Below are positions 1-64,000 of a DNA stretch of 64,000 nt, piece after piece (the stretch's first letter is position 1; every line of letters starts with the position of its first letter). Source of the stretch: Nitrospirota bacterium (GTDB lineage: Bacteria; Nitrospirota; UBA9217). Location: positions 131,886 through 195,885 of the forward strand of contig CAVWHO010000014.1 of the NCBI GenBank assembly GCA_963754875.1, written 5' to 3'. The position numbers and the translations under genes are program-made. A model generated the notes under the pieces. The model did not search any database. It had not been told where the DNA came from and worked only from the letters and a program-made list of their open reading frames with translations.

Positions 1-2
1 TG

Positions 3-260
3 CTCATCGTCATTCTCGGGTTCTTTGCAGGCATCGGAGCTGCGATAGGTTCGGTAGTCCTGTGGGACGGCATGGACAAATCCGTAAAATCGATCGATAT
101 GGCGAAGAAGTTCGGTCATCCCGTACTCGCCATATTCCCCTACATCCAGCTTCCCCGTGAAAAAGACCGGGCGCAGGTCATGAACGTGCTGCTTTTTACG
201 GTCACCCTGCTCTACGTCGCAGGCATGGCCGTATTAGCGTTGGCTGCATCCAGGGGTTAG
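3..260 (+). CDS. C-terminal end of polysaccharide chain-length determinant (Wzz/Wzc-N type), partial
   Basis: Frame is open from the window edge: TM helix LIVILGFFAGIGAAIG, then D-x-S-V-K-S...PVLAIFP. Lies directly upstream of the tyrosine autokinase. Confidence 0.7.
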   Translation, partial: LIVILGFFAGIGAAIGSVVLWDGMDKSVKSIDMAKKFGHPVLAIFPYIQLPREKDRAQVMNVLLFTVTLLYVAGMAVLALAASRG

Positions 261-278
261 GGGGACCAGGGATAGCTC

Positions 279-1142
279 ATGAGTGAAAAAGAAATGACAG
301 CGGGACCGCAAAAAAAAGGGAAAGTGTACTCCATCCGCGCCAAGTGGTTGAGCAGACTCTACCGGGGAGACGCGGCCCCTTCCGAGTACAAACCGCCGGC
401 CCACTCATTGTCCGCCGGGGACGAGAAAAAGAAAAAGGACGCAACGCAGGTGAGGATCACGAGCCCCTACATCATCAAGTTCACCGCACAGGACGCGCAT
501 TTGTCCGAAGAGTACCGCAAACTGAAGGCGCCCGTACTGTCGATCGTGCAGAAGAATGCGAAGCACAACACATTCATGGTGACCAGTTCGGAAAGCGGGG
601 AAGGGAAAAGTCTCACGAGCGTCAATCTGGCGCTCGTTCTGGCACAGGAGTCCAACCGCACCGTACTCCTGGTGGACGCGGATTTGAGAAGACCGACACT
701 GCACACCTATTTGGGGGTAAGACCCGAGGTCGGTCTTGCGGACTGCATTCTTGACGGGGTCGATCTGCACGATGCCCTCATCAAGACGTCGGTGCCGCGG
801 CTGAATTTTCTGCCCGCCGGAAAAAAGACAGATACTCCGGCTGAGCTGCTTTCTTCCGACGCGATGAAGGCAATCGTGCAGGACATCAAGAGCAGATACC
901 ATGACCGGATCATCATTTTTGATACACCCCCGGCCCTGATCTTCGCCGATATCCGGGTGCTCAGCATGTTTTCCGATGGAATCATCTTTATCGTGAAAGA
1001 GGGGGTGGCTGAAAGCAATGTGCGCGAGGCCCTGGCCGCGTTGAAAGGGAGCCCCATCCTGGGGATCGTGTACAATGCCGTGAGTCCGGAGCAGCTCCAT
1101 GAACGGTATCACCGCTATTATCATTATTACAACCGCAAGTAG
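279..1142 (+). CDS. CpsD/CapB-family polysaccharide tyrosine autokinase
   Basis: EEYRKLK, Walker A (SSESGEGKS), LLVDADLRRP, FDTPP, C-terminal Tyr cluster YHRYYHYY. Confidence 0.92.
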   Translation: MSEKEMTAGPQKKGKVYSIRAKWLSRLYRGDAAPSEYKPPAHSLSAGDEKKKKDATQVRITSPYIIKFTAQDAHLSEEYRKLKAPVLSIVQKNAKHNTFMVTSSESGEGKSLTSVNLALVLAQESNRTVLLVDADLRRPTLHTYLGVRPEVGLADCILDGVDLHDALIKTSVPRLNFLPAGKKTDTPAELLSSDAMKAIVQDIKSRYHDRIIIFDTPPALIFADIRVLSMFSDGIIFIVKEGVAESNVREALAALKGSPILGIVYNAVSPEQLHERYHRYYHYYNRK

Positions 1143-1577
1143 AACTATAACTATACGCAAAGCCGGTCGACGCCCAGTCTGCCGTGCTTTGCGACAGCAG
1201 CTTTGCCGTAAGGTTCGGAACGTCCGGGTCAGGATGGTGCGCAGAACGCGGACCCGCATCCTTTCATCGTAACGAGGGCGGGAATACGCCTTGAGAATCT
1301 ACCCTTCGGCCATTCACTGTGACCGAAAGGGCGAAGCATTGTTTATCGTGTTCAGCTTTTACGATTGCCGGCGTCGATCCTGCCCTTCGCCGGCCCTTAG
1401 GTAAGACAGTTCAGAATGATATAACTCCTCTGGTTGTTTGCCTCATTCGGCATCATTACACCCCTCAATCAGTTCTCTCTTTCAAGAGAACTTCAGTATT
1501 GCGACCGATTTTTCATAAAGACAGAGACCGGCAAGCCGCGAGATTCCGGCAAAGCTAAAATTCTGAAAATAACGCCG

Positions 1578-2705
1578 ATGCAAAACAACGACATTTTCAC
1601 ACACAATACAGCCCTCCATGACAGCGTCTACGGCTGCTATCGGGAGGAATGTTTCCACGAACTGCTCGCTTTCGAACGAAGGCGGCACGAGCGGTCCGGC
1701 AGGTCGTTCCTCGTGATGATGCTGGATTTCACCGGCATTACCGACCTGAAGATGCGGCATGAAGCCGTCCGGGCCGTCATGAACGCTCTTTCTCTGCACA
1801 CCCGGTCGACCGATATCAAGGGTTGGTACTGGGGCGATAAAGTCCTGGGCGTCATCATGACGGAAATGCTCGTTATCGAGAAGGACGCCTTGAAGGGGAA
1901 GATCCTCCAGTACTTGCAGACCGGCTCGACACAAGAACTGCTCGACGTCATAAAAATGTCCTTTCATCAGTTTCCCGAGGACGGCAGGTTGAGCCATATG
2001 GTGGACGGCCCGTCTTGCCTGACCTTCTATGCCGACGTCGACAAGCAGAAACGGACCAAAATCAACAGCTACCGGATAAAAAGGACCATCGATGTCATCG
2101 GAAGCATTGCAGGGCTCGTGCTTTTTTCCCCCTTCTTCATCCTGATCGCGATCGGGATCAAACTGACTTCACGGGGGCCGCTGTTGTTCCGGCAGGAACG
2201 GGCCGGACAGTTCGGGGAGAAATTCATGTTTCTGAAATTCAGGAGCATGTACGTCAACAGTGACCAGGACGTCCACAGGGAGTTTGTCCAGAATTTCATT
2301 ACCAGGAAACCGACCGGACAAGACAACGGGGGTAATTCCGGGAAAACGGTGTACAAAATCACGAAGGACAAGAGGGTCACGACCTTCGGGTACTTCCTGC
2401 GGAAGACGAGCCTCGATGAACTCCCTCAGTTCCTGAATGTGCTCAAGGGAGATATGTCGTTGGTTGGGCCGAGGCCTCCCCTCCCGTATGAACTGGAGAA
2501 GTATGACAGCTGGCACTGGCGCCGTATCATGGAGGTAAAACCGGGGATCACGGGTCTTTGGCAGGTCATGGGGAGGAGTTCAACCACCTTTGACGACATG
2601 GTGCGCCTGGACCTCAAATATGTTACGAATTGGTCGCTGTGGCTGGACATCATGATCCTGTTCAAAACTCCGCGGGCCGTTGTCAGCGGAAAAGGTGCCT
2701 ATTAA
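1578..2705 (+). CDS. Priming sugar transferase (Bac_transf) with a degenerate GGDEF-like N-terminal domain
   Basis: KRTIDVIGS, FLKFRSM, LRKTSLDELPQ, GDMSLVGPRP, KPGITGLWQV. I prefer the ATG at 1578 over the TTG at 1434. Confidence 0.9.
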   Translation: MQNNDIFTHNTALHDSVYGCYREECFHELLAFERRRHERSGRSFLVMMLDFTGITDLKMRHEAVRAVMNALSLHTRSTDIKGWYWGDKVLGVIMTEMLVIEKDALKGKILQYLQTGSTQELLDVIKMSFHQFPEDGRLSHMVDGPSCLTFYADVDKQKRTKINSYRIKRTIDVIGSIAGLVLFSPFFILIAIGIKLTSRGPLLFRQERAGQFGEKFMFLKFRSMYVNSDQDVHREFVQNFITRKPTGQDNGGNSGKTVYKITKDKRVTTFGYFLRKTSLDELPQFLNVLKGDMSLVGPRPPLPYELEKYDSWHWRRIMEVKPGITGLWQVMGRSSTTFDDMVRLDLKYVTNWSLWLDIMILFKTPRAVVSGKGAY

Positions 2706-2713
2706 TTTTTGAC

Positions 2714-3162
2714 CATCTCCTTCTTGAATGGGTCGAAAAGACAGTTGATGTCAACGAGACAACACGCTTCTAGCTGCTTCACCTAGTCGCTTGTGGGTTT
2801 TTTGCACATCCCTTTCGCGTCCTGAATGAAATTTTTGACCCGTCTAAGGCCACGTCCGCTCGATCACGCAAACTCGGCCTACGGCCTCAGACAGTGCGCG
2901 CTCGCCCTTGCAGGACGCTTCCTTAGGCCAAGACGGGTGCCCAAAAATTTCATAGGGCCGCTCCAGGGACGTGCGGATTGGGGTAAACCCCATGCGAAAA
3001 TTTAGCCGGGCGACCGAGTCCGAGGGTGAAGCATTTCGGACTGTCTGAGCCAGAAGGGCGAGTTTCCGAAATGTACCGAGGACGACCGAGGCTGGCGTAA
3101 AGAATTTTCGCCGGGTGCCCTTCTTTGGGTCACCTTTCTTGGGCACGCAAGAAAGGTGACAA
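2714..3162. repeat. ~450 bp structured dispersed repeat, copy 1
   Basis: Closely similar to 30589-31038 and to the reverse complement of 45506-45976; nested inverted repeats. Confidence 0.95.
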
Positions 3163-3348
3163 AGAATAAAGCCTTTTATATAACAGAAATAAACACACAG
3201 ACAATTTAAGTACCCACATAGAAGTCAGAAGACCCATTTATTTGTCGTACGCGGGGCAACGAAGAATAATCGTCGGGCAGTGACATGATATCCATAGTGA
3301 TCTCGGGATAAAAAGAATTTAACATCAAGAGGCAGAGTCGGAGGGACA

Positions 3349-4350
3349 ATGATCAAGGTCGGCATCATAGGATACGGGTACTGGGGACCGAACATCGTGA
3401 GAAACTTCAGCAGCACCGAGGGGAGCACGGTCCTGTCCATCTGCGACTGCGACCAGGCGGCCTTGCACCGGGCGCACCTGGCCCATCAGAACATTCCCGT
3501 AACGCATGACTGGAACGACATCCTCTCTTCGTCAGAGATCGATGTGGTGGCCGTGGTCACGCCGGTTTCGACCCATTTCGAACTGGCGAAAAAGGCGCTT
3601 GAAAACGGAAAACATGTGTTCGTGGAAAAGCCCTTTACGGCCACGGTTGCAGAGGCGGAGGAGTTGATAACGCTGGCAGAGAAAAAGAAGCTTACCATCA
3701 TGGTGGACCATACGTTTATCTTTACCGGCGCGGTGAGAAAGATCAAGGAACTCGTGGAAGAGAAAGCCCTCGGAGACCTCTACTACTATGACTCGGTCAG
3801 GGTGAACCTTGGGCTGTTCCAGCGCGACGTGAATGTGATATGGGACCTCGCCCCCCATGACTTTGCCGTCATGGACTATCTCCTCGATGAAAGGCCCGTC
3901 GCCGTGTCCGCCTGCGGCAAAGCGCATGTAAACGGACAGGAGGACACCGCCTATGTCACGGCCCTGTTCAGCAATAACCTGATCGCCCACTTCAACGTCA
4001 ACTGGCTGTCGCCGGTCAAAGTGAGGACCACGCTCATCGGCGGCGAGAAAAAGATGCTTGTCTGGAACGACCTGGAGGCGGACGAAAAGATCAAAATATA
4101 TGATAAGGGTGTGGAGGTCAAGAGCAAGGAAGACGACTATACGATGCGCGTCAACTACCGCTCCGGCGACATGTATTCGCCCCGCGTCGAACCGAGCGAG
4201 GCGCTCAAGATAGAGACAACGTATTTCCTGAAATGCATCAAACAGAATATGACGCCGATTAATGACGGCCGCGCCGGTCTGCGCGTTGTCAGGATGCTTG
4301 AGGCCTGCAGTGAATCCCTCAGAAAAAAAGGGAGAGAGATAGCTTTATGA
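3349..4350 (+). CDS. Gfo/Idh/MocA oxidoreductase (WbpB/WlbA-like)
   Basis: [23 protein letters not shown]. Confidence 0.9.
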
Positions 4351-4826
4351 AATATCACTCCATCGCAGACGACGTCCAACTCGGGAAAAACGTCAAGCTC
4401 GCCAATTTCATCAACCTCTATGGGTGCGTCATCGGCGATAATACCAAGATCGGCACCTTCGTCGAGGTGCAGAAGAACGCCTTTATCGGGAAGAACTGCA
4501 AGATCCAGAGCCATACGTTCATCTGTGAAGGGGTGACCATCGAGGACGACGTCTTCGTCGGCCACGGCGTCACGTTCATCAACGACAAGTACCCCCAAGC
4601 CACGAACGGCAAGGGAGGGCTGCAGACCGAGGCGGACTGGGCAGTGGTCCCCACCGTCGTAAAAAAAGGGGCCTCCGTCGGGTCCGGCTCGACGATCCTC
4701 TGCAACGTTACGATCGGAGAAAAGGCAATCGTCGGCTCGGGAAGCGTGGTCACGAAAGATGTTCCTCCCAACGCAATCGTTGCAGGAAATCCCGCCAGGA
4801 TCATAAGGAAGATCGCCCATGAATGA
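4347..4826 (+). CDS. Hexapeptide-repeat N-acetyltransferase (WbpD/WlbB-like)
   Basis: Left-handed beta-helix repeats, FINDKYP, VAGNPAR; ATGA overlap with upstream gene. Confidence 0.9.
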
Positions 4827-6099
4827 CCGGATACCTTTTATCGATTTAGCGCTGCAGCACCGCGAGTTGGAATGGGAGTTCGTCGCCGTCTTTCGCGATG
4901 CGCTCAAGACCGGCCAGTTCATCGGCGGGCCGATGGTCGAGGCATTCGAGAGGGACTTCGCAGCGTTCTGCGGCACGAAGCATGCGATAGGGGTAGGCAG
5001 CGGAACGGATGCCCTGCGCTTCGCCCTGATCGCGGCGGGTGTGAAGCACGGCGATGTGGTGCTGACCGTGCCGAATACCTTCATAGCAACGACGGAGGCA
5101 GTCTCGCAAGCGGGTGCGGACGTCGAATTCATCGATGTCGATGAAAGAACGTACAACATGGATACGGAGAAACTTCGTACGTTCCTGATGAATGAGTGCG
5201 TGTTCGAGTTCGCGACAGGCTTGACCGTCCATCGTCAAACCGGGAAAACAATCAAGGCGATAATCCCCGTACATCTCTACGGCCAGACTGTTGACATGGA
5301 CGGGATCCGGGAGCTGGCAAAACAGTACGGGCTCATCATCATAGAAGACGCCTGCCAGGCCCACGGCGCCCTCTATTTTTCGAAAAGCGCAAACAAATGG
5401 GAAAAGGCGGGCGCCATGGGGAGGGCGGCTGCGTTCAGCTTCTATCCCGGCAAAAACCTTGGGGCCTTCGGAGAAGCCGGCGCAATCACGACCAACGACG
5501 ATCAGATAGCCGGGACGGTGCGGATGCTGCGCGACCACGGCCAGAGCAAGAAATATTATCATGAATTGGAAGGGTACAACGGGAGGCTCGATGCAATCCA
5601 GGCCGGCATCCTGCAGATCAAGCTTCAACACCTTGCATCATGGAACGAGGACCGGAGACGGATCGCACAACGCTATAATGAAATGCTTGCATCGATCGAC
5701 GGCGTCATTGTTCCGTTCGAGCCTGAATGGTGCCAGGCCGTCTACCATTTATACGTGGTCCGGACAAAACACCGGGATGCCCTCCAGTCATTCCTTGCGG
5801 AGAGGCATATATCGACCGGCCTTCACTACCCGATCCCCCTACACCAGCAGAAAGCCTATGGAGCCGCGAAATTTTCCAATAGAAATCTTGGCGTCTCGGA
5901 GCGGGTTGCGCAGGAAATCCTTTCCCTGCCCATTTTCCCGGGCATGACGGAACAGCAGCAGTACCAGGTTGTGGACGGCATCCGGGATTTTATGATTTCC
6001 GCGGCCCTGCAAGAAGTTGCTAATAAAAAAACAATTGCTCTTACCACGACGACGCCAGATGGTCAACAAAATCCGGAATCTTCCTCATTACAGACGTGA
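4819..6099 (+). CDS. DegT/DnrJ/EryC1/StrS aminotransferase (WbpE-like)
   Basis: [37 protein letters not shown]. Confidence 0.93.
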
Positions 6100-6281
6100 A
6101 ACACCTTGCGTCCTTCGTAGTCACGCATCTTATGATAATTGGAAAGAGGATGGTTGAGTCTGGAATACTCCTCGTTCAACTGATTTGCTGATTACCTCTG
6201 TACGCAAATCACAAATCCATGTCAGGTAAATTTAATTATTTCTTCGAATATTGAAGGTTCACGTCTTATTGACCGAATAAC

Positions 6282-7328
6282 ATGCCCATGATTGATGACC
6301 TTGAAATCATAAATCCGATCGAGTACCCAGGTTGGGACGACCTGCTATTCTCCCATCCCGATTACTCCTTCTTTCATACATCGCACTGGGCGAGCGTGCT
6401 GCATGACTCCTACGGCTATCAGCCCCGTTACTTCGCGATCATCGACCAAAAAAAAATGTCCGCCTGCATCCCCGTCATGGAGGTCCGAAGCGCCCTCACA
6501 GGAACGCGGGGGGTGTCCCTGCCGTTCACTGATTACTGCATTCCCCTTGTTTCTGCCACTTACTCACTGGACGACATGTTTTCTAGTCTCGTGCAATACG
6601 GTGCAAAGACAGGCTGGCAATCTATTGAAATGCGCGGCGGAGAAAAACTTCCACAGCACTGGCCGTGTCATTCCAGCTTCTACGGTCATACGCTCGATCT
6701 TCGTTCTTCGGAAGAAACCCTTTTTTCAAACATCAAGGACAGCACCCGGAGAAACATCAGAAAAGCGCAGCGGGAAGAGGTAACGGTCTTCATGAGCAGC
6801 GTTCCCGAAGCGACGGAGGAATTCTACCGTCTAAACTGCATCACCAGAAAAGCGCACGGTCTACCACCGCAGCCGGCCTGTTTCTTCAAGAAAATTCAAG
6901 AGCATGTCCTCTCCAAGGGCCATGGTTTCATCGCGCTCGCCCGCCATAAAGGCAATGCTATTGCCGGCGCCGTCTATTTCCAATTCGGAAAGCGTGTAAT
7001 GTATAAGTATGGCGCATCGGATTTGCGGTACCTGCATTTGAGGCCGAACGATCTGGTCATGTGGGATGCTATCAGATGGTCTCAAAGTCAAGGATATGCT
7101 AGCCTGTGCTTCGGCAGGACCGAGCCGGAGAATGCTGGGCTGCGGGCCTTTAAAAACGGATGGGGTACTGAAGAAAGGGTTGTCCGTTATGCCCTGTACG
7201 ATATAAAGCAAGAGCAGTTCATGACCGGCGACGCGACCGCAAGGACCGTGAGCGCGGCGATACTGAGGAGGATGCCGGTACCTTTCTTGAAAATTATCGG
7301 CAATGCATTGTACAGGCATGTGGGATGA
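6282..7328 (+). CDS. FemAB-related GNAT-family protein (EPS-associated)
   Basis: VSLPFTDY, RRNIRKA, YKYGAS, FGRT...GLRAFK..WG. Confidence 0.8.
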   Translation: MPMIDDLEIINPIEYPGWDDLLFSHPDYSFFHTSHWASVLHDSYGYQPRYFAIIDQKKMSACIPVMEVRSALTGTRGVSLPFTDYCIPLVSATYSLDDMFSSLVQYGAKTGWQSIEMRGGEKLPQHWPCHSSFYGHTLDLRSSEETLFSNIKDSTRRNIRKAQREEVTVFMSSVPEATEEFYRLNCITRKAHGLPPQPACFFKKIQEHVLSKGHGFIALARHKGNAIAGAVYFQFGKRVMYKYGASDLRYLHLRPNDLVMWDAIRWSQSQGYASLCFGRTEPENAGLRAFKNGWGTEERVVRYALYDIKQEQFMTGDATARTVSAAILRRMPVPFLKIIGNALYRHVG

Positions 7329-8311
7329 GCCGGGAAACCGAAAGGATAGGGACGTTGGCCGCAGATTATCGCAGTAACATATCTTATTATCATTTTGTAA
7401 AACCATTTATCCCGCGAAAGGTACAGATATTTTTGCGGAGAATGCTCATCCGGTACCAAATGAAGAAGTATAAGGACATCTGGCCCATTGATGAAAAAGC
7501 CGGGAAGGCCCCGCAGGGGTGGTCCGGATGGCCCGACAACAAAAAATTCGTCCTGGTTCTCACACACGATGTCGATACCGCGGTCGGTCATGAACGGTGC
7601 CTTGATCTCGCCATGATGGAGGAACGGCTGGGATTCCGGTCGTCGTTCAATTTTGTTCCGTTGAGATACGATGTTTCGGCAGAGGTCAGGTCAACGCTCG
7701 AGCAGCGGGGGTTTGAAGTAGGTGTGCACGGCCTCTATCACGACGGAAAGTACTACCGGTCGAAGGAAATATTTCGCAAGCGTGTACAAAAGATCAATGA
7801 GTATCTCAAAGAATGGAAGTGCGCAGGGTACCGGGCACCATGCATGTACCATAAATTGGACTGGTTTCATGAGCTTAATATAGAATATGACGCTTCAACG
7901 TTCGACAATGACCCCTTTGAGCCTTATTCGGCCGGGGTGGGAACGATCTTCCCCTTTGTCGTCACCTGCGACGAGACGAAACGCTCCTTTGTGGAACTGC
8001 CGTACACTCTTCCTCAGGATTATACGCTATTTATTCTTATGCAAATGAACTCTATTGATGTCTGGAAAATGAAGCTGGAGTGGGTTATCAAACACGGGGG
8101 AACTGTTCTTGTGAACACGCATCCCGACTATATGAACTTCAAGGGGAGAAAAAAAAGCACTCAAGAATACTCGGCCTGTTATTATCAAGATCTCCTTACA
8201 TACATTCAGTCGAAATACTCGGGGCAATATTGGCATGTATTGCCGAAGGACTTGGCGCGTTTCTGGCGGCAGAATTATGTCATGGTGAACAAGCCACGGC
8301 AGAGGGTTTGA
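7325..8311 (+). CDS. Polysaccharide deacetylase-like protein
   Basis: VLTHDVD, EVGVHGLYHDG, NTHPDY. Confidence 0.75.
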   Translation: MSRETERIGTLAADYRSNISYYHFVKPFIPRKVQIFLRRMLIRYQMKKYKDIWPIDEKAGKAPQGWSGWPDNKKFVLVLTHDVDTAVGHERCLDLAMMEERLGFRSSFNFVPLRYDVSAEVRSTLEQRGFEVGVHGLYHDGKYYRSKEIFRKRVQKINEYLKEWKCAGYRAPCMYHKLDWFHELNIEYDASTFDNDPFEPYSAGVGTIFPFVVTCDETKRSFVELPYTLPQDYTLFILMQMNSIDVWKMKLEWVIKHGGTVLVNTHPDYMNFKGRKKSTQEYSACYYQDLLTYIQSKYSGQYWHVLPKDLARFWRQNYVMVNKPRQRV

Positions 8312-8387
8312 AACTGTGAAGACCTTATTTAAATCCACGGACAGAATCTTTGAGAGTTTTAGTAGGTTTTCCCTCCTTAGATAACAT

Positions 8388-9449
8388 ATGAAAGGGAATC
8401 GCACTGTGCCAGAAAATCATAGAGGCAAGATTTGGATAGATTTGGATAATTCTCCCCACGTTCCTTTTTTCAAACCCATTATGGAACGACTGAGGGGCCA
8501 TGGCTACGAAATTGTTCTTACGGCAAGGGATTGTTTTCAAACATGCGGTCTTGCAGACCTCTATGGCATGAATTACAAGAAGATCGGCAAACATTTTGGC
8601 AAGAACAAGGTCCTTAAGGTCTTGGGGCTTGTGATTCGAACGATACAGCTCATGCCCACGGTGTTAAAAGAGAAGCCAAACTTGGCATTATCTCACGGTT
8701 CCAGGGCCCAAATGTTCGCGGCGTTCCTGTTAAGGATTCCTTCAGTTGTAATAAGTGATTACGAATATACAAAAAAAATATTCAATCCCACATGGCAAAT
8801 CATGCCGGAAGTAATCAACACAGACAAGCTTTCTAATAAAAAAAATGTTTTAAAATATCCTGGTATTAAAGAAGATGTTTATGCCCCAGATTTCAAGCCT
8901 GCCGCCGATATTCGTCAGGAATTCGGAATTAGCGAAGACGAGTACATCATAACCGTGCGGCCCCCTGCAACGGAAGCTCATTACCATAACCCCGAAAGCG
9001 AGAAACTATTTGAAGCAGCAATAGAATTTCTCTGCAATAAGGAAAATACGCGTATTATTATGCTGCCGCGCAATGATCGGCAGAAGAACATGATTAATAA
9101 CAAGTGGTCGCGATGGTGCAAGGATAAAAAAATAATAATTCCCGAGCAAGTTCTAAACGGGCTTAATCTTATCTGGTACTCGGACTTTGTGATCAGTGGC
9201 GGCGGCACGATGAATAGAGAGGCTGCCGCATTAAGGGTGCCGGTTTACAGCGTCTTTAGAGGGAAAATCGGAGATGTAGACCGGTACTTGTCGGGAAATG
9301 GCTTCCTGACCTTGTTGGAGAGCATAAATGATGTTCAAACGAAAATCAGGTTAGTGAAGCGGCATCGAGTAAAAACATCGATGGATGTTAATCATAAGGC
9401 CTTGACCAGTATCGTAGATGAGATTATATCCGTCATGGAAACGCAATGA
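8388..9449 (+). CDS. DUF354-family (GT-B-like) protein
   Basis: IWIDLDNSPHV, YPGIKE, ISGGGTMNREAA. Confidence 0.85.
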   Translation: MKGNRTVPENHRGKIWIDLDNSPHVPFFKPIMERLRGHGYEIVLTARDCFQTCGLADLYGMNYKKIGKHFGKNKVLKVLGLVIRTIQLMPTVLKEKPNLALSHGSRAQMFAAFLLRIPSVVISDYEYTKKIFNPTWQIMPEVINTDKLSNKKNVLKYPGIKEDVYAPDFKPAADIRQEFGISEDEYIITVRPPATEAHYHNPESEKLFEAAIEFLCNKENTRIIMLPRNDRQKNMINNKWSRWCKDKKIIIPEQVLNGLNLIWYSDFVISGGGTMNREAAALRVPVYSVFRGKIGDVDRYLSGNGFLTLLESINDVQTKIRLVKRHRVKTSMDVNHKALTSIVDEIISVMETQ

Positions 9450-9468
9450 AATGGAGAATTACTGAGCC

Positions 9469-10563
9469 ATGGTGATTCATCTTGTATGTGCCGCTAGACC
9501 CAATTTTATGAAAGTAGCTCCTCTCTATCACGCGCTCAAGAAAGAGCGCTGGGCCGACCCGGTTCTTGTCCATACGGGCCAGCACTATGATCTCAATATG
9601 TCCGATGCCTTTTTCGATGATCTCGGTCTGCCACATCCGGACATTTATCTTGATGTGAAAAGTGGTTCCCATGCGGAGCAAACCGGCAGAGTCATGATGT
9701 CCTATGAAAAGGTTTTGCAAGAGAAGAGGCCTGACTTGGTAGTAGTTGTCGGAGATGTGAACTCAACCATGGCCGCAACTATTGCGGCATCCAAATTGGG
9801 CATCAGGGTAGCCCATCTGGAGGCTGGACTGCGGTCTTTCGACAGAACTATGCCGGAAGAGCTAAACAGACTGGTTACCGATGTTCTAGCGGATATACTG
9901 TGGGTACCTTCACGAGATGCAGCTGAAAATTTATATAAAGAAGGGATATCTTCGGATAAAATCCAATTTGTGGGTAATATTATGATAGATTCCCTTGAAA
10001 TGTTGCGAACAAAGATTGAAAACCAAAAAACATTTTTTGACTTTGGTCTGGAAGCGGGAGATTATGGTGTGGTAACCCTGCATCGTCCGTCGAACGTAGA
10101 TGATCCGATTGTGTTGAAAAAAGTTTGCGATGTCCTTCAGGAAATTGCGAAAAGAGTACCCCTTATTTTCCCTGTTCATCCGAGGACACGAAAAAAAATG
10201 GAGGAGAATCAACTCCTGTCCACGATGGAACGTTGCGAGAAACTGTTCATGCCAGAACCTCTCAACTACATTCGTTTCATGAATCTGGTTTTCAACTGTC
10301 GCCTCGTGATCACAGACTCCGGCGGTATTCAGGAGGAAACGACCTATCTCGGCATTCCATGCCTCACGGTTAGGAAAAATACCGAGAGGCCGATCACCAT
10401 TACTCACGGTACAAATCAACTGTGCAATCTAGATCAGTTGAAACGAAAAACTGATGAGGTTTCTCAAGGCCCTCTCAGGGAACGAAAGAGTATCGAGCTT
10501 TGGGATGGGAAAACAGCGGGAAGGATAGTTGCTGTCATCCGATCGAATAATTTCTATAATTAA
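9469..10563 (+). CDS. wecB: UDP-N-acetylglucosamine 2-epimerase, non-hydrolysing (WecB/WbpI-like)
   Basis: ARPNFMK, HTGQHYD, VGDVNST, HLEAGLRS, TDSGGIQEE. Confidence 0.92.
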   Translation: MVIHLVCAARPNFMKVAPLYHALKKERWADPVLVHTGQHYDLNMSDAFFDDLGLPHPDIYLDVKSGSHAEQTGRVMMSYEKVLQEKRPDLVVVVGDVNSTMAATIAASKLGIRVAHLEAGLRSFDRTMPEELNRLVTDVLADILWVPSRDAAENLYKEGISSDKIQFVGNIMIDSLEMLRTKIENQKTFFDFGLEAGDYGVVTLHRPSNVDDPIVLKKVCDVLQEIAKRVPLIFPVHPRTRKKMEENQLLSTMERCEKLFMPEPLNYIRFMNLVFNCRLVITDSGGIQEETTYLGIPCLTVRKNTERPITITHGTNQLCNLDQLKRKTDEVSQGPLRERKSIELWDGKTAGRIVAVIRSNNFYN

Positions 10564-10889
10564 TATTTGCGATCCGTGATAGGCAATACGTGATTCGCTA
10601 TCTCTTCTGTGATACTTCGGCTCATGGCAATTTATGTATCTGTGCTTTAATGGCCGTGGAGACATAAAGATATTGTCACAGATCAAATGCGGGTTTAGTG
10701 AATACGAATGGCGTGACAGTAGTGCGTAAACAGCGAGGATCAATGCGTCTGTTACCAGCCTCCGAGAATACTGACTAAAGAATGGCTAGGAAGGTTTCGA
10801 TTCATACGATACATGGAACAAGCGCATATTCAATCATACCAGAATATTAGGCAACTCTAAGTATTTTGCCAAGATTCGAGGAATTTTCA

Positions 10890-11975
10890 ATGCTACGAAT
10901 TATCTTCACTCTAGACTATGAAATCCATGGAAATGGAGATGGCAATCCCAATGACTTGATGATCGAACCTACTGACAGACTCCTTCGCCTGTGTGATGAA
11001 TATGGTGCCAAACTGACAATTATGGCGGATGTGGCCGAGATATTGAAATTCAAAGAATACAAAGATCAATACGGACGCGACGATTATTGCTACGATGCCA
11101 TTGTGGATCAGCTTCGCCGCGCGATCAAAAGCGGCCATGATGTTCAGATGCACATTCATTCAGGTTATTTTAATGCGATGCACAAAAATGGGTGTTGGAT
11201 CCAGGATTGGTCGGAATACAACTTTGCCGGTTTGTCTTTCGAGCGCATGGACTGGATGGTCATGGTCTGCAAACAGTTTCTCGATTCGCTTCTTAGACCA
11301 GTAGACCCTATCTACCGCTGTATTGCCTTTCGCGCGCCCAACTGGTCGGTTAGCCCATCCAAGAACGTCGTTCGGGCGTTAGTCAATAATGACATCAAGA
11401 TTGATACGTCCATATTTAAATATGGCTACCGGAACGACATCGTGGCTTTCGATTACTCTCGGGCTTATAGCCAGATCGTTCCTTGGCGGGCACAAGAAGA
11501 CGATATCTGCAGTCGTGATGATAACAGCCGGCTCTGGGAATTGCCTATCTACTCAGAAAAACGCTGGATCGGTGCGTTTCTGACGTCAAACCGCATCTAC
11601 CGTGCTCTCATAAGTTGGCGTCACCAAGTGCGCAGCAAAGATAGACATAGCACCCCAAAGGATAATGCCGCCCTGCACATGCGTAAAGGGGTGTGGATGG
11701 ACAGCGTCTTTCAGAGACACGCCTGGAAAGCTGACTTCAACCAGTGCATGAGCAAACAGTTGATAAATGCGTTGCAGAGGGCATCTGACAAGTATGATCG
11801 TCAAAAAGACAGGATGCTCCCATTTGTTCTCATAGGTCATTCAAAGCTGTTTACTAAGCGAAATGAACGAAGCCTTACAGCTTTTCTCGTTCATTGTGCA
11901 AGACACCCTGATAAATTTGAGTTTGACAATTTAAGCGAGATAAATCGAGCCGAAAAACAGTGGGAAACACTTTGA
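10890..11975 (+). CDS. Polysaccharide deacetylase-family protein
   Basis: IFTLDYE, HDVQMHIH, AFRAPNW; ATG start chosen. Confidence 0.7.
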   Translation: MLRIIFTLDYEIHGNGDGNPNDLMIEPTDRLLRLCDEYGAKLTIMADVAEILKFKEYKDQYGRDDYCYDAIVDQLRRAIKSGHDVQMHIHSGYFNAMHKNGCWIQDWSEYNFAGLSFERMDWMVMVCKQFLDSLLRPVDPIYRCIAFRAPNWSVSPSKNVVRALVNNDIKIDTSIFKYGYRNDIVAFDYSRAYSQIVPWRAQEDDICSRDDNSRLWELPIYSEKRWIGAFLTSNRIYRALISWRHQVRSKDRHSTPKDNAALHMRKGVWMDSVFQRHAWKADFNQCMSKQLINALQRASDKYDRQKDRMLPFVLIGHSKLFTKRNERSLTAFLVHCARHPDKFEFDNLSEINRAEKQWETL

Positions 11976-12084
11976 AGCCCAGTCGAGCCTCATTATTTGA
12001 GTCCCCAGACGATTTACTTTACCATAAGTCTTACGGAACTAATAAAAACGCACTACGTTATGTTACAAAGTCGCTTGATCTTGT

Positions 12085-12272
12085 GTTTGAACCAGGTGTA
12101 ACCCAGATTGCATCAAGATTGTAGAACCACCGTTTGGTGGTTTATTCGTATTATATAAGCTGTGGCACCTAGGGAAACCGCGTAAGCATGGCTGGCATCA
12201 ACGCAGACATGATTCGTGAATATGTCAGGAACAGTAAGAGAAAGAAGTTGAAGAAGGACAAAAAAAGTTTAT
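12085..12272 (+). pseudogene. Degenerate IS200/IS605 tnpA C-terminal remnant
   Basis: Broken frames read LW..G / VSMAGINADMIREYVRN..KK..E.D, resembling the TnpA W-x-R-G-Y-x-V-S-T-V-G...I-R-x-Y-V-x-x-Q motif. Confidence 0.5.
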
Positions 12273-12398
12273 AAAAGGGCAGCAGGGATGACATTGTTAG
12301 GAGTTGTCGCACTCTAGGGAAACACCAACAAGATAGGTGGTCGATTATTATTCAGGAGCCAATAAGTAACCTGGTGGTTTGAGATCGAAAGTGAAAAA

Positions 12399-13274
12399 AT
12401 GAAATACGTAATCATCACTCCAGCGCATAACGAGGAGAAGTTCATCGAGAAGACGATTTCTTCGGTGATAGCCCAGAAGGCTCGCCCTTTGAAATGGGTT
12501 ATTGTAAATGATGGCTCGACTGATCGCACGAGAGAAATAATTAAAAAGTATCTGTCTCAAAATGATTTTATAGAGCTTATAAACGTGGAACGTGGCACGG
12601 AACGCAGTTTCGGGAACAAAGCCAAGGCGTTCAACCTGGGCGTGCAATATTTGAGGGGGGTGGATTACGAGTTCATCGGCAATCTTGATGCAGATATAAT
12701 CCTGCAACCGGACTATTACTCGAATATACTTCATATGTTTGCTGGGGACGGGAAGCTCGGCATATGTGGAGGAATCATTTACACAACAGTTGGCAACACG
12801 TGGATGACGACGGACTGGACACTTGACAGTGTTGCGGGAGCGGTACAATTGTTCCGGTGTGAATGTTTTACCGACATAGGTGAGGGTTATGCACCGTTAC
12901 CCTATGGAGGCATTGACGCAGCAGCGGAAATTACAGCCAAAATGAAAGGTTGGGAAGTACGGAAATCCCTGGTGAATAAGGCTTATGAACAAAGGCAGAC
13001 AGGCACAGCAACTAGCGGTCCCTTGGCCGCGTGCTATCGGCTAGGATGGCGGCTGCACTCACTCGGTTACGGACTGGTTTTTTTCGGCCTGCGCTGTCTC
13101 TACAGGATTGGTGATCCTCCTGCGGTTTTGGGCAGTTGCACGACGTTTTTGGGGTTCGTCGTTTCGATGATTAAGCGTCGGCCAGTGCTGTTGCCGGATA
13201 CGGTCGTGGAGCACTTGAGGCGGGAACAGCGACACCGTCTCTACCGGATGTTTTTTCCCTGGATGACCAGCTAG
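12399..13274 (+). CDS. Glycosyltransferase family 2
   Basis: IITPAHNEE, VNDGSTD, NLDADI. Confidence 0.9.
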   Translation: MKYVIITPAHNEEKFIEKTISSVIAQKARPLKWVIVNDGSTDRTREIIKKYLSQNDFIELINVERGTERSFGNKAKAFNLGVQYLRGVDYEFIGNLDADIILQPDYYSNILHMFAGDGKLGICGGIIYTTVGNTWMTTDWTLDSVAGAVQLFRCECFTDIGEGYAPLPYGGIDAAAEITAKMKGWEVRKSLVNKAYEQRQTGTATSGPLAACYRLGWRLHSLGYGLVFFGLRCLYRIGDPPAVLGSCTTFLGFVVSMIKRRPVLLPDTVVEHLRREQRHRLYRMFFPWMTS

Positions 13275-13375
13275 GCCAGATCTCAATAAAGGAGCCAGTT
13301 ATAATAATTTCTCAACACTACTTTACCTTTCTGTTTCATCTGCCACGGATTTTTTCTCAAATCCGCAACTGGCCA

Positions 13376-14074
13376 TTGTACCTGTTTAATTACCTACTAC
13401 GTCGGGAGAGGCTGGCAGAGTATAAGCTACGGAACGGTTTTAGGTTAATTGATGGCCGTGGAACATTGGCTGGAACCATAGCTGTCATTTTTGTCCGCCG
13501 AGAGTATGGGCCGATGCAAAACTATCGGACGATTGTAGATATCGGTGCGAATATGGGGGGGTTTGCCGTTTACGCGGCACTAACATGTCCGAACTCGAAA
13601 ATTTATTGCTTCGAGCCGGAAGAGCAAAACTTCGGGGTTCTAATGAAGAATATAGCCATCAATTCACTAGAAGAGCGGGTTCTCGCATTTCAATGTGCTG
13701 TTGCCTCCAGCAGCGGGTCCCGAGCGATGGCAATCGGGCCATCGCCGCTGAATTCGCTAGTGGCGAAAGACGAATGCGTGAGGCTCCAGACGGTCTGTTG
13801 TACAACGCTGCGTGAAATTCTTAAGCAACAAGAGTTGGAAACCATAGATCTCTTAAAGATGAATTGTGAAGGGGCAGAATATGAGATTCTTGCGGGTTGC
13901 ACGCACGCCGATTTTGAGCGGATGCCGCGCATCCGGCTGGAGTATCACAACCTTGGCTCGACGACGCATAACGGAAAGTGGCTTGCCAAGTATCTGAAGA
14001 GCCAAGGTTATCAGATTGAGCATTTCTCACGCTACCGGGGTGAATCCGGTTTTATCTGGGCGATGCTAAAATAA
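13376..14074 (+). CDS. FkbM-family methyltransferase (true start may be 13301)
   Basis: VDIGANMG, CFEP, LKMNCEGAEYEIL. Confidence 0.88.
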   Translation: MYLFNYLLRRERLAEYKLRNGFRLIDGRGTLAGTIAVIFVRREYGPMQNYRTIVDIGANMGGFAVYAALTCPNSKIYCFEPEEQNFGVLMKNIAINSLEERVLAFQCAVASSSGSRAMAIGPSPLNSLVAKDECVRLQTVCCTTLREILKQQELETIDLLKMNCEGAEYEILAGCTHADFERMPRIRLEYHNLGSTTHNGKWLAKYLKSQGYQIEHFSRYRGESGFIWAMLK

Positions 14075-14147
14075 GTGCTACCGGTGCGAACGGTTTGAAT
14101 GGCCAAAATTCAATACCAGGGAATCAATTAAAACAGGAAATGTTCAG

Positions 14148-15107
14148 ATGGATTTATCTATCATTATCGTCAATTGGAACTCCAAGGACTATCTTCTTAA
14201 ATCGCTCGCCTCGATCGTGACTGCAACCCAAGACATTGAGTTCGAAATTGTGGTGATCGATGCCGCATCTTACGATGGCTGCGACGAGATGCTACGAAAG
14301 ATCTACCCTTACGTCCGATTCATACAGGGTGTCAAAAACTTCGGTTTTGCGAAGGCCAACAATGAGGCATGCAGTGCGGCACGGGGAAGTACGCTCCTCT
14401 TTCTCAACCCCGATACAGAAATCGAAGGCGCCGCCATAGAAACCTTATATCATCAACTGAACGCGTTACCCAATGCCGGAATTGTTGGCCCCAAACTTCT
14501 TAACAGCGACAGGTCGGTACAGCAAAGTTGTGTCCGCGCTTTTCCTACTATCCTCAATCAAGTGCTCGAGTCCGATGTGCTGCGCAAACTTTTTCCGAGG
14601 GCTCGATTATGGGGGATGAGACCCCTTTTGACAGGAAACGAGGTTGCGAAGGAAGCGGACGCAGTTTCAGGAGCGTGCCTTATGGTAAAAAGGTCGGTGT
14701 TTGAGAGTGTTGGGATGTTCAGCACTGATTACTTCATGTATTCGGAGGATATTGATCTCTGCCTCAAAGTACGGAAGTCCGGGTTGAATACATATTATAT
14801 TCCGATGGCCGTCGTCGTCCACCATGGTGGCGCAAGCAGCGCGCAGATGAGTGCAGACACCTTTTCCTCCATTATGATGTTGGAATCCCGATCGCGCTTT
14901 TTCCGAAAAACACGATCGTTGTGTTATTCTGGGCTTTACCGCATCGCAATGTTCGGTATAAGCATTGTTCGGGTCGGGCTGCTGCTGTTCGTGTGGCTCG
15001 TTTTCGGACTGTGTGGAAGAGTATCTTTGGTCGAACCTATGCTGAAAAAATGGTTGGCAAGATTGCGCTGGACACTTGGGGGTGAAAGATGGGTCAAAAA
15101 TTACTAA
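14148..15107 (+). CDS. Glycosyltransferase family 2
   Basis: SIIIVNWN, FLNPD, VSGACL, FMYSEDIDLC. Confidence 0.9.
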   Translation: MDLSIIIVNWNSKDYLLKSLASIVTATQDIEFEIVVIDAASYDGCDEMLRKIYPYVRFIQGVKNFGFAKANNEACSAARGSTLLFLNPDTEIEGAAIETLYHQLNALPNAGIVGPKLLNSDRSVQQSCVRAFPTILNQVLESDVLRKLFPRARLWGMRPLLTGNEVAKEADAVSGACLMVKRSVFESVGMFSTDYFMYSEDIDLCLKVRKSGLNTYYIPMAVVVHHGGASSAQMSADTFSSIMMLESRSRFFRKTRSLCYSGLYRIAMFGISIVRVGLLLFVWLVFGLCGRVSLVEPMLKKWLARLRWTLGGERWVKNY

Positions 15108-15397
15108 CACCTACATGTGGCCGCTCATTTAATGACGATGGGCTTAATATTGACAGTCACAACATCTTTGATAGGAGCTTTTTCAAGCAACTCTGAGGAT
15201 ACCAAAAGCTCCGCCTAATTTCGTGGTGAGCCGCTGCGGTTCGACCATTCGTCAACAAAAAGGAGTAATCGTATTGGACGGCAATCTTCGACTTAAGAAA
15301 ATCTATCTACAGTTGTACCGGACGGCGAAAGTGTATGGTCTCTTTGAGACGTCCCGGCTGGCGGTTGGATTCCAAATTTAACATTGTAGTCCCGAAT

Positions 15398-16570
15398 ATG
15401 AAATTCAGAATAATTAAAACATTACAAGAGCTGGAAGCTGTGCAGACCTATTGGGAGAGATGGCAATATCATCCTAACAATGATTTTGCTCAGTTCAAGA
15501 TGGTTTGCCAACTTCGTCCAGAGGTCGAATGTCCATATGTTACAGTTATAGAACACAATGGTCAACCACATGCGTTGCTGGCTGGGCGCTTGGAACGGAC
15601 TCAATTTGCACCGTCAATTGGCTATTTAAAACCGGTGAGGATACCAGTTAAAGTACTGACAGTCCTTCATAATGGTCTACTTGGCCAAATAGATGAAGAG
15701 ACGGCTAAGAATTGTGTCCATTATCTTTGGTCTCTGCTCGGCTCTGGTGCGGCTGATGCAATTGAATTTCATTCTCTCCATGAAAACTCGACCCTGCTGC
15801 GGGCATTACGACTTTATATGTCGGGATGGTTTTGTGAAAAGAAGCCTAGGTGGTCTATTCATTGGGAGATGGCCCTTCCAGCAGAAAAGCAATTCATAAA
15901 GAAAAAATTTAGCTCTAAGCACCGCACCGCTATTCGGAAAAAACAGCGAGAACTGGAGTCAGCCTTTCCAGGCAAGGTTTCGTGGCGCTGGATGAGCCGA
16001 TTTGATAATGTACCTGGGCTTTGTGCTCGACTTGAGGAAGCGGCAGCGCGCACCTATCAACGGGGATTGAGATCCGGCTTTATGAACAATGAGGAGTATC
16101 GCCAACGTTTTGCTCTGTTTGGTCGGCGGGGGCAGTTACGCGTGCAGTTGCTGGAGATTGATGGGGGGGTTCGGGCTTTCTGGTTTGGGACTGTTTACCA
16201 GGGCATTTTCCATGCGGCGGATACCGGTTATGATCCAGATCTGAGAAAGTACCGTGCCGGGACCCTGTGCTTTATGCAAATGAGTGATGAGTTAGTGAGA
16301 GAGGGTGTACGAAAACTGGATTTCGGAATAGGGGATGCTCTTTACAAACAACGGTTCGGAGACCAGTTCTGGCGTGAGTCGACAGTCTGGCTGTTTGCTC
16401 CCACCATGAAAGGGATAGTTCTCCGGACGATTTTAAGATTGTCAATCATGCTGGACAGTGCCGCCCGACGAATACTTCACCGGGTGAGATTGGTGGACAG
16501 ACTGAAAACCATTTGGCGGCGGAGTTTGTTAAAAAGTGAAATCGAAGCTGACAAAACTGAAAATATATGA
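15398..16570 (+). CDS. GNAT-family (Acetyltransf_6-type) protein
   Basis: DTGYDPDL..Y..G, LDFGIGDALYKQRF; start could instead be 15335. Confidence 0.75.
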   Translation: MKFRIIKTLQELEAVQTYWERWQYHPNNDFAQFKMVCQLRPEVECPYVTVIEHNGQPHALLAGRLERTQFAPSIGYLKPVRIPVKVLTVLHNGLLGQIDEETAKNCVHYLWSLLGSGAADAIEFHSLHENSTLLRALRLYMSGWFCEKKPRWSIHWEMALPAEKQFIKKKFSSKHRTAIRKKQRELESAFPGKVSWRWMSRFDNVPGLCARLEEAAARTYQRGLRSGFMNNEEYRQRFALFGRRGQLRVQLLEIDGGVRAFWFGTVYQGIFHAADTGYDPDLRKYRAGTLCFMQMSDELVREGVRKLDFGIGDALYKQRFGDQFWRESTVWLFAPTMKGIVLRTILRLSIMLDSAARRILHRVRLVDRLKTIWRRSLLKSEIEADKTENI

Positions 16571-16769
16571 AGGATACTTTATATGATCCTAACTTTCCAG
16601 GCAGAAGGTTGGTGCAGACTAAGACAAAAAAGTACCGGAAATGCGATAACAAACTTTGCCATTTGTGTGATTGGCATCACAGATGAATAGTGACGGATAT
16701 TATATTATATTTTAATTTGCGAGGAATGCTGTCAAGTTCCAGATTACCATGTGCTAAGGAGGATTAGTC

Positions 16770-18134
16770 ATGAATCAATGCTCTAAGACGCAGGGATGCG
16801 CATTGCGTTTGAAAAAACCGACCAACTACTCATCAATGCTAACAAAAGTATTATTGTTTGTGACTCTTCTTATGGCGATACTTTTTCTCAACACAATAAG
16901 TGCCGAGGCCGCATCGATTTATTGCGTCCGGGCAAACGCTACAGGGGCAAATGATGGTTCCGATTGGAACAATGCCTATACTGCGCTGCCGGCAACGCTT
17001 GTGCGGGGCGCAATCTACTACATCGCAAATGGTAATTATAGTGGATATACTTTTAATACAGCGACTTCTGGATCTACGTATATTACCATCAAAAAAGCAA
17101 CTGTCTCGGATCATGGAACCGATACTGGATGGGACAATACCTATGGGGGAGGTCAGGTTCTTTTTTCAGGGACTAACTACGTAAATTTCACTTCTTCGTA
17201 TTGGATTTTTGATGGAGGAACTGGCTCTGGAAGTAATGCTTCTTCTTACGGTTTTTATTTTACTCCATCTGCGTCTGGAAGTTCAATAAGACCCGTCCAG
17301 GTCGGCGGATTAAGCGATGGAGTAAGTAATATACAATTAAGCCATATAGGTATAGACTGTCCTGGGCCCAATGGTGATATTCAGCAATTCGGTTTTTCTG
17401 GCTACGGAAATAGTGTAACTGTATCTAATAGTTATGTGAATAACTGTCAAGTAAGTGTGTGGTCACAAGGCAATGATTGGACAGTTCAGAATAGTTATTT
17501 TGGTGATTATTGGTCATCAACTAGCAATCACGGGGTGCATATTGAAGGAATATTGCGATTTATATTTAGAAATAATATTGTTACGTCATGTCCTATTCAG
17601 TGTATCGAGCCTGGTGGTGGTGCAACTACATTTATGGCTGATAGTCAAATCTATAACAATGTGTTCGTAAATGTTTCGGGGACAAACGGAGTTTTGAAAG
17701 GGACTTCATCTGGTGGGTTTACAAATACTTTGGTTTATGGGAACACGGTCATTAACAGTAACGGGCCTCTTTTATATCAAAACAATGCAGGTGGAGGATA
17801 CAGTTCGGGAAATGTGGTTATCAATAACCTACTATACAATTGCGCCTCTCTTATAAATGAAGCAGGTGCAGGGCCAATCGCGCACTCAAATAATGCTCTT
17901 TTTGATTCTGGAACCATTTCTGAAACTGGCGTTCAAATTGGTACAGGCGATCCATTTGTTGACTACGTTCATGGTAATTACTTTTTGAAGGCTGATACTA
18001 ATAATGGACAAATACTTCCTGCCCCATACAATACAGACATAAATGGAAAAGTACGGGGTTCTGATGGTGTATGGGACAGGGGAGCTGTGCAAATTATCCG
18101 TCCGAAACCGCCCCTAAATCTCAGTATACACTAA
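16770..18134 (+). CDS. Secreted Asn/Gly/Ser-rich parallel beta-helix protein (pectin-lyase-like fold)
   Basis: Signal peptide ending AEA, repeated YNNVF/YGNTV/NNLLYN motifs, C-terminal D..G..R...WDRGA. Confidence 0.6.
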   Translation: MNQCSKTQGCALRLKKPTNYSSMLTKVLLFVTLLMAILFLNTISAEAASIYCVRANATGANDGSDWNNAYTALPATLVRGAIYYIANGNYSGYTFNTATSGSTYITIKKATVSDHGTDTGWDNTYGGGQVLFSGTNYVNFTSSYWIFDGGTGSGSNASSYGFYFTPSASGSSIRPVQVGGLSDGVSNIQLSHIGIDCPGPNGDIQQFGFSGYGNSVTVSNSYVNNCQVSVWSQGNDWTVQNSYFGDYWSSTSNHGVHIEGILRFIFRNNIVTSCPIQCIEPGGGATTFMADSQIYNNVFVNVSGTNGVLKGTSSGGFTNTLVYGNTVINSNGPLLYQNNAGGGYSSGNVVINNLLYNCASLINEAGAGPIAHSNNALFDSGTISETGVQIGTGDPFVDYVHGNYFLKADTNNGQILPAPYNTDINGKVRGSDGVWDRGAVQIIRPKPPLNLSIH

Positions 18135-18342
18135 CAAATTTTCAATTACCAAATATTGAGCGGCTGGTTGAAAACCACCTTGTTCCTGTTTCTACGAACT
18201 AACTTAAGCTTTAAGTCATCAGAATTATAGCGTCCGCTTTATTAAACAATCGTAAATGAGCAAAAATCGCTCCCTCCAATAGGTTCTGCCAACCAATTCA
18301 GTCAGTCCGCAAGCTTTGCAAGTTTCGTTTATAAAAGCGTCC

Positions 18343-18472
18343 TGAAATACCCAGCAGCTCTGCTGCTGGGATGAAAAGGACATCCTGACGTAGTCAGGAT
18401 TAGCCTCTTGTTTCGATGTATCTTTAGGTTCCAAGGCCAGATGCCCCGCAGCTCTGCTGCGGGGTACTTTCA
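18343..18472. mobile_element. Miniature palindrome-bounded element (IS200/605-end-like or REP-doublet-like)
   Basis: Two hairpins, CCCAGCAGCTCTGCTGCTGGG and CCCCGCAGCTCTGCTGCGGGG, with inverted TGAAA(G)TAC ends. Confidence 0.6.
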
Positions 18473-18478
18473 CTTTTA

Positions 18479-19774
18479 ATGAACTTTAATGGTATTGCAA
18501 TTGTTTTCGTATTGGTAAACGCGGTTGCGTTGTTAACGCTCCCGCGGAGGTGGGCCCCTCTGCCCCTATTGGTCGGAGCTTGTTACATGACACTCGATCA
18601 GCAGATAGAGATAGGGCCATTGCATTTTACTGTCATCCGAATATTGTTAGCCATTGGACTCGTGCGAGTGATCATACGAGGCGAGCGCTTATCGGGCCGG
18701 ATGAACAGCCTCGACTGGCTGATAGTGGTCTGGGCTGCCTGGGCACTGGTTAGCAGTCTCTTTTACAGGGATATTTTGGGGACTTTAGTAAACCATCTCG
18801 GCCAAGTTTATAATGCATGCGGCACTTATTTTCTTCTTCGTGTTTTCTGTCTGTCCCTCGACGATGTGGCGCGGCTATGTCGCATTACGGCGATACTTCT
18901 GGTTCCGGTGGCTGCTGAGATGCTCTATGAGAAGCTGACCCTGCATAATCTATTCTCTGCGCTGGGAGGTTTCACAGAGAGCCCGGAAATTCGCAATGGC
19001 TTAGTTCGCGCACAGGGTCCGTTTGCTCATTCTATTCTGGCCGGAACCGTCGGCGCCGTCTGTCTGCCTCTCATAGTTCCCCTATGGCGTGAGCACCGTA
19101 AAGAAACTGTGATCGGGATTGGTGCGTGTTTAGTGATGATCTTCACGTCTGGTTCCAGCGGGCCAATATTGAGCGCTATGGTGGCCATTGGAGCATTGTC
19201 TCTGTGGCATTGGCGCAACCAAATGCGGTTTGTCCGATGGCTAGCAGTACTGGGTTATCTCGGACTGGTTCTGGTTATGAAAGCGCCAGCGTATTATATT
19301 ATATCGCACATCGATCTGACGGGCAGCAGCACTGGTTGGTATCGGGCAAGGCTTATCGAATCTGCCATTGAGCATTTGCCTGAATGGTGGCTGAGCGGAA
19401 CGGATTATACCCGCAACTGGATGCCGACAGGAGTTCCCTGGAGCGCAAATCACGCTGACATCACGAATTATTACTTAAGCATGGGAGTATTAGGAGGTTT
19501 GCCTTTAATGGTGCTCTTCATCGCCATCCTATCCAAGGGGTTTTCCTATGTTGGGCAGGCGCTCCATGACATGCCTGAGTTGTCACCGCAGACTCAGTTT
19601 ATGATCTGGGCGCTTGGAGCATCGCTTTTTGTACACGCCGCCACTTTCATATCCGTATCCTACTTCGACCAGTCGTTTGTGTTTATTTACGTGACGCTTG
19701 CTGCTATCGGATCCGTATGGTCGTTGGAAGATGATTGTGCATGGCCAATGAACTACTTTGAAGAAATTGAATAG
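18479..19774 (+). CDS. O-antigen polymerase/ligase-like membrane protein (Wzy-like)
   Basis: About 10-11 hydrophobic segments, RAQGPFAHSILAG, DITNYY; EPS context. Confidence 0.75.
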   Translation: MNFNGIAIVFVLVNAVALLTLPRRWAPLPLLVGACYMTLDQQIEIGPLHFTVIRILLAIGLVRVIIRGERLSGRMNSLDWLIVVWAAWALVSSLFYRDILGTLVNHLGQVYNACGTYFLLRVFCLSLDDVARLCRITAILLVPVAAEMLYEKLTLHNLFSALGGFTESPEIRNGLVRAQGPFAHSILAGTVGAVCLPLIVPLWREHRKETVIGIGACLVMIFTSGSSGPILSAMVAIGALSLWHWRNQMRFVRWLAVLGYLGLVLVMKAPAYYIISHIDLTGSSTGWYRARLIESAIEHLPEWWLSGTDYTRNWMPTGVPWSANHADITNYYLSMGVLGGLPLMVLFIAILSKGFSYVGQALHDMPELSPQTQFMIWALGASLFVHAATFISVSYFDQSFVFIYVTLAAIGSVWSLEDDCAWPMNYFEEIE

Positions 19775-19915
19775 ATGGCCAATGACATACTGCCACTAAA
19801 GTCATGAAGTACTGTCAGATAATATATCTCCGTGATTGATCTAAGCGAACTCGGATCGGTACATATCAGTGGTTAAATTATGTAGTCAATTAGTTAAGAT
19901 TGGATTTACATCAAA

Positions 19916-20569
19916 ATGAAAAATAAAATATGGACAAAAAAAAACGCTACATATTATAATTCTGAAAAAACAAACATACACCCACTAATACCAGAAGGAC
20001 CAAACAATATCCTTGATTTAGGGTGTGCAACAGGACAGCTAGGACGAAAGCTTAAGGAGCTTAACAAAGCGTCAATTTTAATTGGAGTTGAAATGTTTCC
20101 ACAGGCAGCTGAAGAAGCAAGAAAATATTATGACAAGGTGTATTGTGATGACGTTGAAATTATAAATTTACCTTATCATAGTTACTTTGATGTTGTTATC
20201 TGCGGTGATATTCTTGAACATCTTCGAGATCCATGGGACATGGCTGAAAGAATTCACGGTTGGCTAAAGTGTAGCGGAATTCTGATTTCTTCAATTCCTA
20301 ACATACGTTATTGGCGAATACTAAGAGATATAATTCTGTATGGGAGCTGGGAATATACTGAAGCTGGAATTCTTGATAGCACACATCTTCGATTTTTCAC
20401 AAGGCGTAGTTTTATAAGTTTATTACGAGATGCAAATTTTGAAATATTAAAGCAGGAAATGGTCATTAACGGACCAAAGCAAAATTTATTTAATAAAATG
20501 TCATTTTCAATATTTGAAGAATTTATGGGGGCACAGTTTATCATATTGGCAAAGAAAGCTGATTTATAG
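19916..20569 (+). CDS. Class I SAM-dependent methyltransferase
   Basis: ILDLGCATG, GDILEHL.DP, GILDSTHLRFFT. Confidence 0.9.
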   Translation: MKNKIWTKKNATYYNSEKTNIHPLIPEGPNNILDLGCATGQLGRKLKELNKASILIGVEMFPQAAEEARKYYDKVYCDDVEIINLPYHSYFDVVICGDILEHLRDPWDMAERIHGWLKCSGILISSIPNIRYWRILRDIILYGSWEYTEAGILDSTHLRFFTRRSFISLLRDANFEILKQEMVINGPKQNLFNKMSFSIFEEFMGAQFIILAKKADL

Positions 20570-20610
20570 TAAAATTCATTAAAAATTCAAAATTTACAAA
20601 TTCCAATAAG

Positions 20611-21219
20611 ATGAATCACAATATTATAGAGCACATGATAAGGTTGTATTTAAACATAAAATCTAGAGTCTACACAACTCTCCTCTCCAGGTTTTTTTAC
20701 GAGATTGGTCGTGGGAGTACAATAGTTTCTCCTCTTAGGTTTGGTAACCTTGCAGAAGTACAATTAGGAAAGAATGTTGTTATTCATGGGAATAGCTGGA
20801 TTCAGGTATTGCAAGGTACCTTTCCTGATATTTCTCCCAAGCTCATCATTAAGGACAATGCTGCCATCGGGATGAACGCAACAATTTCAGCAGCTAAGAG
20901 AATCATTATAGAAGAATATGTGTTTACAGCACGAAATGTTTATATTTCAGACCACAGTCATAATTTCTATGACATCGAAAAGCCCATATCGCTACAAGGC
21001 ATTGATAAAATTGCCGAAGTTATTATTGGAGCTGAGACCTGGATCGGCCAGAACGCAGTAATATTGCCGGGAGTAACAATAGGAAAACATTGCGTCATTG
21101 GGGCGAATGCAGTTGTTACTAAAAGCATACCTGACTATTCAGTGGTAGTTGGCGCGCCTGCAAAAATAATTAAGACATATGATAAAAATAATAGAAAATG
21201 GGTCAGGAACGAAGAATGA
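20611..21219 (+). CDS. Hexapeptide-repeat O-acyltransferase
   Basis: ISDHSH, WIGQNAVILPGVTIG, VGAPAK. Confidence 0.88.
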   Translation: MNHNIIEHMIRLYLNIKSRVYTTLLSRFFYEIGRGSTIVSPLRFGNLAEVQLGKNVVIHGNSWIQVLQGTFPDISPKLIIKDNAAIGMNATISAAKRIIIEEYVFTARNVYISDHSHNFYDIEKPISLQGIDKIAEVIIGAETWIGQNAVILPGVTIGKHCVIGANAVVTKSIPDYSVVVGAPAKIIKTYDKNNRKWVRNEE

Positions 21220-22709
21220 ACGAGACATTAAGGGATATGATCTATTTTGCTATTGCTGGAATATTCGTAAAATTTTTAGGTGCATTTACATACTTTTTTG
21301 TAGCGAAGGTTCTGACTCCGGCTGATTATGGGGTATGGATAACTTTGACGTTGATTGGGTCATATTCGACGATTCTATGTCTTGGAACAGTAGAAACGCT
21401 GGTTAAGCAATATCCTTATTATATTGGCAGAAACGAAATCGATAATGCAAATATGATCGAGGATAGCGTTTTAGGCTCTATTGCTATCTCTGCTGTGTCA
21501 TTGATAATAATAGGATTCACTTTTTTATTATTTACAAGTAACGATGAAATCTTGCGCTTGGCATCTTATATTCGTCTTGTTATTTTTACAGGTGCAGTAG
21601 CCTTTTTCTCAGCCTTTTACTATTATCGGTTTATTGCACACCAAAACTTCAAGATTGTTAGTTTTATTAATATGGCCAGAGGAACCCTTTCATTTATTTT
21701 GCTTGTTATATTTTCATGGAAGTGGGGTTTGATTGGGGCAATAACGGGTTTCTTTTTAGGAGAACTGATCATTTCAGTCTTATCTTCCGTTCTCAGCCAC
21801 AAGTATTACGGAAAGTCCAGATTCAATTTTAATTTAAAACTTATATGGAATCTAATCAAAATAGGATTTCCGATCACTATAATTTGGTGGGTTTTTACTT
21901 TGCAGTCTACGGTTGATCGAGTTGTTTCTATGAGTATGTTAGGGAAGTCAGCCACAGGCTATTATGGTTTGGGTATGAGCATAGTGGCAACGCTTGTGCT
22001 GATTCCAGATGTGGTCGGCCAAGTTCTTTATCCAAAAATCAATGAGGGTGTGGGAAAGGCTATGGAACTCAAACAATTGTCATCACTAGTAATCATGCCT
22101 TCTCGTGCACTGAGCCTAGTTCTTCCCTTTTTTCTCGGTCTGGCAGTGTTGCTCTCCCCCATGGTATATAAAAATCTATTCCCAAAGTATTTACCGGGTT
22201 TGTTGTCAGCCCAAATATTATTTTTAGGATGCTTTTTTGTTTGTTTGATAAGAAATGGAGTGAACTATTTAATTGCTATAAATAAACAGAATAGATTACT
22301 CATATATGCTGGGGTCAGCCTTGGTATAAAAATCGTCATAAGCATTATACTCGTACGTGCCAATTTCGGGATAGAGGGCATAGCTTCAAGCACTGTAATA
22401 TCAAGTCTTATTTTAACATCAATGATTTGGCTATCCGTCTTCAAAAATATGGGATATTCTCTATTTGATCAACTAAAAGAGATCATTGTTTTATATTCAC
22501 CATTTGTGCTTTTAGTTCTGGTACTTGGTTCTTTGAGATTTACAACATCCAATTTATTTACTGATACGAGTATCGGTGCAGCATATAAATCGGTAATCTT
22601 TTTATTCTTATTTTTTGTTATCATATTTTATATGCCACCATTTAGTTTATGGGTGAAAGGCATCACACAAACGCTAAAAATTAAATTTGGAAAACAGGCA
22701 ATGATTTGA
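21216..22709 (+). CDS. Oligosaccharide flippase (Wzx-like)
   Basis: About 12-14 hydrophobic segments, LTPADYG, VDRV...LG....GYY; ATGA overlap with upstream gene. Confidence 0.85.
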   Translation: MNETLRDMIYFAIAGIFVKFLGAFTYFFVAKVLTPADYGVWITLTLIGSYSTILCLGTVETLVKQYPYYIGRNEIDNANMIEDSVLGSIAISAVSLIIIGFTFLLFTSNDEILRLASYIRLVIFTGAVAFFSAFYYYRFIAHQNFKIVSFINMARGTLSFILLVIFSWKWGLIGAITGFFLGELIISVLSSVLSHKYYGKSRFNFNLKLIWNLIKIGFPITIIWWVFTLQSTVDRVVSMSMLGKSATGYYGLGMSIVATLVLIPDVVGQVLYPKINEGVGKAMELKQLSSLVIMPSRALSLVLPFFLGLAVLLSPMVYKNLFPKYLPGLLSAQILFLGCFFVCLIRNGVNYLIAINKQNRLLIYAGVSLGIKIVISIILVRANFGIEGIASSTVISSLILTSMIWLSVFKNMGYSLFDQLKEIIVLYSPFVLLVLVLGSLRFTTSNLFTDTSIGAAYKSVIFLFLFFVIIFYMPPFSLWVKGITQTLKIKFGKQAMI

Positions 22710-23039
22710 TGAATGATGAAACAAGTCTTTCTTCTCGGATGCTGAGCCAATCAGATCCTTTGCTGGTTGTCATTAATGTTCTAACATCCATCATGTAAAT
22801 CCAGTTGGTTATCATCACTAGACGTAGTCTCGTGATAGTCGATGTACGAAGAGTTCAAACGAGTATTCTCTCCACTGCGGGCCTCCAGGAGGATCAAGCA
22901 GAGAAGCTATTATGAGCTAAGGGAACTTTTTTTAAATAAAAAACTCCTCTCGTAGCAAGACCATATAACTATACGCAAAATATTTCTTCTGTCCTGAAAA
23001 AAGTAATCAAAAAATAGCACCTTTAACCGAAGCCTAATT

Positions 23040-23993
23040 TTGCATACGTCAGAAAAAATATTCTATATTATTCAATACTCATTTATATTATTTGCAGTCG
23101 CCATAATTTTAATAAAAGTTTATTATTCCTTAAAAAAGAAAAGCCATGGCAAGCTTCTGAACTTATCAATGGTTCTGACTGCCCTGGGGTTGCTGGTTCT
23201 ATTGGACATGTATTTGATAGAGCCGAACTGGATCAAGACCGAGCGGGTGGTGATCAGTGACCCGGAACTTGCACAGATTATGGAGGGAACGAAGGTAGTT
23301 CAGATATCCGATGTTCATCTCAAAAAGATCGGATTCAGGGAAAAGGAGCTTATAGAGAAGGTCAATGATCTTAAGCCGGACATTCTCTTCATCACCGGCG
23401 ATTTCTTCAGCAGTGTGAAGGACAAGGATGCGGATGACCAATACCGGGCAATATTCGATCTCGTAAAAAGCTTCAAGGTATCCATCGGTATTTATGGCGT
23501 GCTCGGGAATTATGACGATTATTTAATCCGCTATCCGGAACGATTAAAAGAATTAAGAAGTGCAGGTATTGATATTCTTCATGACGAAAACAGAAAGGTC
23601 CTTCTTTCAAACGACAAAATGTTTTGGCTGGCAGGTTCTTCTTATGATTCCTACCATGATAATACGAGTTCATTCAAAAACGCCCTTGAGTCAATCCCGC
23701 CCAAGGCCCCGGTTATTTTGTTAAACCATTATCCCGATGTTTTCGAAAAAGCAGTCAATGCGGAAATAAATCTTGTGCTCGTAGGCCATACTCATGGCGG
23801 ACAAATAGGGGTCCCTTTCCTTATCCATATTTCACATTATGCTAACAAATCAAGATTCATGAGCGGACTGTTCAGTTCGGGGAAGACACAGATGTACGTT
23901 AACCGGGGGATCGGCACGACAGTTTTCCCTGTCCGGTTTCTTTGCCGGCCGGAAATTACGGTCTTTGATTTTCGAGCAGAACCTGCATTGTGA
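23040..23993 (+). CDS. Membrane-anchored metallophosphoesterase (YkuE-like)
   Basis: QISDVH, TGDF, LGNYD, GHTHGGQ, VNRGIG. Confidence 0.88.
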   Translation: MHTSEKIFYIIQYSFILFAVAIILIKVYYSLKKKSHGKLLNLSMVLTALGLLVLLDMYLIEPNWIKTERVVISDPELAQIMEGTKVVQISDVHLKKIGFREKELIEKVNDLKPDILFITGDFFSSVKDKDADDQYRAIFDLVKSFKVSIGIYGVLGNYDDYLIRYPERLKELRSAGIDILHDENRKVLLSNDKMFWLAGSSYDSYHDNTSSFKNALESIPPKAPVILLNHYPDVFEKAVNAEINLVLVGHTHGGQIGVPFLIHISHYANKSRFMSGLFSSGKTQMYVNRGIGTTVFPVRFLCRPEITVFDFRAEPAL

Positions 23994-24072
23994 TGCGCGG
24001 GAGACAGGGCGCCCCTGACAGAACTTTATTTTGTAACCTTTAATAAATTCTTCAAATCAGTGCCCCGATATT

Positions 24073-24987
24073 ATGGATACAATAGAATCGACACAAGATG
24101 AGCAGAACAACGGCTGGCTGTTCCTGGGTTTTACTATTTTATTTATGCTGGCGTTCTACAAGCCGCTGTGGGACCTCGTGGTGACTTCCTATCGGAGTGA
24201 TACCTTTTCCTATATTCCATTCATCCCGCTCCTCAGCGTATATGTCCTGAATATCGACAAACGAGAAATTTTTTCACAGAAAAAAACGTTATCTTTAGTC
24301 GGGCTTATCCCCATAAGCATCGGTATCGTGATGGTATTCTTCACAAGAAAACTTACAACTTCACTCGATCATAATGACTATCTTTCGCTCATAACGTTAT
24401 CAATGGTGCTGATCTGGTTCGGCGGGTTCGGGCTCTGCTACGGGTTGCGATCGTTGCGGGTTGCGGCCTTTCCTCTACTGTTTCTTTTCTTCATGGTGCC
24501 GATTCCGGCTGCTGCGTTGGACAAGATCATTTCAGTTCTCCAAACCGGCTCAACTATGGTTGCCGACGGGTTCTTTAAGGTTGCACGCATCCCGACAGTG
24601 AGGGAAGGATTCGTATTCCATTTTCAAACTATCAATATCGAAGTCGCAAAGGAATGCAGCGGCATCAGGTCGGCCCTCTCCCTGTTGATTATAGGCCTCA
24701 TGGCAGGTCATTTCTATCTCAGGACGGGATGGACGAAGTTTATTTTGTTCCTATTGCTTGTGCCCATTGCGGTCGTCAAGAACGGGTTCAGGATCGCTGT
24801 CTTGTCTATTCTCGGCGTGTACGTGGATAAACGGATCCTCGGAAGCGAGCTGCACAGGAACGGCGGCATCCTCTTCTTTGTCCTCGCCCTTCTCCTCCTT
24901 GGGGCGGTCATTGCGCTGCTCAGAAAAGCGGAAGGAAGGCGGCAAGTCGGAAATGGTCCGCAGTTCCTCGCAGAAAAGAAAAAATAA
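24073..24987 (+). CDS. Exosortase (exosortase/archaeosortase family; no EpsI domain)
   Basis: Multi-TM; FMVPIP, EVAKECSGIRS (catalytic Cys), NGFRI (Arg), LH..GG (His). Confidence 0.92.
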   Translation: MDTIESTQDEQNNGWLFLGFTILFMLAFYKPLWDLVVTSYRSDTFSYIPFIPLLSVYVLNIDKREIFSQKKTLSLVGLIPISIGIVMVFFTRKLTTSLDHNDYLSLITLSMVLIWFGGFGLCYGLRSLRVAAFPLLFLFFMVPIPAAALDKIISVLQTGSTMVADGFFKVARIPTVREGFVFHFQTINIEVAKECSGIRSALSLLIIGLMAGHFYLRTGWTKFILFLLLVPIAVVKNGFRIAVLSILGVYVDKRILGSELHRNGGILFFVLALLLLGAVIALLRKAEGRRQVGNGPQFLAEKKK

Positions 24988-25012
24988 ATCATCTACTTTT
25001 TGAGCATTTGCC

Positions 25013-25184
25013 GGTTCAATCATCCTGATTGAACCCATATATTAATACAAACGAAATAATAATTGTTACATTCCTACGGAATCCCCCTCTCCCCGCTGGG
25101 GAGAGGACAAAGGTGAGGGGCAAAAGCTGTAACAAAGGAAAAGGCGTTTGTATTAGTGCTCGGATCAATCTGCAAGATTGAACC
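25013..25184. repeat. MITE-like nested inverted-repeat element, copy 1
   Basis: Outer GGTTCAATC-N5-GATTGAACC palindromes in inverted orientation, inner TAATACAAACG/CGTTTGTATTA, central REP-like hairpin. Core matches the reverse complement of 49607-49747. Confidence 0.75.
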
Positions 25185-25235
25185 AGCCATGAGAGATTCG
25201 GGAAAAATTGACGTTCCGCAAGTAAGGAGGCTCCA

Positions 25236-26543
25236 ATGAATCTGCTGGAAAAAATTAACAACCGCAACGCCATGATCGGCGTTATCGGCCTCGGCTACGT
25301 GGGGCTCCCTCTGGCCATTCAGTTCGTGAAGTCGGGGTTCAAGACCACGGGGTTCGACATCGACAAAACCAAGGTGAACGACCTGAAGGAGGGAAGGACG
25401 TACATCAGACACATTCCCGATGAGGAAGTTCGGATCCTGAAGAACAGCCACGGGTTCAAGGCCACGACGAATTTCGCGCTCCTGAAGGACACGGACTGCG
25501 TCATCATCTGCGTCCCGACGCCGCTTGGCAAGCACCATGAACCGGACCTCTCGTATGTACTGGACACGACGAGTGAGGTCGCTAAGCACCTTCACCGGGA
25601 CCAGCTCATTGTGCTCGAGTCCACGACCTACCCGGGCACCACGGACACGGAGATGCGTGGGATCCTGGAGGCAACGGGCATGATCGCGGGCAAGGACTTC
25701 TATCTCGCTTTCTCGCCGGAGCGCGAGGACCCGAACAACCAGCATTTTTCAACCTCGACGATACCGAAGATCGTGGGCGGGTATACGGAAAACTGCCTCA
25801 AGGCGGCGGACGCCCTCTATCGCACGATCGTGACGACGACCGTGCCGGTTTCTTCCACCCGGGTCGCGGAAGCGGCCAAGCTCCTGGAGAACATCTACCG
25901 GGCGGTGAACATCGCGATGGTGAACGAGCTGAAGGTCCTCTTCGACAGGATGGACATTGACGTGTACGAGGTGATCGAGGCGGCCAAGACCAAGCCCTTC
26001 GGGTTCCAGGCCTTTTATCCCGGTCCGGGCCTGGGCGGCCACTGCATACCCATCGACCCGTTCTATCTCACCTGGAAGGCGCGGGAATACGATTTCCACA
26101 CGAAGTTTATCGAGCTGGCAGGGGAGATCAATACGTCCATGCCCTATTACGTCGTGGATAAGGTGATCAACGCGCTGCAGACGAAGAAGAAGACCCTGCC
26201 TTCGTCGAAAATCCTCGTCCTCGGTCTGGCCTACAAGAAGGACATCGACGACACGCGCGAGTCGCCGTCCCTGAAGATCATCGACCTGTTGGAGGAGAAG
26301 GGCGGCCAGGTCGATTTCAACGACCCCTACATTCCGCATACGAAAAAGATGCGGAAGTACGACATGAAGAAGGACTCGGTCCCGCTCACGGAAAAGACGC
26401 TCAAGAATTACGACTGCGTCGTGGTGGCGACCGACCACTCGTGCTATGATTATGAGTTCATTCTCAAACACTCTTCGCTGGTCGTGGACACGCGGAATGC
26501 CGCGAACGGATGCAAGCATAACGGCAATTTGTTTAAGGCATAA
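25236..26543 (+). CDS. UDP-N-acetylhexosamine 6-dehydrogenase (WbpA/WecC-like)
   Basis: GLGYVGLPLA, CVPTP, ESTTYPGTT, SPEREDP, GLGGHCIPIDP. Confidence 0.93.
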   Translation: MNLLEKINNRNAMIGVIGLGYVGLPLAIQFVKSGFKTTGFDIDKTKVNDLKEGRTYIRHIPDEEVRILKNSHGFKATTNFALLKDTDCVIICVPTPLGKHHEPDLSYVLDTTSEVAKHLHRDQLIVLESTTYPGTTDTEMRGILEATGMIAGKDFYLAFSPEREDPNNQHFSTSTIPKIVGGYTENCLKAADALYRTIVTTTVPVSSTRVAEAAKLLENIYRAVNIAMVNELKVLFDRMDIDVYEVIEAAKTKPFGFQAFYPGPGLGGHCIPIDPFYLTWKAREYDFHTKFIELAGEINTSMPYYVVDKVINALQTKKKTLPSSKILVLGLAYKKDIDDTRESPSLKIIDLLEEKGGQVDFNDPYIPHTKKMRKYDMKKDSVPLTEKTLKNYDCVVVATDHSCYDYEFILKHSSLVVDTRNAANGCKHNGNLFKA

Positions 26544-26623
26544 AGGGCGCTTACCGGGAGAATGAGCGGGCTGGGAAAGGATAAGAAAAATCCGCGAACA
26601 GGAAGCTCGTATTATTATGCTAT

Positions 26624-26844
26624 TAACTTGACCATCCGGGGCCGCCTATGCTATTCTCCTGCTCAAGTCGTCAGCCTTAGATTGGGCCTGGTATTCAGTA
26701 TGTTCTCAGTTGTTTTGGTGACCGCAAAAGGCGGCCTGGAACGTGTAGAGGAGCTTGTTTTTTGCCGCAAACAAAGTTGACTTGATATCAATGGGGAAGA
26801 GTTTTCTTGCAGCGAATGAAGTTCAGGGGCAAAAGGAGAACCAT
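26624..26844 (+). promoter_or_regulatory. Putative promoter/leader of PEP-CTERM gene 1
   Basis: TTGACC...TGcTATTCT; sequence blocks shared with 29742-29982; AAGGAG RBS. Confidence 0.5.
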
Positions 26845-27060
26845 ATGAAAAGGTATTATGAAATCGGTCTCATGGGCTGCTTCTTTATGTTGGCATTGAC
26901 AGATTTGTCATTTGCTACAGGGATTCCTTGCGACAACCCTGTAGTAGCGTTACATAATCCAAACTGCCGTGCGCCGGAGCCGGGGATGCTTACGCTTCTG
27001 AGCTCAGGATTGGCAGGGATCGGACTGCTCGGATTTTTCAAGAGCAAAAAGCCAAAATAG
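26845..27060 (+). CDS. Very small PEP-CTERM protein (71 aa)
   Basis: AAGGAG RBS, signal peptide, APEPG + TM helix + KSKKPK. Confidence 0.85.
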   Translation: MKRYYEIGLMGCFFMLALTDLSFATGIPCDNPVVALHNPNCRAPEPGMLTLLSSGLAGIGLLGFFKSKKPK

Positions 27061-27207
27061 AGCCGGGAAACCCAAGACGCAGGTGGTTTCTTCTCCGAGA
27101 ACCGTCTCGCCAGATTGCGAGCAGGGATGGTGATATTTTTTTATCATCATCTGTGCACGTTGACATCTGGAGGAGGACGGTTTTTTTTGCCTTCGTTTTA
27201 CTAAGGA

Positions 27208-27870
27208 GTGTCCATGGGAAAGCCTGAAACAGGCAGACATGAGGTCCTTTTAAGACGATTTCTCGTCCTCCTCCTGGCCGTCAGCGTTCTTACGAACCTC
27301 ATCCTTATCACGAAACTCAAGTTTCCCGATATTCTCCACAAGATCCAGATCGCTTTCATCTCCGCGCCTGATGTCGGGCCCACAGACCATATTCGCGGCA
27401 ATCCCAAGGCGAAATATACGGTCATCGAGTACTCGGATTTTCAGTGCCCCTATTGTGCTCAGTTTCACGAGTCTATGAGCGCTGTCATGAAGCAAGCAGA
27501 CGTGCGGTGGGTGTTCCGCCACTTTCCGCTTCCGATGCATCCTTTCGCGCAGAAGGCCGCCGAGGCCTCGGAGTGTGCAGGCGAGCAGGGGAAGTTCTGG
27601 GAATACAGCGACGCACTCTTCGCTCTCAAAGGTAATCTGACGGACGCGACGTTCGGTAAACTGGCGCAGGACCTGAAACTGGACATTAATTCCTTCAGCA
27701 TCTGTGTGAGTGGCGGCAAGTATGCTGCCGTTGTCGCGGCCCAGCGTGAGAGCGGCGTGAAGAAAAAGATCCGTGGCACGCCGACTTTCTGGCTGAACGG
27801 GAAACGCTTTGAGGGGGGCGTTCCGCTCGATGAACTCAGGAAGATGGTTGGCGTGGTACCCAAAATGTAA
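27208..27870 (+). CDS. DsbA-family thiol-disulfide oxidoreductase
   Basis: EYSDFQCPYC, RHFPL, GTPTF; N-terminal TM. Confidence 0.9.
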   Translation: MSMGKPETGRHEVLLRRFLVLLLAVSVLTNLILITKLKFPDILHKIQIAFISAPDVGPTDHIRGNPKAKYTVIEYSDFQCPYCAQFHESMSAVMKQADVRWVFRHFPLPMHPFAQKAAEASECAGEQGKFWEYSDALFALKGNLTDATFGKLAQDLKLDINSFSICVSGGKYAAVVAAQRESGVKKKIRGTPTFWLNGKRFEGGVPLDELRKMVGVVPKM

Positions 27871-27924
27871 AAAAGTTAGACCTCTTTTAAGGATAGTGTC
27901 GACCTCAACTACCCGCCTGATGTT

Positions 27925-28803
27925 TTATCGACCCCCTGCTATTTTATACAGCGTAGTCAAGGAACCACTTGTTTCTATATAATTATCCCGGGCCTCGGAA
28001 AGAAAGCGCTTCAAAACTACTTTGGCATTCAGGCGCAGATGCGACGGGTATGGCTTAGCGCATTGACCGGCGTTGCAAGCTTTGTATCCCAAATAGTGCT
28101 CGGCAATGTTTAACAAGGATGTCCACCTGATATTTCCCAAGCCATTGATCCAATCGACTAAGTCGGTAACTGTTTTGTATCCGTTCCTGAATGCCCCGTG
28201 GTGTTCAACAATAATGATCGGACGGCCCGATGACAAGTCCTGGACGAAATAGGACTTGTCCTTTGGATACCGCCTTAAAAACAGCGGGAAATCGCGATAT
28301 ATTGTTGTGGCGGGGCGTTGGTATTCGATAGCCGGGACATCATCTCCGTCAGTCGTCTGAAGGCGCGAGTTAAACGCCGCAAAGTAGCCCTGATCTTTAA
28401 GCGCTTGCATTGCAACTGAAGAGAAACGGCCCCGTGGAAAAACGATCACCGGATCGTACGGCAAACCTGTAAGCTTCTTGTGCTGCTCCATGCGCCACAA
28501 AGCCGTGGCTGACAAGGATTTCAGCGCGTTGTAGTCCCCGCCCCCAAATTCGTTGCCCATATGATTGCATCCATGCACGCACATAGCATAGTAGTTTGGG
28601 TTTTCAGCGAAGAGTTGCACCGTCTTCGCCTCGCTTCTTTTGTAATTCCAGGGGATAAAAGCAATTTCGGTAAAGAAATTATGGGTCTTCATCTCCTCCA
28701 GAAGTTTTTCGTAGTCAAGGCAGCCGTATTGAGGCGTGAGAAGCGCGTCGTCAATGATGAGGCAGGCTAATGTTTCAGAGGCGTTTTGCGCATTTGTAGT
28801 CAT
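27925..28803 (-). CDS. Hypothetical protein, polysaccharide-deacetylase-like
   Basis: LIIDD, CVHGCNH...EF, VFP.G.FS. Confidence 0.55.
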   Translation of the reverse strand: MTTNAQNASETLACLIIDDALLTPQYGCLDYEKLLEEMKTHNFFTEIAFIPWNYKRSEAKTVQLFAENPNYYAMCVHGCNHMGNEFGGGDYNALKSLSATALWRMEQHKKLTGLPYDPVIVFPRGRFSSVAMQALKDQGYFAAFNSRLQTTDGDDVPAIEYQRPATTIYRDFPLFLRRYPKDKSYFVQDLSSGRPIIIVEHHGAFRNGYKTVTDLVDWINGLGNIRWTSLLNIAEHYLGYKACNAGQCAKPYPSHLRLNAKVVLKRFLSEARDNYIETSGSLTTLYKIAGGR

Positions 28804-28832
28804 TAGCTGAACCTGTACGGCCCGACATTATT

Positions 28833-29348
28833 TTAATCCCCGAATCTTTTCGATCTGCTTTTCAGCGGTTTCATCCCGCCGAGAAATTCCTTCATAGTCA
28901 CTCTGTCGGTAAACGGGACCTGCACCTCTGCTACGGGCCGTGAAGGTGCGGGAGCAACCATTATTCCGGGGGGCACACTTTTTGTAATTACTGAGCCGGC
29001 ACTGATGACTGCTCCTTCTCCTATTCTGATTACCCGTCCAACGGAAGTACAAATGATCGAGCCCGGCCCTACAAATGAATCTTTCTCCAGGATGACTTTT
29101 CCCGGGCCTCTCGTATGGGCTACAATAGTCACCCTCATACTGATGCTGACATTCTCGTGGAGTTCAACGCATTCCGGGTACTCGTTGTCGATATAAACAT
29201 CGTCTCCAATGAACACCGGTCTCTTTATAGAAACGCCCCTCAGACGATGCAACCATGGCCGCACAGAGGTCGAACCTGGGACCTGTCGCGCAATCCAGTG
29301 CAAAAGTCTTCCAAAGATCCGTTGAAGAACACATTTTTTCATTGTCAT
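28833..29348 (-). CDS. Hexapeptide-repeat acyltransferase
   Basis: LRGVSI..VFIG, IGEGAVISAGSVITKSVPP. Confidence 0.8.
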   Translation of the reverse strand: MTMKKCVLQRIFGRLLHWIARQVPGSTSVRPWLHRLRGVSIKRPVFIGDDVYIDNEYPECVELHENVSISMRVTIVAHTRGPGKVILEKDSFVGPGSIICTSVGRVIRIGEGAVISAGSVITKSVPPGIMVAPAPSRPVAEVQVPFTDRVTMKEFLGGMKPLKSRSKRFGD

Positions 29349-29549
29349 TGCACAATTGCATCTGCCCGGGAATACGCGGTTCCATTCATAGAGAGATTAT
29401 TAATGGTTCGAGAATTGCCGCTCTTCTATCGATATAGGGCCCATCAGATCCCGACAATACAGCAAGAAAAAGAGTGTGCGCACTCTTTTGCCGACTTGAC
29501 TATTATTATATCAAAGCACAAGCAAAAAAATGGGACAAGATAACATAAT

Positions 29550-29636
29550 AAGCTCATACTTGAGCACGCTTCGCTGATCACGAAAAGACAACGCGCGAAC
29601 GGATGTAAGCATAATGGCAATTTAGTGAAGGCATGA
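29550..29636 (+). pseudogene. Relic copy of the dehydrogenase 3' end
   Basis: Reads KLILEHASLITKRQRANGCKHNGNLVKA*, versus EFILKHSSLVVDTRNAANGCKHNGNLFKA* at the end of 25236-26543. Confidence 0.85.
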
Positions 29637-29741
29637 AAGGGTTCCCAATATGCGAGCAATGCAACCGCAAAAGACGAGCCGGAAGTAGCAAAAGATTTAT
29701 TAAAATCTAAGAAAGTAACATCTGATTACTCATTTGTTAAG

Positions 29742-29982
29742 TTAACTTGACTATGCAAATTCAATATGCTAAGGTTGTAAATATAAAGGATTTAATCCAA
29801 AGAAAACCGAGCAATAGTGGAAGCGATTTCAGCTTTTGTGGTGACCGCGAAAAGAGGGCAGGGTCTACAGAGGAGTCGGCTTTAACCAACACCATATGAC
29901 TTGCATCTGAATGGGATGCAAAGTTATTTCCATACGAGCTTCAGGACATTGGATGAAAATACACACAGAAAGGAGAACCTCC
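29742..29982 (+). promoter_or_regulatory. Putative promoter/leader of PEP-CTERM gene 2
   Basis: TTAACTTGACTAT...TATGCTA, TGGTGACCGCGAAAAG, AGAGGAG, TGACTTG, AAAGGAGAACC, all with counterparts in the first leader. Confidence 0.5.
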
Positions 29983-30228
29983 ATGAAAAAGTATTTAGGA
30001 AGTAGTCTCATGCTCGGTGTGTTTTTGCTGGTGTTGGCAGTCATGCCGCTGCAGTCGGCATATGCCTTCGGCTTCAAGGGCAACGGTCCCGACTATGACA
30101 AGAAGGACAATTACAAGAAGGATTGCAAGACCACCTCGGTGCCGGAGCCCGCAACGCTTGCCCTCTTAAGTTCGAGTATCGCGGGAGTCGGTGTATACGG
30201 CCTTATCAGGAGAAAGAACCGCAAATAG
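29983..30228 (+). CDS. Very small PEP-CTERM protein (81 aa)
   Basis: RBS, signal peptide ending AYA, VPEPATLALL + TM + RRKNRK. Confidence 0.9.
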   Translation: MKKYLGSSLMLGVFLLVLAVMPLQSAYAFGFKGNGPDYDKKDNYKKDCKTTSVPEPATLALLSSSIAGVGVYGLIRRKNRK

Positions 30229-30588
30229 AAACGAGTATTTCGTAGCGCTCCCGGTTTTTTCCACATAACCGTCCCGGCAGGTCAGGAGCTGGGACGGTGA
30301 AGGGATGTTTTTCCCCATCATGTACAGTACGTATGAGTGTTGGAGTATGATGAATTTTTCTGCGTACGCTTCCCATAATATCGCTCAATAATAACTTCCT
30401 TGCCTCCCCCAGCCCGTACTCAAGCCCAACTTCGTTTTATCCTCCCTCCAAATTGCCCAAGCCATATAAGACCGGATTCAAGGCACGCTTGATTTCCTTG
30501 CCGATTCTATCAAGACAACAGCATTATTGCCTGAGGAGCAATCTTCGCCCCTCTCCCCTGAAGAACAAGAGAGTTTTCATTTAAGGCT

Positions 30589-31038
30589 CATCTCCTTCTT
30601 GAGTGGGTCGAAAAGACAGTTGATGTCAACGAGACAACACGCTTCTAGCTGCTTCACTTGGTCGCTTGTGGATTTTTTTGCACATCCCTTTCGCGTCCTG
30701 AATGAAATTTCTGACCCGTCTAAGGCCACGTCCGCTCGCCCGCGCAAACTCGGCCTGCGGCCTCAGACATGCGCGTTCGTCCTTCGGAACGCTGCCTTAG
30801 GCCTTGACGGGTGCCCAGAAATTTCATAGGGCCGCTCCAGGGACGTGCGGGGTTTGGGGTAAACCCCATGCGAAGATCCAGGCAGGCGACCGAGTCCGAG
30901 GGTGAAGCATTTCGGACTGTCTGAGCCCTAAGGGCGAGTTTCCGAAATGTACCGAGGACTACCGAGCATGCCGTAAAGGATATTCGCCGGGTGCCCTTCT
31001 TTGGGTCACCTTTCTTGGGCACGCAAGAAAGGTGACAA
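30589..31038. repeat. ~450 bp structured dispersed repeat, copy 2
   Basis: Aligns along its full length to 2714-3162. Confidence 0.95.
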
Positions 31039-31088
31039 GAGCAAATATATCATTAACATGACCCACTCAGATGGGAGAAGACCCTCAT

Positions 31089-33063
31089 TTAAATTGTCGT
31101 TGTCTCTTCGTCGGAATAATTACTTTCCTGGCCGTTTAGGTCCACATCCGAGACGACAAAATAATAAGTCCCATGCATGAGGGTCAATGTCTTGGTAACA
31201 GTAGCGGTCGCAGGATTGGGAATACTTATGACCTGTGTATAAACTCCTGATGCGGTCCCGTAATATATTTTATATGTTGATATATCAGTCGCGGGGTTCA
31301 ACGGGGTCCCATCTGAATACGACGTCGGGGCGTCCCAGGTAAGCGTTACAACAGGCGGCGCTGTAGCTGTCAGTGATGCGGTTCCTGAAACGCCTCCCTT
31401 GACCGATGAAATTGTGGTTGATCCGACGGCAACGGCAGTCACCAGCCCTTGTGAGCCGGCTGCATTTGAGATCGTTGCAACACCCGTGTTCGAGGAATTC
31501 CAGGTAGCTAGTGCGGTCAGGTCCTGCGTTGTGCTGTCTGAGAACGTGCCGATCGCAGTAAACTGCTGCGTCAACCCGGCAGTGGGAGAAGAAGCACTAG
31601 GAGTTACGGCGATTGAAAGCAATATCGCCGGAGTTATTGTCAATAGGGTTGATCCTTGTATGCTCCCTGATGTCGCCGTGATCGTTGTCGGGCCAATGGC
31701 TATCGGGGTGACGAAGCCTTTTGAACCCGCGGCATTGCTGATGGCTGCGACAGTTGCTGCTGATGAACCCCAGGTCACTGCCGTAGTAAGGTTTTGCGTA
31801 GAACCGTCGGAGTACGTCCCCACGGCAGTGAATTGCTTTGTGGTCCCCAGCGCTATGCTCGGACTGGACGGCGTTATTGCCAGGGAGATGAGCGTTGCCG
31901 GCGTTACAGTCAGAGTCGTACTTCCGGAAACGCCTCCCACGGTCGCTGCGATCGTTGTCGAGCCGACAGCCACCGCGGTGATGAGTCCTTTTGAACTTGC
32001 GGCATTGCTGATGGCTGCGACAGTTGCTGTTGATGAACTCCAGGTCACTGTGGTAGTAAGGTTTTGCGTCGAACCGTCGGAGTACGTCCCCACGGCAGTG
32101 AATTGCTTTGTGGTCCCCAGCGCTATGCTCTGGACTGGACGGCGCTATTGCCACGGAGACGAGCGTTGCCGGCGTTACGGTAAAGGTCGTGCTGTTGGAA
32201 AGACCTCCCAATGTCGCTGTGATCGTTGCTGACCCGGCCGCCATGGGTGTCGCCGATCCATTCGAACCGACAGCATTGCTGATTGTGGCTGTTGAAGCGG
32301 AAGAAGAACTCCAGGTTACAGACGCAGTGATATCCTGGGTCGAGTTGTCGGAATATGTTCCGGTTGCGATGAACTGTTGAGAAGTCCCGAGGGCGGTGCC
32401 CGGGTTTGTCGGAGAGATCGAAATGGATACAAGCCTGGCTGCCGTGACAGTCAACGTATCGGAGCCCGAGATATTGGTGGCCGGATCGGTGGCAGTGATC
32501 GTCGTTGTGCCCGCGGATGCCGAGGTAGCAAAGCCCGAAGCCATACTGATGGTCGCTACATTAGTGGCTGAGGACCTCCACGTAACGATGCTTGTTATGT
32601 CTTGCGTGGTGTTGTCAGAGTAGATCCCCGTGGCTGTAAATTGTTGCGTCGTTCCTTTGGCGATGGTCGGATTAGTCGGGGTCACTGAAATAGATTGGAG
32701 CGTTGCCGCAGTAACCGTCAGGGTAGTGGACGCGGTTGTTGTCCCGTCCGTGGCAATGATCGTGGTCGTACCGACGGCCGTTGCCTTGGCCACGCCCGAA
32801 CTATTGATCGTCGCAATTCCCGGGTCCGAGGAACTCCAGTTGATCGTTGTTGTTATGTCCTGTGTGGAATGGTCGGAAGAAATGCCGGTGGCATTATACT
32901 GCAGTGTCGTGCCCTTCGCGACAGTCGGATTAGTAGGAGTGATTTCTACGGGCTGTAATGCTGCGTTCGCGTTATCCGGGCTCGCGCCGCCTCCGCCGCC
33001 GCAAGCGGAGAGGAACATGGATGCGGAGAAAAACAATGCGTATATTTTATGATTAAATTTCAT
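31089..33063 (-). CDS. Ig-like (Big_2) repeat lipoprotein with a +1 frameshift near 32131
   Basis: Lipobox LSAC-GGGG, about six ~90-aa repeats (QF.A.G.YSD..TQD.T..V.W.SS), FN3-like tail. One extra base relative to the neighbouring 270-nt repeat unit. Confidence 0.85.
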
Positions 33064-33770
33064 GCGACCTACCTCACATGAACTCCACCGGTCATTGCGC
33101 CAGGGGGAGGTTGGGTTTTAAGATGTGAGGGCCCTAAAAAATTGGTCCAGTCAAAAGGGGAATTTCTGATATGGTAAAATATTTTATTGCGGTAATTCTA
33201 AAAGTGTTCTCTCGATTCCGTTGTTCGTGGGATTGTTCTCTGCCGTGTCCTCCATTGTTATTGGCGAGGTAACATCTCATACAGCCGGGAAAATTCAAAT
33301 TTTCTTTTATATGATTATCAAGTTAAAAACGATTTTCGGAGAGGTGCTGAAAATCCACACCAAGACATCAGTTTGGGGCCCGCTGGTATCATTTGAGAAT
33401 GAAAGGGGCCCGCAGCAGCGTCCTTTTGAAACCGAAAACGGACGCAACTATAACATCTTTGAAACTCAGTTTTTAAGCTTTTGCATCAGGAAGATACTGC
33501 TTTTGAAACGAGGAAACTGATTAATGTCCTTTTACTGAAGCCGGAAAAGCTGTGCGGCAGTTCAGGATGAGCCCTTACCGGGGGCTCTATTTAACTGGGC
33601 ATGATGCTATCATATATCAAAATATAGTCAAGTTAAAAATTTTTCAACAAGCTTAAGAACTTTTTGGGACAACATAATTTTTTATGGTTTTTGGTGCGTT
33701 TATTATTGATCTCCGCATTAGTAATGCAATAGACCATATTCATGGAAATAAATTATGGCCGCGAGATTTT

Positions 33771-33863
33771 TCTCCCCTTCAAGGGGAGGATTAAGGTGGG
33801 GATGGGTTTTGCAAAGCTGCTGTAGACCCATCCTCACCCAGCCCTCTCCTTGAAGGAGAGGGG
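33771..33863. repeat. Inverted pair of REP-like palindromes
   Basis: CTCCCCTTCAAGGGGAGG..GGTGGGGATGGG and CCCATCCTCACCCAGCCCTCTCCTTGAAGGAGAGGG. Confidence 0.75.
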
Positions 33864-33945
33864 AATTGATCGTACCCTTCGCGCAATGCCTATGCGATGG
33901 ATGATTGTATGTTGCATTACTTATGCGGCGCTCTATAATCAAACA

Positions 33946-33995
33946 TTGACACTGGTGCACGATTAATGCATATTAATCCATTCAATAATGCATAT
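33946..33995 (+). promoter_or_regulatory. Putative vapB promoter/operator
   Basis: TTGACA at 33946; TAATGCATAT at 33964 and again at 33986, overlapping the -10 region. Confidence 0.55.
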
Positions 33996-34009
33996 CTGGA
34001 CAGGGAGAG

Positions 34010-34213
34010 ATGGTCATGCGGACAACACTCAATATCGAAGACGCATTGTTTGAGAAAGCGTCAAAATTAACCGGCATAAAAGAGAAAACCTCGCTCATTA
34101 AGCGCGGGCTTGAATCGTTGATCGCGATAGAAAGCGCAAAAAGGCTTGCTCATTTGGGTGGTACCGAAAAAGGCTTGAAGACAATACCCCGCAGGCGAAC
34201 GGCAGGAAAGTAA
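34010..34213 (+). CDS. vapB: VapB-family antitoxin
   Basis: MRTTLNIEDAL..KA..LTGIKEKT.L...GL..LI..ESA.RLA.LGG. Confidence 0.85.
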   Translation: MVMRTTLNIEDALFEKASKLTGIKEKTSLIKRGLESLIAIESAKRLAHLGGTEKGLKTIPRRRTAGK

Positions 34214-34214
34214 C

Positions 34215-34232
34215 ATGGTCCTGGTCGATAGT
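34215..34232 (+). pseudogene. VapC (PIN) N-terminal stub
   Basis: ATG 1 nt after the vapB stop reads MVLVD(S), the PIN beta-1/Asp motif; similarity is then lost and the frame closes within about 30 codons. Confidence 0.65.
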
Positions 34233-34400
34233 CTGAATTTTTATAGAAAAATGTTCCACAATATAAAAACCCTTTGGGAATGCTGGGAAGAAAAGACGTC
34301 ATGATATGATGACTCTGTCATCCTGAGTTGACAGGTTTTTCAATTCCGCCTTGCATTTTTCCCCATTCTGTAATATTCTTTTCTTATCAAGAATCATTTT

Positions 34401-34736
34401 ATGGGGACTGAACTAATGATTGCGCTCGGTAAAATTGCTGCAGCAGCAAAGGTTCTTGTGGATGCAGCCCATCCTCTTAAAATAGTCCTGTTCGGCTCTT
34501 ACGCTCAGGGCACACCGACAGAAGATTCAGACCTAGACCTGCTGGTGATCGAACGGAGCTTACCCAACAAGCTTGACGAAATGGTGCGGCTGCGCCGTCT
34601 GCTGCGCCCGTTACGAATTCCCGTTGATGTTCTTGTGTACTCCGAAGATGAAGTCCGGGAATGGGGCCACTTGCCGGGGACAACTCTTTACTGGGCCTTA
34701 CGCGAGGGGAAAATTCTTCATGAAGCAACCAGCTAA
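34401..34736 (+). CDS. Minimal nucleotidyltransferase (MNT antitoxin)
   Basis: LFGSYAQG....DSDLDLLV, PVDVLV, ALREGKILH. Confidence 0.88.
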   Translation: MGTELMIALGKIAAAAKVLVDAAHPLKIVLFGSYAQGTPTEDSDLDLLVIERSLPNKLDEMVRLRRLLRPLRIPVDVLVYSEDEVREWGHLPGTTLYWALREGKILHEATS

Positions 34737-34776
34737 TCTCGCACGCGCTTCTTGCTGGTTCAATCATTCTGATTGA
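34720..34776 (+). pseudogene. Probable HEPN toxin N-terminal stub
   Basis: Overlapping ATG reads MKQPANLARA, then runs into the repeat and stops. HEPN identity is inferred from position after the MNT gene. Confidence 0.55.
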
Positions 34777-34895
34777 ACCGAAATAGTAACCACCGACTCT
34801 TCCGACAGCCCATCGCATGGTATCCTTTGGCCCCCCTTGCTTTTTCCCTTTTCCTGGTCTATGTTTGAATCAAAGAACCAAAAACCACGTCATCA
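34750..34895 (+). repeat. ~145 bp direct repeat, copy 1 (palindrome plus duplicate of the lhr upstream region)
   Basis: Matches 35406-35549; ends ACGTCATCA versus ATGTCATCA at the lhr start. Confidence 0.95.
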
Positions 34896-35156
34896 TCCGT
34901 TTGATAAGTTTTGCAGGACGTCGTTGCGAGACTCGACACAACGAGCCACCCCGCATCGGTTGAACTCAGACTTGGCCCAACGCACTCAGAGAATTTATTT
35001 GGGTAAAAGACCGTTTTAACCCGGCATTTATTACGCCAAGTTCAACCGGGCGAAACCATAACCTGAGCAACCCCTTGCAATTGCCGACTGGAAAATATAA
35101 AATGATAGTATTGAAAAGTAGTCGCGTTCTCTGGCATGGTGAAAGCGGAGGTACCT

Positions 35157-35384
35157 ATGGGACATAAAGTGGCAGAAGCCATTATAGAAAACGGAAAATT
35201 GACTCATGTAGATAAGGATCTGCCTAAAGGCAAAATTAAGGTTCACATCATTTATGACGTGGATGAAGAAACGATTAATGTAGATACCGCTGCGCTTGTT
35301 AAAGAAACTTGTGGGATATACAAGGACAGTGATGCCGGACATGAGGCAAAGAAAATGAGGGCAGAGTGGGAGCGTCATGCCTGA
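35157..35384 (+). CDS. Probable antitoxin (AF2212/DUF104-like)
   Basis: GGAGG RBS; EAIIENGKL N-terminus, MRAEWER C-terminus; overlaps a PIN-like start. Confidence 0.6.
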   Translation: MGHKVAEAIIENGKLTHVDKDLPKGKIKVHIIYDVDEETINVDTAALVKETCGIYKDSDAGHEAKKMRAEWERHA

Positions 35385-35442
35385 AAGCGACTTTCTGATT
35401 GATACTCTTGCTGGTTCAATCATTCTGATTGAACCGAAATAG
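35377..35442 (+). pseudogene. VapC (PIN) N-terminal stub
   Basis: Overlapping ATG reads MPESDFLIDT, then enters the repeat and stops. Confidence 0.65.
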
Positions 35443-35549
35443 TAACCACCGACTTTTCCGACAGCCATCGCATGTATCCTTCGGCCCCCCTTGCTTTTTC
35501 CCTCCTCCTGGTCTATGTTTGAAGCAAAGGACCGAAAACCATGTCATCA
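35406..35549 (+). repeat. ~145 bp direct repeat, copy 2
   Basis: Matches 34750-34895. Confidence 0.95.
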
Positions 35550-38500
35550 ACAGGCCTCTCGTTGTTCCATTCCCTGATCAAACAATGGTTCTCCGAAAAG
35601 GTCGGCACGCCGACCGACGTGCAGGAGAAAGCCTGGCCCGAGATCGCGAAAGGCAGTCATGTGCTCGTGACCGCGCCCACGGGCTGCGGCAAGACCTTGG
35701 CCGCGTTTCTCTGGAGCATCAACCAACTCGTCTCGGGCGTCTGGACCGGTGGCAAGGTCCGCGTTCTCTATATCTCTCCGCTCAAGGCACTGAACAACGA
35801 CGTCCAGCGAAACCTGCTCAAGCCCCTCGGTGAGCTGCGGGACTATTTTAGCCGCGCCGGAGCGGCTTTTCCGGAAATCCGCGTGCTCACCCGGAGCGGG
35901 GACACGCCGGGCGAGGAAAGGCGCAGGATGATCAGGAGGCCGCCGGAAATCTTGATCACCACGCCTGAGTCTCTGAATCTGCTCCTTACCTCCCGGAGCG
36001 GGCGGTCGATCCTCACCGGGATCGCGACCGTGATCCTCGATGAGATCCACGCAGTCGTTGGTTCGAAGCGCGGCACGCACCTGATCACGGCTGTTGACCG
36101 GCTCGTTCCCCTCTGCGGAGAGTTCCAGCGCATCGCGCTCTCTGCAACGGTCAATCCCGCGGAGCGGGTGGCGGAATTCGTGGGCGGGTTCCGCAAGATC
36201 GGGAAAGGCAGGGACAGCCATTTCGAAAAGCGTCCTGTTACGCTCATCCAGTCCCGCCAGGCAAAGACCTACGATATCACGGTCTCGTTCCCGGCTGATG
36301 CGCGGGAGAAGATGGTCGACGGTTCCTGGTGGCCTGCGCTCATCGATGCGTTCAGGGAAATCATCAACCAGCACCGATCGACCCTGCTCTTCGCGAACAG
36401 CAGGAGGACCACGGAAAAGGTGACACGGCTGATCAACGAGGCAGAGGAAGCCGAGCTTGCCTATGCCCACCACGGGTCTCTCTCCCGCGAGATCCGGCTG
36501 GCAGTGGAGCAGAAATTAAAGAACGGGGAGCTCAAGGCCATCGTTGCAACGAACTCGCTGGAGCTCGGCATCGACATCGGGGCACTCGACAGGGTCATCA
36601 TGGTCCAGACGCCGAAATCGGTTTCCTCGGCCTTGCAGCGCATCGGCAGGTCGGGCCACGGCGTAGGGGAAACGAGCCGCGGCATGCTCTTCCCGACCCA
36701 TGGCCGAGATTTTATCGACGCGGCGGTCATGGCGCGCGCAAGCCTGGACCAAGACATCGAAGAGGTCCATCCCATAGAAGCGCCGCTCGATATCCTGGCG
36801 CAGATCATCCTCTCGATGTGTGCAATGGAAACGTGGGACATCGACGAGCTGTATGCGTTTTTAAAAACGAGCTACCCGTACCGCGATTTGCCCCGCAAAC
36901 ACTTCGACATCCTGCTCGAAATGCTCTCCGGCCGGTACGCAGACAGCCGTTTGCGGGAGCTGAAGGCCCGGGTCTCGCTTGACAAGGTGGACAATACGAT
37001 CAAAGCGCACAGCGAAGTTCCCTTCCTTATATATACGTCGGGCGGGACCATCCCTGAGCGCGGCTACTTCGATTTGCGGCTCAAAGACACCCATGCAAAG
37101 ATCGGCGAGCTCGACGAGGAATTCGTGTGGGAGCGTTCCCTCGGCGAGACCTTTACCCTGGGGACCCAGCTCTGGAGGATCGAGAAGATCACGCACAACG
37201 ACGTGGAGGTCGTGCCGGTCCGTTCCGCCACGGGCATCTTTCCGTTCTGGAAAGCGGAGCCGCAGGACCGCGATTTTCATTTCTCCGAAAAGATCGGCCT
37301 CTTCCTCGAACACGCGGACGGGAAGCTCGATGCTCCCGATTTCCGGCAGGAGCTTCTGGACAAGCATGCCATGGAAAAAACGGCTGCCGACGAACTCATC
37401 GGGTTTTTAAAACTCCAGAAAGAGGCGACCGGAACAAGCCTCCCGCACCGCCACAACCTTTTGATCGAGCACGTGGAGGAGCCCGGAGGACGCGGCGATT
37501 TCAAACAGGTGATCCTGCACACCTTCTGGGGAGGACGGGTGAACCGGCCCTTTGCGCTTGCCCTGGCCCAGGCCTGGGAGGAGAAAGAGAGAACGCCGCT
37601 CCAGTTTATCGAGAACGACGATGCCATTCTGCTCATGCTGCCGCGGCAGTTCGAGGCCCATGACCTCTTTTCTTTCCTCACGCCCGAAACCGTGGAGTCC
37701 TTTCTCCGGAAGAGGCTGGAGCAGACGGGATTTTTCGGGGCGCGGTTCCGGGAGAACGCAGAGCGGGCGCTCCTGCTGCCCAAGTCGAGCTTCAAGCGGA
37801 GAATGCCGCTCTGGGTCATCCGGCTCAGGTCCAAGGAGCTGCTTGCGGCGGTCCATTCCTACGAGGACTTCCCGATCCTGCTCGAAACGTGGCGCACCTG
37901 CCTGGAAGACGAGTTCGATCTCCGGCACGTCAAGACGATGATCGAAGAGCTTCAGACAGGGATGGTCCGCGTGAGCGAAACCGTTACCAGGGCGGCCTCA
38001 CCTTTTGCCGGGAACCTCGTCTGGAAGCAGACGAACAAGTATATGTACGAGGACGATACACCGGTCCTGGCAAAAGAGTCGGCCCTCCGGCCCGATCTGA
38101 TCAAAGAGCTTCTGTTCTCCTCGCACCTCCGTCCGAAGGTCCCTTCTGAACTGGTCCGCGTCCTGGACAGCAAGCTCAAGCGCACGGCCCCGGGATACCC
38201 GCCGGGTTCAGCCATCGAGCTTCTGGACTGGGTGAAGGAGCGGCTGCTGGTCCCGGAACCGGAGTGGAAGGAGCTGGCAATCTCGATCAGGAGGGACCAT
38301 GAACAGGACCCGGGAGAGTGGCTTGCTTCCCAGGCAAGGAAGCTCTTTTGGATAAGCTGGCCCGGCGTCAGGCATGCCCTTCTGTGCAGCCTCGAAATGC
38401 TGCCGAAGGCGGTCGTTGCCTTCCGCCTACACACGGACGTTCTCTCGATCCAGCCCGTGAGTGCCAATGAAAAAGCGGATACCGTCAAACGGCGGGTCCT

Positions 38501-40004
38501 GTCATTCCTGCGCGACGTTCCCGAGTCCGCTCAAACGCCTGAAGAGTACGATCTTACGGGCTTTCTTTCCGAGTGGCTGTCTTTTTACGGGCCTGTGGAA
38601 AAAGAAAGCCTGGTCTCTCTGCTCGGCATCACCGCAGAAAGGATCGATGAAGCGATCGAACCTTTGATAGAAACGCAGGACCTCGTCATGGACCGCTTTG
38701 GCGAAGAGAGCAGGGTGCTTGAAATCTGCGACAGCGGAAATCTCGAGATCCTGCTCCGCATGACGCGGCGCTATCGCCAGCCGACCTTCGAGCCCCTGCC
38801 GCTTTCGCAGCTCCCGCTGTTTTTGGCGGCCTGGCAGGGGATCAGTCCGCGAGGCGAATCCATGGACGATTTTCAGCAAAGACTGGAGCAGCTCTTCGGG
38901 TTCCCTGCGCCCGTGGGCGCGTGGGAGGAATATATCCTCTCCAGCCGCATGCAGCAGTACCGGAGCGAGTGGCTGGACACGCTCATGGACCAGAGCGACC
39001 TCATCTGGTTCGGCTGCGGGAAACAGCGCATCAGCCTCGCCTTCAGCCAGGACCTGGAGCTCTTCCGTCCTGTGGCCGGATCAGAGCACGATGGAGAGCT
39101 TTCGCTCCTGATCCCCGACCGCCGCGGCAGGTACAGTTTCCTGGAGATAACCGAGTTCTCCCACATGGACAGTGTTCATGCGACAGAGCTTTTGTGGAAA
39201 GAGGCATGGAAGGGGAATGTGACGAGCGATTCGTTCAAGACCCTCAGAAAGGGCGCCATGACCGGGTTCTCGGCGCAATCAATCAGCGACGAGGCCAGAC
39301 TTGCCTCACGCAGGTCGGGATTCAACCGCTGGAAGGTTTCCCGGCCCTTGGAAGGCCACTGGCTCAGGATCGATTCCCTGCCGCAGGAGCGCGATATTCT
39401 CGAAAACGAAGAGCTCGTGAAAGACCGCATACGGCAGCTTTTGAAGCGCTACGGCGTGCTGTTCCGCGATCTTACGGCGAACGAGTTGTCGCCGCTCCAG
39501 TGGCGGGCAATGTTCCGGTCGCTTCGGCTGATGGAGCTCTCGGGCGAGGTGCTGTCAGGCTATTTCTTCGAGGGCGTATCTGGCCCGCAGTTTGTTTCCC
39601 ACGAGGCCTTCCGCATGCTGCAGGAGCCGCTGCCCAAGGACGCCGTTTTCTGGGTCAACGCGGCCGATCCCGCCTCGCCCTGCGGGCTGGGACTAACTGC
39701 ATTATCAGGCCTTCCTTCGCGCATCGCCTCGACGCATCTCGTGTATCACGGAAGCGGGCTCGTCATGATCTCGAAACGATCGGGAAAAAATCTTGAGATC
39801 CTTGTCCAGCCTGATGACGCGCATCTTGCCGAATATTTCGCCTTGTTCAAGGATCTGCTCGCGCGCGAGTTCAATCCTGTCCAGAAAATAACGATCGAGG
39901 CGGTTAATGGCGAACCTGCACTGCAGAGCCCCTATGCCACGGCGCTGAAAGGGTACGGGTTCAGGTCAGCGAGGAATGCGCTGGAGTTGTGGAAGGAATA
40001 TTAG
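35541..40004 (+). CDS. lhr: Lhr-family ATP-dependent DEAD/DEAH helicase (long form)
   Basis: APTGCGKT, YISPLKALNND, DEIH, SAT, HHGSLS, SLELGIDIG, QRIGRSGH, LL.RYGV C-terminal domain. Confidence 0.93.
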   Translation: MSSTGLSLFHSLIKQWFSEKVGTPTDVQEKAWPEIAKGSHVLVTAPTGCGKTLAAFLWSINQLVSGVWTGGKVRVLYISPLKALNNDVQRNLLKPLGELRDYFSRAGAAFPEIRVLTRSGDTPGEERRRMIRRPPEILITTPESLNLLLTSRSGRSILTGIATVILDEIHAVVGSKRGTHLITAVDRLVPLCGEFQRIALSATVNPAERVAEFVGGFRKIGKGRDSHFEKRPVTLIQSRQAKTYDITVSFPADAREKMVDGSWWPALIDAFREIINQHRSTLLFANSRRTTEKVTRLINEAEEAELAYAHHGSLSREIRLAVEQKLKNGELKAIVATNSLELGIDIGALDRVIMVQTPKSVSSALQRIGRSGHGVGETSRGMLFPTHGRDFIDAAVMARASLDQDIEEVHPIEAPLDILAQIILSMCAMETWDIDELYAFLKTSYPYRDLPRKHFDILLEMLSGRYADSRLRELKARVSLDKVDNTIKAHSEVPFLIYTSGGTIPERGYFDLRLKDTHAKIGELDEEFVWERSLGETFTLGTQLWRIEKITHNDVEVVPVRSATGIFPFWKAEPQDRDFHFSEKIGLFLEHADGKLDAPDFRQELLDKHAMEKTAADELIGFLKLQKEATGTSLPHRHNLLIEHVEEPGGRGDFKQVILHTFWGGRVNRPFALALAQAWEEKERTPLQFIENDDAILLMLPRQFEAHDLFSFLTPETVESFLRKRLEQTGFFGARFRENAERALLLPKSSFKRRMPLWVIRLRSKELLAAVHSYEDFPILLETWRTCLEDEFDLRHVKTMIEELQTGMVRVSETVTRAASPFAGNLVWKQTNKYMYEDDTPVLAKESALRPDLIKELLFSSHLRPKVPSELVRVLDSKLKRTAPGYPPGSAIELLDWVKERLLVPEPEWKELAISIRRDHEQDPGEWLASQARKLFWISWPGVRHALLCSLEMLPKAVVAFRLHTDVLSIQPVSANEKADTVKRRVLSFLRDVPESAQTPEEYDLTGFLSEWLSFYGPVEKESLVSLLGITAERIDEAIEPLIETQDLVMDRFGEESRVLEICDSGNLEILLRMTRRYRQPTFEPLPLSQLPLFLAAWQGISPRGESMDDFQQRLEQLFGFPAPVGAWEEYILSSRMQQYRSEWLDTLMDQSDLIWFGCGKQRISLAFSQDLELFRPVAGSEHDGELSLLIPDRRGRYSFLEITEFSHMDSVHATELLWKEAWKGNVTSDSFKTLRKGAMTGFSAQSISDEARLASRRSGFNRWKVSRPLEGHWLRIDSLPQERDILENEELVKDRIRQLLKRYGVLFRDLTANELSPLQWRAMFRSLRLMELSGEVLSGYFFEGVSGPQFVSHEAFRMLQEPLPKDAVFWVNAADPASPCGLGLTALSGLPSRIASTHLVYHGSGLVMISKRSGKNLEILVQPDDAHLAEYFALFKDLLAREFNPVQKITIEAVNGEPALQSPYATALKGYGFRSARNALELWKEY

Positions 40005-40075
40005 GTTACCGGGGGCCGAACGCATGCTTTTGATACCGCGAACCGCGATGCCCGTAACGGTCTTCTCCGGAATTG

Positions 40076-40918
40076 TCAGGATGCCCCTGCATCCCCTTCC
40101 TTCACCTCTTTCCGGTAAATGCCCCGGCCTCCTGGCCAGGGTTTGAAGGCGAGGCATCCGTCAGGCAACGATTCATGGATGCCGGCAACGAAAGCGCCGC
40201 CGGGGAAAAGCCGCACGCTGATGCGTGCGAGGATTTCCTGCTGCAATGCGGGATCAAAGTAAGTGAGTGCCAGATTCCTGCAGAGAACGAGATGGAACCG
40301 GTCATCGGGCGCGGCCTTTCTGATGTCCTGCACGAAAAAGGCGACCCTGCTTCGCTCTTCATCCCTTATGCAGTAAAGTCCCCCCTTCCGGAAGAATGCG
40401 AGCGCCGACCACTCCGCGGGCAGTCCCGCGATGCTGCCGGGCGGATAGCAACCCTGCTCCGCGCGCCTGATCATGGCCGGGTCCGCATCTGTGGCCAGAA
40501 TCGTGAGCGCAAGAGACGGGAACCGGCGGCCCGTAGCCAGGTCCCACAGCAGTGCCAGCGTGTAGGGCTCTTCGCCGGAGGCGCAGCCGATGCTCCAGCA
40601 CCGAAGGCCGTTCTCTCCCCGCGCCAGCGCGTCTTCGGACAGGGTCACGAGCACTTCATGATCGAGAAACCGGAACACTTCACAATCCCGGTAGAAACGC
40701 GAGATCGTAATGCCGCAGAGGGAGTCGAGCAGCGCCCACTCGTTGCCGTTCGTTTCCAGGAACATCCGGTACGCCGCAACGTCCGGAAGCCCCAGTTCGC
40801 GCAGGCGGCGGTCGATGCGCTTGCAGACCTGCCCACGGACCTTCCGGAACCCCTGCCATTGCATGCGGAGCCTCGGAAGCGACCACTGGAGGAACTCGAC
40901 GCAGTCACGGTCCCTCAT
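40076..40918 (-). CDS. cheR: CheR-family protein-glutamate methyltransferase
   Basis: TISRFYRD, WSIGCASGEEPYTLA, LCRNL..YF. Confidence 0.88.
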   Translation of the reverse strand: MRDRDCVEFLQWSLPRLRMQWQGFRKVRGQVCKRIDRRLRELGLPDVAAYRMFLETNGNEWALLDSLCGITISRFYRDCEVFRFLDHEVLVTLSEDALARGENGLRCWSIGCASGEEPYTLALLWDLATGRRFPSLALTILATDADPAMIRRAEQGCYPPGSIAGLPAEWSALAFFRKGGLYCIRDEERSRVAFFVQDIRKAAPDDRFHLVLCRNLALTYFDPALQQEILARISVRLFPGGAFVAGIHESLPDGCLAFKPWPGGRGIYRKEVKEGDAGAS

Positions 40919-41088
40919 GATGAGACCTTCTCCTCGCGCCTACGACTCCGTTTCCGGGTGATCTTCCGGACAGAGGACACCGGAATTCCCAAAAGCACGC
41001 CAACGACGGCAGAGGGATACAGGGTACGATGTTGCGCGAGCTATTTTTTCCCATTTTTCGTGGAATTCGATTTGTAACTGACTGGTCC

Positions 41089-42006
41089 CTATTTTCCCGA
41101 ATGTACGATGATCACCGGGATCGTTGCATTCAGGACCGCTTCCCGCGCCGTGCTCCCGAAAAAAGCATTGAGCAATGCGTTCCTTCCGCGGGTCCCCATG
41201 ACCGCGATCGAATAGCCGCTTGCACACTCCTCATGCACCGCACAGAGGGAAGTTATCGCCTCTTCTTGGATTTTGTAGTCGCAGGGCACCCCGTGTTTCT
41301 GGAAGAAAGCGGTTTTGCGTTTCAGGGCATCAACGGCACTCTCCCGCTCCCCAGAAATGATTTCATCGATATTAAACGCGGCCATCCCGGAGTAGGCGGC
41401 GTTGACCGTAATTGCATAGATACTGTCCCAGAGGCAATGAAACAGGGTCACTCTCGCTCCCATGCGTTTTGCAAGAGAGAGCGCGTATTGCTCGGCTGCC
41501 CGGCTGTTTTTCCCGAGATCGGTCGGCACGAGCATTTTAAGCTGCTTCTGGCCGGAGATTTCCCGGGCCATCGGTCCGATCACCATCACCGGCCGCCTGG
41601 CATGCCGGACCACTTCTTCCGCAACACTTCCAAGAAATAAACGCTTCACTCCCTTCCTGCCCTGTGTCCCCACGACAACAAGCTCCGGGGATGACCGGGA
41701 GCGCAATACCTTCAGGATCTGTTCCGCCGGAGGGCCGCTTTTTACGGAACAGGAAACCGGTAAGCGAAATTGCCTGCCTACTTCTTCAAGCTTTTCCTGA
41801 TGCGAAAAATGCCATTCCGGGAAACGGAATGAACCGAGTTTGCTCGTGGGATATGCCGCAAGGTCCTCCACATAAAGCAAATCGATGCCGGTTGTGAGCC
41901 GTCGGGCCAGGAAAGAAGCGGCCTTCCCTATTGCCTGCGAACGTTTTTTGCCGGCTTCGGTTTGATTCTCGATGTCGTCAGCAACTAAAATCGATCGTTG
42001 TGGCAT
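41089..42006 (-). CDS. Universal stress protein (two USP domains)
   Basis: VVGTQGRKG..R.FLGSVAEEV; VMGTRGR...FFGSTA. Confidence 0.9.
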   Translation of the reverse strand: MPQRSILVADDIENQTEAGKKRSQAIGKAASFLARRLTTGIDLLYVEDLAAYPTSKLGSFRFPEWHFSHQEKLEEVGRQFRLPVSCSVKSGPPAEQILKVLRSRSSPELVVVGTQGRKGVKRLFLGSVAEEVVRHARRPVMVIGPMAREISGQKQLKMLVPTDLGKNSRAAEQYALSLAKRMGARVTLFHCLWDSIYAITVNAAYSGMAAFNIDEIISGERESAVDALKRKTAFFQKHGVPCDYKIQEEAITSLCAVHEECASGYSIAVMGTRGRNALLNAFFGSTAREAVLNATIPVIIVHSGK

Positions 42007-42286
42007 TTTTCTCTCCTCCTGCCGGGCATCGCCGGCCCTCTATGCGGCTGGCAGCGCTGGTATAACTACATTTAACAACAGATAGTATTCGATGTCAAAT
42101 AAGTCGCGTAACATCAACAGGGTTCTTCTGAATATTGCCGGAAGTTACAATTGTATACCTGTTCATCCCCTATAATCAAAATCGAAGTGACCCCGGGGCG
42201 GCCCCTCAAATTGCATTGTTGCTGATGATTTCGGCGGAGGATTGAGGTATGATACCGGCACGAAGGAAAGGGACCGTGGACGCCTC

Positions 42287-44101
42287 ATGACGAACGTCCT
42301 CACATTCATAGCAAAATCTCTTGCCGCGAAACTCATTATCGTCCTCGTTTCGCTCATCGTAATCGGCGGGGGCATATCCTGGTACACCCTCATCCGCACG
42401 GACCGGTCAAACCTCATCAATGAAGCCGTTAAAGATGCAGTCTCCTACTCCGCGCTCGTAAAAAAGAGCGTGCGATATGACATGCTCACCTTCAACAGGG
42501 AAGCCATACAGCAGACAATAGACGACCTGGGGTCGGCAAAGGACGTCAGGGGCATCAGGCTGTTCGACGGCAAAGGAACGATTTTTTATTCATCGAAACG
42601 GGAGGAAATAGGGCGCAAGGTAGACCGTTCCGCGCGCGCCTGCCAGGGTTGCCACGTCGGCCTTCAAAAGCCCTCCGAAACGCTGTCCCAGGAGAGTCAA
42701 TGGGCGACCTATCACGACAGCGAGGGCTACAACCTGCTGACGTTCATCGATCCCATCAACAACGAGCCTTCCTGCTCCTCCAATGCCGCCTGCCACGTCC
42801 ATTCCCCGGACCAGCGCGTGCTCGGCATTCTTGAATCCGATTTATCGCTGGCCGCCGTTGACAAGACCATGAAAGAGCATACGATACATACCACGGTGTA
42901 TACCTTTGCCCTCATGGGCATGATTGCCCTCATCCTGTATGTTGTTCTCCGCAAATTCGTCCTCAAACCCGTAACGTCCCTTTCGAGCGCCATGGAGACC
43001 GTTGCGCAGGGGGACCTCGAACGCATGGTGACGGCGTCGTCGGATGATGAAATCGGCCGGCTCGTACATACCTTCAATGACATGACCCGGGAGCTCAAGG
43101 CAGCGCGGAAAAAGATGGAAGCGTGGACGGAGTCCCTCGAGCAGGAGGTCGAGAAAAAGACGGATGCATTGAAAAAATCCCAGGACAAGCTGGTCCAGGC
43201 GGAGAAACTCGCGGCGCTGGGCAGGATGACCGCCGATGTGGCGCACGAAATACGGAACCCCCTCACCGCCATCGGGGGATTCGCGCGCAGGCTCGCGAAG
43301 AGCTCGGCGGGCGAAAAAGAGAAGGAACGCGTGGAGGTCATCGTCCATGAAGTCGACCGGCTTGAGAAGATCCTGCGGGACGTGTTGAAGTTTTCACGTG
43401 ACGCGCGGGTCCATTTGGAAAAGCAGGAGATAGGGGAATTGTTGAATGACGTCGTTGGCCTGCACGAACCCCTCTGCAGCGACCAGTCGGTCAGCGTGGA
43501 GGTCTCCATGGAAAAAGACCTTCCCCTCGTTTTGATGGACAAAGACCAGCTCAGGCAGGCGCTTTCCAATCTCATCACCAACGCCCTCGATGCAATGCCC
43601 CAGGGAGGGATGTTGAAGATATCGGCAAGGACCGAATCCCTGAACGACGTGCGCTACGTTGTCCTCAGGGTGTCCGACACGGGGATGGGGATCGATGAAG
43701 ACAAATTGCCGCTGATCTTCGATCCTTTCTTCTCCACGAAAAAGATCGGGCACGGCACCGGCCTGGGCCTGTCCATAACGAGCAAGATCGTCGAAGAGCA
43801 CGGCGGCTTTGTAAAGGCGGAGAGCGTCAAAGGGGAAGGCTCCATCTTCAGCCTCTATTTCCCGCAGCCGGGCAAAGAAAAACCGGGTGAGCTGAAATGC
43901 TGGGAATACATGAAATGCGGCAGGGACAAGGACGCAACCACGAAATGTCCGGCCCATCCGCATTTCGGCAGTGTCTGCTGGGTGGTGGCGGGCACGTTCT
44001 GCGAAGGCAAGGTGCAGGGGACCTTTGCGCAAAAATACGAGGACTGCAGAAAATGCGATTTTTACCAGACGGCAAAAAAGCTGAGGGAGGGGAGTGAGTA
44101 A
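42287..44101 (+). CDS. HAMP sensor histidine kinase with periplasmic CxxCH and a C-terminal Cys/Trp (two-CW-like) domain
   Basis: CQGCH, CSSNAACH, DEIGRL, AHEIRNPL, NA.DAM, DTG.G, GTGLGL, CWEYMKC...CWVVAGTFC. Confidence 0.9.
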   Translation: MTNVLTFIAKSLAAKLIIVLVSLIVIGGGISWYTLIRTDRSNLINEAVKDAVSYSALVKKSVRYDMLTFNREAIQQTIDDLGSAKDVRGIRLFDGKGTIFYSSKREEIGRKVDRSARACQGCHVGLQKPSETLSQESQWATYHDSEGYNLLTFIDPINNEPSCSSNAACHVHSPDQRVLGILESDLSLAAVDKTMKEHTIHTTVYTFALMGMIALILYVVLRKFVLKPVTSLSSAMETVAQGDLERMVTASSDDEIGRLVHTFNDMTRELKAARKKMEAWTESLEQEVEKKTDALKKSQDKLVQAEKLAALGRMTADVAHEIRNPLTAIGGFARRLAKSSAGEKEKERVEVIVHEVDRLEKILRDVLKFSRDARVHLEKQEIGELLNDVVGLHEPLCSDQSVSVEVSMEKDLPLVLMDKDQLRQALSNLITNALDAMPQGGMLKISARTESLNDVRYVVLRVSDTGMGIDEDKLPLIFDPFFSTKKIGHGTGLGLSITSKIVEEHGGFVKAESVKGEGSIFSLYFPQPGKEKPGELKCWEYMKCGRDKDATTKCPAHPHFGSVCWVVAGTFCEGKVQGTFAQKYEDCRKCDFYQTAKKLREGSE

Positions 44102-44109
44102 CGAGTTTC

Positions 44110-44568
44110 CTAGCACGAGTTCAGCACGTCAGGGTAAAGCGAAAATTTCTTCCGGATCATTGCGAGCTGGTCGGCGAGCCAGATGAGCTGCTTTGTGTTC
44201 TCCACCGTGATCCGGTCGCGCTCCTCGCCCACGGCCACCGATGTCCCTAGCAGGAGTTCGTTGGTGCTTATCAGCTTCACGCTCCGGTTATAGATTTCGT
44301 CGAGGTACGCTGAGATTTCTCCGTCGAACAGAAAAACGGCGTCCTGCGTGCGGGACCGGAAGTCCAGGAGCTCCTCCTTTCGGACTTCCCCCCTCCTGCC
44401 GAGCATGGTAAGGACCCGCACGACATCGTTATATACCTCGCACCGCCTTGAGTGGAGAGACCTCCTCGTGCCAACGGCCCTCGCGGGGGACCGGTAGACC
44501 AGGTAGGCAATGCCCGCCGAGATCACCACGAGCAGTACGGTCTGAAGTATATTCAGGAACAAAAGCAT
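44110..44568 (-). CDS. Hypothetical protein with N-terminal TM
   Basis: RBS-like GAGGAAGGG and an open 152-codon frame. Confidence 0.6.
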   Translation of the reverse strand: MLLFLNILQTVLLVVISAGIAYLVYRSPARAVGTRRSLHSRRCEVYNDVVRVLTMLGRRGEVRKEELLDFRSRTQDAVFLFDGEISAYLDEIYNRSVKLISTNELLLGTSVAVGEERDRITVENTKQLIWLADQLAMIRKKFSLYPDVLNSC

Positions 44569-44672
44569 GGTCCCTTCCTCTCTCGCGGTTACGGAAAGGC
44601 AAGCGCATCAGCGTGGCGGCTGACCGTCGTTACGCATCCGTCGATGAGGGCGATGGCAGTTATGAAAATGCT

Positions 44673-44744
44673 AAGTCTGCGAAGTCTCATGTTTCAAGTC
44701 TCAGGTCTCAGGTACTTGAGACTTCAAACTTGAGACCTGAGACT
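44673..44744. repeat. Inverted heptamer-repeat hairpin
   Basis: AGTCTCAGGTCTCAGG ... CTTGAGACCTGAGACT. Confidence 0.7.
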
Positions 44745-44760
44745 GTATTTTGTACTTCCC

Positions 44761-45311
44761 TCACGCCGCCTTGCGAGCGACGGCTTCCTTTCGGCTAACC
44801 GTCATCTCCATCATCTTCTCTTCCTTACCGCCCTTGGGGGTGATAAACATCTCGAACTCCAGGGTATTGTCGTCCTTGATCCTGGTCACACTGCGCCAGA
44901 CAGCCGGGCCTCTGACCGGGTCGTCGTAGCTGCATTCCTGCGTAATGGTCCTGCCATCCGCGCTTCCCTTGCCCACGAAGAAATAGATGGCCGTGCTCAT
45001 TGAGTCGAGCCAGACCGACTCAAACTTCTTGGTATGGTTATTGTACCCCAGGAGGTTTATGCCGATCGAATGGCGCTCCCATCATATCGCCGGTATAGAT
45101 CTGCTGCAGGTAATGGCCGCCAAGGACCAGCTTTTGCTCGCACGTGCCGGTCGATTCCATGGCCGGCTTGCCTTCCAGCCAGCCCCTGGTCCTGGTGGTC
45201 CAGCTTCCCTCCAGCTTCGCCAGCAGCTTATGAGGCTCGCCCGGAGTTCCCACCTTCTTGTACACTTCCATCATCGCCTGCATGTCCAATTTTGCCTTCT
45301 TGCTTTGCCAT
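44761..45311 (-). CDS. DUF1579-like protein with two +1 frameshifts
   Basis: PGEPHK.L..L.GSW, then G.N.LGYNNHTKKFESVWLDSMST. Frames join if one base is removed near 45292 and one near 45066. Confidence 0.75.
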
Positions 45312-45505
45312 GGCAATTCTCCTTTTAAATAATTTTTTTTAAGCGGTAATTCAAGAGAAACCTTTCTATAGTTAAAGGAAACCGCAACTATATGTTAATG
45401 TCAATAAGATGAAGGTATTATTAATGGCTCTTCTGACTTTTATGTGGGTAAAATGAGCGCCTCTGCGACATATTGTGCTGTATTAATCTCCCTTTTTCAC
45501 GTTTG

Positions 45506-45976
45506 TTGTCACCTTTCTTGCGTGCCCAAGAAAGGTGACCCAAAGAAGGGCACCCGGCGAATATCCTTTACGGCATGCTCGGTCGCCTGCACCCAGCGAA
45601 AACGAGTGCTCGGGGCGCGAGTGCAGGGTGTCCTCACTCCACGTGGGAAATGACCTGTATTCGCGCGGCGCACTCATAAGCACTGGCCACAGGCTCGCCC
45701 TTCGGGCTCAGACAGTCTGAAATGCTTAACCCTCGTCCTCGGTCGCATGCCTAGATTTTCGCATGGGAAGCTTTTAGTGAAACATCTTTAAACCAACCCC
45801 GCATATCTCCGGAGCGGACCTATGAAATTTTGGGGCACACGTCTTGGCCTAAGGAAGCGTCCCGCAAGGGCGAGCGCGCACTGTCTGAGGCCGAAGGCCG
45901 AGTTTGCGCGATCGAGCGGACGTGGCCTTAGACGGGTCAAAAATTTCATTCAGGCCGCGAAGGGGATATGCAAAAA
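45506..45976. repeat. Structured dispersed repeat, copy 3 (inverted, with an extra internal hairpin)
   Basis: Reverse complement of copies 1 and 2; extra segment at about 45587-45694. Confidence 0.92.
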
Positions 45977-46297
45977 TGACGATAAAGAGTGAAAAAGCAC
46001 CCACACAAAACACGGAAGAGCCTTATTAATGATGCCTGCATGGGCAGCGCTGCCACATTGGGGCGATTGAGTCTGGCTGAGATGAAAAAAAACTGAGCAA
46101 CAAAGGAGTGTAAGCCGGCATAGGGAAGGTTAGCTGGGACCGGTTTAATGCAACTGTCGACTATCGACTGTTGAGAGATGACTGTCCCTTTTCCGGGCGG
46201 GCATAGTTTGTCTGACGCAATAGTAAACTGCTTGACAAAGAGTAGAAATGAGAGTATTTGAAAAGTAGATGGATCATGAGGGCAGAGGTCGTCAAAC

Positions 46298-46906
46298 ATG
46301 AGATTAAACGCTCTATATTCGGCTTTCGGTTATGTTGTTACGGCACTCCTTTATTTCACGGCCTGGTTGAATCCGCAATTTGGCACAGGTGAAAAACTTA
46401 TAGGCTGGGTAAGCTTTAATAAGCTTTGTCTCATGGAGTTTCTCTCCTGTCATGCCATCACCCTCCTGGCAGGCACAGCAATGGTTATGCATATGGAGAG
46501 GGGCTCAGAAGAGCTCACGCGTATTTTCTGGGGCCTGATTATTTTTTATTTTATTCTGGGGACTTTCTCCTACTTGTTTCACAGGGACCACGGCGCCCTG
46601 ATCGGATTTTATGCAATTCTGGTTACACGCGGAATCGGCATACTGTCGCTGCAGACCGCTGATGAGGACATGCTGCGGGCCGTAGTGCTGAAAAATATGC
46701 TCATGTTTTTTCCGATGATGCTGTTGGTCGGGGTACTTTCTTTTGGCCAGGGCTTCGGAACTTCCTGGCAGGAGACATTAATCAAGGGGCGCCTTGGTTT
46801 TGTCGAGAAAATCATTCAGGGCCGCAATCTTCTGTTTGTTACGGCCTATTATCTTTTGTGGGCTTTTGTGGCATGGAAGTGGCCGCTTCGGATCGCAAAC
46901 AATTAA
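46298..46906 (+). CDS. Hypothetical multi-pass membrane protein
   Basis: About six hydrophobic segments, GAGG RBS. Confidence 0.65.
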   Translation: MRLNALYSAFGYVVTALLYFTAWLNPQFGTGEKLIGWVSFNKLCLMEFLSCHAITLLAGTAMVMHMERGSEELTRIFWGLIIFYFILGTFSYLFHRDHGALIGFYAILVTRGIGILSLQTADEDMLRAVVLKNMLMFFPMMLLVGVLSFGQGFGTSWQETLIKGRLGFVEKIIQGRNLLFVTAYYLLWAFVAWKWPLRIANN

Positions 46907-46940
46907 TGAGGTTGCGACGAGGTGGTAAGGAGACGATCTT

Positions 46941-47495
46941 ATGCCGCCAGGATATGTTAAAACAATTCGCGAAGAGATTTTCTATGAGTATGCCAAGCTC
47001 ATCTCCCGTTCGGCTCATGGATCGATCCAATACGGCTTTGTGACCGACCGTTTCAAGAAACTGCGCGATGGGCAGGTTACGATCTCAGGAACCATCCGGG
47101 AATGGGAGCGGGAACAGGAACTGCCTCATCAATGCGTGTTCTGCGGGTCATCAGAAAATCTTTCCACCGATCACCTGATTCCCCGTAACAGGGGCGGCGA
47201 CGATTCTTCGGACAATCTCGTTCAGGCATGTACGTCGTGCAACTCTTCGCGCGGGGACAAGGGCGTGTTTGAGTGGCTGGGTCTCAAGGAGAAAGATAAC
47301 CTCCATCGCCTTGTGGCGGGAAAGTATCTAAAGCAGCTTCTCAAGATTCATGAGCAGGCGAAAACGATCGATACCAGCATAGATCAACTGATCCAATTGT
47401 GCGGAATGTGTCCGCTGCCGGAAGTGTGCAAGAAATGGAAGAAGGTCGGGGAATTGACGTGTTTTTGTCTTGAGAGTATCTTGGTGAAGGGTTAG
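46941..47495 (+). CDS. HNH endonuclease
   Basis: CVFCG..DHLIPR.RGG.D...NLV.AC..CN..RG. Confidence 0.9.
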   Translation: MPPGYVKTIREEIFYEYAKLISRSAHGSIQYGFVTDRFKKLRDGQVTISGTIREWEREQELPHQCVFCGSSENLSTDHLIPRNRGGDDSSDNLVQACTSCNSSRGDKGVFEWLGLKEKDNLHRLVAGKYLKQLLKIHEQAKTIDTSIDQLIQLCGMCPLPEVCKKWKKVGELTCFCLESILVKG

Positions 47496-47648
47496 GCAGG
47501 CCAGGAAAAAAGCATTAATGATCACTACGTATCGACGTCCCCAAGGTTTCATCTGACCCTAATGGGTTCCCTGATCCAAAATGAAACGGATAATGAATTG
47601 GATAATATCCAAATTGGTCCTATACAACAATATTGTTGTTGAATGATT

Positions 47649-48002
47649 ATGGATTTTATTGTAGAATTCTATGAGACGGAAACAGGGGCTTCTCCTGTGC
47701 GGGATTTTCTGGACGAGCTGAAGAGCTCTGATCCCGATGATTTCGCCGCCGTGGTCGCTGGTCTGGCGAAACTGCGGAACCGGCAGTACCACCGGGAGCC
47801 GCTGTCCAAAGCATTGGGAGGAGGGCTGCTTGAACTACGCCACGTGGGCAAGCTCAATACTCGAGTGCTCTGGTTCTTCGTGAAGAACCGCCGGATCGTT
47901 GCGGTGCACGGTATTCGGAACAAGGGCCGGGCCATTCCGGACCGGGACCTGGCAACCGCGCGGGAACGGATGCGCGACTGGATGAAAAGAGTGGAACGAT
48001 GA
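47649..48002 (+). CDS. RelE/ParE-superfamily toxin (HigB/Gp49-like)
   Basis: VEFYET..G..PV.DFL, K.L.GGL.ELR, RVL.F, HG...K. Confidence 0.85.
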   Translation: MDFIVEFYETETGASPVRDFLDELKSSDPDDFAAVVAGLAKLRNRQYHREPLSKALGGGLLELRHVGKLNTRVLWFFVKNRRIVAVHGIRNKGRAIPDRDLATARERMRDWMKRVER

Positions 48003-48394
48003 AAAAGACGAATTTCGATAAATATCTTGAAGAGCAATTGAAGGACCCGGAGTTTGCCGCCCGTTTCGAGCGCGCTGGGGAAGCCTGGGACGTGGCGCTC
48101 CAGATCGCAGCCCTTCGAAACGAAGCCGGGCTTTCCCAGAAGGACCTCGCGAAGCTTCTCAAAATATCCCAGCAGCAGATCAGCAGGCTGGAGTCGCCGG
48201 GCTACGAAGGACATTCCCTGAGCACCCTGAGGCGCGTTGCCAAGGTCCTGCATGCGCGGGTGCGCGTCACCTTTGAACCGGAGAAAAAAAGGGTGGGAAT
48301 GCGCGTGGCTGAAACTGCCGCAACTTATCGTGCGAAACGATCTTTCAGTAGGCGCGCGCATCCGAAACAGGGGATGTCAAGAGTAAAGACCTGA
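47999..48394 (+). CDS. XRE-family HTH antitoxin (HigA-like)
   Basis: GLSQKDLA....SQQQISRLE; ATGA overlap with the toxin. Confidence 0.88.
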   Translation: MKKTNFDKYLEEQLKDPEFAARFERAGEAWDVALQIAALRNEAGLSQKDLAKLLKISQQQISRLESPGYEGHSLSTLRRVAKVLHARVRVTFEPEKKRVGMRVAETAATYRAKRSFSRRAHPKQGMSRVKT

Positions 48395-48541
48395 CTCCGT
48401 GCGGTTTCGACGAGGTGGTAAACCCGTTGCCTAGCGTTATCTGTCCCGCCTTCCGGTTTTATTGGCGCAAGCGAAATTCCCTTGAGTTCGGCGCGCGGCA
48501 CATGAATTTGTGTCCAAGCTGCTCAAAAAAAGGAGGTAGTC

Positions 48542-48940
48542 ATGGACGAAACTGCACGACTCAAATATTTGAAGATCGTTTTGGCAGTGACGGGGGCCTT
48601 TTGCATAATCGGAGTTTATCCGCTTACCGTTCTTTGGCCGTCCGGCTGGGCCTGGCACACCATGGGGCCTTCGCTCTATCTGCAGATGATCATCGGGATC
48701 TACGCGACGCTCGGCGTTTTCCTGATAATCGCTGCCCGTAATCCTCTTGAACATGCCAGTCTCATCTGGTTCGCTGTCTGGTCGAGCGTCGTACACGGCG
48801 GAATTATGGCGGTCCAGGCAGTCGTGTACCCGGAACATACAGGCCATCTCTTCGGCGACGTGCCGGTGCTGCTCGTAGTTGCGGCAGTGTTTGCCTTCTT
48901 GATGCCGCGAAAGAAAGCCCTGGCAACGAAGCAGAGTTAG
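48542..48940 (+). CDS. Small membrane protein (DUF6632-like)
   Basis: WPSGWAW, MIIGIYATLGVFL, SLIWF..WSS.VH. Confidence 0.7.
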   Translation: MDETARLKYLKIVLAVTGAFCIIGVYPLTVLWPSGWAWHTMGPSLYLQMIIGIYATLGVFLIIAARNPLEHASLIWFAVWSSVVHGGIMAVQAVVYPEHTGHLFGDVPVLLVVAAVFAFLMPRKKALATKQS

Positions 48941-49029
48941 GGGGAGGGGGGAATCTAAAAATGAAAGGCAGCCCCCAAGGTGTTGAGTTCAATCATCTCG
49001 ATTGAAAACGCTTAAAGGAGGGAAATAAC

Positions 49030-49419
49030 ATGGATAAAGCTCTTGCACCAGGGTTGAAGGCGACGTGTCTCGCCGGGTCCATCGTTGCCGGGGTTTTCGG
49101 GATAATCTACCTCCTGTTCCCGGAGGCATACCAAAGCTTGATCGGCGTTCCCATCAAGCAGCCGTCGGAAACGGCAGCGTTTCGAGAGTTCGGGGTGGCG
49201 TTTCTGGCACTGTCTTCCGGCGGATGGTTGGCATTCAAGCAGACATCCGCGGACAAGGTGAGGACTATGGTCCAGATGATCATCGTCTGGATGGTCCTGG
49301 GCGCCCTTGCCATGGTGTGGTGTCTGTTCTCCAGTACGCTCCCGACGATCTACTGGCTGTACGCGCTTTTGTTCGCAGGCTTTGCAGTCGCGTTCAGTGT
49401 TTTCTATCCCCGGGGATAG
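49030..49419 (+). CDS. Hypothetical 4-TM protein
   Basis: AAGGAGG RBS, four hydrophobic segments. Confidence 0.65.
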   Translation: MDKALAPGLKATCLAGSIVAGVFGIIYLLFPEAYQSLIGVPIKQPSETAAFREFGVAFLALSSGGWLAFKQTSADKVRTMVQMIIVWMVLGALAMVWCLFSSTLPTIYWLYALLFAGFAVAFSVFYPRG

Positions 49420-49504
49420 AATAAGTGGATCATCAATGATTGTGAAACACCAAAAGAAAAGACCCCACCGGTTTTTCATACGTATCTATGATTTCGAACA
49501 AGTC

Positions 49505-49541
49505 AAAGACCGGAGAGCAAAACGCTTTCCGGTCTTTTTTT
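49505..49541 (+). terminator. Rho-independent terminator
   Basis: AAAGACCGGAGAGC-AAAAC-GCTTTCCGGTC followed by a T-run. Confidence 0.7.
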
Positions 49542-49606
49542 GCCCGGGACCCGGCATCCGGCCTTTTTTTGATGCCACCAGTTCCGGGTGCGGTGTGGGG
49601 CAGACT

Positions 49607-49747
49607 TGAATCTGTAGCTGTTTGATCGCACGCTACTACGAACGCATTTAGCTTTGATACAGTTTTGCCCTTTGTCCTCTCCCCAGCGGGGAGAGGGTAG
49701 GGAGGGGATTCCGTAGGAATATAACAATTATTATTTCGTTTGTATTA
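49607..49747. repeat. MITE-like element, copy 2 (inverted, diverged)
   Basis: Reverse complement matches 25042-25184. Confidence 0.8.
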
Positions 49748-49798
49748 CTACCGCAAGAAAGGAAAACCCGCCCCGCCACTTGCCTTTGGCCGGCACTT

Positions 49799-50374
49799 TT
49801 GTTACTATCCATCATGTTTTCTGTATTGATGCTTTTCCTTATCCCTGTTGGCGGCGGAATCCCGGCAGGCGTCTTGCTTGCCCGGACCAAGGGGCTGGCC
49901 TGGCCCGCGACCGCCGGGCTCTACCTGGTTTCAGATGTGCTGCTGGCACTCGCATTTGAGCCAGTACTTCAACTTCTCGCATGGCTTGCGGGAAAGGTTC
50001 CGTTTCTCGCCAGGTTCAGCGCAAGCATGAAGGCTGCAATGGCCAAGAGCGCTGAGCGTTTCAACGGCACGGGTGCCGGCCCTCTTACGCTCATTCTGAT
50101 CTCCTTTGGCGCGGATCCCATGACCGGGCGGGCCTCGGCGATGGCAGCTGGCCATGGATTCGTGATGGGCTGGGTCTTTGCGATCGCTGGGGACATGCTG
50201 TATTACGCTGTCATTGCAGTCACGACCCTGCGCCTGAGCAACTACGTTCAGGACCCCAATACAGCTGAGTGGATCGTCCTCGGTGCGATGATCGTCGTGC
50301 CACTGATCATTCGTGGTTTCCGGAAGCCTCGAAAGATCCAGGCTCAGCCGGAAATCCAGAGAGGTCAACCTTGA
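49799..50374 (+). CDS. Hypothetical membrane protein
   Basis: PVGGGIPAGV, FGADPMTGR; several TMs; start uncertain. Confidence 0.65.
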   Translation: MLLSIMFSVLMLFLIPVGGGIPAGVLLARTKGLAWPATAGLYLVSDVLLALAFEPVLQLLAWLAGKVPFLARFSASMKAAMAKSAERFNGTGAGPLTLILISFGADPMTGRASAMAAGHGFVMGWVFAIAGDMLYYAVIAVTTLRLSNYVQDPNTAEWIVLGAMIVVPLIIRGFRKPRKIQAQPEIQRGQP

Positions 50375-50688
50375 TAAAACAGATCGATCACCTTGCGATC
50401 GTCGTTACTGATCTTGAACGAAGCAGGAAATTCTTTGAGATCCTCGGATTCGAGGAGACGATCCGGTCAACGCTCGACGCTGCATTCCTCGAGTCCGTCA
50501 CGGGCATCAAGGATGCAGCCGGTTCGTTCGTGGGGATGAAGCACCCGGCGAGCCAGCTCGTCATCGAGCTTCTGCATTTCAGCAGTCCTAATCCGGCTCC
50601 CGACCCGGAGTGCGGCAATCCGGGCCGCATCGGTTTCCGCCATCTCGCTTTTTCCGTTCACGACAAAAGCTGCTGCCCGATCCAATAA
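50371..50688 (+). pseudogene. VOC/glyoxalase-family protein, probably C-terminally truncated
   Basis: IDHLAIVVTDLERS..FF..LGF, IELL, GFRHLAFSV; stops before the final DPDG..EL strands. Confidence 0.65.
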
Positions 50689-50855
50689 AGAACGATCAGC
50701 GGAAGCTGAAAAAGAAGTTGCATGAAGTGACCCTTAAATGCTCTTAAATGTTACTTAAATGTTATTTTATTTTGACATTGCCTCTGTTCTCCGCCATAAT
50801 CAGCTGACCTTTGCGACAGGGGAACGTTCTTAGAGTGACTGCCGAAAAAATTGTA

Positions 50856-51164
50856 ATGGATTCTTTCTGTGCCTGGGATGGCGAAACGCTGGTACTGAAC
50901 ATTCTGGGCAAACCCGGCTCGAACCGGGACGCGATCGGCAAGGTCAAAGGCGCGCAACTGAAGGTGAGTGTCACCGCGTCGCCGGTGGCGGGCAGGGCAA
51001 CGGATCACATGGTCCGGTTCCTTGCACAAGAATTTGGAGTGAAGATCAATGACATCCAGGTTGTGTTTGGCATATTCAATGTCAACAAGCAACTCCGCAT
51101 CAGGTCCCCGAAGAAACTGCCGGCTGTGATCAGCAAGCATCTGTCTCAGCTGCTTTTGATATAG
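50856..51164 (+). CDS. DUF167/YggU-family protein
   Basis: LKVSVTA.P..GRA....RFLA..FGV. Confidence 0.8.
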   Translation: MDSFCAWDGETLVLNILGKPGSNRDAIGKVKGAQLKVSVTASPVAGRATDHMVRFLAQEFGVKINDIQVVFGIFNVNKQLRIRSPKKLPAVISKHLSQLLLI

Positions 51165-51275
51165 GCTCCCCCCGATCTTCTCCTACTAAAGCAGTTCATT
51201 CATTACTGTTCTGAATAAATTTTCCTCTTCCGCATTTCTCTTGCTTCCTCTAAGCAAAAGGTGGGACAATTTCCC

Positions 51276-52112
51276 ATGATCAAAGAGCAATATCATGCCG
51301 TGTTTCGGTTCCGCAGATTCGCATTGCTCCTGTTGGTGCTGGCTGCGGCAACAGTTTATTTCGCAACAGAAAGGGGGCAGCATAACATGACTCCGAATGC
51401 TTTTGCTTCCGCATCTCCTCCATCGAGACCCCTGATCGACACCCTCGCGCCGAAACAGTTCGCTACCGCAACTTTTGCCATGGGCTGATTCTGGGGACCC
51501 GACTCCCGGTTCGGGAGTCTGCCGGGTGTAATCAGGACGCGCGTGGGATATGCAGGCGGCACAAAACGAAATCCAACCTACCACTCGCTCGGCGACCACA
51601 CAGAAACAGTCCAGATCGACTACGATCCCTCCAGGATAACCTACGAGGACCTGCTCCGCGCCTTCTGGACCGGCCACGATCCTTCGTACCGGAGCTGGTC
51701 GCGCCAGTACGCTTCCATCATCTTCGTGCATGACGATGAGCAGCTGCGTCTTGCCCGGGAGTCCAAAGCGCAGATCGAGCAAGAACGCGGTAAGACGGTC
51801 TATACGGAGATCATCAACTACAGCGGCTTCACACTTGCCGAGGACTACCATCAGAAGCACAGCCTCCGGCAGTTCCCTGAGTTTGCTCAGGAACTCTCGC
51901 GGATCTATCCCTCTTTTGCCGATTATGTTGCCTCGACCGCTGTGGCGCGCGTGAACGGCTATCTCGGCAGCGAAGGCTCGTACGACGCTCTAAAAAAGGA
52001 AGCGGACAACCTGGGTCTGTCTCCGGCGCGTAAAGAGGAACTCCTCCGGCTCGTGCAGCGCCGACGCGGCAATCAAACTTGTTCCGTGCCTGCAGCCGCA
52101 AGCGTCCCTTGA
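51276..52112 (+). CDS. msrA: Peptide-methionine (S)-S-oxide reductase, probable selenoprotein (TGA 51486-51488)
   Basis: TFAMG-TGA-FWG is in frame with RTRVGYAGG, HTETVQIDYDP, AEDYHQK; N-terminal TM/signal. Confidence 0.9.
51498..51527 (+). promoter_or_regulatory. Putative bacterial SECIS hairpin
   Basis: GACTCCCG-GTT-CGGGAGTC stem-loop starting 12 nt after the TGA. Confidence 0.7.
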
Positions 52113-52180
52113 ACTTGGCGCACGTCCGCGATGCTGTTGTCCCCTCCCAATATCCCTTTTGTTGTGGTACGATTCCCACA

Positions 52181-52229
52181 GAAATAACAAAGGCCCGGAA
52201 AGTTCCCGGGCATTCTTGTTTTCAAAGAC
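52181..52229. terminator. GGCCCGG(G)AAA hairpin family, copy 1
   Basis: Hairpin downstream of msrA; similar to 53740 and 59416. Confidence 0.55.
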
Positions 52230-52406
52230 GTAGGAGAAATTGAGGTCTGCAATGGACTTACGTCGTAAGTATGAGCAGTCCGATTTGTGCCGTGATTCCG
52301 GACTTGCAGGCCTGCCCCGGGAAAAAGGCTGATTGAAACAACTGCTTGCCGGTGCTATGCTCATAGCAAGAGAGTTTTGAGCACCAGCGACCGGAGGTGG
52401 CGTCCT

Positions 52407-53689
52407 ATGGAATTCAAGGAGAGAACTATCCATCAGTTGCCTAGGCCGGGAAACCGCCTGACAGGCATCCTTATCGCTATTGTGGCGATCTCGCTGCTTT
52501 TTGCGTGCGGGTCACATTCCAACAGCAGCGCGCCGCCTGCTTCTCCGGTCCCCGGGCAGCTGGTTTCCTGGTCACCGGCGGGATCGTTCAGCGCGCAGCT
52601 CCTGAACCTCGGGATAGCGACCCTCGGGATCACCGGTATTACCGCGACCAGCGGCGCTGCGTGCTACAAGCTCACGTACGAGACACCCGATGCAACGGGC
52701 AGTCTTGTCCATGCATCGGGCCTGGTATGCCTGCCCACAACAGGGAGCAGCAACAGGCCCGTGATCAGCTATCAGCATGGTACGATCTTCCAGGAACAGC
52801 GACGCCCCCTCGAATCTCTCGACGAGCCCTGAAGGTCTGATCGGCGCAGCACTCGCGGGGCTGGGATTCATCTCCGTGCTGCCCGATTACCTCGGGTTCG
52901 GCGACTCCGCGGGCATGCTGCATCCCTACCTCCACGCGGATACGCTCTGCCTCGGCAACGGTCAATATGAACCGCGCAGCGCGGACCTTCTTCTCCGACC
53001 CGGCCGTCAACGCATCGTCGAACGGCCAGCTCTTTCTCACCGGGTATTCCGAGGGCGGATACGCAACGCTCGCGACTCAGCGGCTGATGGAGCAGGGCCT
53101 GTCCGCGGAATTTCCCGTTACCGCATCGGAGCCGGGCGACGGTCCCTACGACCTCACGGGCACGGCCGCCCACGTCGTGGCGCTTTCGAACCAGGTGGAG
53201 CCGGCCTTCACAGCTTTTTTTCTGAAGGCCTACGACTCGCTGTACAACGACCCCGGCCGGATCGATTACTATTTTTCATCCGCCTACGTCACCGTGGTCA
53301 ACACCTATTTTGACGGCACCCACAGCAGGAGCCAGGTCAGCAATGCGCTCGGCGGGCCGGGTGTCGCGACGACGACGCTCCTGAACCCGGTATTTGTGGC
53401 GAGCTACCTGGGCTCCGGCGAGGCTTCGCTCAAATCGCATATCGCGGAAAACGACATCTACAACTGGGCGCCCGCGGTGTCCACCCGCCTGTTCCATGGG
53501 ACGGGCGACGATATCGTGCCCTACGCCAATGCGACGACAGCGAAGACCGTCATGACCAACAACGGTTCGACAACGGTGACGATTGTCAATTGCGATGCAG
53601 GCACGCTCCCCACAACGCACGACAACTGCGCCATGCCGTTCGCCATCGACGCCATCACGTTCTTTAAAACCATCGCCACGGGACTGTGA
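52407..53689 (+). CDS. Lipoprotein alpha/beta hydrolase (secretory lipase-like) with two +1 frameshifts
   Basis: LFAC lipobox, SYQHGT, PDYLGFG, HPYL, GYSEGG, HGTGDDIVP spread across three frames; breaks near 52797 and 52948. Confidence 0.8.
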
Positions 53690-53739
53690 GCCCCACAGGC
53701 CTCTGAGGCCTAGGCCTTGCGGCTTGACTTTCTCTCGCT

Positions 53740-53789
53740 GAAATACCAAAGGCCCGGGAAATTTCCGGGCCGTTGGTATTTTCAGGGAC
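53740..53789. terminator. GGCCCGG(G)AAA hairpin family, copy 2
   Basis: GAAATACCAAAGGCCCGGGAAATTTCCGGGCCGTTGGTATTTTC. Confidence 0.55.
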
Positions 53790-54053
53790 ATTTACCAGGT
53801 CTTTTGTTTTGATATTTAATCACGACTGCAGAGAAGAAGAGGAACGTTGTGTCTGAGATTGACTTCTCTTGTAAGGTTTTAAAAAGGACGGGATTATGTA
53901 CTTAGATGATTGAATGAAAGCAACATAAGTCAACTTCCGACACAACGTTATATCTGGGTAGAGCATGAGGTGAGCTTTCCCCCGTAGGCTGCCTTCGCTT
54001 CGCGATCAGCGCTTCAGATGATTCAGGTACACCGAGGGGGGCAGGTCAGGGAT

Positions 54054-55283
54054 TTACTCAACGAGCGCCTTGAAATCGCTGTCGTTCCAGAGCGATTGAA
54101 GGTTTTTCTCCATCTTTGCTTTTTGTTTCAAGCTTCCGTTCAAGCGTACCGCCTTTCGCAGCTCCGCGATCGCCTTGTCTTTCGCTCCCGTCAGGGCATA
54201 ATACAGCGCTATATTCCAGTGCATCCACGAGTTGTTCGGCGCGAGGGCAATGCTTTTTTCGAAATCCGCCGTCGCCTTTTGGCTGTTGCCGAGGCCGTTA
54301 TGGGCCCATGCCCGGGCCGAATAGACGAAAGAGTTCTGAGGATCCAGCTGCTCCGCCTTGTTCAGTTCCATCACCGCCTGGTTCAAGTTGCCCAGGCCTT
54401 CATATGCCCACCCCAGGTTGATGCAGGCCCATGAGTTCTTTGCATCCAGGCTGAGCGCTTTCTGCTGATCGACGAGGGCCTGCTGAAAATCCCCCAGGGA
54501 ATTATACGAAGTCCCCCTGTTCACATAGATCCAGGGGTTCTTCGGGTCGATCTCCTCGGCCTTGTTCAGCTCTTTTAAGGCCCCGTTGTAATCGCCCAGA
54601 GTGTTCAGTGCCCATCCCTTGTCGATGCGGGCCCAGACGTTCCCGGGGTTCAGTTCGGCTGCCTTGCTGAAGGCATCGAGTGCGCCGGTATAATTTTCCG
54701 CGGCCATGAATGCTGCACCCTTATTCACCCATTCGTTCGAGTGGAGCTCATCGACCGTTTTGATGTATTCTGACTGTCTGTTCTCCAAACCTTTCCCCGC
54801 TGCCTGTTCCCCCTGCAGCTGCCTGATCTTTGCCAACGCTTCATCTACTTTGCGGTTCATCTCTTCCAGTTCGCGGTTCTTCTGGCTGTTCTCTTTCAAT
54901 CCCTCGAGGATCTTTGCCGCTTCCCGGCTGTCCACGGACATTCTCACCCTGATCGAATAGGTCTTCCCGTCCCACGTTTCGTTCAGGATTTCGGTCTTGA
55001 CGATGCCTGCGGAAAGGACAGTGACTTTATCTTTTGTGAGCTGGTAATTCTTGACGTCCGTTTCGGAAACGAGATAGGTCCCAACCTCTTCGAGAAGGAG
55101 CCTCTTGACCTGTTCGAGCGCGATCGTACGGGAAGTCACCTTGCTGTCTATTTCGCTCGCCTGATAGGTATAGGACCTTTCAAAAACCTTTACTTCAGCG
55201 AGAGCGCTTGTCGAGGCCAGCAGGATCGACGCGAGGAGCAGGATCAATGCAACAAGTGTTGGGCGTATCTTCAGAGAAAACAT
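54054..55283 (-). CDS. Secreted TPR-repeat protein
   Basis: Signal peptide, coiled coil, about six 34-aa TPRs (A.ELNP, A..LDP). Confidence 0.88.
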   Translation of the reverse strand: MFSLKIRPTLVALILLLASILLASTSALAEVKVFERSYTYQASEIDSKVTSRTIALEQVKRLLLEEVGTYLVSETDVKNYQLTKDKVTVLSAGIVKTEILNETWDGKTYSIRVRMSVDSREAAKILEGLKENSQKNRELEEMNRKVDEALAKIRQLQGEQAAGKGLENRQSEYIKTVDELHSNEWVNKGAAFMAAENYTGALDAFSKAAELNPGNVWARIDKGWALNTLGDYNGALKELNKAEEIDPKNPWIYVNRGTSYNSLGDFQQALVDQQKALSLDAKNSWACINLGWAYEGLGNLNQAVMELNKAEQLDPQNSFVYSARAWAHNGLGNSQKATADFEKSIALAPNNSWMHWNIALYYALTGAKDKAIAELRKAVRLNGSLKQKAKMEKNLQSLWNDSDFKALVE

Positions 55284-55688
55284 TCAAATGCCTCCGCGAG
55301 CTTACGTTTTACCGCTGATATACTCTGCCACAAATAACCCGGACTCGTCAAGGCCGAAAGAAGGACGAACACCTAGGGCCACCCATTTAAAGGATACTGT
55401 CAAGGTCAACTTTTTTGCCATCGAGGACCACCGGGGTACGTTGTGTCCGAAATGAACTTATTCCAGATGAGTTGCTCTGGTTACGTCTTGTATCTTGCCA
55501 AACCTTTTCTCCTGTCAAAAAAGAGCCAGCTTGACCATCACTTAAAAAACATCGCGGCACTCAATCCTCATTGGGGTTGTCATTGGAAAAAAAACAGCTG
55601 TGATACAATAGAATCAGATGGGAGACGTAATTACTTCAGGCGTTAACCGGCGCGTCAAGTTAGACGAGCGCAAAAGGAATCAGAAAAT

Positions 55689-56021
55689 ATGGCTTGGGGT
55701 AGGGGAAAGGTTGTTTGGCATGTAACCATGTCGTTGGACGGCTTCATAGCCGGCCCTGGCGACGGTGGCATCGGCAACGCGGTTGCCACGGCTCTTGCAG
55801 CCGCGAAGGGCAGGAACCTCGTCCTCTTCGGCGCCTCCATCCCGGCCCAGTGCCTCGCCGCAGGTCTCGTCGATGACATCATTATCCACCTTGCGCCTGT
55901 CCTGCTCGGCGATGGCATCCGGCTGTACGGGGACCCGGGCGTCGGACAAGTGAATCTCGAACGGACGTATGTCGGGCAGTCGGGCCAGGTGACTGACCTG
56001 CGCTTCCGCGTGGTCAAGTGA
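55689..56021 (+). pseudogene. DHFR/RibD-C family gene with an apparent in-frame internal deletion
   Basis: MSLDGFIAGPGD joined directly to the C-terminal half (GLVDD....APVLLGDGIRL). Confidence 0.65.
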
Positions 56022-56043
56022 TACCGGGAGGAGGGGAGATCGT

Positions 56044-56640
56044 ATGAGCACCTACAATTATGATTCATACTGCGGAATTTATTGCGGTGCCTGCGACATC
56101 CATGTGGCGTACGTGACCGGGCAGAGATCCCGGTTCGCTTCCTTTTTCACGGAACCTACGCTGAAGGCGCTCATCACGCTACGCAATATTCCTTACCAAC
56201 AAAGCGATCTCGGGCTCAAGTGCCATGGCTGTAAATCCGACACAGTATTCATCAACTGCAGCGATTGCCCCATACGGGCATGCGCAGTTGCCAGGAAGGT
56301 TGAACACTGCATTGATTGCGGCGATTATCCCTGCGCGATTCTTCAGAAGCGCAAAACAATGGAAGGTCTGTTGCCGCATTTGGCAGGAAACCACGAAAAC
56401 ATGGCAAGCATCAGGAAGAGCGGGCTGGAGCAGTGGCTTTTGGAGCAGGATGCAAAATGGAAGTGCCCGGAGTGTCAAACACGATTTGCGTGGTATACTG
56501 GCCACTGTTCTTATTGCGGCGCTGATCTCAAAAAACGCGCGTTCAGGTTCTCCCGCATGAAAGCGACCCTGTTAAAGACTGCCATTTATGCGTCCTCATT
56601 CTTGAAAGGTAAGTCGACGCCGAAGCAGGCGGGGAAATAG
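56044..56640 (+). CDS. DUF3795-family Cys-rich protein
   Basis: CGIYCGAC, CHGC, C..C.I..C, HCIDC.DYPC, C-terminal CPEC..CSYC. Confidence 0.8.
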   Translation: MSTYNYDSYCGIYCGACDIHVAYVTGQRSRFASFFTEPTLKALITLRNIPYQQSDLGLKCHGCKSDTVFINCSDCPIRACAVARKVEHCIDCGDYPCAILQKRKTMEGLLPHLAGNHENMASIRKSGLEQWLLEQDAKWKCPECQTRFAWYTGHCSYCGADLKKRAFRFSRMKATLLKTAIYASSFLKGKSTPKQAGK

Positions 56641-56814
56641 CTGAGGGAATCTATAGGGGCAAGTCTTTTCCTTGAAATATTACCGACTAGGACTATGGAA
56701 ATTAAAAATACAAGGAGAAAGACTTGCCCCTGAGCTGGTGCTCTCGCGGGACAAGGAGTGCTTCTGCGCAATCAAGCGCGCAACCTCCCATTTCATGAAA
56801 ACGAAAGATTTTTT

Positions 56815-57006
56815 TTAATGCATCGAGCTCAACACCCTGCTTGTTGCCGTTCGGCCAACACACTTCACGCGGCAGGCTGAACACACGGAGCGGCGACACG
56901 GGCGTATCACTCTTTTTAGTTCTTTTTCTCCTGTGACTCTTTTGAAGGGCATGTAGTTGCCATTCATCACAGCATCTCCCCAGCTCTGATAGACAGGTGG
57001 TCTCAT
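56815..57006 (-). CDS. Small Cys-rich hypothetical protein
   Basis: GAGGAGG RBS; CRRSVCSACRVKC. Confidence 0.45.
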   Translation of the reverse strand: MRPPVYQSWGDAVMNGNYMPFKRVTGEKELKRVIRPCRRSVCSACRVKCVGRTATSRVLSSMH

Positions 57007-57444
57007 AGTAATAAAATCCTCCTCTCGTTGAGATCGTTCTTAGACTTTTCGCTGCCGCGTTTATGGTTTTTTATCCATTAGCAGAATTTTAGTACCTGAG
57101 TTGCCATACGTCCAATATATTGATGTTGCATAAACGATACTTTTTAAATATGTAATCAGAATCTCAAATATTCGGGTTGAACTTACACATTTGCTTTCGG
57201 AGACAAGCCAGGGTGAGATTTATGAAAATTGACGGAAGCCGACTAAGGGACAGGGTCAAGAAACAACGAGAATCGACGAACAGGGACGTGAGACGACTGG
57301 TAAACGAGACAGCCAAGACACGGCGAGAATTGACTGAAGGCGACTTGAGCGCGTCGTGCCTGCGTTTCCTTACACCGATTGCCTTTTCCAATCGTTTGTG
57401 CTACTGTTTTTCAGGAAATAAATCCTATTTCGAGGAGGAGTACA

Positions 57445-57843
57445 ATGGAGCCATTTCGTTATCATGTCTACCTCTGTACGCAGGAAAAGCCGGATCCGAA
57501 AGCCCCGAGCTGCACCAACCGGGGGAGCAAGGAAGTCCTCGAAGCACTCCGCGCCGAACTTGGCAAGACCGGGCTTGCCGACGAGATCCACGTGACCGCA
57601 TCGGGATCGCTCGGTCTCTGCGAACGCGGTCCGAACATGGTGGTCTATCCCGACGGGGTCTGGTACTCGAAGGTGCAGAAGACTGATGTGCCGGAGATCG
57701 TTCGCGAGCATTTCATGAACAACCGGCCGGTCGAGCGCCTCGTGAACAGGGACGCGGCAGCATTGAAAGCCGAGGTCCTCGAAAACAAGCGCAGGTACCT
57801 GGCGGCAATGAAGGCCGCCCAGGCCGGACAGAAGAAAGCGTAA
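57445..57843 (+). CDS. Thioredoxin-like (2Fe-2S) ferredoxin
   Basis: HVYLC, SC..RGS, LGLC..GP.MVVYPDGVWY, EIV.EH; GAGGAG RBS. Confidence 0.85.
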   Translation: MEPFRYHVYLCTQEKPDPKAPSCTNRGSKEVLEALRAELGKTGLADEIHVTASGSLGLCERGPNMVVYPDGVWYSKVQKTDVPEIVREHFMNNRPVERLVNRDAAALKAEVLENKRRYLAAMKAAQAGQKKA

Positions 57844-57872
57844 TCACGCTGAAGAGCAGGGAACAGGCAGAC

Positions 57873-57902
57873 GCCGCTTATTGCACATAAGCGGCTTTTT
57901 TT
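57873..57902 (+). terminator. Rho-independent terminator
   Basis: GCCGCTTAT-TGCAC-ATAAGCGGC followed by T7. Confidence 0.8.
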
Positions 57903-57956
57903 ATTCGGGTATTCGTAATATGGTGTGGATGGGAAATCAAAAAGCTCCCGATTATT

Positions 57957-58331
57957 TTATCGTTTGTTCACAAATTTTACACCCTCAATACCTTTTAAGT
58001 CTGAATCTTGTGTCCAGATAACAGCACTATGAATCCTCGAGGTTGCTACAATCACCGCATCGGCCAGAGGCAGTTTTATTTCATGGCTGACCTTTGCAGC
58101 ATTTACGGCGACCCCGCTATCGAGGTCAATAAGCAGTCCCTGCTGCATCAAAGCAACCGCCTGTAGAGCAGCATCCTCTCCCTTCTGCTGTAAGACCCGT
58201 TTAAACACTTCTAGAACGCAGCTCGTTGGAACAATAAGATTTTCGGTGTTTTCTATGGCTGGAGCAAAAAAGGCTGCATTCGGCCCGTCTGCAAGGTATT
58301 CCAGCCAACCACAGGAATCGACTAAGTTCAT
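57957..58331 (-). CDS. vapC: VapC PIN-domain toxin
   Basis: MNLVDSCGWLEY, EV.K, LADA.I.AT, WTQD.D. Confidence 0.9.
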   Translation of the reverse strand: MNLVDSCGWLEYLADGPNAAFFAPAIENTENLIVPTSCVLEVFKRVLQQKGEDAALQAVALMQQGLLIDLDSGVAVNAAKVSHEIKLPLADAVIVATSRIHSAVIWTQDSDLKGIEGVKFVNKR

Positions 58332-58534
58332 ACTCGGTCCTTCTCCCGGACCACTGTGGTATCAATACCCTTCAGAAATCCACGCATGGATTTAATCTTC
58401 TTTACGGGCACAAGTTCAATCCGGTTCGCGTAATTGATTACTTGCATTTTTTCACCTGGTTTAATGCTGAGTATTTCTCGTACATCACGCGGGATGACGA
58501 CTTGGTACTTCGGGGAAACGGTAACCGTTTTCAT
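58328..58534 (-). CDS. AbrB/MazE-family antitoxin
   Basis: VTVSPKYQVVIP..VRE.L.IKPG; overlaps the toxin start. Confidence 0.9.
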   Translation of the reverse strand: MKTVTVSPKYQVVIPRDVREILSIKPGEKMQVINYANRIELVPVKKIKSMRGFLKGIDTTVVREKDRV

Positions 58535-58780
58535 AATAAACCTCCATCGATAACAATTTTGTAATACTATATCACTATCGATCTGATTTGGCAAATAGAG
58601 AACAATGTCAAATCGTCTACAAATCGTCTAAATCCACACTACGTTACGAATTCCCTTTTATCCTTCCGAGGAAGTGCTGCATTGCTGTCTGACCCCGCTT
58701 TTTTTTCTTTACACCGAGCAGGGAAATGCATATACTGTTTAGAAACTATGCAACTATTCTCAAACAACGGAGGCTCACTG

Positions 58781-59356
58781 ATGAAAAAGGCATTGCTCGT
58801 GTGTTCACTTGCATTCGCTCTGTGCGGATACCAGGCATTTGCAGCCGATGACCTGGCGAAGTTCAAGGAGGACAGCCGCGCCACGGTCAAGGAACTCATG
58901 ACTCAGCTCGGCAGCGCCATGCAGAAAGAGATGACGACAAACGGCCCGGCAGCGGCGATCAAGGTCTGCAAGGACCTCGCTCCGTCCATCACCTCGGACA
59001 TATCGAGAAAGACCGGTCAGCGCGTCACGCGCGTATCGCTCAAGACACGCAATCCGCTGCTCGGTTCGCCGGATGCCTGGGAGCAGAAGGTCCTGGCCGA
59101 TTTTGCGCTTCGGGCGGAGAAGGAAAACCCCGCCGCCCTGGAATTCGCCGAGATCACAACCGAGCCGCAGGGCAAGTTCCTGCGCTATATGAAGGCGATT
59201 CCGATGCAGGAAGTTTGCCTGAAATGCCACGGAACGCCCGAGACCGTCGCGCCGCAGGTCAAGGAGCAGCTGAATGCCGAGTACCCGCACGACAAGGCCA
59301 CCGGCTACACGGCCGCGCAGATTCGCGGGGCCTTCTCGATCAAGAAGGCGCTGTGA
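58781..59356 (+). CDS. DUF3365 (Tll0287-like) c-type heme protein
   Basis: Signal peptide, RVSLK.RNP, PD.WE, CLKCHG, YP.D.A.GY...IRGA. Confidence 0.88.
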   Translation: MKKALLVCSLAFALCGYQAFAADDLAKFKEDSRATVKELMTQLGSAMQKEMTTNGPAAAIKVCKDLAPSITSDISRKTGQRVTRVSLKTRNPLLGSPDAWEQKVLADFALRAEKENPAALEFAEITTEPQGKFLRYMKAIPMQEVCLKCHGTPETVAPQVKEQLNAEYPHDKATGYTAAQIRGAFSIKKAL

Positions 59357-59415
59357 TCGGACGAGCAGAGTGCTTTGCACGTTGACGCTCATCGTGCTGA
59401 TAGGACAGGAGAACG

Positions 59416-59446
59416 AAGAAGGCCCGGGAAATTCCCGGGCCTTCTT
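59416..59446. terminator. GGCCCGG(G)AAA hairpin family, copy 3 (possibly bidirectional)
   Basis: AAGAAGGCCCGGGAA-A-TTCCCGGGCCTTCTT, between convergent genes. Confidence 0.7.
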
Positions 59447-59473
59447 GTTTACGGCTACGTTTACTCGTACGTA

Positions 59474-59987
59474 TCAGGCAGCCTGCGGTTTTGCGATCGG
59501 CGGCGGAGCCATTTCCCGGTAATTAGTGATGCTCAGGGATTCGAGGAGGCGCTGCATTGTCGCAGGATCCAATCCGGCCGAGACCTTGACACCAAACTGG
59601 CAGGCGGTCAGGATTGTCTGGACGAGGTCCCGTGCGCTGAACTCGAGGATCTCCTCGACAGACTCGGGCGATGCGTCCTCGATCAAGAGGGCACTTTCCT
59701 GATACCAGCCATGCTCCTGTCCGCTCTTCGAGTCGTAGGGGACCTCGGCGTTCTTCGTCACGATCCCGCGCTGGAGGGCAAAGTGGGACACATCGGCCCG
59801 CAGCTGTTGGAGACCCTTGAATGCCGCGTTGGAGCAGATCCCGGTCTTTCCCCAGATGATGGGGTTGAACTTGGGCAGGCTGAGGCCGCTGCTGAAGATG
59901 TAGCTCCCGGGGCGTTGCTCGGACTCACGAATGACGATGGAGAAAAAATCGTTCTTGTACTCCAGTGAACGCGGCTGTTGTTTGCAT
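59474..59987 (-). CDS. Hypothetical protein with a +1 frameshift just after the start
   Basis: GGAG RBS and ATG at 59987 sit one base out of frame with a long open frame QPRSLEYKNDFF...KPQAA*. Confidence 0.55.
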
Positions 59988-60359
59988 GATAGGCTCCCTC
60001 CTTTGATGGGGCTTAATTAATACCATTAATCTCCTATTTAAATCTAGTATAGCCGAGGTCAAAGCAAGAAGCTAGTAAAAAAGAATGATTCTAAACTGAA
60101 TTTTCAATTTGATATCTCTTGATAATCACCTTGAAGTGATCAGGGCAGGCCTGGAAATCTGTAATCTTGTGGATGGTCGAGGGACAGGATTGACTTGCCG
60201 GTTTTCCCGATGCGCGCGGCAGGGAAGGGTAGGGAAGGGCGAGGGTTCTGAGGGGCAGACGCAGCAGGGAACGATCAAAGCCGGAGAGAAGTATTGCTTC
60301 GGCTTTTTTCTTATTGTATATGCTTCAGGCTGGGTGCGGGAAAAAACAGGGGACCTGTC

Positions 60360-61427
60360 TTAACTGTACATCAGTTTTCGCTCAAGGTCTTTTGAGCGGG
60401 AGATGCGCTTTGCCTCATCGAGAGTTATGAGTTCCGCCCTGCAGAGCTGAATGAGATGCTGGTCTATTGTCTGCATGTTGTATTCGTCGCGCCCTTTTTC
60501 GATGTACTGCTCGATCTCATCGAGTTTATTGTCCCGGATGCACGCCTTGATGGTAGCAGTTGCATACATCACTTCAAGGACAGGTAGAATAGTCTCGCCG
60601 CTTTTTCCCCGTATAAGCCTTATAGATATGACGGCTGCAAGACTCTCTGCCAGCCTTTGCCGGGTATTCTCCTGCGCCTCGGGCGGGAAATAACCGACGA
60701 TACGGTTGATGGTCGAAGCGGTATTATGGGTATGGAGAGTGGATAATACCAGATGCCCCGTCTCGGCGGCCTTGACACAGGCGTCTATGGTTTCGAGATC
60801 GCGCAGTTCTCCGACCATGATGACGTCCGGATTCATGCGCATCGCAGACCTCAAGGCAATGCTGAAACTTTCCGTATCGATGCCCACTTCCCTCTGAATA
60901 ACACAGCTTTTGCTCGAAGTGAACAGGAACTCGATCGGGTCCTCAACGGTAATGATATTGTAATCGAAATTATCATTGATATGCTTCATCATCGATGCGA
61001 GCGTCGTTGATTTGCCGTTGCCGGTCGGTCCGGTGACGAGTATCAGGCCGTTCGGGACCTGCGCAATCTTGCCGAGGACTGGAGGAAGATTCAGCTCCTC
61101 GAAAGTACCTATCTGATGGGGTATGACCCGCATGACGACGCCGAGATTGCCGCGCTGCCGGAAGATGCTCACGCGGAAACGGCCGACTTTTTCCAGAGTA
61201 TAGGAAGTATCAAATTCCTTTAAGTCCTCGGGCAGCTTCCGGTTGTGCTGCTCCATAACCGCGCTTGCGACGAACTCGGTATCTTTTTTCGTCAAGTTCG
61301 CGAGCTTGGCGCGGATGAGATGGCCGCGTGCCCGGAACATCGGCGGGTTGTCGACCTCAAAATGAATGTCCGAGACCTTTTTTTCGAAGGCAATGTTGAG
61401 GATCTGATTGAGTATTGCGTTGTCCAT
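60360..61427 (-). CDS. pilT: PilT/PilU-family type IV pilus ATPase
   Basis: SDIH, RFRV, GPTGNGKSTT, TVEDPIE, QREVG.D, GELRD, AETGHLVLSTLH. Confidence 0.85.
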   Translation of the reverse strand: MDNAILNQILNIAFEKKVSDIHFEVDNPPMFRARGHLIRAKLANLTKKDTEFVASAVMEQHNRKLPEDLKEFDTSYTLEKVGRFRVSIFRQRGNLGVVMRVIPHQIGTFEELNLPPVLGKIAQVPNGLILVTGPTGNGKSTTLASMMKHINDNFDYNIITVEDPIEFLFTSSKSCVIQREVGIDTESFSIALRSAMRMNPDVIMVGELRDLETIDACVKAAETGHLVLSTLHTHNTASTINRIVGYFPPEAQENTRQRLAESLAAVISIRLIRGKSGETILPVLEVMYATATIKACIRDNKLDEIEQYIEKGRDEYNMQTIDQHLIQLCRAELITLDEAKRISRSKDLERKLMYS

Positions 61428-61478
61428 GACTGCCTTGTACCTCCGCGTTCTGTTTTAGTCCAAGTCACCTTCAGATAT

Positions 61479-63257
61479 CTATGATTTTTTAGACGCTTTC
61501 GTCAGCTGTCTGCGAAAAAGCGCATATTCCAGAGCAATGCCCGCTTGCAGGGAAAGGATCTCGAGCATATCGAGCCGCACAGGGGACGCCTCTTTCTGCC
61601 CGAAATCCCCGTATATCATTGCTACGACCTTGCGATCGCTTATCAAGGGCAGCAGGACGATGGCGGGACGCAACGGCTTGCCTATTCCTGTAAAAAAAGT
61701 CCTGAGCGTTTCATCGCTGCTCTCTCCGTAATAGACCCGCCCTTTTTCGATAACGTCCCGGAAAACCGAAGGCTTTGAAAGCGGGATCTTCAGCCTGTCC
61801 GCCGGAGTCGGCCCCATGCTTTTTTCGGAACTGATCCCTATGGCTCGTTCACCGATCAATTCCGAAGCACGGACGACAAGCGTGACCGCGCGTTCGAACA
61901 TCTCGGAAACAGCCGTGAGAACCACCCGCGGCGCATCGGAAGGAATCGTGATCTTGCTCAGCGATGTGATGCCTTCTTTCAGTTTCTTACCGTAGATATC
62001 GGCATCATCGAGTCCATACTGAAAACTCTTGACATACGACATGAACGCGTCGAGGAACTTTATCGTGTCCTGGATGTACGTTTCTCTCCGGTTTTCTTTC
62101 AACGGCTTCGGGAGAACAGCCCTCACGCCGTCACGGTACGATTGAAGGATGAAATCACTATCCTGAGGAGAGGCGAATTGGATCACGGGAACCGCAGAGT
62201 ACTTTCCGCTCACCTCTTTCCTCAGGCCTGCGATTTTTTCCCTGGAAAACCCGCCTTCCGCTTGCACGGGATTGTCGAAGACAACGAGAGGCATTCTCCC
62301 GGAAAGGAGGCACTGCGATACCATCCGGTCGAGCTCCTTTTCGTCGTCGGTCGCAAATACGAGTACCCCCTCATCGCTGCAGAGCGACATGACCGCATGA
62401 CTGATCAGCGCATCACAGCTGAACATGACGACAGCCTTGCTCGCCTGCTTCGCCCGCGCATCGGGCGCAGCCTTGCGGTCTGCGGATTTTCTCAGAAAAG
62501 AAACAAATGCCTCCTGCTCTTCGAAAGAGAAGCCCGGGAGCAATTCCTTTATTTCCTGGCGATGGATTGCGACCGGATCAAAGATTTCCATTTCAGAAAC
62601 AGGGCGGGGTATTTTCTTCTCAAGCCGGTCGACGTCGGCAAGCCCGAGATCATCCGCAGTAATTGTCGAACGTTCTCCTTTTGTTTCACCGGCGCTTTCC
62701 TTGGGAAGGACATCGGTATAGAGCGCCTCAGAGGAAGGGACTTTATTTCCGGTGGCGCGGTCACGTTCCCGCTCGTCTATGATGCGAAGTGCATCCATCA
62801 AAACCATCTGGGTATCAACTTCCAGATCCTGCGCTCCTTTGGAAGAAACGACAATCGTATCCATGTCGAACGTAAAGGTGCCCTTCGTCCAGCTCATCAG
62901 CTCAACGATCGTAATCTCGACAAGCTTTTTCAATCCTCTGAGAGCGTCTTCCTGCTTCAGCTTACCCATTTCTATCAACGTAGCAATAAGCGGGATGCTT
63001 TTTTTATACGTATTCTTCTTGGCGCCCAATGCCTGCTTGAGATCGTCAAGGGTTATGGCGCCCGTCTTTACCAGGACGGTCCCGATGCGGACGCTGTTGT
63101 TAATATGATTTGCACCGACAATAGATCCGTTTCTGAAAACAAGCGTGCTCTCCCCCTTGCCCCCCTGAACGGAAAAAATGCCCGACTTCCGCGTTGTGTG
63201 GATCAACTGGATAATGTCTACTACAGGCAGATGTTCTAAATCTCCGGTAAACGCCAT
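61479..63257 (-). CDS. DUF4388 (PatA-N) domain protein with receiver-like and GAF-like regions
   Basis: FTGDLEHL..VDIIQL....KSG, W..G.F.F, LMDALR..DE, C-terminal LLPL....VVA.IYGD. Confidence 0.8.
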   Translation of the reverse strand: MAFTGDLEHLPVVDIIQLIHTTRKSGIFSVQGGKGESTLVFRNGSIVGANHINNSVRIGTVLVKTGAITLDDLKQALGAKKNTYKKSIPLIATLIEMGKLKQEDALRGLKKLVEITIVELMSWTKGTFTFDMDTIVVSSKGAQDLEVDTQMVLMDALRIIDERERDRATGNKVPSSEALYTDVLPKESAGETKGERSTITADDLGLADVDRLEKKIPRPVSEMEIFDPVAIHRQEIKELLPGFSFEEQEAFVSFLRKSADRKAAPDARAKQASKAVVMFSCDALISHAVMSLCSDEGVLVFATDDEKELDRMVSQCLLSGRMPLVVFDNPVQAEGGFSREKIAGLRKEVSGKYSAVPVIQFASPQDSDFILQSYRDGVRAVLPKPLKENRRETYIQDTIKFLDAFMSYVKSFQYGLDDADIYGKKLKEGITSLSKITIPSDAPRVVLTAVSEMFERAVTLVVRASELIGERAIGISSEKSMGPTPADRLKIPLSKPSVFRDVIEKGRVYYGESSDETLRTFFTGIGKPLRPAIVLLPLISDRKVVAMIYGDFGQKEASPVRLDMLEILSLQAGIALEYALFRRQLTKASKKS

Positions 63258-63489
63258 GGGGTAATTGTCCCTCGGGGGTGCTGAAATATCAGCTGAGATT
63301 GCACAAGTTTTATAAAGTCCGAAGGGCTTCGCTCAGTGAATTTGAACTCGTCCTCAGCCGGATAATCGGGCAACCTTTGGCCCGAAGTGCGGCACTCTTA
63401 AACTATATAGTAGGATATTATATTATGATAGGGGATTAGAAGCAAGTGCCCTTCTCAAAACATTTAAGAATAAACAAGAATAAGATTTT

Positions 63490-63542
63490 AGGGACAGGTC
63501 TATGAGGTCGAGAGGAAAGGCAAGCAGTATAGACCTGCCCCT
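63490..63542. repeat. REP-like inverted repeat
   Basis: AGGGACAGGTCTAT ... ATAGACCTGCCCCT. Confidence 0.55.
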
Positions 63543-63770
63543 GAGACGTTTACAATTCCGAGTAAGCAAAAAATAAGGGAGAGGACGTTTTTTTAACTTT
63601 TGTAGCCCGCTGAAGCATCTTCAGCGATGTGATTCATAAAGGTGGCCCGGCGCGCATTGCGGCTGCGCAACCAGCGGCTGGTAACCTCTAAGAGTCTTTC
63701 AAGAAAATTTGGAGGGACATCCTAGAGACCCCCTGCCGCAGCAAGCGCGCGCTCAACTGCGAGAGACGCG

Positions 63771-64000
63771 CTATTTCTTATCGAGCACTTCACGGACTTT
63801 TTGGAGCAATTTGGCAGGTGAGAGAGGCTTGAGGACCAATTCCAGCCCGCTATCGAGAATTCCCCTGGTGTTGACGATGTTTGCCGTGTAGCCGCTGGTA
63901 AAGAGCGCCTTCATGCCAGGCCGTATTTTTATCAGCTCCTGATACAATTCATTCCCGTTCTTCCTCGGCATGATAATATCGCTCACCAGCAGGTCGATGT
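63771..64000 (-). CDS. C-terminal receiver domain (hybrid kinase or response regulator), partial
   Basis: IDLLVSDIIMP..NG, LFTSGY, KP, KVREVLD. Confidence 0.85.
   Translation of the reverse strand, partial: IDLLVSDIIMPRKNGNELYQELIKIRPGMKALFTSGYTANIVNTRGILDSGLELVLKPLSPAKLLQKVREVLDKK

Follow-up and report, generated by a model that had tools for sequence, protein, structure and literature searches.

Three antitoxin genes with truncated toxin partners upstream of lhr are probably remnants of eroded toxin–antitoxin modules

Introduction

Why should a chromosome carry three antitoxin or antitoxin-like genes in a row and only 5–10 codons of the toxin partner of each? Such a tandem lies upstream of the helicase gene lhr in the window analysed here (the whole stretch of 64,000 nucleotides), where three intact ORFs occupy positions 34010–34213, 34401–34736 and 35157–35384. 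The pertinent passages of Belot et al. 2026 (PMC13617665) describe chromosomal toxin–antitoxin (TA) systems that co-localise in small spots and erode toxin-first, with 185 toxin-only versus 8 antitoxin-only pseudogenes. Orphan antitoxins, with a median of nine per strain in Klebsiella, have been read as remnants, regulators or anti-addiction modules in the corresponding passages of the literature (PMC7192599, PMC10790755, PMC7354431). A reading made from the letters alone (the sequence-only reading) had taken the three genes for an anti-addiction or immunity stockpile, possibly built by repeated recombination at a palindrome.

Results

Three antitoxin genes keep the starts of three toxin genes

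The locus consists of the following features.

33946–33974, plus strand: sigma-70-like promoter of the vapBC module, TTGACA-17-CATATT (10/12 consensus match; kept upstream of vapB homologues)
34010–34213, plus strand: vapB antitoxin gene, intact ORF (Pfam PF09957, VapB_antitoxin, over cut-off)
34215–34230, plus strand: vapC 5' stub, MVLVD (aligns with the vapC start of genome G026; alignment ends at 34230)
34227–34278, plus strand: end of a second dispersed repeat, ATAGT..GAATTTTTATAGAAAA..AAAACCCTTTGGG, unrelated to REP (G001 has 6 copies and G002 has 3; its left boundary is sharp)
34314–34345, plus strand: terminator-like hairpin and T run between modules 1 and 2 (consensus scan; not above shuffle expectation)
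34401–34736, plus strand: MNT (minimal nucleotidyltransferase) gene, intact ORF (Pfam PF01909, NTP_transf_2, and PF18765, Polbeta, over cut-off)
34720–34749, plus strand: HEPN 5' stub, MKQPANLARA, overlapping the MNT stop (aligns with the intact HEPN start in L042; alignment ends at the repeat)
34750–34895, plus strand: repeat copy 1, with REP end (34750–34779), decayed REP interior, lhr promoter copy and three lhr codons
34896–35074, no strand: spacer brought in with module 3 (63 other family genomes searched without a match)
35075–35103, plus strand: sigma-70-like promoter of module 3, TTGCAA-17-TAAAAT (9/12 consensus match)
35157–35384, plus strand: predicted antitoxin of an unnamed family, intact ORF (homologues directly upstream of an overlapping PIN gene or PIN remains in 24/26 loci)
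35377–35405, plus strand: PIN 5' stub, MPESDFLIDT, overlapping the antitoxin stop (aligns with the PIN starts of L180, L187 and L194; alignment ends at the repeat)
35406–35549, plus strand: repeat copy 2, with REP end (35406–35435), decayed interior, lhr promoter TTGCTT-17-TATGTT and lhr start
35541–40004, plus strand: lhr helicase gene, intact, 1487 aa, right-hand anchor of the hotspot (Pfam DEAD, Helicase_C, WH_Lhr and DEAD_assoc on the first 1153 aa)

The sequence-only reading had placed the three genes correctly, and its proposal that the short peptides behind them are toxin-gene starts is borne out. Each stub (16 nt of vapC, 30 nt of HEPN and 29 nt of PIN) aligns base by base with the intact downstream gene of homologous loci, and each alignment ends at the junction. 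The partner genes in these loci are PIN, HEPN and PIN by Pfam for modules 1, 2 and 3, respectively. Pfam also assigns the intact vapB and MNT ORFs to antitoxin families; the third gene is placed by position only. That the partners are toxic and are neutralised by the upstream genes would be the expectation at the level of families. As each antitoxin gene still carries the start of its toxin gene, the evidence for an origin by decay is direct. No 3' remainder of the vapC, HEPN or PIN toxin gene was found in this genome, and simple insertion into the toxin genes is therefore ruled out.

The vapB homologues, which are 75–89% identical, begin at the second ATG (34016) and lie upstream of intact vapC. 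Full-length vapC was confirmed in 11 of the 13 homologous loci, and one more reads on as vapC over an unmeasured length; in one of the 13 (L154) it is the vapB homologue that breaks off, after 14 codons, and another module follows. Related sequencing runs continue as vapC from 34230, the point at which the stub of the window ends. Here the stub is joined across a common ATA to the second dispersed repeat (34227–34278), which is present as a single copy in this genome and is likely the end of a mobile element. An ORF about 350 nt from one copy of this repeat is presumably IS91-like. Elsewhere (L156, L158–L165) the ATAGT boundary is sharp as well, and about 250 bp are common to the copies of G001 and G002.

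The homologues of the MNT gene begin at 34416 and sit upstream of HEPN genes. The protein has the GS..D.D motif and falls below the cut-off of NCBIfam MntA. HEPN is intact in nine of 14 homologous loci and shortened in three, two of them short stubs; the other two loci are at a contig end.

The third gene matched no Pfam or NCBIfam family, and Pfam gave no match for six out of six members of its family. Its earlier label, AF2212-like (PF01954), is a weak hint (in Atlas it stands at rank 19 with a score of 0.85, and the family is found on 30% of members), and the structure model of the protein has a pTM of 0.31 and no PDB fold match. Relatives were found by an alignment query; an earlier protein scan of the genome collection had found none, and a first pattern scan of metagenomes gave no match. 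After one weak 19-residue match of 27 had been left out, 26 loci could be considered, 25 of them scoreable and one at a contig end. The PIN ORF is intact in 11/25 and broken in 14/25. Ten of the broken genes lack the rest of the gene, with approximately 0–81 codons kept, and four have a disrupted remainder; three of the ten deletion-type losses are as short as that of the window. The family (alignment A2) is consistently coupled to one PIN clade in several phyla, and its toxin is broken in more than half of the loci.

The repeat combines a REP end with the lhr promoter

The direct repeat at which the two later stubs end had been described as headed by a perfect palindrome. The repeat is indeed present at 34750–34895 and 35406–35549, but it begins with TCTTGCT, and the palindrome, with its 10-bp arms, follows 7 nt further on (34757 and 35413). 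The two copies are 93% identical (8 substitutions and two 1-nt indels; E 1e-54). Their first base can be assigned to either side, which gives stub lengths of 30–31 nt for HEPN and 29–30 nt for PIN. Copy 1 ends after three lhr codons, the lhr start ATG having become ACG. The lhr promoter motif occurs in the 4.3-Mb genome only in the two repeat copies and is found upstream of lhr in 17 of 18 relatives. Rather than a dedicated recombination site, the 146-bp repeat is one end of a dispersed hairpin of REP type to which the promoter and the first three codons of lhr are attached. In a test for an integron, we found this REP–promoter composition of the repeat and, as neighbours, an Ig-domain gene and lhr; the attC consensus was compared with the repeat by eye. 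The window has no tRNA, so a reading of the locus as a tRNA island was dropped. An Rfam search gave just three hairpin matches, all below threshold.

The lhr promoter (L024, L172–L174, L023; 34750–34895) is unusually conserved, over about 30 bp including the spacer. In several lineages extra copies of it, with 9–130 nt of lhr, remain between cargo genes. They may indicate a site for a regulator and repeated replacement of the 5' end of lhr. At L126:1551–1800 (G006:C23), a REP, a promoter region and three codons of the downstream gene are duplicated in tandem, a unit of the same type as that of the window, without cargo.

The REP-type hairpin occurs at 11 places in this genome, two of which are the copies described above, and in 20 of 64 family genomes; a control pattern occurred at none. 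We assign the element to a REP-type family because inverted copies of it flank a REP-associated tyrosine transposase (RAYT; NCBIfam NF047646, over cut-off) in G026 and G022. Its short, dispersed, extragenic hairpins, mostly in inverted doublets of about 66 bp, resemble the REP, BIME and REPIN elements and the REPtrons of TnpA-REP, as far as the pertinent passages describe them (PMC3333891, PMC8266576, PMC6006769). Unlike REPtrons with a GTAG foot, the window copies keep one hairpin each, and this genome yielded no matching RAYT, its best match being 28% identical; among the 64 family genomes just two have a matching RAYT, neither of them in this genus. The GTAG-type guide tetranucleotide is absent from the REP foot, which consists of a pyrimidine tract and GCT, and the element is thus REP-like of another class. 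In the five bases outside GCTGG (positions −5 to −1), 71–89% are pyrimidines at 121 distinct ends. Hence the shared TCTT is the element's own end, and both later stubs stop there.

The two non-GTAG REPtron loci are L089:1501–2093 (G026:C3) and L127:1310–1900 (G022:C334), and in them two hairpin types form the 66-bp doublet. The ends of the IS200-like element of this genome (12 copies) and of its seven Y1 transposase loci that are longer or divergent differ from the window palindrome. A further REP copy, with another hairpin between its arms, lies at 25010–25187 of the window, where a block of EPS genes meets the gene presumed to encode an exosortase.

Two toxin genes end at the same REP end

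Modules 2 and 3 share a breakpoint, as had been proposed: HEPN and PIN are joined to the same REP end. The broader proposal, that the array was possibly built by repeated recombination at the palindrome, does not extend to the vapC stub, which is joined to the other repeat. Two different toxin genes cut at one REP end within one base are hard to get by random deletion. An antitoxin gene with a toxin stub was found at three of the 121 distinct REP ends in a scan that leaves aside ends less than 100 nt away from the edge of a locus; two of these are in the window, and the third (G003) joins an intact RelB-like gene with a 26-nt ParE stub. Other joints at the same REP end are the start of a Fic gene (G185) and the tandem duplication at L126. 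Gene starts are also joined to REP ends in this genome (C22) and in L131, and we take them to belong to an IS4 transposase and an integrase, respectively.

In E. coli, TnpA-REP cuts at a C|T some distance away on either side of a REP and carries out strand transfer, according to the relevant passages of PMC3333891 and PMC8266576, and the model given in the former allows excision, tandem amplification and gene-fragment capture. A CT stands near 91 of the 121 REP ends, compared with 83 ± 4 expected from a composition-preserving permutation (p ~0.04; the ends are not independent). Before this composition control, CT was present at 72–75% of the ends versus 17–35% further upstream; the excess is mostly base composition. 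A matching RAYT is rare and the CT excess is small. We regard the REP end as a preferred joint; the joints would have been made either by a RAYT of this family that was present earlier or through hairpin processing by the host. None of the papers met in the literature search deals with REP-anchored toxin loss or describes a tandem array of orphan antitoxins in combination with REP; captured gene fragments are the subject of figure S7 of PMC3333891, which may be relevant here.

The site upstream of lhr is a hotspot of gene gain and loss

Four public runs were compared with the window at 85% likeness. One of them, X1, contains a single low-depth contig of 1830 nt from a relative about 93% alike, which reads 33326–33616, 33946–34230, 358 other letters and 35407–36157. 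A full vapC needs 341 nt more, leaving 17 of the 358 letters, which are known by length only. In run X2 a loose end at 34230 reads on as vapC. The most likely ancestor, judging by these contigs, would have had an intact vapBC directly before a single repeat. With its vapB–vapC-sized unit before a single repeat and lhr, the relative most likely places the gain of modules 2 and 3 and of the second repeat, and every toxin loss, after this ancestral state. The relative's repeat differs from both copies at 35442–35462 and agrees with copy 1 at 35524 and 35534, which fits duplication after the split. A similar REP–promoter junction in G003 indicates that the REP was present before the modules.

The same site has taken up other cargo elsewhere. 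In G026 an intact vapBC lies between an old lhr promoter with a 130-nt lhr 5' remnant and a second promoter. Three metagenome loci have the left junction of G026 with other cargo, and they are counted once together with it because this junction is common to them. In G003, three copies of the lhr promoter stand around unrelated genes. Altogether, extra lhr-promoter copies flank other cargo in 2/18 relatives and 3/13 metagenome loci, and one conserved block is found upstream of lhr in 8/18 relatives. The expectation of variable content upstream of lhr was thus confirmed, but that of antitoxin arrays was not: such an array is found in 0/18 relatives and 0/13 metagenome loci, which represent other species, not strains. 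The site upstream of lhr is a hotspot of repeated gene gain and loss. It resembles the hotspots of horizontal transfer flanked by core genes of Oliveira et al. 2017 (PMC5635113), with variable cargo beside a conserved gene and no resident mobile element; unlike those, it keeps old copies of the lhr promoter and 5' end as scars between cargo.

Several other elements lie in the window. A long nested palindrome at 33699–33942, built on the CCCTCTCC/GGAGAGGG hairpin family and with similar copies in G009, stands in place of about 120 other bases present in the X1 relative. An Ig-like (Big_2) repeat lipoprotein gene at 31089–33063 (minus strand) is split across two frames by a frameshift or an assembly indel. 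A MITE-like dispersed repeat of 450 bp has three copies (2714–3162, 30589–31038 and 45506–45976), of which the first two are 92% alike.

Discussion

The explanation that we consider probable is that the three genes are intact antitoxin or antitoxin-like genes left over from TA modules, which likely arrived successively in the turnover hotspot before lhr, and that the toxins were likely lost by deletion, two of the deletions ending at the outer end of the resident REP hairpin. Starting from an ancestor with the order vapBC–REP–promoter–lhr, foreign DNA with a repeat end and MNT–HEPN would have entered vapC at codon 5–6. A deletion could then have joined HEPN codon 10 to the REP end, with loss of the remainder of HEPN and vapC. 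The unit of REP, promoter and three codons would next have been duplicated, either as a REP-anchored tandem, as in L126, or because a sister allele was taken up with lhr as its anchor, as in G026. Finally, module 3 would have come between the copies, and its PIN gene would have been joined to the second REP end.

For the most part the locus likely reflects the usual erosion of TAs at a hotspot, in which the REP end is a preferred breakpoint. An antitoxin cannot be lost before its toxin. Antitoxins that are the first genes of their operons, and that overlap the toxin starts, would persist for this reason, and no lasting benefit would be needed. Orphan antitoxins with broken toxins of the same families are found at unrelated sites without the window repeat and with many cut positions. 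Clusters of two orphans with stubs, some of whose partners are presumed, occur in G021 (L043) and G003 (L123). As in the eroding clusters of type II TAs in the passages of PMC13617665, several modules occupy a small interval by a conserved gene, the toxin is truncated first, and the content varies among relatives. Unlike there, the toxins of the window are cut to 5–10 codons with two cuts at one REP end, and those passages draw no link to REPs. Against plain decay, 15 other antitoxin-family matches inspected in this genome mostly keep an adjacent partner ORF and none (0/15) has a clear short toxin stub; vapB homologues, too, mostly keep vapC (11/13), and short PIN losses are 3/10. Three stubs in a row exceed the genome baseline.

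This clustering is also what speaks for selection of the antitoxins to neutralise the toxins of incoming plasmids, islands or phages or to cross-regulate other TAs. We find such a selected stockpile unlikely. All three genes keep open frames and promoter-like sequences despite the 7% divergence of the repeat, which would fit some selection, and they may thus be functional. Anti-addiction has been shown for CcdA and proposed for orphan antitoxins, but the relevant part of PMC7354431 treats its common use as still to be shown. In the anti-addiction literature cited above (PMC7192599, PMC10790755, PMC7354431), the passages on orphan antitoxins describe intact ORFs without a toxin, as here; unlike these, the genes of the window carry toxin starts, and no cognate target was found. 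Relatives of vapB are present on 256 plasmid records, but all are less than 60% identical; MNT has one weak plasmid match, and no plasmid matches the third gene. The sampling of mobile elements from this lineage is sparse. Among ten PIN and four HEPN matches genome-wide there is no close cognate toxin: the best VapC is 28% identical, the best PIN 29% and the best HEPN 44%, the last one beside its own MNT. Furthermore, none of the 18 relatives has the antitoxin set upstream of lhr, toxin-first decay predicts the same pattern, orphans with broken toxins of the same families exist elsewhere, and in L154 it is the antitoxin that became a stub. The stockpile put forward by the sequence-only reading is hence unsupported.

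Equally doubtful is an integron-like array driven by a RAYT that would nick single strands at the REP end and fuse this end with sites near the starts of upstream genes, thus repeatedly disarming incoming TAs and duplicating REP–promoter units. The RAYT flanked by inverted REP copies in G026 and G022, the published C|T cleavage, strand transfer, tandem amplification and fragment capture of TnpA-REP (within the passages of PMC3333891), the stubs of 26–31 nt at three toxin junctions and the further gene-start stubs at REP ends all agree with it. The PIN joint fits C|T exactly, but the HEPN joint requires one extra T and the vapC stub is not at a REP. The scarcity of matching RAYTs (2/64 family genomes, none of the genus, 28% at best here), the toxin stubs at only 3/121 REP ends, two of them those of the window, and the CT count of 91/121 against 83 ± 4 also argue against it. 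We hold it to be quite improbable that the non-GTAG REP and RAYT form a toxin-disarming device, in which the REP end would be joined about 30 nt into the toxin, the overlapping antitoxin would be spared, and duplication of REP and promoter would build expressed arrays of orphan antitoxins that protect the host.

An assembly artefact, in which the repeat would have served to string the alleles of two strains together, is very hard to credit: the assembly is unverified, frameshifts occur nearby in the Ig-domain gene and in two TA partner genes, and none of the four public runs spans the whole stretch, but the repeat copies differ at 10/146 positions, copy 1 lacks the lhr start codon and is followed by unique DNA, the independent X1 relative is colinear with both flanks and has the single-repeat junction in line with them, and similar structures exist in other genomes.

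In summary, with erosion at a hotspot as the preferred reading, the locus clearly illustrates the way in which addiction modules disappear from chromosomes, and a relative still displays the ancestral state. It also shows that natural deletion joints accumulate at the end of a REP family with an identifiable RAYT. The in vivo products of RAYTs are described as poorly known, and an in vivo system is called for, in the passages of PMC3333891 on this subject; the REP-end joints predict RAYT cut sites. If the toxin-disarming reading were true, it would provide a host function for RAYTs and a route by which orphan antitoxins originate.
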